A DNA stretch of 63,764 nucleotides, filler included, from Octopus bimaculoides (GCF_001194135.2; 6 parts of 6 records of this genome joined end to end with filler, not necessarily neighbours in it), one strand, 5' to 3'; shown: positions 1 through 63,764, counted from the whole stretch's first letter. Program-made: numbers and translations. Notes: a model not told the origin generated them from the letters alone.

Positions 1-191
1 ATGTGTGTGTATGCATCTTTTATCGTATACTTGTTTCAGTCATTGGACTGCAGCCATGCTGAGGCACCACCTTAGATAGTTTAGTCAAACAAATCGCCCC
101 TACTACTTATTGTCAAGCAATGAGAAAAACAAAGTCACATGCATACATACATACATACATACATACATACATACATACATACATACATACA

Positions 192-222
<31 letters not shown>

Positions 223-299
223 GGATGCGCTATTTTAAACGCTGTAAGGAGCAGTAATCGTCCTTAGAAATCATCTAGAATAGAAGTTAAAAATTGCAC

Positions 300-613
300 A
301 AATTATATCGGTTGGAGAAACTTCGTCAACGCCGGAGAATGCGACGTGATTTCTATCACGTGATTTCAGCGTAATTTTTGTCTCCTAAGGAACAGACACT
401 CGCCCACTAAATGGCAGATCGAAATACTATCAAATCGATATCGTTCAACACTGATTAACCCATGATGTCATAGAAAGATGGCGGGCTGAGTATAAATTAG
501 TTATTAGCGACGGAAGCAGCTTTTAGTAGCGAGTATTTATTTGTACATCCAATATAACTTGCATATGCGCATTGAGTTTTAACAACTGGTCATCAGGATC
601 GCTATGGGTAAGC
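300..613 (+). promoter_or_regulatory. Candidate CpG-retaining promoter / first exon
   Basis: CpG-rich non-repeat DNA with E-box palindrome ATCACGTGAT (355-364), YY1-type AAGATGGCGG (475-484) and strong donor ATGG|gtaagc at 608. Confidence 0.35.
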
Positions 614-1938
614 GGAGCCATGAAATATATGAGTGTGTATGTGTATGTATATGTGTGTGTGTGTGTGCGTGTGTGCGTGCAGGTTCTGTGGCATATATGT
701 ATATAAATATATACATATACATATACATACACACACGAGTGGGTGCTGAAAAGTTTCTCGCTTTGGGTAAAAGAAAATACAGGAGGATCGGTTAATTATG
801 ATTTTGTTCTACATATTCGCCTCTCAGATTCACNNNNNNNNNNNNNNNNNNNNNNNNNNNNNNNNNNNNNNNNNNNNNNNNNNNNNNNNNNNNNNNNNNN
901 NNNNNNNNNNNNNNNNNNNNNNNNNNNNNNNNNNNNNNNNNNNNNNNNNNNNNNNNNNNNNNNNNNNNNNNNNNNNNNNNNNNNNNNNNNNNNNNNNNNN
1001 NNNNNNNNNNNNNNNNNNNNNNNNNNNNNNNNNNNNNNNNNNNNNNNNNNNNNNNNNNNNNNNNNNNNNNNNNNNNNNNNNNNNNNNNNNNNNNNNNNNN
1101 NNNNNNNNNNNNNNNNNNNNNNNNNNNNNNNNNNNNNNNNNNNNNNNNNNNNNNNNNNNNNNNNNNNNNNNNNNNNNNNNNNNNNNNNNNNNNNNNNNNN
1201 NNNNNNNNNNNNNNNNNNNNNNNNNNNNNNNNNNNNNNNNNNNNNATATATGTATATATATATATATATAAACGTATACCTACCGCGTCGTCTGCAGACG
1301 CTCATATATGTATGTTCTCTCTCTCAATTTCTTTCACTCACACGCGTGCGCGCGCACACACACACATACACACATCTTTCACATATGTATTTCATGTGAA
1401 ACAATTGAGCTCTCTTTGTTTCAGTCTGTGTGGGGAGAGAGAGAGACAGAGACAGAGAGAGACAGAGAGACAGAGAAACAGAGAGAGGGCTCTGAGCGAC
1501 ATTGGTGTATTGCCACCAGGGTGCAAGCCTGGATAAAATGTTCCTAAGCTATATTGCAGTATACTGTATCAGCTAATGGTGTAATCGATATTATGTTATG
1601 CTGCATTATATTACATATTATTTTGTCAGATTGTTACATTGTATTGCATTATGTCGAATTGTGTGATATAATGTTTAATAACATGTTATGGTATATCATA
1701 ATGTATTACATTTATTTTTGCAATTATATTTATTTTTCACTTATGTGTGTGTGTGTGAGAGTATGTGTGTGTGTGCACAGACACATACATATATGTGTAT
1801 ATATACATATAGAGCCATGCTCGAATCGTTATATACCCACTCTTTTGGGTTTTTTTTCATTTTATACCAACCGTCAGACTATTACTTCCCATGTGTACTT
1901 CCTTTTCCGTCTTGTTATTTTTGATTTTCGATTTGCCA

Positions 1939-1990
<52 letters not shown>

Positions 1991-2119
1991 GGGCACCAAC
2001 CACATGGTTCCAAGTTCAGTCCCACTGCGTGGCATCTTGGACAAGTGGTCTTCTCCTATAGCCTCGAGCCGGCCAAAACCTTGTCAGTGGATTTCGTAGA
2101 TGGAAACTGAAAGACGCAC

Positions 2120-2253
2120 AAGGACTTCAGTTTGAACAATTTTCATGATGTTTCATATTTAGATGTTTTATTAAATTCATTCATCTGTTAGCATAAATAA
2201 ATATGGAATTGAATGGTTTTCATTTACTGTCAGGTGACTTTTGGCCAACCCTG
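2120..2253. mobile_element. Terminal fragment of a Tc1/mariner element
   Basis: Ends ggtgacttttggccaaccctg|TA (reverse complement CAGGGTTGGCCAAAAGTCACC), a Tc1-type terminus. Confidence 0.55.
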
Positions 2254-2259
2254 TATATA

Positions 2260-2364
2260 CGAGGGGTGTATGAAAAGTTTTGAACCTTCAAAACCTTTGA
2301 GCCATGAAGTCTTGTGCCATCTTTTTTTTTTCTTTAAGGCTCAAAACTTTTCCTACACCCCTCG
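2260..2364. mobile_element. Mariner-type MITE, 105 bp
   Basis: 24-bp TIRs cgaggggtgta(t/g)gaaaagttttga with one mismatch; TA on both sides. Confidence 0.88.
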
Positions 2365-3194
2365 TATGCAACAAGCAAGTCTATTAGTTTGACGCTTGGG
2401 AAAAATGGAAAAGTCCTTTATGTTTCGAGCCTACGCTCTTCAACAGAAAGGAATAAAAGGAGATAAATAGAGAGAGAATGATAATAAAAAAAAACCTGTA
2501 GAGTTTAGCATCAATGTATATGTGCCTTCGTATTTGTTTTTATCCCCTACCAGCGCTTGGCAACTAGTATGATTGTGTTTACGTCCCCGTTAACTAGCGG
2601 TTCGGCAAAATAGACCGATAGAATAAGCCCCAGGTTTTAAAAAATAAGTCCTGTGGTCGTTTTGTCGGAATAAAATTTTTCCAAAGTGTTGCTTCAGCAT
2701 GGCCGCTGTCTAATGACTCTGTGTGTGTGTGAATATACATGTGTGTGTGTATGCGTCTTTGTGTTTGTGTTTATCCTCCACCACCGGTTAGCGGTTAGGC
2801 CAAAGAGACCGATAGAATAAGTACCAGGCTTAAAAAGAAAAAAAAATCAGTACTGGGGTCGATTCATCCGACTAAAGATTCTTCAAGGCGGTGCCCCTGG
2901 ATGGCCCCAGTCAAATGACTACAACAAAAAAAGCCAAAAATACATCTTCTATGAGTAATTGTTTACGTGTGTCTATATGTGTTTGCGTATGTATACATAG
3001 ATTGCTTTACATTTAATATAAGCATATATGTATGGTTCTCTGTGAGAATGTGTTTGCGTATACATGTGGGTGTATGTGTGTGACTGACAAGCAAACCTGA
3101 CTATTTTAGTTTACATACGTCATGTCAGAAATCGCTGGTGTTTTCTTTCATTGCTATGCTGCGATATACAATATATATCTATCTTTTATTTTCT

Positions 3195-3401
3195 TTTATC
3201 TTTTACTTGTTTCAGTCATTGGACAGCGGCCATGCTGGGGCACAACCTTGAAGGGTTTTAGCCGAACAAATCGATCCCAGAGATTTTTTGGTGTTATTTT
3301 TTTAAAGCAAAATCGTTAATTAATTTTATTGCTCTCTTTTGCTGAACCGTTAATATTACGGATGTGCAAACAACACCGTTTGTAAAGCTGTGGTAGGAGA
3401 T

Positions 3402-3465
<64 letters not shown>

Positions 3466-3610
3466 GATAGACTTCCACAGTTTTCGTCAACCAAATTCAC
3501 TCACAAGGATTTGGTAGAAGGCACTTGCCCATAGTGCTGCGCAGTGGGATCGAACCTGTAACCACGTGGTGGCACTGTGAGCTTCTTAACCGCACAGACA
3601 TAGCTGCGCC
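3195..3610 (-). mobile_element. SINE family A, full copy
   Basis: Tail, (CA)n and head. Other partial copies at ~17-112, 1997-2116, 2525-2720 and 2760-2930. Confidence 0.85.
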
Positions 3611-3810
3611 TATCAATAGATTTTTTTAAGCCAACATAGTATTTCCACCCATGAAAATAAACAAGATGTGTAAACTATGTGTTTATATGTATGTACGTAT
3701 GTATGTATGTATGTATGTATGTATGTATGTATGTATGTGTGTATGTGTGTATGTATGTATGTTTGTATTATCTATGTATGTTTGTATGTATATATGTATG
3801 TCTGTATATA

Positions 3811-4047
3811 CAGTAATCTCTCGTCATATCGCGGTTCATCTATCGCGCACTCAGTACATCGCGGTTCACCTATCACGTACTCAGTACATCGCGGATTTTT
3901 CTGGCTAATATATGTACATTTATATCGCGGTCTCCTCAGTATATCGCGGGTTTCTGCGGCCGATAGGTATTTATATTTATTTAGATTTGAAGTATTCCCG
4001 TGGGCGGTTTTGGTACGTAACACCCGCCGATAGTCGAGGAATTGCTG
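3811..4047. mobile_element. Tigger/pogo-type MITE
   Basis: TA|CAGTAATCTCTCG...CGAGGAATTGCTG|TA termini; internal 30-bp direct repeat atcgcggttca(t/c)ctatc(g/a)cg(c/t)actcagtac x2. Confidence 0.8.
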
Positions 4048-5579
4048 TATGACTGTATGCTTGAAGGTGATGCATACGTACGTGTCTGTATGTATTGTGT
4101 ACGTGTATATACACATGCCTCTGAAAGAGCTTTGTTGTTTGATAATTTCATCATTTAGACCGTTTCCTTATATTTTGTGTAGGTGTCAACTTTTATTCCA
4201 TCAATTCTACTGATTACTCTATCACTCTTTTCAACGTGACATTGTAGTTTCGGACAGTAAGAAACGGGACACACACACACTCACACATGCACACGCACAC
4301 AAGGCTAAAAGTACATTAAAATATGAGACAAAGAAACCGTTTGCTTGACGAAAAAGGCAGAGAGAATGTGTGAAAATATTCTAACAGATAAACTAATATC
4401 TCGCTTGCGGTGAATAACCTAATTCGTGTGGCTGCCAGTAGGTATTTTGTAGAGTGGTTATATTTCAGCATTTCTGTAGGTATGGGACACTATAAAACCC
4501 AGCCCTTGCTTCGTTGGGTTGCTTTGCCAACATGAAATCGCTCTCCAGAAACGAGACATCTGTCTACTTATAATAAATAGTTAAACAGTAAAGATTGGGA
4601 AATGAAATGGTGATTATTTTCACGATGGTTATACTGATGACGGAAATGTTATTAATGACAGCGTCTGTCTGTGTGTCTATTTGTTGGATTCTATTCCCAA
4701 CAGCATGTTAACGCATGCTCAAGGTATGTGAGATTAATTGATTTTTAATATGTTCGCAATGTTGTTCTTTAAAGAAAGATAATACTATTGATAATTTGCT
4801 AAGTGAAATAAGAGTGAAACCTATCCTTACTTAATTTACTAAGGGATACATATGTGTGTGTGTATGTATGTATGTATGTATGTATGTATGTATGTATGTA
4901 TGTATGTATGCATGTATGTACGTATGTATGTATGTATGTATGTAGGTACGTTTTTCTTGATAGTCTAGCGGAATAAATCTTCTCACAGATGGTAACCATC
5001 CGAGTTTTCGTATTTTGAGCGAACGAGATAAATGTGAGTCTGAAGCATGACTTCATCTTATAAACTATATCTGTGACAGTATTTTGAAAGGAAAAACTGG
5101 CAACGAACAGTTTGCCTTCCATAACCTTTAAGAAAAAACATAACAAATTAAGAAGCGTAAGAGATAACAAATGACAAGCAAAATCAAAAAACTGTAATTA
5201 AAGAATTAATTATATATATATATATAACGGCCAACGATTGATGACTAGTTGAACATTTCGGACTAGGAAACTGTATCATAATGAGTCTTCTTTTTGTTGT
5301 TCCAGTCCCTCATCCACAAATAAACATGCTACTCTAATGTTTTTTTACCCCCTTCCCTAGACCGGATTAACTATACGGCTCCTTGCACGTGTGATGTGTC
5401 TTTAGGGATATATTTCTAGCTGTAGTAGTTCTGAACATTCGAGTGGTTCGACGCGTGAATGTTTTCTGGGCAAACTCAAAGGTAATAATTATTATTAAAA
5501 TTATAATTAAAGGTATCTAAAAGATACCATCATGCTAGAGAGAGCAGTCAAAACTTGACTCTAAAACCACATCAAATAT

Positions 5580-5687
5580 TCATTCATACACCACCAGGAG
5601 AGAAGACAAAGAGACAAAATAAACTAGCAAAAAAATTATTGAATTCATTGCCACCAAATTCGCAGTCCACAGCATCGAAGCTTCCAT
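5580..5687 (-). CDS. Candidate signal-peptide-like first coding exon / small ORF
   Basis: Perfect Kozak context GCCACCATGG; MEASMLWTANLVAMNSIIFLLVYFVSLSSLLVVYE*; possible donor GT|gtatga before the stop; paralogous to 9789-9852. Confidence 0.3.
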   Translation of the reverse strand: MEASMLWTANLVAMNSIIFLLVYFVSLSSLLVVYE

Positions 5688-7547
5688 GGTGGCGACTTTT
5701 CTTGATCATCTCTACTTTCGTCTGAGTCATTTGTTAGGATCAGGCGCCTTCGTATTTTTCTTTCGTTTTCAGTCCACTGGTTCATGTATGTAAATTCGTA
5801 GAAGAAACACGCAGCCTCTCATCACGGTCACGTAAACAGACGCGCTAGTCAGTGCATTCTGGGTAGCTGAGCATAGTGGGTGGTCGCATTTTGTGGGGAG
5901 ACAGCTTTTAGTGCGGTAAAAGCAGAATCTTCAACTGATCAATCTATGATAAACGTAACATGATTCACAATTGAGCGTAGCTCGTTTTTGCGGACCAGTG
6001 ATGAAACAGTGATAAAAGAGAATAGATATACATCAATTTTAGGTAAGTTTATGGATTCATAAAGTGTGAGTACAATATCAACGTGGCGTATGTAGCTAGA
6101 GTGTATTCGCTATTTTTATTTTCACTGAAGTTTTCGAAAACAAATTTCCCGAATCGTTTTATAATCTTTCAGTCATTAGACTGCGCCCACGCTGGGGCAC
6201 CGCCTTGAAGAATTTCTAGTCGAATGGATAGACCTCAGCACTTATTCAATCGATCTGTTTTGACGAACCTCTAGCTACCAGCTGAACACTGGAGTCGATG
6301 TAATCGACTTAACCCCTCTCCCGAAATTGCTGGCCTTGAGTCAAAATTTTGAAACCGTTATTAAGGTGGCCTACTGGCAGAATCGTTACCGTGCCGGAGA
6401 AAATGCTTAGCGGCATTTCTTCCAGCATTTTATTCCGAATAAAAATTCTGTTGAGGTCGACTTTTTCTTTCATCCTTCCGAGGCCGATAAAACAAGTACC
6501 AAGGTCGATTTAATGAACTTCTCCACCCTCAAAATTGCTGCCCTCGTGCCAAAATAAGAACAGATTATTACTATTTATCCCTGTGGGGTCGATAAATAAA
6601 GGCACTTCTTCTCAACTCTGCAGGTTCTGTGCCAAAATTAGAAACAAGTTATTTATTGCTATNNNNNNNNNNNNNNNNNNNNNNNNNNNNNNNNNNNNNN
6701 NNNNNNNNNNNNNNNNNNNNNNNNNNNNNNNNNNNNNNNNNNNNNNNNNNNNNNNNNNNNNNNNNNNNNNNNNNNNNNNNNNNNNNNNNNNNNNNNNNNN
6801 NNNNNNNNNNNNNNNNNNNNNNNNNNNNNNNNNNNNNNNNNNNNNNNNNNNNNNNNNNNNNNNNNNNNNNNNNNNNNNNNNNNNNNNNNNNNNNNNNNNN
6901 NNNNNNNNNNNNNNNNNNNNNNNNNNNNNNNNNNNNNNNNNNNNNNNNNNNNNNNNNNNNNNNNNNNNNNNNNNNNNNNNNNNNNNNNNNNNNNNNNNNN
7001 NNNNNNNNNNNNNNNNNNNNNNNNNNACACACACACACAAACAGTGTTAAACCAAAGCGTCACAACCCCCTGCTATTATTACCATCAGTGCCGACCAAAA
7101 CAACAACGAAAATGAGAAGCAGAAAGAAAATTTAAACTGCCGCTTCGAAACACCAGCAAATTACACGCAGCCACCATCACCGCTGCCACCACCACCACCA
7201 CCACCATCATGATTAAGAAATCATATCACTGCGATTAATAAATCAAGTGTTTGCTGTTTTGTTAATGCTGCACAGTGAAAGGAAAGCATTTTCTTTTATC
7301 CGCCCAGGAATTAAAGAATGCAAAGAATTTCCTCACGAGGCCTGGCCGAAATGTATCGTCAAATATTTCAGAATCCATCCGACAAGAAACCAACCACAAA
7401 AGCCATAATTCACAACTGCAAAAGGTTGAGAAGTTGGAAAATAGAGCAAGTGGTACAGCAGCAAATAGAAAAGTACCCCCAGATTGACGGACGAACCATT
7501 TAAATTGCTCGGATCTATTTTTATCCAGAGCTCCAATTTGAGCAAAA

Positions 7548-8000
7548 CTGAGACGTGGTGATGTCCCGGGTGGCTAGTCTCACCTAGAAGTGGGTCGAGA
7601 GAAAGCTGTCTTTGGGAGGTTGGTTAGAGGTGGCGAAGACCGACATCGTCTTCATCTGTTACTGTCTGACCATCGTATCTTGCCCCAGTTCACGTTTGAT
7701 TGGGTTGAAGAGTTTACGTTTTGTAGAAGGGACTTGAAAAGGAAAGTGAGGCGGGTCTAGTTTTGTCCAGATCTCCAAGTAGAGAAAATCTGAGACGCTT
7801 GTCCAGGGTGGTTAGTCACACCTAGTGGTGGACCGAGAGAAAGATATCCCTGTAAGGTCGGCTAGAGGTGGGGAGCGCTTACATCATCATCATCATCATC
7901 ATCGGTTACCGTGTGACCGTCCTGTGTTGCCCTGATTCAGGTCTGACTGGATTGAAGAGTCTGCATTTTATAGAAGGGACTGGAAAAGGAAAGTGAGAGT
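7548..8000. repeat. Diverged tandem duplication, ~240-bp unit x2
   Basis: tgagacg..gtcc.gggtgg.tagtc.cacctag..gtgg..cgagagaaag...ttgaagagt...tagaagggact.gaaaaggaaagtgag occurs at ~7548-7750 and ~7790-7997. Confidence 0.8.
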
Positions 8001-8759
8001 GGAGAGGAAAGTGCTGCCTTCCAACACGTTTATTGAAATGTGGATGAGAATGGCGATCATAGTCCGGGTGAATGGGCCTGCCCTGAACTCTGGACATATG
8101 CCGGGAGGCTGGAGGAGGACAACTGGGAGAGAGGACTTGGCTTAGGTGTCAGGCTGACCTTAGTTTCCAGGGCTTTCCATCAGTAGCTCTCAATTTTTTT
8201 TCTTTGCTTCTGTTATTCTCCTTTTTACACACTCTTTCCTTTGTAGCCCCACGCTGTATCGTCATGTACTATCTTCGATGTTTTGTCAACCCTTCTTTAC
8301 GTTTTGAGTTCAAATCCCGCCGAAAAGTAAATCGACTTTACCTTTCATCCTTTCAGAGTCGATAAAATAGGTGAAATCGACTTGCCCTCTCCCACAAAAT
8401 TTCAGGTTTTGTGCCAATGAAAAAAAGGATTATTGGTGTTGTTAAGGCGTCGGACTAAATGCTCAATGGAATTTCTTCCAGCACTTCCGTATTCAAATAC
8501 CGCCGTGGTCAACTTCATCTTTCACCCTTTCGGGGTCGGTCTATAAAAAAAAACCCCAACAAACTACCAACTGAAAAGTGGGGTCGATTTGTTTGCTTTC
8601 CCCTCCTCTCAAAATTGCTGGTCTAGAAACAATTATTATTGTCGTTGTCGTTTGAGCATTTTAATGTTCTTCCGCTAGAGACCTAGCAGACCGTCCGGCC
8701 CGGGTCCCTTCCTATTAGGTAATTTTTAAGCTTTTTTTTTTCTTATGAGCTCTGAAGTG

Positions 8760-9560
8760 ATTACTATGTTGACCTATTGTTTTACTCGTGTTAATTCGTT
8801 ATCTACTACTCTCTGCCTTGTCTCCTTATTGTGGTTATCTTCTTGCTCATTCCAAAACTTTCTGCTCTTCTCTCAGCATTTCATACACCATCGTTGTGTC
8901 TTTCTCCACCGCCAATTTTTCAAACAATCTCTCCAGACTATTTTCAAACAACCTGTTCTGCTGAAACTGATCCATTCTTTTCTCATACCGTTCTTACCTT
9001 AGCTACTTTTGCTGTTACTCTTTTACTTCAGTTCTTCAGTTACATCGTTTATTCTTCTCATTTCCTTTTTCATTCTGTATATTCTTTCTAGTGTATTAAT
9101 GACACTTTCTTTTCTTAATGTACCTTCTTTAAGGAGCTGTTGTTCACTCGCTTTTCATCTCAAGCTCATGATGCTACCATCTAACTGTCTTTTCGACGAA
9201 GGTATTTTTCTCTTATGTTCTCGGTTTACTTGACTTGTTGCTAATCTCTTTTGACACAACTGCTATGACTTGTATAACTTATTTACTGTCAGGAGGAGAG
9301 AAATAACATATCCTATAACATTGTCAATTTCTTTCATTTTCTGTGCTTTATCGTCTTTCTATCATATCTTCTAAGGTTGGCAGGTATTTCGTTATTATTT
9401 TGTTCAAGTCAGTCTAATATTTTGTCCAATAATTCCATCTTCTTGTCACTCCGACCGCCCTGTCACTTTCTGAAGTTTATTTCCTCTCCCCAACTCATCA
9501 CACTTTTTGTCTCCCCACTTCATCTTTCTCTCTCCCTCTCACTCCTTATTTCTTTCACGT
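8760..9560 (-). mobile_element. Decayed R4/Dong-like non-LTR retrotransposon internal fragment
   Basis: Frameshifted translation includes ELK.KVTAKVAK..YEKRMDQFQQNRLFEN, the conserved pre-RT block of R4/Dong elements. Confidence 0.65.
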
Positions 9561-10149
9561 ATAACTTCAGATTCACAATTTTCCTGAGGAAAAAATGTGT
9601 GTAGTGGTCAGTAATCTATCATATATATATATATGTATATATAATAGCAGACACCACAGGTTGCATTAGAAATGCACCTATCCTCGTTTATCACAGGCAT
9701 TAGAAAAACAAAGTAAGAAAAAGACGTGATAACTGAATCAGTGACAAATGAATCATCCCTATGCATTTTGTAAATGGAATGAATAGTAGATTCACTACCA
9801 CCAGGTTCGCAGCCCACAGCTGCAAAGCTTCCACCGTGGCGTCTATTTCCATTTGCTCTTTAATTTCTGATAATTCCAGATTCATTATGTAACCATAGTG
9901 CCTATCAGGCAAATTTCTGTTCTGTCACTGGAAACACCACAGCATCGTTCTAAATTGCTTTGTGTTTGCTCTCTCTTTCTGTCTCTTTCTGTACACTCTC
10001 TCTTATTTGGTTCGTTCGTAGAGCAAGATTTCAATATTAGACCTTTGTCCATCTGGTTTAGACCTTTGTTTACACCTCTGTCCATCTGGTTTAAACTGGA
10101 TTCTTTCGTCTTTCGAGTTCATTAATATTCGGCGCCAATATTGTTGCTT

Positions 10150-10375
10150 GATGTAAGGCAGCGATTTGGCAGAATCGTTAGCATGCCGGACGAAATGTTT
10201 AGCGGCATGTTGTCCATCTCTGCATTCTGAGTTCAAATTCCACCGAAGTCGACTTTGCCTTTCGTCCTTTCAGGGTCAACAAAATAAGTACAAGTTGAGC
10301 ACTGGGGTTAATGCAATCGACTTAACCCCCTCCCCCGAAATTGCTGGCCCTGTGCCAAAATTTGAAACCATTATT
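10150..10375 (+). mobile_element. SINE family B copy
   Basis: tRNA-like head ggcagaatcgttagca.gccgg.cgaaatg..tagcgg...tctgagttcaaattc, core gtcgactttgcctttc.tcctttc.gggtc. Related pieces at ~6280-6600 and 8300-8630. Confidence 0.88.
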
Positions 10376-11634
10376 GTTGCTTGATGTTTTCTTTTATTTA
10401 AAATAAATAAGGGGGGTTTTATTTGTTGTGATAGGGTAACAACTGACAGGGACCCGACTCTCCATCAAAACAATGACAACAGCTTCAGCGACGAGATCTA
10501 AAACCCACAAAGACAAACACACAAAAGTACCAGGAGAAACCTTTATGCATGACAATCACAGCAAAAACAACAGTCGTGACAACATTAATAACAAGTTGAA
10601 CACGCAATCACAATAGCGTCAACAGGAAAACAGATAAGCACAGCAAGATCCGTAGCAACAACCCATCAAAAGAAAAAAGAAAATCAACACCAATAACAAG
10701 AGCAGCAGCAGCAGTGGCGGTGGTAGCAGCAGTAGGAAGAGCAACACCACCAACTGCGAAACACACAGCTACCCGTCCTTCTTAATCTAATTGTTGTACG
10801 AGTTGATAGAGTACAAAAAAAAAGGGGAAGGTTGAAGATCTCATTCTAAAACACTGACAGATAGATTTCTGGTGAATATATCAACAAAGAAACTTTTGGA
10901 AAGGCCCTTTCAAGGACCCCCACCNNNNNNNNNNNNNNNNNNNNNNNNNNNNNNNNNNNNNNNNNNNNNNNNNNNNNNNNNNNNNNNNNNNNNNNNNNNN
11001 NNNNNNNNNNNNNNNNNNNNNNNNNNNNNNNNNNNNNNNNNNNNNNNNNNNNNNNNNNNNNNNNNNNNNNNNNNNNNNNNNNNNNNNNNNNNNNNNNNNN
11101 NNNNNNNNNNNNNNNNNNNNNNNNNNNNNNNNNNNNNNNNNNNNNNNNNNNNNNNNNNNNNNNNNNNNNNNNNNNNNNNNNNNNNNNNNNNNNNNNNNNN
11201 NNNNNNNNNNNNNNNNNNNNNNNNNNNNNNNNNNNNNNNNNNNNNNNNNNNNNNNNNNNNNNNNNNNNNNNNNNNNNNNNNNNNNNNNNNNNNNNNNNNN
11301 NNNNNNNNNNNNNNNNNNNNNNNNNNNNNNNNNNNNNNNNNNNNNNNNNNNNNNNNNNNNNNNNNNNNNNNNNNNNNNNNNNNNNNNNNNNNNNNNNNNN
11401 NNNNNNNNNNNNNNNNNNNNNNNNNNNNNNNNNNNNNNNNNNNNNNNNNNNNNNNNNNNNNNNNNNNNNNNNNNNNNNNNNNNNNNNNNNNNNNNNNNNN
11501 NNNNNNNNNNNNNNNNNNNNNNNNNNNNNNNNNNNNNNNNNNNNNNNNNNNNNNNNNNNNNNNNNNNNNNNNNNNNNNNNNNNNNNNNNNNNNNNNNNNN
11601 NNNNNNNNNNNNNNNNNNNNNNNNNNNNNNNNNN

Positions 11635-12524
11635 CGTAAACACACCAGCATCGGTTGTCAAGCGATGTTGGAGGGACAGACACAGACACACAAACACATA
11701 TATATATATGTGTTTGTGTGTCTGTGTCTGTCCCTCCAACATCGCTTGACAACCGATGCTGGTGTGTTTACGTCCCCGTAACTTAGCGGTTCGACAAAAG
11801 AGACCGATAGAATAAGTACTAGGTTTACAAAGAATAAGTTGATTTGCTCGCCTAAAGGCGGTGCTCCAGCGCGGTCGCAGTCAAATGACTGAAACAAATA
11901 AAAGAGTATATATATATAGACCGATAGAATAAGTACTAGGCTTACAAAGAATAAGTTCTGGGGTCGATTTCTTCTACTAAAGGCGGTGTTCCAGCATGGC
12001 CGCAGTCAAATGACTGAAACGAGTTAAAGAGTAAAGGAATATATATATATATGACGAGTTTCCACGCAGGTTCTGTCTACCATAGTCACTCGCAAGACAC
12101 TAATCGGCCAAGGGTTATAGTTGAAGACATTTGTAGAAGGTGCTGCGCAGTGGGACTGAACCCAAGCCACGTGGTTGCAAAGAAAGCTTTTTAACAACAT
12201 GGCCATGCCTACGCCTTTTTGTGTGTAGATAAAGTATTTATTACAGCAGCAGGTAGAGGTAGCAGTGAGTAATCACTATTTCAGCTGGTCGACTACACCC
12301 GTGCTTTTCAAGCGGGGAGGTCCCCTGGTGTGATGGTTAGGAGGGGTGAAAAAATAAGTGGTAAACTGTGATGTTTAAAAAAAATTGAGGCTTGCTTCCC
12401 AACCACATAGTTCTAGGTTCAGTCCCACTGCGTGGCACTTTGGGCAAGTGTCTTCTACTATAGCCTCAGGCCGACCAAAGCCTTGTGAGTTTATTTGGTA
12501 GACGGAAACTGAAAGAAACCCGTC

Positions 12525-12560
<36 letters not shown>

Positions 12561-12684
12561 TTGCCCCCGCTGTGTTTACGTCCCTGTAATTAGCAGTTCA
12601 GCAAAAAGGGTCCGATAGAACAAGTACCAGGATTAAAAAGAAATAAGTGCTGGGTTCGATTTATTCAACTAAAATTTCTTCAAG
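11635..12684. mobile_element. Cluster of SINE family A pieces
   Basis: Two tandem tails (+) at 11635-12035, a head (-) at ~12055-12210, and a near-full copy (+) at ~12385-12684. Confidence 0.85.
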
Positions 12685-14739
12685 NNNNNNNNNNNNNNNN
12701 NNNNNNNNNNNNNNNNNNNNNNNNNNNNNNNNNNNNNNNNNNNNNNNNNNNNNNNNNNNNNNNNNNNNNNNNNNNNNNNNNNNNNNNNNNNNNNNNNNNN
12801 NNNNNNNNNNNNNNNNNNNNNNNNNNNNNNNNNNNNNNNNNNNNNNNNNNNNNNNNNNNNNNNNNNNNNNNNNNNNNNNNNNNNNNNNNNNNNNNNNNNN
12901 NNNNNNNNNNNNNNNNNNNNNNNNNNNNNNNNNNNNNNNNNNNNNNNNNNNNNNNNNNNNNNNNNNNNNNNNNNNNNNNNNNNNNNNNNNNNNNNNNNNN
13001 NNNNNNNNNNNNNNNNNNNNNNNNNNNNNNNNNNNNNNNNNNNNNNNNNNNNNNNNNNNNNNNNNNNNNNNNNNNNNNNNNNNNNNNNNNNNNNNNNNNN
13101 NNNNNNNNNNNNNNNNNNNNNNNNNNNNNNNNNNNNNNNNNNNNNNNNNNNNNNNNNNNNNNNNNNTGTATATATATATATATACATACATACATACATA
13201 TGTGTGAGTGTGTGTTAGCGCTAGCGTTGAGAAGAGTCATTGGGGATCTAGTCTTTCTCATTCGCAAAATGAGACCCCATTAATCTTGCTCAGATTGCTT
13301 TCAATTTTGGTGTATCGATGCAACTCTGAATTTTGATTACGATCAACCAATTACATTATCTCGTAAATTAAAAAAACCTGATGTTGGGACATTTGGGTAA
13401 TTTTAGCCAATCAACAGACAGCGTGACATTAGCAACTTGTTACCATGATAATCGCACGTTGTGTTGTGCTTCACTGTTGCCTGTGCCACTGTTGTCTGTG
13501 TTGATTTTTCACACTTAGTATTTTTACATATTTTTCATTTCATATATTTTTGGGACTCATTGACTCAGATAGCTGGATTTATGATTTCACTAGATAAATT
13601 CTATTCATAAAAATTTTAATTAGGAGTTTTTTCTTAAACCGTTAGCTTCACATTTCAACAGCTTAACCGAAATTTAGCCCACGTGACATGAACTGAGAGG
13701 GATATCGTGGAACAGAGAAACTGTGGGTGATACAGGTAATTTGACTTTATTTTTTAATTCTGCATGCAAAAACATATAATACAGGTATTCTTTTCCCTGG
13801 GACAAATTCTTTGTTGACTAGTGTTATTCTTAACATTTACAATCCAAGCCTGAAAACGTTACTCAGCTTTGGAGTTTAGGAGACAGACACACACCCCAAC
13901 ATGCACACACACACATGCACTTGTATATTAATGCCGTACATTAAATACATGGCAGGTATACATAATCCTGAAATACGCATATATTTTTTAAAACGATAAA
14001 AACATACAATCAATGAAGAGACAAAAGAAACAGTAAGATGATACGTGTTGATTTTATTCGGCATTTCTGTTTATTTAGAAACCTATAATGAATAGGTCAG
14101 GCGCTAAACTATAAATTTCACAGGGTACAACCTTAAAGTTGACACCGCTCCGCTAAACGCAAAAAATTTCGGTTTCGCTATCGGCTAAAAATACCCAGTT
14201 TTTTCGATTTTTAAACCTCTGTAGCTTTTTTCCTTCAATTCTTCTTTTCACAACATACCTTGAAAGCAATGAGACTGGAAGGCTGCATTATTATAGCCGA
14301 TTTTCAGATTTTTTTACTCCCTTTAAAAAAACTAGATTCAATATCGGCGCAGTTTCCGCCCATTAAATTCATTCACAAAGCCCAGGTCTATAGTAGAAGA
14401 CACTAGCCCAAGATGGAACTGAAGCCGAAATCACGTGATTGCAAAGCGTACTTCTTTACCAGACAGCCATGCCTACTCTTAGAAGGCTATGAAATCTATA
14501 TTTTATCATCTTATTAAATACACAAGTAGGGAGTGGAAAAACATTTCAGTCGCATTGGGATGGGGTGGAGTGGGGTTATGTGTCAACTTGAAAACTGTGG
14601 ATTATACGGTTCATTATGTTTCAAGCTGAAAACAGCTTGAAAACCGTGGATTACAGCCAGTGGATTACACGGTTCATTATGTTTTTGATCAGCGCAAGTC
14701 AACCAAGAAATGTTGACGGTTGGCAAGTGATAAGTCTCT

Positions 14740-15115
14740 TTGTTGTGAACCATCAGAATAAATTCGATATAGAACAAAAAAAGATGTCGCAGGAGGTAGA
14801 GTTAACATATTATAAGAAATGCTACTTCTTCGCATTGAGAGGTCACAGCTCTGTTATTACGGACATGTGATCAGAATGGCGCAAGAAAGAATCGCAAGGC
14901 AGATTCTTTATGCCAACCGGCAGGAGATGTAGAGGTAGATCGAGAATGAAATGGTTGGATAATATCCATGGTCTCGGTTGATCGCACTTGAGAATTCATT
15001 TGGAAACAATAATGACGTTTGCTTCTGATAGGACCCTGTGAAGGAGATGCGTGAGGGCTCTACACTCATGACCCTTCCAGGAAGAGTAGGCGGAAATGAT
15101 GGATGGAGGGAGGGA
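14740..15115 (+). mobile_element. RTE-clade LINE 3' fragment
   Basis: LLLRIERSQLCYYGHVIRMAQERIARQILYA..GRCRGRSRMKWLDNI matches the RTE C-terminal RLRWFGHV.RM...GRPR.RW.D block. Confidence 0.8.
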
Positions 15116-15156
15116 GGTAAGGAGGGATTGCAACTGATATGCAAAAATAGCCTTTA

Positions 15157-15352
15157 AGGCGGCGAACTGGCAGAAACGTTAGCACGCCGGGCGAAATACT
15201 TAGTGGTATTACGTCTGCCACTACGTTCTGAGTTCAAATTCCGCCGAGGTCGACTTTGCCTTTCAGCCTTTCGGGGTCGATAAATTAAGTACCAGTTACG
15301 CACTGGGGTCGATATAATCGACTTGACCTCTTTGTCCGTCCTTGTTTGCACC
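15157..15352 (+). mobile_element. SINE family B copy
   Basis: Near-consensus head and core, ending at the contig join. Confidence 0.9.
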
Positions 15353-15452
15353 NNNNNNNNNNNNNNNNNNNNNNNNNNNNNNNNNNNNNNNNNNNNTTAA
15401 TTAATTAANNNNNNNNNNNNNNNNNNNNNNNNNNNNNNNNNNNNNNNNNNNN
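15353..15452. other. Artificial contig-join spacer 1
   Basis: 44 N + TTAATTAATTAA (15397-15408) + 44 N. Confidence 0.97.
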
Positions 15453-17179
15453 AATTCCATTCTACTTAATGTAGCTCTTAATATATACAATTTTGGGTTC
15501 ATGTAAAGAATTTTCATTCAAGTCTTGGATTTTATTAATATTTTTAACAGAATATACGTTTTTTTCATTTTAAATTTAAAGGTTGATCGTTAAAAAAAGT
15601 ATTGTAATTATATTTTTTTCCACCATTTTTTTTTTCTATTTTTTCAGTTTATGGGATTTTAAGTTTGAAATTGATAGAACAAAACTAGAACCTTGTCTGT
15701 TTTCCTTTCACTTAAAATATTAAATCAGGATTGGAAAAATGTAAAAAATATATTGAAAATATATGTTAAATTTTAATGCATCTTTTGATTTTGATTTCAC
15801 TATTTTACATATAAATTGAAATTTACCTTTCAATTTTAATCTAAAATAGAACCAATACTTCTTAGATATAAATTACTATTGTCTAAATAAAATATGCTGT
15901 AATTTATGTCATTTTTTAGGCTTAAGCCTGTCATGATAATGTAAGCCTATTTTTATGTAACCTTCACATTTACAAAGATTAGAGTATAGGTGAGATTTGA
16001 CTGCTATTTCTTGTAGGTCAGACATTCACGTACATCAAGTCTCTGATGTCAGCTTGTGAAATTTGACCATACTCAAACACACTTATATATACACATCAAG
16101 TGCAGAAATGCATACAAGCACTTAAAACCAACAAGGCCATTGGCTTTAGCAATATCTTTTCTATTATGCTCAATCATTGTGCCCTAGAGTGGCTCCTGTT
16201 CTCACCAGACTGTTCAAACTCACACTATCTAAAGAAACCTATTCCAATCTTTGGAAAATGCTGCAGAATGTTCTAAATTGTATGTGGTATTCTTAAAAAT
16301 CTTACATTAAAGCTTAGAACAGCTGAGGTTTCTATATAGTTTATATTAAGATTTGAGATAACAAACTGTAATTTCCCCCTCCTGGGTCTGGCCTTGTTGT
16401 GGTGAGAGGACTTGCATGTTCCATAGATCTGAGAGGGCATTAACATACAGAGTCTTGCTCCGGGTAGGGCCACCCTAGGTGGGCCAGTTTCCTGGGGATG
16501 TTCTAGATTAACAGTGACCCACTGTGCTTTGGCTCATCACCAAGATGGCAGCCCCATCATCCGACTATTCTACAGAAGACCAAGAACCCACTCAAAAGAG
16601 CCTTCAGCCTGTTACAACAGCAACAAGAAGAGACCAGACTGCTGAACAACTGCAATTTATTCATATTTGTATGGTTAATTCTAATTAGAAAATCTAACAA
16701 AGGCAGTGATATCTGACCTTGTTGGACATTAGTGGAAATAATGTGTCCTGTCCATAGTACAGTGCGGTATCTTCAATATATATATATTTGAATATATATA
16801 TAAGAATATATATACATATATATATACACACAATTATATGTATATATATACACAATTCTATGTCTATATATGTATACACACATATGCACTCAAGTTATAT
16901 AATGTTTTAGTACTGATTCCAATATCATTTACTGACAGTATTTAAATGTAAACTAAGTTTTGGTTTTATCATTAAGAAAATAAAAGCCAGCATACTTTAT
17001 CTTTAGAATTTATCACTTCTTCATGTACCATTTCTTCTTCCTTCTTTTTATATGACAGTCCTCCCCTACCCACCACCACTTCCCTATACACACACACATA
17101 CACACATACATACCATGCAATGCCTTGGAAAAATAAATTTGGTCTGTAGCGATACAATGAATGTGAATCTGCCTGTTAC

Positions 17180-17231
17180 CAGATGTCAGGAGTTTGTTTA
17201 ATCAAATGTTTCCACTGTGGGGCCTTAAAGT
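17180..17231 (-). CDS. Candidate short exon (phase 1-2)
   Basis: Strong acceptor ...ttaccattttcctgcag| and donor CTG|gtaaca; only open frame is xFKAPQWKHLIKQTPDI(W/C). Confidence 0.35.
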
Positions 17232-17420
17232 CTGCAGGAAAATGGTAAAAAAATGGTTTAAGTAAGCAAGGAATCAAAATGAGAAGATAATGGGTTAGTT
17301 CCCCCCACCCCCACCTCACTATACTGACGAGCCACAGTGACATTCTGCTAAAGTGTCCAAATTCCTGTTCAGAATTCCCAATAATGCATACACATCCATG
17401 TATATGTATTTATTTTATAC

Positions 17421-17458
<38 letters not shown>

Positions 17459-17827
17459 NNNNNNNNNNNNNNNNNNNNNNNNNNNNNNNNNNNNNNNNNN
17501 NNNNNNNNNNNNNNNNNNNNNNNNNNNNNNNNNNNNNNNNNNNNNNNNNNNNNNNNNNNNNNNNNNNNNNNNNNNNNNNNNNNNNNNNNNNNNNNNNNNN
17601 NNNNNNNNNNNNNNNNNNNNNNNNNNNNNNNNNNNNNNNNNNNNNNNNNNNNNNNNNNNNNNNNNNNNNNNNNNNNNNNNNNNNNNNNNNNNNNNNNNNN
17701 NNNNNNNNNNNNNNNNNNNNNNNNNNNNNNNNNNNNNNNNNNNNNNNNNNNNNNNNNNNNNNNNNNNNNNNNNNNNNNNNNNNNNNNNNNNNNNNNNNNN
17801 NNNNNNNNNNNNNNNNNNNNNNNNNNN

Positions 17828-17859
<32 letters not shown>

Positions 17860-17867
17860 ATCACCAT

Positions 17868-18430
17868 CATTTTCATTTAACATCTGTTCTCCATGCTGGC
17901 ATGGGTTGGATGACTTGACAGGAGCTGAAGGCTGCCCAGGTTCTGTGCCTGTTTTGGCAAGGCTTCTACAGCTGGATGCCCTTCCTAGTGACAACCACTT
18001 TACAGAGTGTACTGGGCGCTTTTACACAGCACCTGCACAGGTGCATTTACATGGCACAGTTTCAGGTGCATTTTACATGGTACCAGCACTCATGATCCCA
18101 CAAGATTAGGGATTCTCAGCTGGGGCGTGATACAGGGGACAAACCTGTATGCAAGGACAACCTTGCTTTACTTAGCTTCACATGTCTTTTTAAGCACAGC
18201 AGGAGTCTCTGTTCCCTGTTATCCCCTTCTGTGAGCCCCAATATCCATAGATCCTTTCTCGCCACTTCATCACACATTTCCTTGGGTCCACCTCTTCCCC
18301 ATGTTCCCTCTACAATTAGAGATTTGCACCTCTTGAAGCAATTGCCTTCATTCATACACATTACATGGCCATACCAGTGCAGTTTTCTCTCTTACACACT
18401 ACATCTGATGCCTCACATACCCAGTTTTTC
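17868..18430 (-). mobile_element. RTE-clade LINE 3' end with (ATG)n tail
   Basis: LHWYGHVMCMNEGNCFKRCKSLIVEGTWGRGGPKEMCDEVARKDLWILGLTE, then a 3'UTR; a related 3'UTR piece lies at ~21820-22110. Confidence 0.82.
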
Positions 18431-18477
18431 TCTCAAATCACTTACGCACACATATGCATGCAAATATGTGTATGTGC

Positions 18478-18512
<35 letters not shown>

Positions 18513-19986
18513 CATATATGTGTATGTGACTATACATGTGTCTGTTAGTGCTTGTGTGCATGCCTCCATATGTGTGTGTGTTTGTACATACAGACTGTTT
18601 TTGTAACTACCCCTTTAATGTCAGTAGCCCTTTAATCCCCCCCTCTCTCTCTCTGTCTTTCTCTCTTCCCCTCCTGCTCATCCCCATCTTCTTTCACTTT
18701 CTTCTTTAAGCTCCCTATTAGAATTCTAGTTCCCAGTCAAAATATAATGTTGCTCTCTCATTCTTCTGCTTCCCTGCTTTACTACCATCTTGTAATTTCC
18801 CACCCCTCTCCCTCTCAACTGCTATTCCCACCCTCACCCCCACCTCTCTGTCTCCATGTCTGTAATTCTGTCATCAAATACTAACTAACCTCCCCCACCA
18901 CTCTACTCTCTCTCCCTTTCTCCCCCCCCCACTTTTGCTCTCTGTGCTTCTGATATACCCTCACACCCTCACTATTTCTGTCTTTCTCTTTCTCCTTGTC
19001 TTCTAATGTTTTCTCTACCTATTGGAATCTCTTTTTCTGACAGTATATATTTGTGTATGTGTGTGTGTGTGTATAGCACACACACACACACACACGTATG
19101 TATGCATGTACGTTGATTTGTATATTTATACTATATTGCTTAAGCAATAAATATACTAAAATTTTAACAATACAGAGAAGATATGTATATTTATGTATGT
19201 AAATAGAGAGGTAGATACACACATATATACATGCATATATATATATACATGTATAATATANNNNNNNNNNNNNNNNNNNNNNNNNNNNNNNNNNNNNNNN
19301 NNNNNNNNNNNNNNNNNNNNNNNNNNNNNNNNNNNNNNNNNNNNNNNNNNNNNNNNNNNNNNNNNNNNNNNNNNNNNNNNNNNNNNNNNNNNNNNNNNNN
19401 NNNNNNNNNNNNNNNNNNNNNNNNNNNNNNNNNNNNNNNNNNNNNNNNNNNNNNNNNNNNNNNNNNNNNNNNNNNNNNNNNNNNNNNNNNNNNNNNNNNN
19501 NNNNNNNNNNNNNNNNNNNNNNNNNNNNNNNNNNNNNNNNNNNNNNNNNNNNNNNNNNNNNNNNNNNNNNNNNNNNNNNNNNNNNNNNNNNNNNNNNNNN
19601 NNNNNNNNNNNNNNNNNNNNNNNNNNNNNNNNNNNNNNNNNNNNNNNNNNNNNNNNNNNNNNNNNNNNNNNNNNNNNNNNNNNNNNNNNNNNNNNNNNNN
19701 NNNNNNNNNNNNNNNNNNNNNNNNNNNNNNNNNNNNNNNNNNNNNNNNNNNNNNNNNNNNNNNNNNNNNNNNNNNNNNNNNNNNNNNNNNNNNNNNNNNN
19801 NNNNNNNNNNNNNNNNNNNNNNNNNNNNNNNNNNNNNNNNNNNNNNNNNNNNNNNNNNNNNNNNNNNNNNNNNNNNNNNNNNNNNNNNNNNNNNNNNNNN
19901 NNNNNNNNNNNNNNNNNNNNNNNNNNNNNNNNNNNNNNNNNNNNNNNNNNNNNNNNNNNNNNNNNNNNNNNNNNNNNNNNNNNNNA

Positions 19987-20196
19987 CTCTTTACTCTCCT
20001 ACTTGTTTCAGTCATTTGACTGTGGCCATGCTGGAGCACCGCCTTTAGTCGAGAAAATCGACCCCAGGACTTATTCTTTGGATGCCTAGTACTTATTCTA
20101 TCAGTCTCTTTTGCCAAACTGCTAAGGTATAGGGATGTAAATACACCTGTATCGGTTGTCAAGCGATGTTGGGGGGACACAGACACACAAACATAT

Positions 20197-20249
<53 letters not shown>

Positions 20250-20330
20250 NNNNNNNNNNTTTCAGTTTCCGTTTACCAAATCCACTCACAAGGCATTGGT
20301 CGGCCCTAGGCTATAGAAGAAGACACTTGC
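19987..20330 (-). mobile_element. SINE family A copy
   Basis: Tail, (TA)n core containing a 10-N gap, and body. Confidence 0.85.
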
Positions 20331-20341
20331 ATGAATGTATA

Positions 20342-20393
<52 letters not shown>

Positions 20394-20747
20394 ATAGTTT
20401 CTGTCATGATATTTAGACATTTGAACATTTTTCAGGGACTTCTACAGATAATAATTTCATAATATATTATAATTAATGCTAATTTATGTTCAAGTATGAT
20501 ACTACATACTTTGTTCTACTTGACAAATTTTTCTTTTTCCATATAACATGTTCAACTATTCTATAGTCAGGGTGCATTTGGTTAACACAATTTCTCTTTG
20601 TTGGATGAAATTGCTATTGTATCGATTGCATTTAATTTGTATCATCTGTACTGTTGTATACTTTTGTCTACTAAATTCTTTATGTGTCTGTTTCCAACAA
20701 GTATTTCTTTTATTTGCATTAATTTCCTTTTGCAGTAGTGTTTTCCT

Positions 20748-20817
20748 TTATGGAACAGAATCTAAAGGTTCTTTTGCTAATATCCATTTCATGAAGACAA
20801 TGAAAGCAAAAGAAGAT
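20748..20817 (-). CDS. Candidate terminal coding exon
   Basis: Acceptor ...tttgtccgtcttaagttcctag|; the phase-2 frame gives SSFAFIVFMKWILAKEPLDSVP* and AATAAA lies about 35 nt past the stop. Phase-compatible with the 36320-36539 exon. Confidence 0.25.
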
Positions 20818-20953
20818 CTAGGAACTTAAGACGGACAAATAAACTTTATTGTTACAAACGAAATATAAAAGAAACAATTGAGAAGAAATATAACAACAAA
20901 AACATTCATAATATAACAAAAACAAAAGAAGATCAAACTGAGCGCACTCACTA

Positions 20954-21005
<52 letters not shown>

Positions 21006-21016
21006 ATTTATGTATA

Positions 21017-21052
<36 letters not shown>

Positions 21053-21252
21053 NNNNNNNNNNNNNNNNNNNNNNNNNNNNNNNNNNNNNNNNNNNNNNNN
21101 NNNNNNNNNNNNNNNNNNNNNNNNNNNNNNNNNNNNNNNNNNNNNNNNNNNNNNNNNNNNNNNNNNNNNNNNNNNNNNNNNNNNNNNNNNNNNNNNNNNN
21201 NNNNNNNNNNNNNNNNNNNNNNNNNNNNNNNNNNNNNNNNNNNNNNNNNNNN

Positions 21253-21308
<56 letters not shown>

Positions 21309-21587
21309 TAAATATATATACATATATATATTTAAATATATATGCATAAATATATATACATATGTGTGTACATATATATACGTATATATATTTATATATA
21401 TATACATACACACACACACACACACACACATATTATAGACTGCATTTACTTGAATACAAAGCAATCTTGTACCTAAACATCTGTAATATATTTCATCTTT
21501 TCATCTATTTTTTCCACTACAGTAAAATGTTACCCCTCCCCCACTTTTGACCCCACCATATTCTATCAAATTTCTTGCATTATACAG

Positions 21588-21656
21588 GAGCAAATATGGT
21601 GAATGCATATATTATTAAAGATACAACAGTGCATGAAGTATTTGAGGACATATTTG
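21588..21656 (+). CDS. Candidate short exon (phase 1-1)
   Basis: Acceptor ...tttcttgcattatacag| and donor TTTG|gtaatt; (G)ANMVNAYIIKDTTVHEVFEDIF(G/D). Opposite strand to the neighbouring candidates, so they cannot all be one gene. Confidence 0.3.
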
Positions 21657-22194
21657 GTAATTTAATAAAACAACTCGTATCCAGTAAAAAAAAATTCATT
21701 TTAATAAAAAATTGTGTACTCATTGACTGTAAGATTTCTTCTAATATTATTTTATGAATCTACCTTCAGTTTCAGTGACTGTTTCGATGCATGACCAGAA
21801 TCAATGACATTCCTGCATCGAATGTTCATCATCACCATCATCATTATCATCATTTAACATCCGTTTTCCATGCTAGCATGGGCCAGACAATTTGACTGGA
21901 GCTGGTAAGATGGTGAGTTGCACCAGGCTCCAGTCTGTTTTGGTTTAGTTCCTATGGTTGGATGACCATCCGAATGCCAACAACTTCACAGAGTGTACCA
22001 GATGCCTTTTACATGTCATTGGCATGGGTGCCTTTTACATGGCTCAGGTGCCATTCACATATCACCAATTCTAGGCCACAATGACGATTTCACTTATCAT
22101 GGAATCGTGTTCATGGCTTAAGTACACCTGAGAAACGACAGCTTTCAGTGAAGTTATCGTATTGTGTGAATCTCAATTAGTCTCCCTTTCAACA

Positions 22195-22357
22195 TAGGCA
22201 CAGGTGTGGCTGTGCAGTAAGAAGCTTGCTTCCCAACCACATGGTTCTGTGTTCAGTCCCACTATGTGGCACTGTGGGCAAGTATCTTCTACTATAGCCC
22301 TGGGCTGATCAAAGCCTTGTAAGTGGATTTGGTAGACAGAAACTGAAAGAAGGTTGT

Positions 22358-22425
<68 letters not shown>

Positions 22426-22630
22426 TCCCCCCCCCCATCACCGCTTGAAAACTGGTGTTGGTGTGTTTAGGTCCCCGTAACTTAGCGGTTTGCAAAAGTG
22501 CCAATAGAATAGGTAACAGGCTTAAAAAATAAGTCCTGGGGTCAATTTGTTTGATTAAAACCTCTTCAAGGCAGTACTCCAGCATGGCCACAGTCAAATG
22601 ACTGAAACAAGTAATAGAGTAATAAAATAA
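22195..22630 (+). mobile_element. SINE family A, full copy with CpG decay
   Basis: Head, (GT)n and tail; consensus CpGs mostly changed to TG/CA. Confidence 0.88.
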
Positions 22631-22975
22631 TGCTCCAAATGTAGTTGCCCATGTTATTTAAATCTGGTGAATTTTGAGGCCACAAGTGTGGTGTTACACG
22701 ATTGCAAAGATAGTCTGAGATCCCTTCTTGAGTTATATAAGCTTTGTGAGAAGGGACTGGGTTTTGACAAAACACATGGGGCATTACACTGTGTAGATCA
22801 TCTGTCTCCAGTACCTCGGCATGTCCAGCATGATTAATTCTAAGGTTCTATGAAAAGATGTGAGGAATGATCTTTATTACTCACCATTCCTAAAAGCACT
22901 GCACTGGCTGGAAATTTAATGCGTTTCGCTCTGGGAACATCAGAAAGATTTGCACTTAACCATTTGTCATTTCTA
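22630..22975 (-). mobile_element. Tc1/mariner (maT-like) catalytic-domain fragment
   Basis: Decayed translation NDKWL...VP...KFPA..LGMVS / HVFCQNPVPSHKA..TQE / WPQNSPDLNNMGNYIWS (WPPNSPDLNP.DY motif). Confidence 0.85.
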
Positions 22976-23308
22976 CTATTAGAGTTTAGATATTGATTTC
23001 AAATTTTGGCACAAGGCCAACAATTTCGGGGAATGGGTAAGTCAATTATGTTGACTGCAGTTTTCATTTGGTACCTATTCTATTGACCTCGAAAGGACAA
23101 TGGGCAAAGTTAATCTCGGCAGAGTTTGAAACATACCGATAGTATAAGTACTAGGCTTACAAAGAATAAGTCCTGGGGTCGAAGGTGGTGTTTCAGCATG
23201 GCTACAGTCAAATGACTGAAACAAGTTAAAGAATAAAAGAATAAAAGAATACATGTTTTAATGCACACATATATATGCACATATATATATATATATATAC
23301 CCACACAT

Positions 23309-23357
<49 letters not shown>

Positions 23358-24179
23358 TTCGCACTCCTTTTTTAGTCCTTTTGCCTATCTTCATCCATTT
23401 TTGTGCCTTTATTTAATTACTCTCTTTAATCACAAACATTCACCATTTATCTTGCACACTACACATACATTACATGCTAAAAACACACGCACTGCACCAC
23501 AGACATGGATATTTCCCCATACACTGCCTTGCACCCCACACACTCACATGTTGCACCAAAACACACACTGCTCTTCTTACACTCACTACAACATTCACCA
23601 ACACCACTAACACCACTTGACACACTCATGTACGCTCATGATACCATAATACACACGTCAGGCTGAATACAGATGCACACAGTTACTACATCTCATGAAT
23701 ACAAATATTACACACATGCAGTAACAGGTTTCACCCACCCCTGCTCATACACACACATCCTGCATGCCCGTATCCATACTGCATGACTATCACATATGCT
23801 GTGACATACACACATGTGCACGTGCGCGCACACATCACATACACACATGCACACTAATTAACCATTGTAAAATTGTAAACTCCCCCCAGACAGCGTATTG
23901 CACTACACATACACACTTGTTCACACATACAAATGAGTAACATTAAACCGCCTTTTCTTTCTCCTCTCTACACATCCCCTCCAGTAAACAAATTCAGGCT
24001 GAAAGACAAACAGCCCCTCCTCCCTTGCCATTGTCTGCCATTAAATATTCTGTAAAATTAAATAAGTGTCTTTGCCATTCTGAAGAGAGATGAATTCTTT
24101 GTGGTTTCATTCTCTCCTTTACAGAAACATTGCTGTTGTATTTTATATACCAGTATGTTTGCCTCTCCCTCCTCCCCCC

Positions 24180-24755
<576 letters not shown>

Positions 24756-24949
24756 ATACTGCTAAAGGGCCACTTCTTCTCTCCTTACCTCATTGGCTAA
24801 AGGGGAAGGACAGTTTTATGTATGCAACAAAACTACTATTACATGTTTGATTGCCAACTGTCATATTTTGGGTGTGAAAAGTTAACTTGTGTTGAAATCA
24901 CTCTCATTTTTAAGCATCAACACATATTGCTATACTAACCACATGAGTA

Positions 24950-25320
24950 TTAACCCTTCTGATATCAATCCATTTGAGACTGCTTCTGGTTCCATCATGA
25001 TATAAATTACCATCTCAAAGTAATCTAAATTAAATCTTTCCATCAAAATTCCATGTTAATTTATTTTCTAAACACAAGATTAATAATAACAAATGACAAA
25101 GTTACTTTACTAAATTCTTCATTATTTTCAAAATTAATTGAAACAAAAGCAATGTATTGCATCTGGAATATGGTAACAAAGGAGTCCAACCTTTTGATAA
25201 CCTGTCTGAAACTTCCCTGGTTCTATGATACAAACTCTCTCTTTTAAAGTGATTTAAATTAAAACCTTCCAACAGAACTGCATGTTGATCTATGTTCCAA
25301 ACATAATAATGACCAAGGTA
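24950..25320. mobile_element. piggyBac-like non-autonomous element (decayed)
   Basis: TTAA-CCCTT start at ~24950; internal partial repeat ctggtt.catcatgata / ctggttctatgata. Confidence 0.35.
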
Positions 25321-25601
25321 TAATAATAATAATGACTTAGTTATTTTCTTAAATTCTTCATTATGCTTCAAAGTAATTGTAACAAAATCTGTTTATTTCA
25401 ACAGAAATTTGGTGACAAAAGCATTAAAGTTGAAATTTTATTTTCCTGTTACTGCAACAATAATTAATGTTATGTTTTTATCATTGTTATATATATGGGA
25501 TGAAATTGCATAAATTTACTGTACTGATAGATGGGTTTTCTATGTAGTAGTGTAGGTAGTGATGGCAGTGCTGGTTCTTGTTGTTGTAGGAGTAGTAGTG
25601 T

Positions 25602-25945
25602 GGAGGCGCAATGGCCCAGTGGTTAGGACAGCGGACTCGCGGTCATAGGATCGCGGTTTCAATACCCAGGCCGGGCGTTGTGAGTGTTTATTGAGCGAAA
25701 ACACTTCAAGCTCCAGGAGGCTCCGGCAGGGGATGGTGGCGAACCCTGCTGTACTCTTTCACCACAACTTTCTCTCACTTCCTGTAATTCAAAGGGTCAG
25801 CCTTGTCACACTCTGTCGCGCTGAATATCCCCGAGAACTACGTTAAGGGTACACATGTCTGTGGAGTGCTCAGCCACTTGCACGTTAATATCACAAGCAG
25901 GCTGTTCCGTTGATCGGATCAACTGGAACCCTCGACGTCGTAATC
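25602..25945 (+). mobile_element. SINE family C copy
   Basis: tRNA-like head ggcgcaatggcccagtggttagg...ggtttcaatacc, body aactacgttaagggtacac...ccctcgacgtcgtaa. Minus-strand relatives at ~31520-31800 and ~30250-30545. Confidence 0.88.
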
Positions 25946-26431
25946 GACGGAGTGCCAACAGCAACAACAACTACTACTACTACTACCACCACTACCACTA
26001 CCACCACCACCATCACAACAACCACTGCCATCAGTACCACTCAGTATCACCACTACTACTACTACCATCACAACAACCACTACCATCACTACTACAATTG
26101 CCGTCCCTACCATTTCCTCAAACAACAACAGTACAGCCTTCAAACACATTATACATCCTCCCCTCACTGCTTCCCCACCACTGCAACCACCACCACCAAC
26201 ACCACCACCATCAGTAAATAGCTCCATGTAATTACTGGTTATTTATTGTATCAAAGCTTCATCCCTGCTGTTTTAGTTTATTTACTTTGCTTACTTCACT
26301 TGCTTTTCTTTACCCTTACAATCGCTCTTATCTGGGGTAGGTATGTTGCTCATTCACCCTCCCCATACCTGTGTACTTGTGTATGTACATGTATGTATAT
26401 ATATATATATATATTATGTATGTGCACATGC

Positions 26432-26465
<34 letters not shown>

Positions 26466-26519
26466 GTTTGTATGCTTATATATTATGTATATATGTGTGT
26501 GTATGCAATATATATATAT

Positions 26520-26785
26520 TCTTTTGTTCTTTTATTCTTTTATGGTTTCAGTGATTTGACTGAGGCCATGCTGGAGTACCGCCTTTTGTCGAGCAAAAGT
26601 ACTTATTCTACTTATTCTACCAGTCCATTTGCCAAACTGCTAAGTTACGGGTATGTAAACACACCAGCATCGGTTGACAAACGATACTGGGGGGACATAC
26701 ACAGACACACACACACACACATATACAAGATGGGCTTCTTTCAGTTTCCGTCTACCAAATTCACTCACAAGGCTTTGGTCAACCT
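26520..26785 (-). mobile_element. SINE family A copy, partial
   Basis: Tail and part of body. Further partial copies at ~23135-23250, 27475-27620, 30065-30230, 30570-30730, 32160-32240, 37465-37555, 47165-47310 and 56080-56285. Confidence 0.8.
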
Positions 26786-28099
26786 TTCCCTGTTTCCAAA
26801 CAAGGCAATATTTCTCCTAATCCTCTGAACATGCACAGCTGAATAGCCAGACATGTTTTCATGGAAGATTGCAAAATGAATGACATTTGTTTAGCATCTA
26901 ACATGCAAAGTAAAACCAAGAAGACAAGAACACACACACACACACGTACAGGTTTCTATTAGTTTCATTTTACTAACTGTACTCATAAGATTTGGGTCAC
27001 CCTGGGGCAGTAGTAGAGGAAATTTGGTCAAAGCATTGTCCGGTGAGACTGAATCCAAAACCATCAGGTTGTGAATACAGCTTCTTAACAAAACAGCCAA
27101 GCTTCTGTTTATGAATTATATAATTGTGGCAGAAGCTGATGTTTGGAACTGTTTATTGGTCTTAGACACCAGACCACAGCCATGCTAAGGCACCTCTTTG
27201 AGAGATTTTTTTTTTTGGTTAATTACATCAACTGGAAGTTCTTCATCTGGTAGATTATTTATTAATCTTGTAAGACATGGAATTTGATCGCTCATAATGG
27301 GAAGTAACTGGATGATATATATATGCTCTACTCTATCTTAATGTATTTTTGATCAGTGCATAAATTCTACCATCCAATATTGAAACATAATACGTACAAA
27401 CATACATATAATGTAGCATCAGCTTCATCATCATCATCATCATCATAATCATAATATATAAACGAGGGCATTTTTAAGTTTCTCTCTACCAAATCAACTC
27501 ACAAGGCTTTGGTTGGCTCAAGGCTATAGTAGAATACGCTTGCCCAAGGTGCCATGTAGTGGGACTGAACCCAAAACCATGTAGTTGGGAAGCAAGCTAC
27601 TTACCTCAAAGCCACTCCTGTGCACACACACATATATGTGTAATATCAATCAACATTTTATCTAAATTGTAATTAGCAAAGTCATGAACATCACAACTTC
27701 AATTTGCCTCTTGAAAATTCCTGAAAGTCTCAATCAAGCAACAGACTCCACTTCCTTCTGCACACCCTTCCATCATACCCCTAACTACACATAGCTACAC
27801 ATTCTTCCTCCTCTGCCTCCTCCTCCTCTTTTTCCATCATCCAACACCCCCCACCCATCACCACACTCCCCCTCTATATCCACTCGACCCCCTCCCAACG
27901 CCTGCAACATTTACACCCACACATCAAATAAACAGACGCACTTGAAATAAAATAAATATTTTATTTAAATATTCTCCCACTTCTCTCACAGGGACCATGT
28001 CTTGGGAATAATTTCAAATGGGGCATGTCTTGTCTTGTTTCTAATTCTTTCTTCTGAAATTCCTTTGAGAATCTCTTTCAGTTTATATTTTTACAGACC

Positions 28100-28436
28100 T
28101 TCATTCATTCTGTCATTCACTATTCTCCTCTTTCACCTTCCGTTGCTGTTCTCATCATTCTTCTTCCCTTACTCCCTCTCTTCCTCTTCCTTCTACATTT
28201 CTTCTTATACTTCTTTGTCTTCTTTCTCATTTCTCCTTCACCTCCTCCTCCTCCTCTTCTTCTTCTTTCTCCTTCTACTCCTTTCTCCACTTCTTCTTCT
28301 TCTTCTGTTTCTTCATTTTTGTTTTCTTCCCCTTCTTTTTATTCATCATCATCATTGTCCTACTCTAACACTGTCATCAAACTAAGAGATTTTCACTCAT
28401 TTTGTCTTTATGCAATAAATGTTCCAAGGCTTACTG

Positions 28437-28511
<75 letters not shown>

Positions 28512-28860
28512 GAACAGAGATGGAAAGTGTGTAAGGGAGGGAGAGAATGAGTGAGAAAGAAAAAGAGAGAGAGAGTGATAAAGAAGGAGAGAGGTTAAGT
28601 GAGTGAATGAAAGAGAGAGAGAAAAAGGAGAAAGAGTGATCTTGACATGTGACTTACACCTCATTGATTAGCTAACACAACCGAATAAAATTCATTTGAA
28701 GAAGGTCGACTGATGTTGATGACGATGATGATGATGGTAGTGTTGGTGGTGGTGGTGGGACTGGTAATGTTGATGGCAGCAGTAGATGGTGAGGAGTGAT
28801 GTTGATGATGATGGAGGCAGTGGTGGTACCGATGACAATCTAAGGATAACGGTGATGCTC

Positions 28861-28891
<31 letters not shown>

Positions 28892-28945
28892 GTGTGACGA
28901 AGGCAGTGGTGGCAATAATGATAATTTCAGGATAAAGGTGATGTT

Positions 28946-29004
<59 letters not shown>

Positions 29005-29830
29005 CGATGGTGATGATGGTGATGATGACAATAATGATGATGATGTTGGTGATGATGATGATGATGGTTTTAGCAAACACACAGCATCGTGTGACTGGCT
29101 TTTATCGATAAATTACAAGTGGTGAGAAAGAAGGAAGACAAGGAGAAGGTGATGTGTTGAAGATAATGGTAATGGTAGCGGCAGCAGCAGCAACAGTGGC
29201 GGCGGCGATGATGTTTTTAGTTTATTTCTTTTGGTAAAGGAGCTTGGCAGCATGTCTAACCAAATGTGAAGTTTTGGCTCACCAAAATTCTTACATTCAC
29301 AAAAGGAGTCAACTGGAAACTACAAATTTATTTACAATTATTATTTATTGCTTTTCTTCTTCTTCTTCTTCTTCTTCTTCTTCTTCTCTTTCTTCTTCTT
29401 CTTCTTGTTCTTCTTTTTCTTCTTTTTCCTTCTTCTTCTTCTTTTTCTTCTTCTTTTTCTTCTTCTTCTTCTTCTTCTTGGTGTTGTTGTTGTTGTTCTT
29501 CTTCTTCTTCTTCTACCTCCTCCTCCTTCTCCTCCACTCCTTATATTTCATTTTTTTATATTCATTTTCATTTTCTTACCTTTTTTTTTTATAAAAAATT
29601 TCTTTTACCTTATTTTAAACTCTTCCCTACAATTTCTTTTTCTTTTTCTTTTCTTTCTTCTTTTTTCTTTCTTCCTTTCCTTTCTCCTTACTCCTTTTAT
29701 ATTTCCAAACGAATCTTCAAACTCAAAAAAACATTGCCTTGAAAAGATAAAGACATTTCCCCCACCCACTCTCAGCACTTTTTTTCTCTCTTTTTCCTTC
29801 CTTCTTTTCTTTCCTTCCTTCTTTTCTTTT
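28100..29830. repeat. Low-complexity block: (CTT)n, (GA)n, (GAT)n, (CTT)n, (CTTT)n
   Basis: Read directly from the sequence; source of the homopolymeric ORFs. Confidence 0.95.
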
Positions 29831-30850
29831 TTCTTTTTACTTTTCACGGCTGGTTGGCTTTCCGCTCCACTAAGCACTCAGCCATGAAATGTAAGTGAGG
29901 AGCAAAACGTTAGTTTACACCTAGATTCATGTATTTATTTATTTTACGCACTCTCTTGTCACTTTGGATGCATGGAGAAGTTCCAGTTGTTTGATCAACG
30001 ATGGAAACTACTAAAGTCATTGTCTTAGAGTGGCAGCAGCTAAGAATTGCACAGTTCTTAATGTTAAATATGCACAAACACAGCTGTGTGGATTGCTTTC
30101 CCAACCACAGAGTCTTCGGTTCAGTTCCAGAGCATGGCATCTTAGAACAAATGCCTTCAACTGTAGCCTTGAGCTTTGACGACAGACCTTCTGAGTGAAT
30201 TTGGTGGAAGGAATCTGAAAGAAGACTTTTGTATATAACTGACACTTACAACAAGGACAGTTCCAGGTGATCTGATCAATGGGACAGCCTGCTCATGAAA
30301 TTAACTTGCAAGTGGTTGAGTGTTCCACAGACACACGTACCCTTAAGGTAATTCTCAGGGATATTCAGCATGACAAGGCTGGCTCTTTGAATTACAGGTA
30401 CTACACATTTTTGCCTACTGAGTAAACTGGAGCAATGTGAAATAAAGTATCTTGCTTAAGGACACAACTAATTGCGCAGAATTGAACTCATACCCTTACG
30501 ATCGTGAGCCGAATACCCTAACCACTAAGCTATGTGCCTTCACCTGTTGTATATACATATATATATATTCTTTTACTTGTTTCAGTCATTTGGCTGCAGC
30601 CATGCTGGAGCACTGCCTTTAGTCAAACAATTTGACCCCAGAACTTATTCTTTGTAAGCAAACACAGACACACAAACATATACACACACATGCATATATA
30701 TATATGTATACATATATCCAACGGGCTTCTTTTAAAATGCGACAGGTGATTTAATACAGATCTTATTATTTTTTATCTGAGTCTACATCATTTCTGATTT
30801 CTTTCAACCAATTCACACATATTCTACCCAGCTGCACTCTATCCAACTTT

Positions 30851-30974
<124 letters not shown>

Positions 30975-31335
30975 AACACAAGTATATATAAGTGAGAAAA
31001 TTAACTTCCCCAAGGGTACAGCATAATATCCAATACGATACTTCATACAGCTTCAATCTCATGATGGAAATTCATCAACGTTAATCCATCATAACTCCTC
31101 CACACCTCAAATGTAATTTCCTTTTAATTAGATTTTTGTTAATGTCATCAATTAAAAGGACATATTTGTCTGAATTATTTAAATCTGTTGAATGTTATAT
31201 TTTTGGATTTTACAGAGAGTAAAGGGGTGTGTTGCGTAATATGAACTAAACGCACTTAAATATTAAAGAGTTAAATCCCATGATCAGTATAAACATGTAT
31301 GTGTTTGCATGTGTGTGTGTACGTACACATATAGC

Positions 31336-31368
<33 letters not shown>

Positions 31369-32113
31369 TGTGTAGATATTGTAGATATTAGATATTGTCA
31401 GTGTATGATATATCTGAAAAAGAAGCACGCTCTAAAGTATAGGGCAGTAATGTATTTTCATGCAGCTAAATATATGTCTGGTCACAAAGTGACCAATGGT
31501 TTTGCCTCTATGTTGGCACTCTGTCGCTTACGACGTCGAGGGTTCCAGTTGATCCGATCAACGGAACAGCCTGCTCGTGAAATTAACGTGCAAGTGGCTG
31601 AGCACTCCACAAACACGTGTACCCTTAACGTAGTTCCCGGGGATATTCAGCGTGACATAGTGTGACAAGGCTGACCCCTTGAATTACAGGTACAACAGAA
31701 ACAGGAAGTAAGAGCGAGGTAAAGTTGTGGTGAAAGAGTACAGCAGGGTTCGCCACCATCCCCTGCCGGAGCCTCGTGGAACTTTTTAGGTGTTTTCGCT
31801 GATTTTGCCTCCATAATGTGCTTAACTCTGTGGATGACTCGTCAGAATCTAATGGAAGAGTTAAAGGGATTGTGTTGGAATATTCTTTGTTGAATAACTG
31901 ATGTTGTAAAGTACCATGTTATCTGCCATTAGAGTTTGGCAAGGCATCCATGGAGCTAAGCACTTTATGGATACGAAACCATTGGTCATTCTATGACCAG
32001 ATGTATATTTAACTTCATGTAAATATATATATATTGAATGCTCAAAATGAAGAGTAGATAGACAGCCAACAACTGATGAAGGGTCCTTTCTCTGTGTTTA
32101 CTTGTCCTGTTTA

Positions 32114-32154
<41 letters not shown>

Positions 32155-32814
32155 TATACTCTCTTTTACTCTTACTCTTTTACTCTTTTACTTGTTTCAG
32201 TCAGTTAACTGCGGCCATGCTGGAGCACCACCTTTAGTCAAGCATCTCCAGAGTCTGTTACCAAGCAGCATCCAAAACAGAGAATTGGTTGAGGGGACAG
32301 CCTCCCACTCCAGTTGCCAGCTAGGGATCTAAGAAAAGAAGAAGGCTGATTATAGTATACAGAGCAAAGGTAGGAGTAATTTGGATAAACATCGTTTGTT
32401 CCCTACATACGTTTCACCACTGTGGTTGTCTGGAACCTTGGCATTGGTAGATTCTGATAGTGGGTGCAATGGAAACAAAACAGATGGATTTGTCTGGTGG
32501 CTTTTCAGAAGAGCCAAGGTAAAAAATAGTCACTGCCAGGAAGACAGAAAGGAAAGGAGAAAGAGAGAGAGGGTGATAGATAAGAAACAGCACTTCTTTG
32601 AGATAATGGTTGTTTCATATTAATGAGAGAGTCTTTGACTATCAGCTGAATGAGCAACTTGGTGATGCAGTCTAAGATATTAGCATGCTTATCATCCTGT
32701 CCATCAGCAATGAGTATGACTAACATCATGAATAAAACTTCTCCAAATAGAGAGATCACAGCTAGCTGCTATCACTTTTCAGTGGGAATAAATACGTCTG
32801 TTAATTACTCTTTG

Positions 32815-33150
32815 AGGTGCATGGCTTAGGGATTAGAGCATCAGGCTCACAATCATGAGGTAGTGTGTTCGATTCTTGGACCAGGCTGTGTGTTGTGTTC
32901 TTGACCAAGGTACTTCATTTCATGTTGCTCCATTTCACTCACTTGTAGAAATGAGTTGCAACATCACTGGTGCCAAGCTGTATTGGCCTTTACCTCTCCC
33001 TTGGATAACAATGTTGGTATGGACAGCATAGTGACCTGGTATGCATGGGCAACTGCTGGTCTTCCATAAACAACATTTCCTGGACTTGTGCCACAGAGGG
33101 AATCTTTCTCAGGTGCAATGCATTGGTCATTCATGACCAAAGGGATTCTT
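32815..33150 (+). mobile_element. SINE family D copy
   Basis: tRNA-like head ggtgcatggcttag..gttcgattc, core ttgctcca.ttcactca.ctgtagaaatgagttgc. Minus-strand relative at ~48385-48765. Confidence 0.8.
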
Positions 33151-34110
33151 TTTATTGTTTGAGACAGTGACCTTGGATCTCACATTGAGTTTAACCAATG
33201 TTTCCATAGCCATCTGCCAGTTTTGAGAACAGGACTTTCTTTGTGAGTGCATTATCACCAACTCTGGCAATGCAACTTGGCTACTGGAGATTTCTCTGCA
33301 TTAATAGATGGTGCATGGATTGAAAGCCAACCTTCGGAGTGGTCATATTGGTAGCTTTGCTTGCATGCATTCCAGCAGGACCATAATCATTGTCACAAAT
33401 TCTTTTCTACTCTAGGCACAAGGCCCAAAAAGAATCATTGTCTCGGTTATATATAGCAGCACCTAAATACATACTCCGATGTTTTTGTCTTCTTGTCTGT
33501 GTATGTTTTTCCTTGATTTCTAAATAAAATATTTCATAAATGAAATGCATATACGAGGACAAACAAAAACTGAAAGACAGGAGAATCAGGAATATACATA
33601 AAAAAATCCATGACACTTATTAACTGTAGACCAGAAGTCGGAAAATAAAATGTTGTTTATTTTTGTCAATTTTCCTTCTTTTTTTTTGTTTACCATCCAT
33701 TCTCATTCTCTCTCTCAGTATATGTGTGTATGTGTATGCTTGTGCATTTGTATATATATATATGTGTATGTATATCTATACATATATATGTATGNNNNNN
33801 NNNNNNNNNNNNNNNNNNNNNNNNNNNNNNNNNNNNNNNNNNNNNNNNNNNNNNNNNNNNNNNNNNNNNNNNNNNNNNNNNNNNNNNNNNNNNNNNNNNN
33901 NNNNNNNNNNNNNNNNNNNNNNNNNNNNNNNNNNNNNNNNNNNNNNNNNNNNNNNNNNNNNNNNNNNNNNNNNNNNNNNNNNNNNNNNNNNNNNNNNNNN
34001 NNNNNNNNNNNNNNNNNNNNNNNNNNNNNNNNNNNNNNNNNNNNNNNNNNNNNNNNNNNNNNNNNNNNNNNNNNNNNNNNNNNNNNNNNNNNNNNNNNNN
34101 NNNNNNNNNN

Positions 34111-34163
<53 letters not shown>

Positions 34164-34509
34164 GTGTGTGTATGTATGTAACGTTTGTTTATGGATGTAT
34201 AATTGTATTTCCTCCATCCTGTGTGGTCTTGTAGATTTTTAAGAAGGGTGAATGAGAGGACTACTTAAAGGTAGGTTGTTAGTTTTGTCTGATTAACAGA
34301 ATCTCTCCCTCCCTCCCTAACACTACCTGCCTACTTACCCACTTACCTATCTACCTACTTACTTTCCTTCCTACCGTCCTACCTGTACCAGGCATTGAGC
34401 TTACCAGCATACATCATCATCATATCAGTATTAATTTTCTCACATTACCTTTCTACATCCTATTCAGCTTCCACTTCATTGCCCTCCTCCTCTTCCTCAT
34501 NNNNNNNNN

Positions 34510-35035
34510 NCTCCTCTTCCTCATCATTGTAGCCTCATCATCATCGTCTTGCTTCTCATCACCACTAACACTATTACGATTACCCACCAACCCCCGCCCC
34601 TGCCACCACTACTGTTGTCACACTCCGAACATCACCATCATCATCATAACTACCAGCAACATCACCACCACAACTACCATCACCACTACCACTTCAGGCA
34701 CCACCTGCACCACCACTGCCTCTTTGCCATTGTCACTACTACAACCACCACCACCACCACCAACAACAACAACGCCCTCACCATTACCACAAATTTCACT
34801 GTCATCAGTACCACTACCTTCACCAATATTACCATCATCACCACTATTATTCACACTAACCACAGTATTACCACCAATATCCTCCCTACTACTACCACCA
34901 TCACCACTGCCAGCAACACCATCACCATCATCACCACCAGCAATAACAACAGTACCATCATTATCACCACCACTACCAACAACAACAACATTAACACCAT
35001 GAACGTTACTCTCACCACCACTACATCTTCCACAT
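34510..35035. repeat. Degenerate (CAC/CAT/AAC)n trinucleotide array
   Basis: Read directly from the sequence; a similar array lies at 25960-26220. Confidence 0.9.
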
Positions 35036-36041
35036 ATTGGTGTTATTGACATACCAGGCATTATTGTGAGATGTAGCAAGTTACAAGACCAGATAGAATT
35101 ATCTGAACAACCAGGTATCAAAACACTCCATCAAGAGGTGAATCCTAGAATGAGCCACACCATATATTAATGGGTCAAGGTGATGCAGGCTTTGTATAGT
35201 TAAAATCATTCATATCGTTTTTTAAAACCTTAGAACTCTACTGACCAACTACTAGATCTGAGGTTTTTACTAAATGCAAGCATCTCGATAAGTTTCTGTT
35301 ATCAAACTGGAGAACACCATTGTTAATTCCCATTCTAAAGGCCCAAAGGAACACAATTCTTAACTCCCTTTCCTCCATATTTTTCTTATTTTCATTTCCA
35401 TCTCATATTTCTCTCATTTACTTTTTTATCTCATTTTTTCTTGTATTTTCTCACTTTTTNNNNNNNNNNNNNNNNNNNNNNNNNNNNNNNNNNNNNNNNN
35501 NNNNNNNNNNNNNNNNNNNNNNNNNNNNNNNNNNNNNNNNNNNNNNNNNNNNNNNNNNNNNNNNNNNNNNNNNNNNNNNNNNNNNNNNNNNNNNNNNNNN
35601 NNNNNNNNNNNNNNNNNNNNNNNNNNNNNNNNNNNNNNNNNNNNNNNNNNNNNNNNNNNNNNNNNNNNNNNNNNNNNNNNNNNNNNNNNNNNNNNNNNNN
35701 NNNNNNNNNNNNNNNNNNNNNNNNNNNNNNNNNNNNNNNNNNNNNNNNNNNNNNNNNNNNNNNNNNNNNNNNNNNNNNNNNNNNNNNNNNNNNNNNNNNN
35801 NNNNNNNNNNNNNNNNNNNNNNNNNNNNNNNNNNNNNNNNNNNNNNNNNNNNNNNNNNNNNNNNNNNNNNNNNNNNNNNNNNNNNNNNNNNNNNNNNNNN
35901 NNNNNNNNNNNNNNNNNNNNNNNNNNNNNNNNNNNNNNNNNNNNNNNNNNNNNNNNNNNNNNNNNNNNNNNNNNNNNNNNNNNNNNNNNNNNNNNNNNNN
36001 NNNNNNNNNNNNNNNNNNNNNNNNNNNNNNNNNNNNNNNNN

Positions 36042-36085
<44 letters not shown>

Positions 36086-36319
36086 CTCATGACAAGTGAA
36101 TGCATGTTAATGCATTTAAGCACATTCAAAAGCGTACAATATGAAGTGGAGTGCAATATGATATTAAGCTTCTATTATATTTTGTAACTCTCAAGGTTTT
36201 GTATTGAGTACACTTTTTTTTCACCTGCTTGTATGTATTCACTCATTCATTGTATCACCCCTTTAATGGCAGAGCCTTCAATACAAACTGGACATTAAAG
36301 CTCGATCATGAATATTCAC

Positions 36320-36539
36320 CTGTTGAACTTTTCAAACAAAACATCACTATGCTGCCACAGAAATATTCCATGAAATGTCATATTTAGAACAGAAAATTTC
36401 GTGAAAATTTGTGTTAAAAGGCGTAGATTCTTAACAAAGCAAGTGGAATAACCCTGGAAGAAATGCTCGGTTTTAAAATTTAATTGTCTGTCCTCTTCCC
36501 CAAGAAATTGGTGGGGAAAAAAACCCAATTGATACATAC
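36320..36539 (-). CDS. Candidate internal exon of an unidentified gene (phase 1-2)
   Basis: Acceptor ...catttgaatag| and donor AACAG|gtgaat bound an open frame exactly in AT-rich DNA: (G)MYQLGFFPHQFLGEEDRQLNFKTEHFFQGYSTCFVKNLRLLTQIFTKFSVLNMTFHGIFLWQHSDVLFEKFN(R). Family not recognised. Confidence 0.5.
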
Positions 36540-37056
36540 CTATTCAAATGAGTTATAAACATACATTTCAGAAATGTTACATAATAATTTCCAATAAATT
36601 TTTTTTTAAATACAAACTAAAAATCTTTTAAAAACTCTAACATATTCACATAATCAGACAAAACAAAAATAGAATTTTTATGGAAGAAATCACTGTGCAT
36701 GAAAACATTTCTATCCAAATAGCATGACAAACTTTTAGAAAAAAAATATCAGCACATTAAATTCCATTAACTTGAAGCTAAAGATTTTACAACTATCTTT
36801 CATACAGTCGATAACATTAAAATTTTTCACTGTGGGAGCCATATGCCACTTTTAAGAATCATAAACAAAATGTTCTAAGCAATCCATCCACAAAAGTCAT
36901 CAACTCTACCAAAAGTCAAATATATATTATTAGCAAATTCTGTATTTTAGATAAAATACCAGGCTAGTAAAATGTGTGAAGCTGCTTCTATATATCAGAG
37001 CTCAGGAATTGAAGATCTGGGCATAGTTGAAATATTATTGACAACAAATGTACAAA

Positions 37057-37250
37057 TAGATTCACTTCAACATTGAAATTTAAGTTGCCAAAATATTTTC
37101 ATCGCTTTGAGACCATGACCTGTTCACTGACAAACTTCCGTGCTGCAGAGATGCAGAGATGCAGCACGGTATTTTGTCAGTGAACAGGTCGCAGTCTCAA
37201 AGTGACGAAAATATTTTGGCAAATTAAATTTCAATGTTCAAGTGAATCTA
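37057..37250. mobile_element. Palindromic foldback MITE / ~190-nt hairpin
   Basis: Arms of ~90 bp (tagattcactt...gtgctgca / tgcagcac...aagtgaatcta) with few mismatches, ~12-nt loop, TA at both ends. Confidence 0.8.
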
Positions 37251-37842
37251 ACGGTTTTTTGTATGTTTCTTAAATGGCTTATAAACACCTTCCATGCTGC
37301 AATTGTTTTCATTCCAGCACACAATCTCAGATCATGTTACTTGCTATGCAAGTACATCTCCGTAAAAAATGTACAAATGTTTACAGTGTATAAAGACTTT
37401 TCTACATCACCCATATTTGCTGAATTCAACATTGAAAATAGAATTTACTGGCTTTTGCATGCACTGATGAAGCCAAGGTGCCACGCAGTGGGACTGAACC
37501 CGAAGCCATGTGGTTGGTAAGCAAGCTACTTACCACACAGCCACTCCTACGCCTATTAAAATTATTTTACATGCAATAGTATGCATGTGTATGGAAAGCT
37601 GTACTTTTGAATTACAAGTATATTTCACCTGATGCACTTCTATACAGTTTCCATCTACCCCAGTTACACTCACAAGATATGAAACAGCCTAAGGGTAAGA
37701 AACATGAAGTTTGCCCTAGATGGCATCATATAGAATCAAACCCAGGATCGCATGGTTGCAAAACAAACTCCTTAACCATTTAGCCACAAGTAAAATATTT
37801 ATATGATTACTATAATAACTCACTCACTTCTCTCTACCATCC

Positions 37843-37942
37843 NNNNNNNNNNNNNNNNNNNNNNNNNNNNNNNNNNNNNNNNNNNNTTAATTAATTAANN
37901 NNNNNNNNNNNNNNNNNNNNNNNNNNNNNNNNNNNNNNNNNN
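37843..37942. other. Artificial contig-join spacer 2
   Basis: 44 N + TTAATTAATTAA (37887-37898) + 44 N. Confidence 0.97.
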
Positions 37943-38076
37943 TTCCCACCGCTTCTTCTATCTGAAACTACAGAAGGTCGATATTTGTGATGTGGTGCCG
38001 AGAACGTGAGAATATATCCACCTACTAAGTAACTTTATATAGCAAAACTACGTTTATGTTTAAAACGCAACATCGT

Positions 38077-38120
<44 letters not shown>

Positions 38121-38660
38121 ACACACACGCACGCGCACACACTCACACGTGAATATGCACATGCGCGCATACACGCATATACACATGCGTGTATATAAAC
38201 GTGCTTGCCTACACACACGTGTGTGTGTGTGTGTATTTGTATGTTTTTTCTTATCAAAACACTAGCTATAAAAAAAATCACACGAAAAGCGTAACATATC
38301 GAGTTCTATTTCTTTCGTAAATCCATTCTCATATACGTAAGGTATATGATAAGCATAGACCCCATTCATAGAAATATTCCCCATTCCTTAACTGGTACTA
38401 TAATTTATCGACCCCGAAGAGATGAAAAACAAAGCTGACTTCGGTAAGGTCTGAGCTCAGGTTGTAAAACCGCGTAACAAAATACCGCAAGTATTTTTGT
38501 TCGACACTAACATCTCAAGCGATTTCTTCGTCAAATACGTAGTTAACGATAAAATAAGTTGCAGACTGAAAATTAAAAATTGCCTAAGACTCTTGAAGGC
38601 AACGCCACTACATATTCTGACAGAATATATCAGTCATACATATATCTTTATCTGTATCTA

Positions 38661-39350
38661 CTGTCCCATAAGTTCTGTCCGATTTTACCTTTTTAAAAAT
38701 TGAATGAAATGTAATAGTATTTTAGAATGTCTAATGGAATTAGAAATTATTTTTATGCATTTGTGTACATTTACACTAACTGAATATTATTTTACAGAAT
38801 AATAGAATTAAAATTTCTTTGATTAAAACCCTTTCTAACATGGAAGTATCCAAAGAGCATTTAAGGCACATAATGCTTTATGAGTACAAAAATGGAAACT
38901 TTGCAGCCGAAGCGACTCGAAACCTACACTCAGTTTATGGAAAAGAATGCTTCAGAAGATGGTTTGCAAAATTCAGAAGTGGAGATTTCAGCCTTGAAGA
39001 TGAAGATCGAACAGGACGTCCAGTTGAGTTTCATGATAAGCTCCTTGAAGCATTACTTGAAGAAGAAAATCCTGCATTATCGGTTGAAGAATTGGCAATA
39101 AAGCTTAGTTCAAACCATACAACTGTTTATCGTCATCTTCAACAACTTGGAAAGGTTCCTAAACTTGGAAAATGGGTGCTTCATGAATTATCCGAAAGCA
39201 ACCGCAAATTCCGAGTTGACATCTGCTCTTCTCTCCATTCTCGCGAACTCATTTCACTCTTTTTGGATAGACTTGTGACAGGGAACGAAAAATGGATCTG
39301 CTATCGGAATGTTAAACGTCGTTAACAGTGGCTTGGTAAAAGTGAAAAAA
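38661..39350 (+). mobile_element. Mariner transposon, 5' portion with truncated transposase (ORF 38840-39325)
   Basis: TA then terminal sequence ctgtcccataagttctgtccgatttt; MEVSKEHLRHIMLYEY...FRRWFAKFRSGDFSLED..GRP, mariner WVPHEL variant (WVLHEL) and LVTGNEKW (first catalytic D of TGDEKW changed to N); stop at 39323; breaks off at 39350. Confidence 0.93.
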
Positions 39351-39654
39351 GCTGCCGTACCTTTGTAATCCCCATTAGACTCATCCAACTCTTTCCAAAT
39401 CCTTTGCACTGTCCTCAGAATGACACCCAAACACTCTGAAATGTTCGTATTGGAGCTTCTGGCGCGAATGTCAAGCAGTACAGCATATCGTTTTCAAATT
39501 TCTGGCAGAGTGAATTGCGTCATGGTGCTGTTTTTCTCACAGACTGTGCCCAACTGACCCGACTATACTGTGTGGTCGAAAAAATCAAAAACTAACAATG
39601 TGCATACGCGATATTGAAAATATAAAATGGCGACAATTTACTCATCGTACCCTG
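39351..39654 (-). mobile_element. Tc1/mariner (maT/DD37D-like) 5' fragment
   Basis: Begins CAGGGT at 39654 on the minus strand; inverted copy (roughly 85% identity by eye) of 40994-41286. Confidence 0.8.
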
Positions 39655-39893
39655 CACTCACACACACAAACATGTATGTATATGTATATATGCGTGAGTA
39701 GTCTAAGAGTGGGTATATTATCCGAAATGTACAGTATTATATATCCATCACGACTGATCTTACCAATCGGTTTCGCTCAAGGATTGTATTCCTTTCGCGA
39801 AACCGATTTGGTAAGATCAGCCGCGATGGCTATATAATACTGTACATTTAGATTAATATTTATATCGTATATATATATATATCTTTTATATCA

Positions 39894-39953
<60 letters not shown>

Positions 39954-40047
39954 GTGTCTGTCTATCTATCTGTGTGTGTGCGTGTGTGTGTGTGTGTGCG
40001 TGTGTGTTTGATTGTTCTTCTAATCAGTTTTTGCTATCTACTTGCAG

Positions 40048-40128
40048 AACCGGCTAACAGATGAATTGCAGCTCTTCAAAATTCAAGCCTCTCTCTTTTA
40101 TCCAATCAAATTAAAGGAAATTATTCTG
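40048..40128 (+). CDS. Possible upstream exon of the DUF885 gene
   Basis: Acceptor ...ctatctacttgcag|; the only open frame is NRLTDELQLFKIQASLFYPIKLKEIIL, and S.FY.P weakly resembles the DUF885 segment before exon A. Donor uncertain (CTG|gtgaat or later). Confidence 0.25.
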
Positions 40129-40423
40129 GTGAATCACATCCCAAATGACACGTGGTACGGTATATTATTTGTTCTATATTCTCTCCTATGCATGTGTGCG
40201 AGTGTGCGAGTGTGCGCATGCACACAAATTAAACTAGTCATGTTTTGAAGTTCCCTTGTGACTGTTTTAATATTTTTTGTCCCGGATTTACTTACAAAAA
40301 GACTCCAGTGAGTCCTGAACCCCACGACCCGTGAACCTGTAATCTAATAACAGGACTGATGCCTAATCGCCAAATTTTGCTTCTGCGCGGGGACAGATAC
40401 ATGACACCATAGCACAAAATGAC

Positions 40424-40488
<65 letters not shown>

Positions 40489-40993
40489 GGTGGTGGTGGT
40501 GGTGGTAGTGGTTTGTAAATAACACTGGTTAGAAACACACAAAAGAAAATGTTAAGTTTCCCATCGGAAAGTCGGTTGGTCTNNNNNNNNNNNNNNNNNN
40601 NNNNNNNNNNNNNNNNNNNNNNNNNNNNNNNNNNNNNNNNNNNNNNNNNNNNNNNNNNNNNNNNNNNNNNNNNNNNNNNNNNNNNNNNNNNNNNNNNNNN
40701 NNNNNNNNNNNNNNNNNNNNNNNNNNNNNNNNNNNNNNNNNNNNNNNNNNNNNNNNNNNNNNNNNNNNNNNNNNNNNNNNNNNNNNNNNNNNNNNNNNNN
40801 NNNNNNNNNNNNNNNNNNGCTGTTGGTGAACGAATGGAATTGCGCGTTCTCTTCGGTTCGTTTACTGGGACTGTGGTAGGGAAATGCACATCGCAAGGTT
40901 GTACTTGATTTGGAGAAGTTACTGCAGAGTAGCTGGGCGTGCAAAATGTATTTACGGTTCATTTAATACCTAAGTGTACGCTCAAGCATATAA

Positions 40994-41545
40994 CAGGGTA
41001 GGATACGTAAATTGTCACCATTTTATATTTTTAATTTCGCGCATGCGCATTGTTTGTTTTTGATTTTGTCGACTACACAGTATAGTAGAGTCAGTTGGGC
41101 ACCATCTGTGAGAAAAAAACAGCACCATGATGCAATTCACTCTATCAGAAATTTGGAAACGACATGTTGCATTGTTTGGCATTCGCGCCGGAAGCTCCAA
41201 TACGAACATTTCAAAGTGTTTGTGTGTCAGTCTGAGGACAGTGCAAGGTTGGATGAGTCTAATGGTGATTACAAAAGTACGGCAGCATGGAAAACTCACT
41301 CTGATCGTTCTAATAAGAAAAGAACTTCTGAATGTGTTGGTGAGATCCAGGCCATGATTGACAACGATCCCTTCAAGTCAATCAGGTCCATCGCCAGGAA
41401 CATGGGAGTGTTTGAGTGTCTTGTCAGGTAGGTACTGCATGAAGACATTCGGTATTCCTCATACAAGATGAGAAAGGGCCAATTTTTATCCCAAGCCATC
41501 AAAGACAAGTGGAAAGACCGCACTACGAAGCTTTTCAACAAACAA
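40994..41545 (+). mobile_element. Tc1/mariner (maT/DD37D-like) 5' fragment with decayed HTH transposase
   Basis: CAGGGT terminus; frameshifted MMQFTLSEIWKRH...SLRTVQ / ...MIDNDPFKSIRSIARNMGV...LHEDIRYSSYKMRKGQFLSQ, typical of a Tc1/maT N-terminus. Confidence 0.85.
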
Positions 41546-41885
41546 TAGGTCGACAAATGTGGACTGAGATCGCCAAGATGTGGCAGCAGCGAGAGTTAAA
41601 CATAAATGTTGTTCCTGTTGTCATCGGAGCATTGGGTTCAATACCACCCAACCTATAGAAACATCCGGACACTTTAGAAATATCCTACAATCTTGGTGTA
41701 GAACAAAAATTGACTTTACTTGGAACTGCACGTATACTGCGTAGATTGTCGTCTGCCTGAGGTCCTTGGTGTGACTTGACAGACAGTACAAATCCCCGGT
41801 ATGCACATGTTCAATCTACATCATAATATTGGATTATTGTGCGACGTCTTTAAGTAACAACAACAACAACAACAACAACAACAAA
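41546..41885 (+). mobile_element. R4/Dong-like non-LTR retrotransposon 3' end
   Basis: TEIAKMWQQRELNINVVPVVIGALGSIPPNL*KHPDTLEI...QKLTLLGTARILRR.. is the C-terminus of a restriction-like endonuclease domain, followed by a 3'UTR and an (AAC)n tail. Confidence 0.85.
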
Positions 41886-42073
41886 AACAATAATAATTTT
41901 CATAAATATAATAATAAATTCAAATTACGACAAACGTATATATTTTTTTTTAGAAGCGTTGAGATGTCTTAGAAAGTTAAAGAAGTGATTTTAAATTCTC
42001 AATCGCAAAATAATGCTAATAATATAGCCTGAACAGGATAAACTACCCCTATTTTGCAGAGAAAAGTGTAGGT

Positions 42074-42148
42074 GGCTAGCTGTGGACTCGAACTCACATC
42101 CCCGTGATTACGCGTCACGATGCTTTGACCGATTAAGCTAAACTACCC
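42074..42148 (-). pseudogene. tRNA-Thr(CGT)-like pseudogene or SINE head
   Basis: D-stem GCTT/AAGC, anticodon stem CGTGA/TCACG around loop CGCGTAA, TTCGA T-loop. However U33 is G, the T-stem has a deletion and the acceptor stem is mismatched. Confidence 0.45.
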
Positions 42149-42209
42149 ACTACAAATACCTCTACAAATTTAAGATATATAAATCTCGCTTTATGAGACG
42201 CTCTCATAT

Positions 42210-42247
<38 letters not shown>

Positions 42248-42761
42248 NNNNNNNNNNNNNNNNNNNNNNNNNNNNNNNNNNNNNNNNNNNNNNNNNNNNN
42301 NNNNNNNNNNNNNNNNNNNNNNNNNNNNNNNNNNNNNNNNNNNNNNNNNNNNNNNNNNNNNNNNNNNNNNNNNNNNNNNNNNNNNNNNNNNNNNNNNNNN
42401 NNNNNNNNNNNNNNNNNNNNNNNNNNNNNNNNNNNNNNNNNNNNNNNNNNNNNNNNNNNNNNNNNNNNNNNNNNNNNNNNNNNNNNNNNNNNNNNNNNNN
42501 NNNNNNNNNNNNNNNNNNNNNNNNNNNNNNNNNNNNNNNNNNNNNNNNNNNNNNNNNNNNNNNNNNNNNNNNNNNNNNNNNNNNNNNNNNNNNNNNNNNN
42601 NNNNNNNNNNNNNNNNNNNNNNNNNNNNNNNNNNNNNNNNNNNNNNNNNNNNNNNNNNNNNNNNNNNNNNNNNNNNNNNNNNNNNNNNNNNNNNNNNNNN
42701 NNNNNNNNNNNNNNNNNNNNNNNNNNNNNNNNNNNNNNNNNNNNNNNNNNNNNNNNNNCTC

Positions 42762-42817
<56 letters not shown>

Positions 42818-43670
42818 GCACACACACACACACGCAGACACACAAACATAAACACACACATGGGTATGTATACACGCATACGTGTGCATTCATCTATGTA
42901 AAACAAGAAATAACTATCAGCAACATGGCATACTATTCTGACCAACCAACAGATCAACCAACCAGCCAACCAGCCAGCCAACCAACCGACCAGCCAGCCA
43001 ACAACCATCCGGCACAGACATCAATCAACGCAGAAATTCTTTGAGAAATGTCTTATCTTCTCGTTGTTCGCTTTTGTCTTTAACTACAAACCCCTAAACA
43101 TCCGACACCACATACCTCGAACATCTCCAACAGCTGTTTTTCTTTATCACACTGCTCCCATGTAAATCCTATGTATGTATGTATGTATGTATGTATGTAT
43201 GTATGTATGTATGTATGTATGTATGTATGTATGCATGTATGTGTGTATGTATGTATGTGTGTATGTATGTAAGTTCGCATGTAAGTTCCTACGTACGTAT
43301 GTATANNNNNNNNNNCATGTAAGTTCCTACGTACGTATGTATATAACTTATAAAATGTGAGTATATATGTATATAACTTATAACGTGTGTGTATACGCAC
43401 ATAATATATATATATAATATATATGTATATAATGTATATAAACTATATATATAATGTATATATATTTTATTTATAAAAAAATATATATATAATATAATAT
43501 ATCGTACACATATGTATGTGTGTGTTTATCATTGTGTATGTGTGTGTGTGTGTGTTTATCATTGTGTATGTGTGTGTGTGTGTACACATGCAGACACAGA
43601 AAGAGATATAGACAATAAATAACTACGTGCTTATGAACGCCTACATATAAATACATTCAAAGACAGCTAC

Positions 43671-43769
<99 letters not shown>

Positions 43770-44299
43770 TGTGTGTGTATGCGTGTGTATATCTGTCATT
43801 ACACAAATACAAAATCTGTCGAATGTTTAAATTATTAGACGGCTAGCTCAAGTATTGTTAGTTCATGTCTCCTACATAATTTCAGGATACAAGCTTTTTC
43901 ATAGCCTTACCTTGTAATTACACGACTTACATAAAACAAATATAAAAGAATGCAAACAGAAATGTGGAAAATTATCAGGTATGGTTTGATGCACAATTAA
44001 TACCAGAATCAAAACAGAGCTGCGACTGGATTAATTACAGAATCAACGCATAGATATTGCTGAAATACTATAGAGATGATTTTCATGATTAATTCATGAT
44101 TTCGAAAGCTACCATCAAGATCTGTGTAAGATTCCCGTGTCAACTTAACACCATAGCTTAGCTATTCTCAGTAAGACAGACTAAACATTTGAGGTAATAA
44201 GTAAATGTATACATGTATTGACGCAAGGTTTTGTGATCGTTCGAAACGCCTTTCATAAATAATCAAAAGTACAGTACCGTTTACGTTTTTCCTTTTTAT

Positions 44300-44710
44300 C
44301 ATTTTACTTGTTCCGGTCACTGGGTTGTGATTATCCTGAGCTGAAGGGTTTAGTCGAACTAATCGATATCAGTACAGTACTTATTTCAAAGTTTGGTACT
44401 AATTCCATCAGTCTTGTTTTTTTTTTATTTCTTTACCGAACTGCTAAGTTATACGGATGTAAACAAACCAACACCGGTTGTCAATCGGCTAATGGGGAAG
44501 GGGGACACAAGCACAAACACACACCCACGCAATCACATATACACGCAGACACTTACATACATACATACACACACGCGCACCTATATACGACGAGCTTCCA
44601 TACAGTTTTCGTCTACCAAATTGACTTATAAATTACTGTTCGACTCGGGGCTATAGTAGAAGGCATTTGCCTAAGGTGCCATGCGATAGAAGTGAACCAA
44701 AAACCACGTT
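44300..44710 (-). mobile_element. SINE family A, diverged full copy
   Basis: Tail, CA-rich core and head homology. Confidence 0.8.
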
Positions 44711-44714
44711 CAGT

Positions 44715-45800
44715 AAGCAAAGGCGTATAATCTTGAACTTATTCTGACCTCTCCTGGAATATGGAAGAAGTATTGTGAGCCTTATATGAGTTTCTGTTGC
44801 TTGCTTCTTCAACTTCCAGATGTACTTTCACCATGAGATGGAACTCAGTTTACTCTTGTATTTTGGTGGAAAAATGTGCTATTTCTATTGATCATGAGTG
44901 AGTTTTCAATAATGCAAATATATATTCTAGACATGCCATCAATATATGAAACATCAGGTCTATATACTAACTTTTTGTTGCGGTATTTAATTAAGGGGAC
45001 ATCTGACTACACTTCTAAAATTACAATCATGTTGGGTTGATAGTATATTTCTGGTTGCATTATTATGGTTGAATATCTGAGACCCTGTATTTTCTAAACA
45101 GCTCGAATTCATTGTAAAACTAGGACATGAGGAAGTGGGCGGTTTTTTTAGTGTCAAGAACCACTTTACTATATTTCTGGACATATTCATGTTGTTTGGC
45201 CTGTTAAGTCATATTATTTTCATATTTCGATGTAAAAACCGATTGGAGAATATTTTGTATAATTATTCGTATTGGTGAAGTCAAACTCCCTCTATTTCCT
45301 GTTATAGTAAAGGCTGTTTTATATTATATGTTCTTGCCTAAAGATAGTTGAAAAATGTGTGTAGTGACGTTATTGATTACATGTTTAATGATTGTACTCG
45401 GGCGGTTGGAAATATAATTTATGTATAATGTTCCCTCGTTCGGCTTACGCTACCGGTAGATACGCCTGTATTTGGATTTAATGTCCCGATAGTTTACCAT
45501 TTTTAAGTTCAATTTTATTGTGATTTAAATGGAACTCTTTGAATATGTTGATTAACTTTTCTAGCTTTGTCCATACCATGTTCACTCCTGTTGTAATACT
45601 GCGAAGTTCGTCATCTCTTTGTAATACTATATTAGCTTCTACACAATTTCTGCGTGTGTTTAGAATAGAATTTCATTTATTCGTTTCTATTTTTTATTAA
45701 GCTGTGTAATTATGGATGAAACTATGAAATACCTCCCCCACATAGTTTTTCTTATGTAATATTCAAGTCGGTCACTGACAAAGTGATACGGCTCTTTTGT
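44715..45800 (-). mobile_element. Decayed Penelope-like element (RT C-terminus to GIY-YIG region)
   Basis: Collinear remnants on the minus strand: RKPNEGTLYINYISNRPSTIIK (~45383-45455), MSRNIVKWF, CNFRSVVRCPLN, KYIWKLKKQ (~44800-44827); many stops and frameshifts. Confidence 0.75.
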
Positions 45801-46177
45801 TCAACACAAGACAGTTCTTGGGATTTTTAAATACGTGAAAGAGTGTGTACACATATGTAGATGCATGCGTGGATAAAATTGTACTTTTGTAATGCACACT
45901 ACTTTAGTAAACGAGTGCGTGCGTGCAGTGCCATATGCACCTGTGATTGTGTGCATGCGTGTGGTGCCATATGCACCTGTGATTGTGTGCATATGTTCAC
46001 TTTGGAAAACTCAAATGGAGAATCATTGGAATGTTTTACATAACTTTCCCTGTACTGTTAATCAATTGTATTTTGAGGATGCGAAATAATTTCTTTTGTT
46101 CTTCGTTGGACAAACCCAGACTTTTTAGAAATCCGTTCTTACGGAGCCCATTGTACCTATAAGTGGTATACACACAT

Positions 46178-46237
<60 letters not shown>

Positions 46238-47589
46238 NNNNNNNNNNNNNNNNNNNNNNNNNNNNNNNNNNNNNNNNNNNNNNNNNNNNNNNNNNNNNNN
46301 NNNNNNNNNNNNNNNNNNNNNNNNNNNNNNNNNNNNNNNNNNNNNNNNNNNNNNNNNNNNNNNNNNNNNNNNNNNNNNNNNNNNNNNNNNNNNNNNNNNN
46401 NNNNNNNNNNNNNNNNNNNNNNNNNNNNNNNNNNNNNNNNNNNNNNNNNNNNNNNNNNNNNNNNNNNNNNNNNNNNNNNNNNNNNNNNNNNNNNNNNNNN
46501 NNNNNNNNNNNNNNNNNNNNNNNNNNNNNNNNNNNNNNNNNNNNNNNNNNNNNNNNNNNNNNNNNNNNNNNNNNNNNNNNNNNNNNNNNNNNNNNNNNNN
46601 NNNNNNNNNNNNNNNNNNNNNNNNNNNNNNNNNNNNNNNNNNNNNNNNNNNNNNNNNNNNNNNNNNNNNNNNNNNNNNNNNNNNNNNNNNNNNNNNNNNN
46701 NNNNNNNNNNNNNNNNNNNNNNNNNNNNNNNNNNNNNNNNNNNNNNNNNNNNNNNNNNNNNNNNNNNNNNNNNNNNNNNNNNNNNNNNNNNNNNNNNNNN
46801 NNNNNNNNNNNNNNNNNNNNNNNNNNNNNNNNNNNNNNNNNNNNNNNNNNNNNNNNNNNNNNNNNNNNNNNNNNNNNNNNNNNNNNNNNNNNNNNNNNNN
46901 NNNNNNNNNNNNNNNNNNNNNNNNNNNNNNNNNNNNNNNNNNNNNNNNNNNNNNNNNNNNNNNNNNNNNNNNNNNNNNNNNNNNNNNNNNNNNNNNNNNN
47001 NNNNNNNNNNNNNNNNNNNNNNNNNNNNNNNNNNNNNNNCTTACCGTTCTTCTTCTTCTTCTTCTTCTTCTTCTTCTTCTTCTTCTTTTTCTTCTTCTTC
47101 TTCTTCTTCTTCTTCTTCTTCTTCTTCTTCTCTCTCTCTTTCTCTTTATTTATATATATATATTCTTTTATACTTTTACTTGCTTCAGTCGTTTGACCGC
47201 GTCCATACTGGAGCTCCATCTCGAAGGATTTTAGCTGAACAAATCGACCCCAGGACTTATTTATTAAAGCCTAGGACTTGTTCTATCGGTCAAACACACC
47301 AACACCGGTTGTCTCTCTTTTCTCTTTCTCTTTCACACACATACATAGGTTTCTCAGCCCACGTGCGAACTTATACGCGTCTCTTTATACACTTAAATAT
47401 TATGCGATTAGCAGACGGCCTCACAGCTAGAATCAACAACGTCCACTCATGTACATATGGATGTATATATGCACACACAAGTCAAGGAATTACCTAATGT
47501 CGCAAGTGCAATGGAGCCTTTATCGCATGTATGGAAACACCCACATATGTTGACAATGTCTTTTAAAATCAAGCGTAGTTTATTCTTTA

Positions 47590-48050
47590 TAATCTTCATA
47601 TAATTTACAGGCGTGCCTGTGTGGTGTGGAGCTTGCTTCCCAACCACATGGTTCCGGGGTTCAGTCCCACTGCATGAGACCTTCGGCAAGTGTCTTCTAT
47701 AGCCTCGGGCTGACCAAAGCTTTGTGAAAAGATTTGGTAGACGGAAACTGAAAGAAGTCTGTCGTATATGTGTGTGTGCATGTGTGCGTGCGTGTGTGTG
47801 TGTGTCTGTGTGTGTGTGTGTGTGTGCGCCTGTGTTTGTTCCCCCAACTCACCGCTTAAAACTAGTGTTGGTGTGTTTACATCCCTGTAACTTAGTGGCT
47901 CAGCAAAAGAGACTCATAGAATAAGTACTAGACTTTAAAAAAATAAGTCCTGGTGTTGATTTGTTCGACTAAAACCCTTCAAGGCGGTGCTCCAGCATGG
48001 CCGCAGTCAAATGACTGAAACAAGTTAAAAGAATAAAAAAATATAAAGAA
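47590..48050 (+). mobile_element. SINE family A, full copy
   Basis: Head, (GT)n core and tail all present. Confidence 0.9.
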
Positions 48051-48227
48051 TACATAGATGGTTATATATTTCGAAGTCTTGTATCATTGTTGTCATTGTT
48101 ATTGGTCTCATTGTTGTTATTGTTGTTATTGCTACCCACCTACCTACCTCAGTACCTGTATAAAGTCCTCCACCGCTGAGAGGGCGGTAACTTCGACTTT
48201 GAGAAACATATATCTACTGATCTAGAT

Positions 48228-49154
48228 CAATAGTTCTCAACCAAGGTCCATACGTGCACACTGAATTCATAAAACGGAAGAAAAGATTAAAAACGTAATG
48301 CGCATGTCAAAGTAAGACGGTAGAGGAGAATAAAACAAGTTATATGATGGTCTGCATGCTACGTCCAACGCCACTATTACGCAGATTTGCTGCAATCATC
48401 TTGTGTTAGTAATCACATTATGCTGAGACCCCCTTTGGTCATAACTGACCATGGGATTGCACCTAGAAAGTTACCCTCCGAGGAACAAGTTCGGGCAAGT
48501 TTGTTTATGGAAGACCAGCAGTCGCCCATACATACCGGTCTCCCCTCTCCACGCCACCAGTGTTATCCAAGGGAAAGGCAAAGGGGCCGATACAGCTTGG
48601 CACCTGTGAGGTCGCAACTCATTTCTACAGCTGAGTGAACTGGAGCAGCGTGAAATAAAGTGTCTTGCTCAAGAACACAACACACAGCCCGGTCCGGGAT
48701 TTGAACTCACAACCTCGCGATCGTAAGCTAGACGCTATAACCACTGAGCGATGTGCCTTCACAGTAATCACACTGTATATAACATAATTATGAATACCAA
48801 GCAGCACAAATATTGATTTCAAATTTCAGCACAAGGTCAGCAATTTTGGGGGAGGGAGTAAGTCGATTGCATCGACCCCAGTACTCAACTGGTACTTATT
48901 TTATCGACCTCGATAGGATGAAAGGCAAAGTCGACCTGGGTTGAATTTGAACTCAAAACGTGAAGGCGGACGAAATGTCGCTAATCATTTCGCCCGGCAT
49001 GCCAGCAGTTCTGCCAGCTGATTACCTTAAGCAGCTCAAATATTAATATGGAATTTTTAAAATCGTAATAATTGTTTTAAAAAATTTGTGGCGCACCTAC
49101 TAGATACCAGATGTGACGCGCCGTGTCCCGCTGCGCTCCACTTGAGAACCACTG
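48228..49154. mobile_element. Possible old hAT/Charlie element with nested SINEs
   Basis: Left end caatagttctcaa after atctagat (Charlie-type NTCTAGAN target); right end ttgagaaccactg followed by aacgagac (5/8 match to the left flank). Confidence 0.35.
48815..49030 (-). mobile_element. SINE family B copy
   Basis: Reverse complement of family B. Others at ~23005-23120, 38395-38480, 57118-57300, 58795-59140 and 59315-59373 (all minus). Confidence 0.88.
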
Positions 49155-49385
49155 AACGAGACTATAGCTGTTTAGGTAGGTAGGTAGGTAGGTAGGTAGG
49201 TAGGTTGGTTGGTAGGTAGGTGAATTGGCTTTCCTATCTTACTGCATAACTATTTTGCAGCCTAAATCCATCTAACTCTCTAAATCCATATAATTCTCTA
49301 AATGCACCGTATCCTATGCACCCAAGATATTCTAATAACCGTTCGTTTCATTATTTATCTACCAATGTGTGAATCTTTTCTCCAG

Positions 49386-49553
49386 GAGTATATTCCAGCT
49401 GCCAGACCAAACGCCGGTCTCTACTCCCTGAAAGACGGTATTAAATATTATGAGGCGTGCCTCAAATGGTATTTTGGCTACAATATAACTGCTACTGAAG
49501 TATATAACCTTGGTATAAGTGAAACGAATCGCATAGCAAAGAAAATGAAGGAG
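49386..49553 (+). CDS. DUF885-family protein, internal exon A (phase 0-0)
   Basis: Acceptor ...cttttctccag| and donor GAG|gtaagt; 168 nt = 56 codons EYIPAARPNAGLYSLKDGIKYYEACLKWYFGYNITATEVYNLGISETNRIAKKMKE, matching the recalled DUF885 pattern EY.P..R...G...L..G..YY..CL.W......T..E+..+G+.E..RI...M. Confidence 0.88.
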
Positions 49554-50267
49554 GTAAGTGATTGTTCTATTCTCTCAGCAGCGAACGGTTTTCAAAAGAC
49601 AAGTTTTAATTCAAAACTTCGATGTAATGCCGTCTTTTAATATAATTCTTATAAATGGATCCTTTGTGCACATTATATTAAATAAGTTAAGTAGTCGTCA
49701 AGAATAACGTAAGGGCTGCTGTGAAGGCATCTAGACGACCCTGGGGNNNNNNNNNNGTGATCGATGCCAGTAGAATGCCACTTGTACACAAGTCTAAGCT
49801 CGATCAGTCTGGGTCGGGTCACCTGGATGAAAGTGTATGTTGTAAGACATGAAACATCCAGGGACACCAAGATACAACGCTGACGATCAGTCCGAGTATT
49901 GTAACTGTAAACGTATGTTGAACTGTCGTGTTTTCATGCAAATGATACATGAGTAAATAACCCCAGTGAAATGTATTTTGCTTATAAATAGGATAATTTC
50001 ACGTCTGCCGGCTTACAATAGAATATACATCTGCTTAGTGAGTCTCTCATTGCTTTTTCGTCATGTACAATTATGGCTATACTTCGTTGAAGAGGTGTAA
50101 TAAAACCGAAACATATTCGGGAACGTCTCTCATTCGGCCAAATTATTGAAATAGTATTGGACATCGAGCAATTGCTTTCTTTTCCTTACCGCGTAATTAT
50201 AATCAACAGGATTACTCCATTGATCACCACATTTAATATACTGACAACTTAACTCTCTTTAATCTTT

Positions 50268-50468
50268 CCCTTTTACTTGTTTCAGTCATTTGACTGCGGC
50301 CATGCTGGAGCACCGCCTGTAGTCGAGCAAATCGACCCCAGGACTTATTCTTTGTAAGCCTAGTACTTATTCTATCGGTCTCTTTTGCCGAACCGCTAAG
50401 TTACGGGGACGTTAACACACCAGCATCGGTTGTCAAGCGATGTTGAGGGAACAAACACAGACACACAA

Positions 50469-50533
<65 letters not shown>

Positions 50534-50692
50534 TACGACGGGTTTCTTTCAGTTTCCGTCTACCAAATCCACCCACAAAGCTTTGGTCTGCCCGAGGCTA
50601 TAGTAGAAGACACTTGCCCAACGTGCCACGCAGTGGGATTGAACCCGGAACCATGTGGTTGGTAAGCAAGCTACTTGCCACACAGCCACTCC
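50268..50692 (-). mobile_element. SINE family A, full near-consensus copy
   Basis: Same head, microsatellite and tail structure on the minus strand; CpGs retained. Confidence 0.92.
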
Positions 50693-51102
50693 TAACCTAA
50701 ATTGAATCCTTAACAAATTGATGGTAAATGTTTTCCTCCAAAATAATTCCACTTAATTTTTTCTGTCTCAAACAACAAACTATATGTTGGCATATGAAGT
50801 TTTTATGGGAACGCTCCACCATCATTCCTTTTGTCAATGCACATGTATTCACAGCAACAGGAGTGTATTTTCTCTGTATTGATCTCAAGACAGTCTATCT
50901 TTCTTGTTGATGGCACTGGATGTTGTTTCAGCAACAACATCATGCAGTATTATCAATGGCATTTTTTCACCAGTTGCTGATCATATATGTGTAATACCTT
51001 CCACAGAAATGTGACATAACCGACTTTATCTGTCGCATCTTAGCGTTTCAGGGCATCACTGTTTCTCGCGAATGTTTGTATGTATGAAAGGATACAAGTG
51101 TA

Positions 51103-51167
<65 letters not shown>

Positions 51168-51295
51168 AGAGCAGCAGCAGCAGCAGAACTGTGGACTTGA
51201 AAGGTCTTTCTATAAATTTGTTTTCCAATTGGCATTAGAAAGCTGTGAACCATCTGAAACTCAATCGATTACTGTATTCTTCACGTTTCCTTTAG

Positions 51296-51382
51296 GTTAT
51301 GTCACAGCTGAATTTCCACGGAGATTTAAAAGAGTTTTTCAACCACCTTAAAGATATTCCAGAATTTTACAACATTTCCGAA
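51296..51382 (+). CDS. DUF885-family protein, internal exon B (phase 0-0)
   Basis: Acceptor ...cacgtttcctttag| and donor GAA|gtaagt; 87 nt = VMSQLNFHGDLKEFFNHLKDIPEFYNISE, in frame with exon A and continuing the DUF885 pattern (+M..+.F.G....F...L...P.F). Confidence 0.85.
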
Positions 51383-51426
51383 GTAAGTTGCTATGAATTT
51401 CGTCTGTCTGTCTATCTATCTATCTA

Positions 51427-51489
<63 letters not shown>

Positions 51490-51785
51490 TTGTATGTATG
51501 TATGTATGTATGTATGTATGTCTGCCTGTCAATATATCATATAGGTGTAAAATGAAAGAGAACGACATTCATTTGATCACGTTTCGTAGAGTTCTAACAT
51601 ATTTCTATCAACAATTAGTTTTAAGAATCTCGTTGCTTAAAGTTTCACACGAGAGTGGAAATGTCACTCCTGGTCGTTCGAATGGTCGGAAGTGTTCGTT
51701 ATTCGTTCTTGGAAAAAAACTCATTGGCTAAACTTATTAATGATCTTAGAGAGTAGATGAGCACAGCAACGTGATTCCGAGTTTC

Positions 51786-51830
<45 letters not shown>

Positions 51831-53097
51831 NNNNNNNNNNNNNNNNNNNNNNNNNNNNNNNNNNNNNNNNNNNNNNNNNNNNNNNNNNNNNNNNNNNNNN
51901 NNNNNNNNNNNNNNNNNNNNNNNNNNNNNNNNNNNNNNNNNNNNNNNNNNNNNNNNNNNNNNNNNNNNNNNNNNNNNNNNNNNNNNNNNNNNNNNNNNNN
52001 NNNNNNNNNNNNNNNNNNNNNNNNNNNNNNNNNNNNNNNNNNNNNNNNNNNNNNNNNNNNNNNNNNNNNNNNNNNNNNNNNNNNNNNNNNNNNNNNNNNN
52101 NNNNNNNNNNNNNNNNNNNNNNNNNNNNNNNNNNNNNNNNNNNNNNNNNNNNNNNNNNNNNNNNNNNNNNNNNNNNNNNNNNNNNNNNNNNNNNNNNNNN
52201 NNNNNNNNNNNNNNNNNNNNNNNNNNNNNNNNNNNNNNNNNNNNNNNNNNNNNNNNNNNNNNNNNNNNNNNNNNNNNNNNNNNNNNNNNNNNNNNNNNNN
52301 NNNNNNNNNNNNNNNNNNNNNNNNNNNNNNNNNNNNNNNNNNNNNNNNNNNNNNNNNNNNNNNNNNNNNNNNNNNNNNNNNNNNNNNNNNNNNNNNNNNN
52401 NNNNNNNNNNNNNNNNNNNNNNNNNNNNNNNNNNNNNNNNNNNNNNNNNNNNNNNNNNNNNNNNNNNNNNNNNNNNNNNNNNNNNNNNNNNNNNNNNNNN
52501 NNNNNNNNNNNNNNNNNNNNNNNNNNNNNNNNNNNNNNNNNNNNNNNNNNNNNNNNNNNNNNNNNNNNNNNNNNNNNNNNNNNNNNNNNNNNNNNNNNNN
52601 NNNNNNNNNNNNNNNNNNNNNNNNNNNNNNNNNNNNNNNNNNNNNNNNNNNNNNNNNNNNNNNNNNNNNNNNNNNNNNNNNNNNNNNNNNNNNNNNNNNN
52701 NNNNNNNNNNNNNNNNNNNNNNNNNNNNNNNNNNNNNNNNNNNNNNNNNNNNNNNNNNNNNNNNNNNNNNNNNNNNNNNNNNNNNNNNNNNNNNNNNNNN
52801 NNNNNNNNNNNNCGAGGAATTGTATAAAAAAAATTGTTTAAAAAAATTTGTGTATTGGAGAAGTATGACCAATTCCTTGCGCATAAATTTTGACAGTAAA
52901 ATCTTATGTGGGCCCCCCATGGGCCATGTAAGCCCCGGTTAAACCTTTACTCTATAACGTTCCTTCCCGCTATAGTTAAATCAACACCTTCCTCTTCTCT
53001 TTACTCTGTCACTTAACTCATCAGTATTGTTCTCTCCTCTACACTCAGTCGATAGTCTGCAATTGCAATATCTTCGTCTCTTCTGAGGCGGCGAGCT

Positions 53098-53540
53098 GTC
53101 AGGCTGTGTGGTAAGTAGCTTGCTTACCAACCACATGGTTCTGGGTTCAGTCCCACTGCGTGGCACCTTGGGCAAGTGTCTTCCACTATAGCCTCGGGCC
53201 GACCAAAGCCTTGTGAGTGGATTTGGTAGACGGAAACTGAAAGAAGCCCGTCGTATATGTGTATATATATGTATATATGTATGTGTGTGTATATGTTTCT
53301 CTGTCTGTGTTTGCCCCCCCCCCCCNNNNNNNNNNNNNNNNNNNNNNCCCCCAAACATCGCATGACAACCGATGCTGGTGTGTTTACGTCCCCGTAATTT
53401 AGCGGTTCGGCAAAAGAGACCGATAGAATAAGTACTAGGCTTCCAAAGAATAAGTCCTGGGGGTCGATTTGCTCGACTAAAGGCGGTGCTCCAGCATGGC
53501 CACAGTCAAATGACTGAAACAAGTAAATGAGTAAAAGAGT
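53098..53540 (+). mobile_element. SINE family A, full bipartite copy
   Basis: tRNA-like head gctgtgtggtaagtagcttgcttaccaaccacatggttc.gggttcagtccc (A/B boxes), body, internal microsatellite, tail ...gctccagcatggcc.cagtcaaatgactgaaacaag(taaaagag)n. Confidence 0.92.
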
Positions 53541-53799
53541 AAATGTCGGGGAAAATGTTCAGTGGCATTACGTCCGTCTTTACGTTCTGAGTTCCAATTC
53601 CGCCGAGGTCGACTTTGCTTGTCAACCTTTCTGGGCCGATAAAATAAAGTACCAGTTGATTACCGGTGTCAATGCAATCGCCTTACCCCCTCCCCCGAAA
53701 TTGCCAGTCTTTTGTCCAAATTTGAAATCAATATCTTTGTCTGTTCTATAAACAGCCAATACTCTCGAATATTTTCCTCTTCTCTACATTTAGGCTACA

Positions 53800-54165
53800 A
53801 ATATGGCTCCGGTTTCAGTCCCAATATGTGGCACCTTCGGCTAGTATCTTCTACTATAGCCTCGGGCTGATCAGAGCCTTGTGAGTGGATTTGGTTGACG
53901 GAAACTGAAAGAAGCCCGTCGAATAATACTTGTGTGTGGAGGGGGTGTCTTTATGTTTGTGTTTACCCCAATCTCACCGCTTGACAACCGGTGTTGGTTT
54001 ACATCCCTGTAGCTTAGTGGTTAGGAAAAAAAGAGACCGATAAAATAAGGACCAGACTTTAAAAAAAAACAACAAATACTGGGGTTGATTTGTCCGATTA
54101 AATCCTTCAAAGCAGTGCCCCTGCATGACCACAGTCCAACGACTGAAATATGTAAAATGTAAATG
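53800..54165 (+). mobile_element. SINE family A, diverged copy
   Basis: Body and tail homology to the 53098 copy. Confidence 0.8.
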
Positions 54166-54299
54166 ATAAGAGATAAAACGTCTCTTTTTTTTTCTCTCTC
54201 CTTTGTTTTATATTTTTTCTTGAGCTCTAAGATTTACAAAGCCTGTTGTCCGATTAACGCGCACAAGTCACTGAAATTACAACATACCCTGAACGGGAC

Positions 54300-54760
54300 G
54301 CTAATCCGTTGCAAGCAGGGACCAAAGCCAGTACTTTTGAGGGGGGTGGGGACAACACGATTCCTATTTCTTTACTGCCCACAAGGGGCTACACACAGAG
54401 GGGACAAACAAGGACAGACAAATGGATTAAGTCGATTATATCGACCCCAGTGCATAACTGGTACTTATTTAATCGACCCCGAAAGGATGAAAGGCAAAGT
54501 CAACCTCGGCGGAGTTTGAACTCAGAACATAGCGGCAGACGAAATACTGCTAAGCATTTCGCCCGGCGTGCTAACGTTTCTGCCAGCTCACCGATTCCAT
54601 TGACCCCCTACTATTTGACTGGTACTTTATTTTATCGACCCCGAAGGGATCAAAAGCAGAGCTGACTTCGACGGGATTTGAACTCATAATGTAAAGAGCC
54701 AGAAGCAATGCAGCTGGGTATTTCGCCCGACGTGCTAACGAGTCCGCTAGCTCGCTGCCT
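54300..54760 (-). mobile_element. Two tandem SINE family B copies
   Basis: ~54300-54595 and ~54605-54760. Plus-strand copies lie at ~53545-53725 and ~55440-55635. Confidence 0.88.
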
Positions 54761-55157
54761 TTCTCTCTTCTACACTCTGCTAATAAACTCACCAACGCCT
54801 TCTGCGTACTCGGTCATTACTCTACGTCTCAACCTCTCCTATACTCAAACAATAAATTCACAAACACCTTCCTCACCCCTTCACTTACTAAACAGACTGT
54901 AACCACTACATACTACTCCCTACACTGAGGCAATATCTTCTAATATCTTAGGTTCCTCTACACTCGATCAATAGACTCTCCAAACCACCGCCCTCAGTCC
55001 TCAAATTAGTCTCACTAAAACCATTCATTCTAAGCAATCGTTACTTTCTACCTGAAATATTTCCATTCCAACCCCGTAGATTATAAAGCAATACATTAAT
55101 TAATTAACTATGAATTGAGTATAATCACGTTAATTTAATGTTGTCCTCTCATTTCAG

Positions 55158-55252
55158 TCGAAAATAATAGATGAATACAGGGACATTATACAGAAACGAG
55201 TGAATCCAGTTTTATTCGATATATTCCACCGTGTTCCACTTGAAACGGTCAG
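55158..55252 (+). CDS. DUF885-family protein, internal exon C (phase 0-2)
   Basis: Acceptor ...gtcctctcatttcag| and donor CAG|gtaaga; 95 nt = SKIIDEYRDIIQKRVNPVLFDIFHRVPLETV(R/S), in frame with exon B and matching ++..Y..II...+.P.L..+F...P. The contig ends 460 nt later. Confidence 0.82.
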
Positions 55253-55713
55253 GTAAGAATGATGATTTACTTAATGTAGATCCCATGTTTTTGCTTTTTA
55301 GAGTTAGGTCAGTCCCTACTAACAAAGTTAGGCTTATTCTTGTATATAGTTCGCTAAAAATCACTAACACACTAAAAATCCTTCACAATCGCACACACTC
55401 ACACTCGCACACGCTCTTAATAATGTATAAAATCACTAAGCCGGCGAGCTAGCAGAATCGAAAGCACGCGGGGCGAAATGCTTAGCGGTATTTCATCCGT
55501 CTTTAAATTCTGACCTCAAATTCCGCCGGAGTCAACTTTGCCTTTCATCATTTTGGAATCGATAAAATAAATACAAGTCGAGCACTGGGATCGATGTAAT
55601 CGACTTACGTCCTTGTGCCAAAATTTCAAACCACTCTTTTACTTTTTTCAGTCATTTAACAGTAGCTTGGCTGGGGTACCGCCTTGAAAGGTTTTTTTAA
55701 GTCGAACAAATCA

Positions 55714-55813
55714 NNNNNNNNNNNNNNNNNNNNNNNNNNNNNNNNNNNNNNNNNNNNTTAATTAATTAANNNNNNNNNNNNNNNNNNNNNNNNNNNNNNN
55801 NNNNNNNNNNNNN
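55714..55813. other. Artificial contig-join spacer 3
   Basis: 44 N + TTAATTAATTAA (55758-55769) + 44 N. Confidence 0.97.
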
Positions 55814-58800
55814 GGATTTTATTTATTAGATTTAAAAAAAAACATTTCACTTAATTTTTCCACATTCAATTGTTTTTAATGCTCTGCTCTAAGTCGTAAA
55901 AGTCGCAAAGACTGAAACCAGTATTAAAATGTTCTTCATGATAAAATTATTTTAGCATTTTCTACCTTGTCTTATTTTCCTTATGCATATCAACTCGTGT
56001 GTTACTTTTCAACCTCGTACATATATATTTATATATGTGTGTTTGTGTGTGTGTGTGTGTTCACGAAGAATATATCTTTTTCCGTCACCACCGCTTGAAG
56101 ACCAGTACTGATTTGTTTATGTACAAGTAACTTAGTAGTTCGGCAAGAGGTATCTGATAAAAGAAGTACCACGCTTTAAAAAATATATACTGAGGTTGAT
56201 TTATTCGACTAAAATGTCTTCAAGTTGGTGCCCCAGTATAGTCGCAGTCCAATGACTGAAACAAGTAATAGATAAAAGATAGATATATTGATGTATATTG
56301 ATAAATGCTTTTATCTATATCTTCATTTTATCTATTTATTTATTTATTTAGCTTGCATGTGTATGATTATACATTTGTATTACGATTCTCATATTTTGAA
56401 AAATGAAACAATTTTTCTTAGTAGATATGTCAATTGGTTAATAAGGAGAAAGCAAGTAAATAAATTTCTAATTTCAATTTTGATTTTAGGCATGTATTGT
56501 AAGTATTGTAATTAATGTTCTTTATATATACAGTATTATGTTAACAAATATAATTCTTAGATCAAATAAAACTTACGAGTTTCGTCACATTGCTATTATT
56601 TTGCATAGCAATAGTACAAATTATTGATTAAGATTTATAAAAGAAGATTAAAGCTAAGATGAAAGTTCGTATGATAAAATGTTTAATTTGCTGCTCTAAG
56701 GATACTGAAACCAGTAAATGGAAAATGAGTTAATAATTTGAATTGATTGTATATTCCAGAATGGCATCAAAGAAGAAGGTTACATTTAAAGTTTCCACTC
56801 TCATCAATATGTAATGAAACAAAAGGGGAAAAAAAATAGAATTATGCTGCTAAAATGGAAAATTTCAGTTGTATCACTTTGCAAATTCCTCAAATATTGT
56901 GGAAGACATTTATTTGTCAAAACAAAAAGTGAGTTGATGCGCATAGAATCGATACGGCCGGCTGAATATGTACTTGGAACATTCCAATTGGTAACTCTAG
57001 TTGCCATCACCTCACTCATCTCTTCATTTACTTGATTTCATCAAGAATACTGCTCTCCACTTGTGGTCTTGCTACACTAAAGTATAATGAGAATTAAAAC
57101 ATCTCACATATTAGTTACTGATTTCAAATTTTGGCGCAAGGCCAGCAATTTCGGGGGAGAGGTAAATTGATTGCACCGACCCCAGTACTCAACCAGAAAG
57201 GATGAAAAACAAATCGACGTCGGCGGAATTTAAACTTAGAACGTGAAGACGGACGAAATGCCGCAAAGCATTTTCCCAGCATGCTAATGATTCTGTCAGC
57301 CTTACCCCAGATATTAATTATTAAAACAATAACAAAGAAGACGAATTGACAAGATGTCTCTTGTCTAAGAGAATCATCTCAAAAAACTTAAACTCTTTTC
57401 TTCCCAGTTCTATTATGAGCGCTAAATCACGTATACCATATGGAAAATATTTCATTAACATTGTTGAAACGATGCCGATTTCACGTGACCTGCAAAAATC
57501 AAGTTCACATCACATAAAGACGTTGAATCACGTTCTTGTTTCATTTAACATTATTCCGGAAGAAATAAGACGTAAATTATTCAATGAAATTTATACGTGA
57601 CCTGGAGGAACTACTAAAAAAACCATAAGTGAACAATCGTTGTCCGGATACATTTCTGCTGACATTGACTCTTTCTTGGGTGTCATTACAAAATGGGACT
57701 TAAAGATTTCACTATGTAATATTTTTAACTTAAATACGCCCTGGACCAATATGTCCGAATCCTAAGTTTATTACATCACTTAAAAGTAATGATATAAACA
57801 TTAAATTGATGATAGATGAAAAACAAAAAAATGATAAATTCTGGGCATCTGTATACTTCTAGAGACTACGCTAAATTCCTCGTATAGATGTAGGCCGAGG
57901 TAAAATTTATTACAGGAACACAGTTGCTTGTGTTTACAAGATTTCTCTCTTCGTATTAATGTCTTGTGTAGGAACAGTGATCCCGATACAGTACGACAGC
58001 AGTGTTACAAGAGATCGCTAAAAATTGGATCAGAAGGTATGACACATCGTAATCGACTTTCTAAGACATTCATCAGCTCAGCTTCCCGGTCTGGTATTTA
58101 TTTGCTAATTTGGGCGAGAATTGAATTCAGAACGGAATGAACTAAAAAAAAAAAAAATCTTGTGAAACGTTATATCTAACGCGCTAAAATATTTGCCACT
58201 TCGCTGCCAAGAATTCTATTAGAATGAACAAACTATAATTATTTGGATGCCATTTGGAGGTGTTGTTTAATAATAAAAATAACTATGTTGCTAAAATTTC
58301 CAGAAAATAATTCTAACGACAGAGGACTATTACATTTTCTAAATTATAGTCAAATGGTGGTGTGCTGTTAGGGAGTTGATTTAATATTAGAGTTATGCAC
58401 TTTACTAAATTATATATTAAAAAAGGGGATTATAAAAATATTAATAGCCCAACCACTACCAAATAAAAAAAATCAAGAACAATAATATTAATAATAAAAA
58501 ATAATAATCAATTCAAAAGTGCTGTAAGGTTGTCATTATCACAAATGTCACGAGCCTTAAGAACAGTTGCTGAAAGTTTAAATGGATTGATGAAATCCCT
58601 AATTTTACAGAAACCTATTTGCTTGCCATAGCAAGAACAATAAGAAAGGTGTTAGAGGGTTAAAGTTATAACGTGAAGCTTGCTAACTATCGATCCAATA
58701 AAGGAGGAAAAGACAAACTAATCGATGAGTAAGGAAAAAGCACATAACTACTGCTAGTACTGGTATTACTACTACAATAATAATAATTTTTCTTCCATAG

Positions 58801-59149
58801 ACACAAGGCCTGAGATTTTGAGGAGAGGGTTAGTAGATTATACTGTCCTTAGTGCCGGACGGTTTCTTTATTCCTCTAATCCCAAAAAGGTTGAATGATG
58901 AAGTCGACATCGGTGGTATTTGCATTCAGACCGTAAAGGATCAGAAAAGATGCAGCTTAGTATATTTTTGTGACGTGCTATTTTACTAGTTAGCAATGAT
59001 GATGATTTGGGGGGTAATGTTTCATGTTAAGTTGATTATATCGACCTCAGTGTGGAACCGGTACTTATTTTATCGCTCCCAAAAGGATGAAATGTAAAGT
59101 CGACTTCGGCGGAATTTGAACTCACAATGTAAAGACAGATGAAATGCTA

Positions 59150-59187
59150 CAAATAATAATAATAATAATAACAACAACAATCATAAT

Positions 59188-59228
<41 letters not shown>

Positions 59229-59242
59229 TAATAATAACAATG

Positions 59243-59307
<65 letters not shown>

Positions 59308-59310
59308 CCA
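59150..59310. repeat. (AAT)n microsatellite
   Basis: Read directly from the sequence. Other arrays include (ATAC)n 140-220, (GT)n 43685-43780, (TAG)n 40425-40475 and 51105-51165, and (CTT)n 47050-47130. Confidence 0.95.
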
Positions 59311-59373
59311 TTCTATTATTGGCACAAGACTTGACATTTTGAGGGGACGAGGCTAAGTCGATTACATCAGCTC

Positions 59374-59473
59374 NNNNNNNNNNNNNNNNNNNNNNNNNNN
59401 NNNNNNNNNNNNNNNNNTTAATTAATTAANNNNNNNNNNNNNNNNNNNNNNNNNNNNNNNNNNNNNNNNNNNN
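59374..59473. other. Artificial contig-join spacer 4
   Basis: 44 N + TTAATTAATTAA (59418-59429) + 44 N. Confidence 0.97.
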
Positions 59474-60973
59474 GACAGCGGGAGTGGGTTTATTTGTTGT
59501 TGTCGGGGTTAATGGGTTTATGAGGAGGGGGTGTTTTTGGTTTTTACTGTGGGGTCTGATGTATGCGCAGCTTCTTTTTTCTTTTTTTCAGGACAGTCAA
59601 CGAGAATGTGGCCTCTTTGTCCGCAACCGTAACAGGTAGGCTTCCTGCCATCTGCCTGTACTCTAAGGGCCACCTTCTCTCCCACGAGCACTCTCTCTGG
59701 AAGATCTNNNNNNNNNNTTTATTTGTTGTTGTCGGGGTTAATGGGTTTGTGAGGAGGGTTTTTTTTGGTTTTTACTGTGGGGTCTGATGTATGCGGAGCT
59801 TCTTTTTTCTTTTTTTCAGGACAGTCAACGAGAATGTGGCCTCTTTGTCCGCAACCGTAACAGGTAGGCTTCCTGCCATCTGCCTGTACTCTAAGGGCCA
59901 CCTTCTCTCCCACGAGCACTCTCTCTGGAAGATCTTGCAGATCTTCCTGTGTTCCCTGAACCAGGATGTTGATGAATTTCCCCAACCAATACTGTGGGGT
60001 GGAGCAATTTACTTGTAAAATTTTAATTTTATCTGCCCTATTAAACAATAGGGCACCCACCACCTCTTCAGGGTCGACTTCAGGTGGTACTTCTGGTATC
60101 CTCACTCTCGCAGTTCTTCGTCCCATGTATGTGGGAAGAAGTACCACCTCTTTCGTTTTCAGGGGACACACCAAGTGCCCGCGGCCCACCTCTTCTCCCG
60201 AGAAACGGACCTCTACTGTCCCGTATGCCCGTCCCCTAGCGACATACACTATGTCTCTCCAAATTGGGGACAGGTATTTCTCAATGGTGTCTTTTTCGAA
60301 ATGTTAAAATTTTTTGTCCTTAGGACAGTATGTTTTGAATGTTACGGACCTTTTTTCGATATCAATTATAGCAGCGGAGGGTGATATTTTTACATCACCA
60401 CCCTCCTGTTTCATCCTTTTAAAAAGTTGCTCTATTTTTTCCATATTTATTTCAATGTTTTCGGTTGCCACTTCGGCAACCGCTGCAAACTTTTTTCTCA
60501 TGTTATTTTCCTCTTTCTGACTCTCAATGAGCGACTGTTTTCCGGTAACAATTTCAATAGGCATTTTCCCTTTACAAATGGGAGACCTATACAATATCAT
60601 TATTATTATTAATTTTTAAACGAATTGTTCTCCTCTACGCAAGGACACAGAAAGTTCAAATCCCGCCCCCGCTGGGGGGAGGGGTACAAAGGATAGTCTA
60701 AAAACGACTATTAACAGTTTGTACGAAAATTTTCACAGATACAAGAAATGCCTCAGTGGCCAAAAAATGTAACAGTTCAATAATTACTCCCCGATAAACC
60801 GGGAAGTACAAAGTCCAACGAATTTTCCAGCACTTTCCAACAGATAATTCAACCGCAAATTCAACAAGTACAACAACAGCAAGGCAATAATGACAGCAAG
60901 AAACTCTTACCGGGTAACGAACAGAATACGTCCAAACGCGACCTTACCGGAAGTGATGCAATTGCGCCAAACC
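59474..60973 (-). mobile_element. LINE (L1/Tx1-like) 5'UTR and frameshifted ORF1 with CCHC zinc knuckle; truncated by a contig join
   Basis: ORF pieces 60304-60600 and 59719-60249; CYGCGQRGHILVDC is C-x2-C-x4-H-x4-C; CACTTCCGG near the 5' end; about 370-nt 5'UTR. Confidence 0.8.
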
Positions 60974-61079
60974 GGAAGCAAGCTTCTTACCACACAACCA
61001 TGCTTGCGCCTATAATATTGGTTATAAAACCCACGGATATAATCTGTAGCACTATATAGCATATGTAGGTATGCTTGTG

Positions 61080-61190
61080 TGTATGTGTGTACGTGTGTGT
61101 CTGTGTTTGTGTGTATGTGTGTACGTGTGTGTCTGTGTTTGTGTGTATGTGTGTACGTGTGTGTCTGTGTTTGTGTGTATGTGTGTGTGC
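61080..61190. repeat. 32-bp minisatellite built from GT microsatellite
   Basis: Unit gtatgtgtgtacgtgtgtgtctgtgtttgtgt repeated about 3.5 times. Confidence 0.85.
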
Positions 61191-61779
61191 TTGTAAGCGC
61201 GCGTCTAAGTAAATAGTTGAATGTAAGCAAGAATAAAAGAGGGTATTCAATACTGGGTATTGTATAATTATTACACGTGTAGTACAGAGCATTAAAAGAG
61301 TCTATAATATGACGTTAGAAGAATGTTCAGATACAAGGATGATAAACACCAGTTCGTAGTCAATGTACATGGTAGTTGAAATGCTGTATCAAGAAGTTGT
61401 GGCTGTAATGCAGAGCCGGTTGAGGTACATCTCGTACTACTCGGTTGTGCCTTTCTTTTCCTTCTGGCACTTATATGCATTTATTCTTTTCGTATTTATT
61501 GTATCGACCGTGTGATGTACAAAGGAGCCATTCTCATCGCCTCACTTCGCACGGTCGTTTACACACGCACCAACATTTCAGCTTTATTAACGACGTTAAA
61601 TTGACAGAGTCGCAAGAGTATAGGACATAATACATTGCGATATCCGTTCTGGTTCACTGCACTGTAAGTTCAAACACGTCGCGGTCAACTTTGCCTTTCA
61701 TATTTTCGGTGTTGATAACAGAGTAGGTCGCAGCCGACCGGAGAAACGTATGTATATGCTACACCCTCTGCGGCCTCAC

Positions 61780-61919
61780 CCACAGATGCAACCCATGTAG
61801 ATTCTGCTGTCCTTGAATTTTATCAAGTTGACCCAGAATCTGGTGAATGTACTTCACCCGTTGCACCCTTCCTTCCACATTAGTACAGCTGTACCTCTCT
61901 TTGGAGAACAGTTCTTTCT
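61780..61919 (-). CDS. Candidate internal exon of an unidentified gene (phase 1-0), not in the ORF track
   Basis: Branch-point-like ctgac plus acceptor ...catttccatatag| and donor TGG|gtgagg; 140 nt open: xKELFSKERYSCTNVEGRVQRVKYIHQILGQLDKIQGQQNLHGLHLW. Confidence 0.5.
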
Positions 61920-62526
61920 CTATATGGAAATGTCAGTAATCTGCCTCGCCTCTTTCATCACATCATCATGTTTACATGATGCAATAAACCCATAGTCACA
62001 CATAGGATATATAAATATGCGTATATGCATATATATAGGTTTTGGGGTGTGATGATACGCCATAAAGTTAAACCATTTATGGACGGGAAACCCAGGGTAA
62101 TTCCATAAACCGTCCTTCCTCAATAAATTATATATACTGCTCTACATTTTAGAGTGTGGTTCTTCTCCAGGTTTATGCTTTCTACTAACGATACACACAC
62201 ACACACACATATATGTATGTATATGTATGTATGTATATATGTATGTACGTATGTTTGTATGCATGCATGCATGTGTGTGTGTATGTATGTATGTATGTAT
62301 GTATGTATGTATGTATGGAGGTATGTATGCATTTATGTATGTATTAGCAATAAAATTGCATAAGTGACGCACGGTGTAGTTTCGTATGGTAATAATCAAG
62401 TTAGATACATACTCGGAACGAAACTCCAGACACTTGCGTCACTACTGTTACTTTACATCTAAATTATAAAGAAAGATATATGTTCTACACTCAGTCTATT
62501 CTGTTGGTAGCATCAATCCTATGTAC

Positions 62527-62560
<34 letters not shown>

Positions 62561-62660
62561 NNNNNNNNNNNNNNNNNNNNNNNNNNNNNNNNNNNNNNNN
62601 NNNNTTAATTAATTAANNNNNNNNNNNNNNNNNNNNNNNNNNNNNNNNNNNNNNNNNNNN
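62561..62660. other. Artificial contig-join spacer 5
   Basis: 44 N + TTAATTAATTAA (62605-62616) + 44 N. Confidence 0.97.
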
Positions 62661-63764
62661 ATATATATATATATATTAGTATAATTTTACCTAAAATCTC
62701 CAAAAGTTAAAGAGATAGACAAAGAACATGCTACATTCCCTTCAGCTTAGGAGCTACTAAGGTATCAGGAAGAAAGACTTGTTACAGATTATTGCTTGTC
62801 ACTGTTTTTTATGGGGTCAGTTCCAATTTATAGACTAGTTTTATCAAATCCTTTTATATCTGACGCTGGGAGAACAAGGGGCAGTGTCTGTTAGGGGTAG
62901 GGCTGAGGGAGCAGACAGAAATCATAGTGGGTATAGTCATAAAAATCAAGATTTATAAGAAGCAATATCATGAGGTTTGGTAAAGGAAAACTTAAATCAA
63001 GATGTTAGCTGACAATTAAGGTGGCGGCCACTAGCAGACCATTGATAATGAAATAGTGGTAATCTTCTCATGTAGTACTATAGTTAAATATTTTAGAGAA
63101 TGTTGCTATATTGTATACAGTTAAAATTTAGGGTTAATCAAAGGATTATTAAGAAGAATGTTATAACAAAAGGATAAAAAATATTCGAATACTTTTAAGT
63201 ATATACCAAACTTTTACCACAATAGAGGTAGGAAAAGAAATTATCCAGAAATAGTTTAATATTTATACATATTATATACTTAAATACTAAGTCATCAGAT
63301 GGTATCTGTGAATAGTTATTAATTGGTATATACTGGTATTTGATAGAGGGGTACTGAGGTAAAAGAACATGCAAACTGTATATTAATTAAATTATAAACT
63401 AAGCAGTTTATTATAAGTAGTGAATAGACCAGTATTGTTTTATATAAGCTAAGTATGAATTTATAGATGTATAAAAATTAGATTTATTTTATAAATAACG
63501 GCTAATTATAAAATAATCAGGTAGGGCAGAAAAGGAATAAAATAGCTTAATCACTAATAACATGATAAAGTATATGTAGATTATTAACAATAATAGAGAA
63601 GATTTATAGGAAATGTATAATAATTCAAAATATATTAGATTAAAATTTATATATTTAATTATTTAGCTGGTATCAATAAAAGACTAATAACTGGTATTGG
63701 CTAAAGAAATATTTAAGTTACAGGACATCCTAATTTTACACTAATTTTTTTTTAATTCTAAAAC

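What the first reader, a model, noticed from the sequence alone, without database searches (positions are those of the whole stretch)
49386..55252. Intron-containing DUF885-family gene, a bacterial-type family in a cephalopod
Seen: three exons with canonical splice sites join in phase into 116 codons that match DUF885 motifs. Known: DUF885 is mainly a bacterial family of unknown function, with a C-terminal HExxH-like motif (HEg.PGHH) suggesting a zinc peptidase fold, and a patchy eukaryotic distribution including marine invertebrates. Inference: this is either an anciently transferred or a differentially retained gene, fully intronised. It looks divergent (KWYFGY where KWH..T is usual), which may point to a lineage-specific paralogue. 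The N-terminal half and the catalytic C-terminus are missing (gaps, contig end at 55713).
Basis: partly seen in the sequence, partly recalled or inferred. Interest (0 to 1): 0.7.

Follow-up and report, generated by a model that had tools for sequence, protein, structure and literature searches.

The report
Octopus DUF885 gene fragment, vertically inherited
The three exons are real and belong to an already annotated octopus gene (LOC106870641) of the DUF885 family, whose intron positions are shared with a limpet, a horseshoe crab and amphioxus; it is therefore an old animal gene and not a bacterial import, and is ordinary apart from the family's unknown biochemistry.

Summary
Exons 49386-49553, 51296-51382 and 55158-55252 (+) have AG/GT borders and join into 116 stop-free codons. 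These hit Pfam DUF885 at E=4e-18 (66.7 bits; cut-off 32.4).

The three assembly gaps lie in introns and hide no coding sequence between these exons.

The 85-nt exon that should follow it is absent from the sequenced DNA, presumably in a gap.

The gene is Octopus bimaculoides LOC106870641 (UniProt A0A0L8HHJ7; XP_052830498.1). Full-length orthologues of 639 aa in O. vulgaris and Argonauta carry the HExxPGHH and EGWxxYxE motifs.

All intron positions and phases around these exons are identical in Argonauta, Lottia, Limulus and Branchiostoma. In a tree, the cephalopod genes sit inside an all-mollusc clade (99% bootstrap). The window exons are under purifying selection (dN/dS about 0.05).

Transfer into cephalopods or molluscs is therefore refuted. 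'KWYFGY' is the signature of a mollusc-wide orthogroup, not a sign of divergence.

The likely function, inferred and not shown, is a secreted or GPI-anchored zinc peptidase with a two-lobed fold like bacterial DUF885 structures.

Already known; low interest.

The parts
40048..40154 (+). Newly recognised coding exon 'Z' (107 nt; starts in phase 0, ends in phase 2). It encodes NRLTDELQLFKIQASLFYPIKLKEIILVNHIPNDT plus the first two bases (TG) of the next codon, Trp in the orthologues.
   Evidence: tblastn with the O. vulgaris orthologue P0169, residues 191-229: 92% identity, E=4e-17. Borders are cag|AAC and TG|gtacgg. The equivalent exons are 107 nt in Argonauta and Branchiostoma and 104 nt in Limulus, with the same phases. 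It is absent from RefSeq model XP_052830498.1.
40155..49385 (+). Intronic stretch that should contain one further 85-nt exon, encoding about (W)TEIRHKIQNKVTKQIAPSYKNFKRFIEE. That exon is not in the sequenced bases, so it probably lies in one of the gaps at 40583-40818, 42248-42758, 43306-43315 or 46238-47039.
   Evidence: A sliding search of all frames with three cephalopod peptides gave at most 8 identities in 28, which is chance level. Argonauta has this exon, 85 nt long, between its Z and A equivalents. 107+85=192 nt, so leaving out both exons keeps the frame; this may be why the RefSeq model omits exon Z as well.
49386..49553 (+). Exon A (168 nt, 56 codons, phase 0 at both ends): EYIPAARP...AKKMKE
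   Evidence: The phase-0 intron before 'EY' is conserved in Lottia, Branchiostoma, Limulus and Argonauta. The family-invariant residues Y, R, Y, G and E (P0169 positions 256, 261, 276, 297, 300) are retained.
49554..51295 (+). Intron A-B (1742 nt as assembled), containing the 10-N gap at 49747-49756, microsatellites and SINE-like repeats
51296..51382 (+). Exon B (87 nt, 29 codons, phase 0 at both ends): VMSQLNFHGDLKEFFNHLKDIPEFYNISE
   Evidence: 100% identical to the O. vulgaris protein. The equivalent exons are 87 nt in Argonauta, Branchiostoma and Limulus, and 90 nt in Lottia.
51383..55157 (+). Intron B-C, containing the gaps 51831-52812 and 53326-53347 and inverted SINE-like repeats
   Evidence: No profile match is found inside it.
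55158..55252 (+). Exon C (95 nt, 31 codons plus 2 nt; phase 0 at the start, phase 2 at the end): SKIIDEYRDIIQKRVNPVLFDIFHRVPLETV(R)
   Evidence: The exon is 95 nt with the same phases in Lottia, Branchiostoma, Limulus and Argonauta.
55253..55713 (+). Start of the next intron. The piece ends before the next exon (84 nt in Argonauta) and before the exon that carries HExxPGHH.
   Evidence: The UniProt model ends here only because reading through the donor site gives AGG TAA.

Best explanation
The piece holds four internal coding exons (Z, A, B, C) of the Octopus bimaculoides gene LOC106870641. This is the cephalopod member of a mollusc-wide orthogroup of the DUF885 family.

Shown:
- The exons are real, correctly spliced and under purifying selection.
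- The gene is orthologous to complete 639-aa genes in O. vulgaris and Argonauta.
- Its exon-intron structure is shared with a limpet, a horseshoe crab and amphioxus, so the gene was already intron-bearing in the bilaterian ancestor and reached octopus by vertical descent.
- The short or odd O. bimaculoides protein models are artefacts of a gappy assembly. These are the 124-aa and 382-aa models and the 558-aa model, which has a microsatellite-coded stretch where the catalytic motif belongs.

Inferred:
- The full protein is made with an N-terminal signal peptide and a C-terminal hydrophobic tail typical of a GPI-anchor signal, so it would work outside the cell.
- It folds like the bacterial DUF885 proteins 3o0y, 3iuk and 3u24, into a mostly helical, two-lobed body of the kind seen in M32, M3 and M2 metallopeptidases.
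- It would bind zinc through histidines of the invariant HExxPGHH helix and a glutamate of the invariant EGWxxYxE helix, and would cut short peptides (carboxypeptidase or oligopeptidase action).
- The window's exons encode the helices just upstream of the small beta-sheet and the catalytic helix.
For: Exons and Pfam hit. Fourth exon.

Identity with UniProt A0A0L8HHJ7 and XP_052830498.1 (LOC106870641), a gene span of about 100.9 kb on a 55.5-Mb chromosome.

Orthologues with LHETNPGHHFQ and MEGWATYAE. H410, E411, P414, G415, H416, H417, G456, W457, Y460 and E462 are invariant in 88 sequences, and E455 is nearly invariant.

Identical intron positions and phases: Lottia 242.0/298.0/328.0/359.67; Branchiostoma 196.67/225.0/281.0/310.0/341.67; Limulus 198.0/232.67/261.0/317.0/346.0/377.67; Argonauta 194.0/229.67/258.0/314.0/343.0/374.67.

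NJ tree with 100 bootstraps: cephalopods 100, all-mollusc clade 99, lophotrochozoan clade 100, animals versus bacteria 100.

Purifying selection against Argonauta over 151 codons: pN 0.10, pS 0.71, dN/dS about 0.05.

AlphaFold model of the O. vulgaris orthologue: pLDDT 92.2, pTM 0.88. Foldseek: 3o0y at E=1e-26 with TM 0.76/0.83, then 3iuk and 3u24; weaker hits to ACE2, T. cruzi M32 carboxypeptidase and oligoendopeptidase F at E about 7e-3, probability 0.96-1.0.

Literature: Pfam places DUF885 in the Peptidase_MA clan (PMC12572635). DUF885 proteins of about 600 aa are reported from spider venom, with M32-like fold predictions, and in a snail venom-transcriptome study (PMC7682650, PMC11359391).
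Against: - I found no report of peptidase activity or zinc binding for any DUF885 protein.
- The motif is HExxPGHH and not the canonical HExxH, because position +4 is proline.
- Fold similarity to M32/M3/M2 enzymes is weak overall (TM about 0.3) and is not detectable by sequence profile.
- I could not inspect the model's coordinates, so the metal-site geometry is unchecked.
- For O. bimaculoides itself, the catalytic exon is outside the window and is absent from every protein model, so its presence is assumed from orthologues.
- The signal peptide and GPI anchor are read from hydrophobic ends only.
- The tree used one bacterial clade, the one nearest to the animal sequences, and a distance method.
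Confidence: 0.8

Rival explanations
1. The gene was acquired by horizontal transfer from bacteria into cephalopods (or molluscs) and gained introns afterwards.
For: The Pfam family is named as bacterial. A Marinimicrobia-type bacterial clade is 33-37% identical to the animal proteins, as close as the chelicerate hits. DUF885 was listed as a transfer candidate in Dictyostelium (PMC3188802).
Against: Five intron positions with their phases are identical in Octopus, Argonauta, Limulus and Branchiostoma, and four of them also in Lottia. Cephalopods nest inside an all-mollusc clade (99%) within a lophotrochozoan clade (100%), with bacteria outside (100%). The best 20 named hits of the exon peptide are all eukaryotic.
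Confidence: 0.02
2. The family entered an early animal or early eukaryote by a very ancient transfer from bacteria. It was then inherited vertically, with many losses.
For: The eukaryotic distribution seen here is patchy: molluscs, annelid, nemertean, brachiopod, cnidarian, chelicerates, amphioxus and chytrid fungi, plus Dictyostelium. Bacterial relatives are only moderately distant.
Against: Nothing here speaks directly against it. The same pattern fits an ancestral eukaryotic gene followed by losses. My tree cannot be rooted independently and samples only one bacterial clade.
Confidence: 0.2
3. The O. bimaculoides copy is a decaying pseudogene, or a non-catalytic remnant that has lost its active-site exons.
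For: All three O. bimaculoides protein models lack HExxPGHH. The 558-aa model carries a microsatellite-coded stretch in its place and also lacks two N-terminal segments. The 85-nt exon is not in the sequenced DNA.
Against: The four exons in the window are open, have canonical splice sites and keep every family-invariant residue. dN/dS against Argonauta is about 0.05. Identity to O. vulgaris is 88-100% per exon. The C-terminal half is well conserved in the models. The region has many N gaps. Leaving out exons Z and the 85-nt exon together keeps the frame, which would fit a model built around a gap.
Confidence: 0.07
4. The protein is real and conserved but is not a peptidase. It could, for example, be a binding or scaffold protein that only keeps a gluzincin-like fold.
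For: The motif is not the canonical HExxH. No DUF885 activity was found in the searched literature. The solved structures are unannotated structural-genomics entries. A bacterial DUF885 protein was pulled down as a vitronectin binder (PMC10281475).
Against: H, E, two further H, and an EGW...E helix are invariant across animals and bacteria (88 sequences), which is the pattern expected for a catalytic metal site. The fold matches to M2, M3 and M32 enzymes, although weak, are the only non-DUF885 matches with high probability.
Confidence: 0.25

Closest known systems
Octopus bimaculoides LOC106870641 (XP_052830498.1, XP_014772271.1; UniProt A0A0L8HHJ7, annotated PF05960)
   Same: It is the same gene. 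The 116 codons are 100% identical to residues in all three models.
   Different: The public models are incomplete. The UniProt model starts in the upstream intron (MCESFLQ) and stops by reading into the downstream intron. The current RefSeq model omits exon 40048-40154 and the following 85-nt exon, and has a microsatellite-derived stretch in place of the catalytic exons.
Cephalopod orthologues: Octopus vulgaris 'DUF885 domain-containing protein' (P0169, 639 aa) and Argonauta hians LOC115219656 (P0170, 639 aa)
   Same: Identity over the window's exons is 88-100% (O. vulgaris) and 76-97% (Argonauta). Argonauta has identical exon sizes and phases. Both share the KWYFG(Y/F)NIT motif.
   Different: They are complete: signal peptide, HETNPGHH, EGWATYAE and a hydrophobic C-terminal tail. 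The Argonauta gene spans about 35.5 kb, against about 101 kb in O. bimaculoides.
Bacterial DUF885 structures 3o0y (Colwellia 'lipoprotein'), 3iuk (Arthrobacter) and 3u24 (Shewanella)
   Same: The same Pfam family, and the same fold for the modelled orthologue (TM 0.76/0.83 to 3o0y). The profile E-value is 8e-122.
   Different: Only 16-24% identical in the structural alignments. They are bacterial lipoproteins or unannotated proteins with no introns, and their function is unknown.
Gluzincin two-lobed peptidases: M32 carboxypeptidases (T. cruzi MCP-1, 3dwc), M3 oligoendopeptidase F and neurolysin, M2 ACE2
   Same: They give the only other high-probability fold matches. Pfam places DUF885 in the same clan, Peptidase_MA (PMC12572635). 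FFAS matched a spider DUF885 protein to M32 folds (PMC7682650).
   Different: DUF885 has no canonical HExxH (it has HExxPGHH), no sequence-profile match and low global TM (about 0.3). This is a resemblance in likely mechanism, not membership.
DUF885 proteins reported in venom studies: Physocyclus mexicanus venom (599 aa) and Raphitoma purpurea PVC-83 (606 aa)
   Same: Animal DUF885 proteins of about 600 aa; the spider protein was identified in venom by proteomics.
   Different: Different lineages or paralogues. No expression data for the octopus gene were available here.

Membership tests
Pfam DUF885 (PF05960) | Match to the family HMM above the curated gathering score | tested here: met
   The 116-aa peptide scores 66.7 bits against a cut-off of 32.4, E=4.2e-18. 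The O. vulgaris orthologue scores 371.5 bits and covers profile positions 1-531 of 532.
Pfam DUF885 (PF05960) | Conserved HExxPGHH helix and EGWxxYxE helix | tested here: inconclusive
   Invariant in 88 homologues, including the O. vulgaris and Argonauta orthologues. In O. bimaculoides, EGWATYAE is present in the models, but the HExxPGHH exon lies outside the window and is missing from all models.
Pfam DUF885 (PF05960) | Fold of the solved DUF885 proteins | tested here: met
   AlphaFold model of the orthologue (pLDDT 92.2) against 3o0y: E=1e-26, TM 0.76/0.83. Matches to 3iuk and 3u24 as well.
Mollusc DUF885 orthogroup containing Lottia LOTGIDRAFT_231222 | Placement in a well-supported clade, with a shared sequence signature | tested here: met
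   All-mollusc clade of 19 sequences with 99% bootstrap. The W-Y-(L/F)-G-(Y/F/V) signature is shared.
Mollusc DUF885 orthogroup containing Lottia LOTGIDRAFT_231222 | Shared exon-intron structure | tested here: met
   Four intron positions and phases are identical between the octopus window and Lottia. They are also identical in Argonauta, Limulus and Branchiostoma.
Peptidase_MA gluzincins (M32/M3/M2-like) | Canonical HExxH zinc-binding motif plus a downstream Glu ligand | tested here: not met
   The motif is H-E-x-x-P-G-H-H, with proline at +4 and histidines at +6 and +7. A conserved Glu-containing helix follows about 45 residues later.
Peptidase_MA gluzincins (M32/M3/M2-like) | Fold similarity to solved members | tested here: inconclusive
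   Foldseek E about 7e-3 and probability 0.96-1.0 to ACE2, 3dwc and 2h1n, but TM only 0.27-0.37. No sequence-profile hit.
Peptidase_MA gluzincins (M32/M3/M2-like) | Zinc binding and peptide hydrolysis | not testable with these tools
   No biochemical report was found.
Horizontally transferred bacterial gene in a cephalopod | Recipient sequences nested within a bacterial donor clade, and absent from sister animal lineages | tested here: not met
   The animal-bacteria split has 100% support, and cephalopods sit inside mollusc and lophotrochozoan clades. Relatives occur in many animal phyla.
Horizontally transferred bacterial gene in a cephalopod | Introns absent or specific to the lineage | tested here: not met
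   Intron positions and phases are shared with a chelicerate and a cephalochordate.

The most novel reading that the evidence does not exclude
Animal DUF885 proteins could be an uncharacterised family of extracellular (secreted or GPI-anchored) zinc peptidases with a non-canonical HExxPGHH site. The family would date back at least to the bilaterian ancestor. It expanded in molluscs, and members have been reported from spider venom and from a cone-snail-relative venom study. The octopus gene would be its single well-conserved cephalopod representative and a convenient entry point for finding the substrate.
Probability: 0.45. Interest if true: 0.45.

Novelty: already known. Interest (0 to 1): 0.2.

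Why it matters
The immediate value is modest. The result removes a horizontal-transfer candidate: the exon-intron structure is conserved from octopus to amphioxus and horseshoe crab, and the tree follows the species relationships.

It also corrects the annotation of one gene. There is an extra exon at 40048-40154. The start and stop of the UniProt model are intron read-through artefacts. The current RefSeq model bridges assembly gaps and so lacks the catalytic region.

More broadly, DUF885 is a large, strongly conserved family with invariant metal-site-like residues and no known activity. It is present in many invertebrates and has been reported in venom studies. Working out its biochemistry would be worthwhile, but this window adds nothing unique towards that.

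Tried and rejected
1. A family-wide profile (51 full-length homologues) searched against all six-frame ORFs of the piece found only exons A, B and C and missed exon Z, because that region is poorly conserved. tblastn with distant homologues also missed it. Only the close O. vulgaris and Argonauta orthologues revealed it.

2. I considered that exon A might extend upstream, because the in-frame 'ESFLQ' before 49386 resembles the 'RFIEE' of the orthologues. I rejected this: the phase-0 intron directly before 'EY' is conserved in four other species, and the resemblance comes from the pyrimidine tract.

3. I first read the exon Z donor as phase 0 after TGG. The sequence shows the GT at 40155-40156, so the exon ends at 40154 in phase 2, matching the homologues.

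4. The search for the 85-nt exon in the sequenced bases gave nothing above chance.

5. Genomic look-ups failed for A0A0L8HHJ7, the O. vulgaris protein and the Exaiptasia protein. The O. bimaculoides chromosome locus was too long to be returned. I therefore could not check whether the catalytic exons exist in that assembly, nor test intron conservation in a cnidarian.

6. The first word-indexed search with the 116-aa peptide found only the gene itself.

7. Sequence and profile searches of the PDB gave only DUF885 entries.

8. Model coordinates are not exposed, so zinc-site geometry could not be measured.

Only one gene per cephalopod species appeared among the best 120 hits.

Full report
**Observation**

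Exon A is 49386-49553 (168 nt), exon B 51296-51382 (87 nt) and exon C 55158-55252 (95 nt), all on the + strand. Each is preceded by a pyrimidine-rich tract ending in AG and followed by GTAAG. Joined, they give 116 codons plus two bases with no stop, while the other two frames are full of stops.

The peptide matches Pfam DUF885 (PF05960) at E=4.2e-18. The score is 66.7 bits against a curated cut-off of 32.4, and the match covers profile positions 199-311 of 532. An exhaustive HMMER search of 1.8 billion representatives found 1182 relatives at E<=1e-3.

**Gaps**

The scan's program asked for continuity across the gaps to be tested first. The gaps at 49747-49756, 51831-52812 and 53326-53347 all lie inside the two introns.

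A profile built from 51 full-length homologues matches the three exons at contiguous positions 247-308, 307-335 and 335-364, and matches nothing else in the piece. In the Argonauta hians orthologue the equivalent exons are exactly 168, 87 and 95 nt and abut in the protein.

No coding sequence is therefore hidden in those gaps. The frame is fixed by the splice junctions and not by the estimated gap lengths. The exons are in the right order and on one strand, so the scaffolding is consistent.

**What the gene is**

The peptide is 100% identical to UniProt A0A0L8HHJ7 (Octopus bimaculoides, 124 aa). That model is an artefact at both ends. Its start, MCESFLQ, is read from the intron upstream of exon A. 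It ends because reading through the exon C donor gives AGG TAA.

The same 90% cluster holds XP_052830498.1, 'uncharacterized protein LOC106870641', 558 aa. Its gene spans about 100.9 kb on a 55.5-Mb chromosome of GCA_001194135.2.

A search with that protein found full-length orthologues in Octopus vulgaris (639 aa) and Argonauta hians (639 aa), a 642-aa transcript-derived protein, and an older 382-aa O. bimaculoides model.

In the alignment, the orthologues carry LHETNPGHHFQ and MEGWATYAE. The 558-aa O. bimaculoides model differs in three ways:
- It has a stretch coded by microsatellites (YTHTHIYTHIY...VCVCVCVCV) where the catalytic segment should be.
- It lacks a 42-residue N-terminal segment.
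- It lacks about 64 residues just before exon A.

**A fourth exon**

tblastn with the O. vulgaris protein found residues 191-229 at 40048-40164, with 92% identity and E=4e-17. The exon runs from 40048 (after ...acttgcag) to 40154 (TG|gtacgg). It is 107 nt long, starts in phase 0 and ends in phase 2.

The next exon of the orthologues is 85 nt and encodes about (W)TEIRHKIQNKVTKQIAPSYKNFKRFIEE. It is not in the sequenced bases of the piece: the best match in any frame was 8 identities in 28. It presumably lies in one of the four N runs between 40155 and 49385.

107+85=192 nt, so omitting both exons keeps the frame; this may be why the RefSeq model omits the exon that is present. The family-wide profile missed this exon because the region is poorly conserved.

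**Vertical descent**

I mapped exact splice junctions of relatives on their genomic loci. The phase-0 intron before 'EY', the phase-0 introns after exons A and B, and the phase-2 intron after exon C are all present at the homologous positions in four species:

| Species | Intron positions (residue.phase fraction) |
|---|---|
| Lottia gigantea | 242.0, 298.0, 328.0, 359.67 |
| Branchiostoma lanceolatum | 225.0, 281.0, 310.0, 341.67 |
| Limulus polyphemus | 261.0, 317.0, 346.0, 377.67 |
| Argonauta hians | 258.0, 314.0, 343.0, 374.67 |

The phase-2 intron after exon Z is also shared with Branchiostoma (196.67), Limulus (232.67) and Argonauta (229.67). Exon sizes of 168, 87 and 95 nt are the same in octopus, Argonauta, amphioxus and horseshoe crab. 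The gene therefore already had these introns in the bilaterian ancestor.

The best named hits of the exon peptide are all eukaryotic. They are molluscs (Mya, Pecten, Patella, Babylonia, Elysia, Potamilus, Haliotis, Pinctada), the annelid Owenia, the nemertean Tubulanus, the cnidarian Exaiptasia, Branchiostoma and two chytrid fungi.

I built a neighbour-joining tree from 54 named or cephalopod animal sequences and 7 sequences of the nearest bacterial clade (Marinimicrobia/Fidelibacterota type), using 560 columns and 100 bootstraps. Support values were as follows:
- bacteria versus animals: 100
- cephalopods monophyletic: 100
- an all-mollusc clade of 19 sequences (bivalves, chiton, gastropods, cephalopods): 99
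- that clade plus the annelid Owenia as its sister: 80
- a lophotrochozoan-only clade: 100

The limits are a distance method and a single bacterial clade. The tree says nothing about a transfer before the bilaterian ancestor.

**The 'divergent' motif**

The family consensus at this site is KWHLSxDxT. The glycine is shared by the whole 19-member mollusc clade. The motif marks an old mollusc orthogroup. It is not a cephalopod-specific or decaying copy.

**Functional state**

Over the 151 complete codons of the four window exons, O. bimaculoides and Argonauta differ at 10% of non-synonymous sites and 71% of synonymous sites. This gives dN 0.108, a saturated dS of about 2.2, and a ratio of about 0.05.

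Every family-invariant residue in this stretch is kept (P0169 positions Y256, R261, Y276, G297 and E300). These exons are under strong purifying selection. A pseudogene is unlikely, although the catalytic exons of O. bimaculoides could not be seen.

**Likely mechanism (inferred)**

The O. vulgaris orthologue covers the whole Pfam model (371.5 bits). Its AlphaFold model is confident, with pLDDT 92.2 and pTM 0.88.

Foldseek matches the bacterial DUF885 structures 3o0y (E=1e-26, TM 0.76/0.83), 3iuk and 3u24. It then matches ACE2, the Trypanosoma cruzi M32 metallocarboxypeptidase and oligoendopeptidase F more weakly (E about 7e-3, probability 0.96-1.0, TM about 0.3).

In 88 aligned sequences from animals and bacteria, H410, E411, P414, G415, H416, H417, G456, W457, Y460 and E462 are invariant, and E455 is nearly so. 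Pfam places DUF885 in the Peptidase_MA clan (PMC12572635).

The N terminus looks like a signal peptide. The C terminus ends in a hydrophobic tail, as in many homologues, which suggests a GPI-anchor signal. I therefore favour an extracellular zinc peptidase acting on short peptides.

The window's exons encode helices (about 187-215 and 255-360 in the model) that lead into the small beta-sheet (371-392) and the catalytic helix (401-411).

Several cautions apply:
- The motif is not the canonical HExxH.
- I found no report of DUF885 activity.
- Profile searches see no M32, M3 or M2 chain.
- I could not inspect the metal-site geometry.

**Comparison with what is known, and novelty**

The gene is annotated in UniProt (with PF05960) and in RefSeq. 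Animal DUF885 proteins have been noted before, in pholcid spider venom (with M32-like fold predictions) and in a Raphitoma venom-transcriptome study (PMC7682650, PMC11359391). DUF885 was listed as a transfer candidate in Dictyostelium (PMC3188802).

What this work adds is a corrected local gene structure and evidence against transfer into cephalopods. Verdict: already known, low interest.

The residual open question is the biochemical activity of an ancient, conserved, probably extracellular metalloprotein family. That question is real, but this window does not advance it in any unique way.

Noticed in passing
window 38819-39325 (+): A 168-aa ORF with the HTH domain of the Mos1 (mariner) transposase (Pfam HTH_48, E=8e-15). 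It is a mariner-type transposon remnant near the start of the piece, upstream of exon Z.
   Followed up: partly
window 39404-39654 and 40994-41246: Two inverted copies, about 250 nt each and 88% complementary, of a repeat that carries short transposon-like ORFs with no Pfam hit (...ESNGDYK.TAA...). They flank the newly found exon 40048-40154. Inverted repeats around an exon can favour exon skipping or circular RNA; this was not tested.
   Followed up: no
window 42074-42147 (-): A tRNA-like sequence. ARAGORN calls tRNA-Thr (CGT). The Rfam tRNA score is 29.8 bits, just above the gathering score of 29. It sits in an AT-rich intron next to a gap and is probably a tRNA pseudogene or the head of a tRNA-derived SINE.
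   Followed up: partly
window 50336-50687 and 53102-53462; also 47693-47971, 48853-49019, 53803-53925, 54424-54593, 55442-55613: Multiple direct and inverted copies (75-95% identical) of SINE-like interspersed repeats fill the introns. The pair 50336-50687 and 53102-53462 lies on either side of exon B.
   Followed up: no
window 38050-38200, 39850-40030, 40420-40510, 43130-43800, 50450-50530, 51100-51185, 51400-51530, 51790-51830: Dense microsatellites ((CA)n, (TCTA)n, (TAG)n, (TGTA)n, (TA)n), often directly beside the N gaps. This probably explains why the assembly breaks here, and why gene models pick up 'VCVCVC' or 'YTHTHIY' pseudo-exons.
   Followed up: no
L004 (Argonauta hians) compared with O. 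bimaculoides LOC106870641: The orthologous gene spans about 35.5 kb in Argonauta and about 101 kb in O. bimaculoides, with the same exon structure wherever it was mapped. The difference reflects intron expansion by repeats in Octopus.
   Followed up: partly
P0002/P0153 (Mya arenaria), P0014, P0027 (chytrid fungi), P0003 (Exaiptasia): Some eukaryotic DUF885 proteins contain two or three tandem DUF885 domains (1100-1700 aa) or internally duplicated segments. These may be real tandem fusions or merged gene models.
   Followed up: no
P0008 (Elysia), P0176 (Lymnaea), P0178 (Plakobranchus), P0219 (Elysia marginata): Several gastropod members of the same orthogroup carry an N-terminal ShKT (ShK toxin-like) domain fused to DUF885. 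The cephalopod orthologues do not have it.
   Followed up: no
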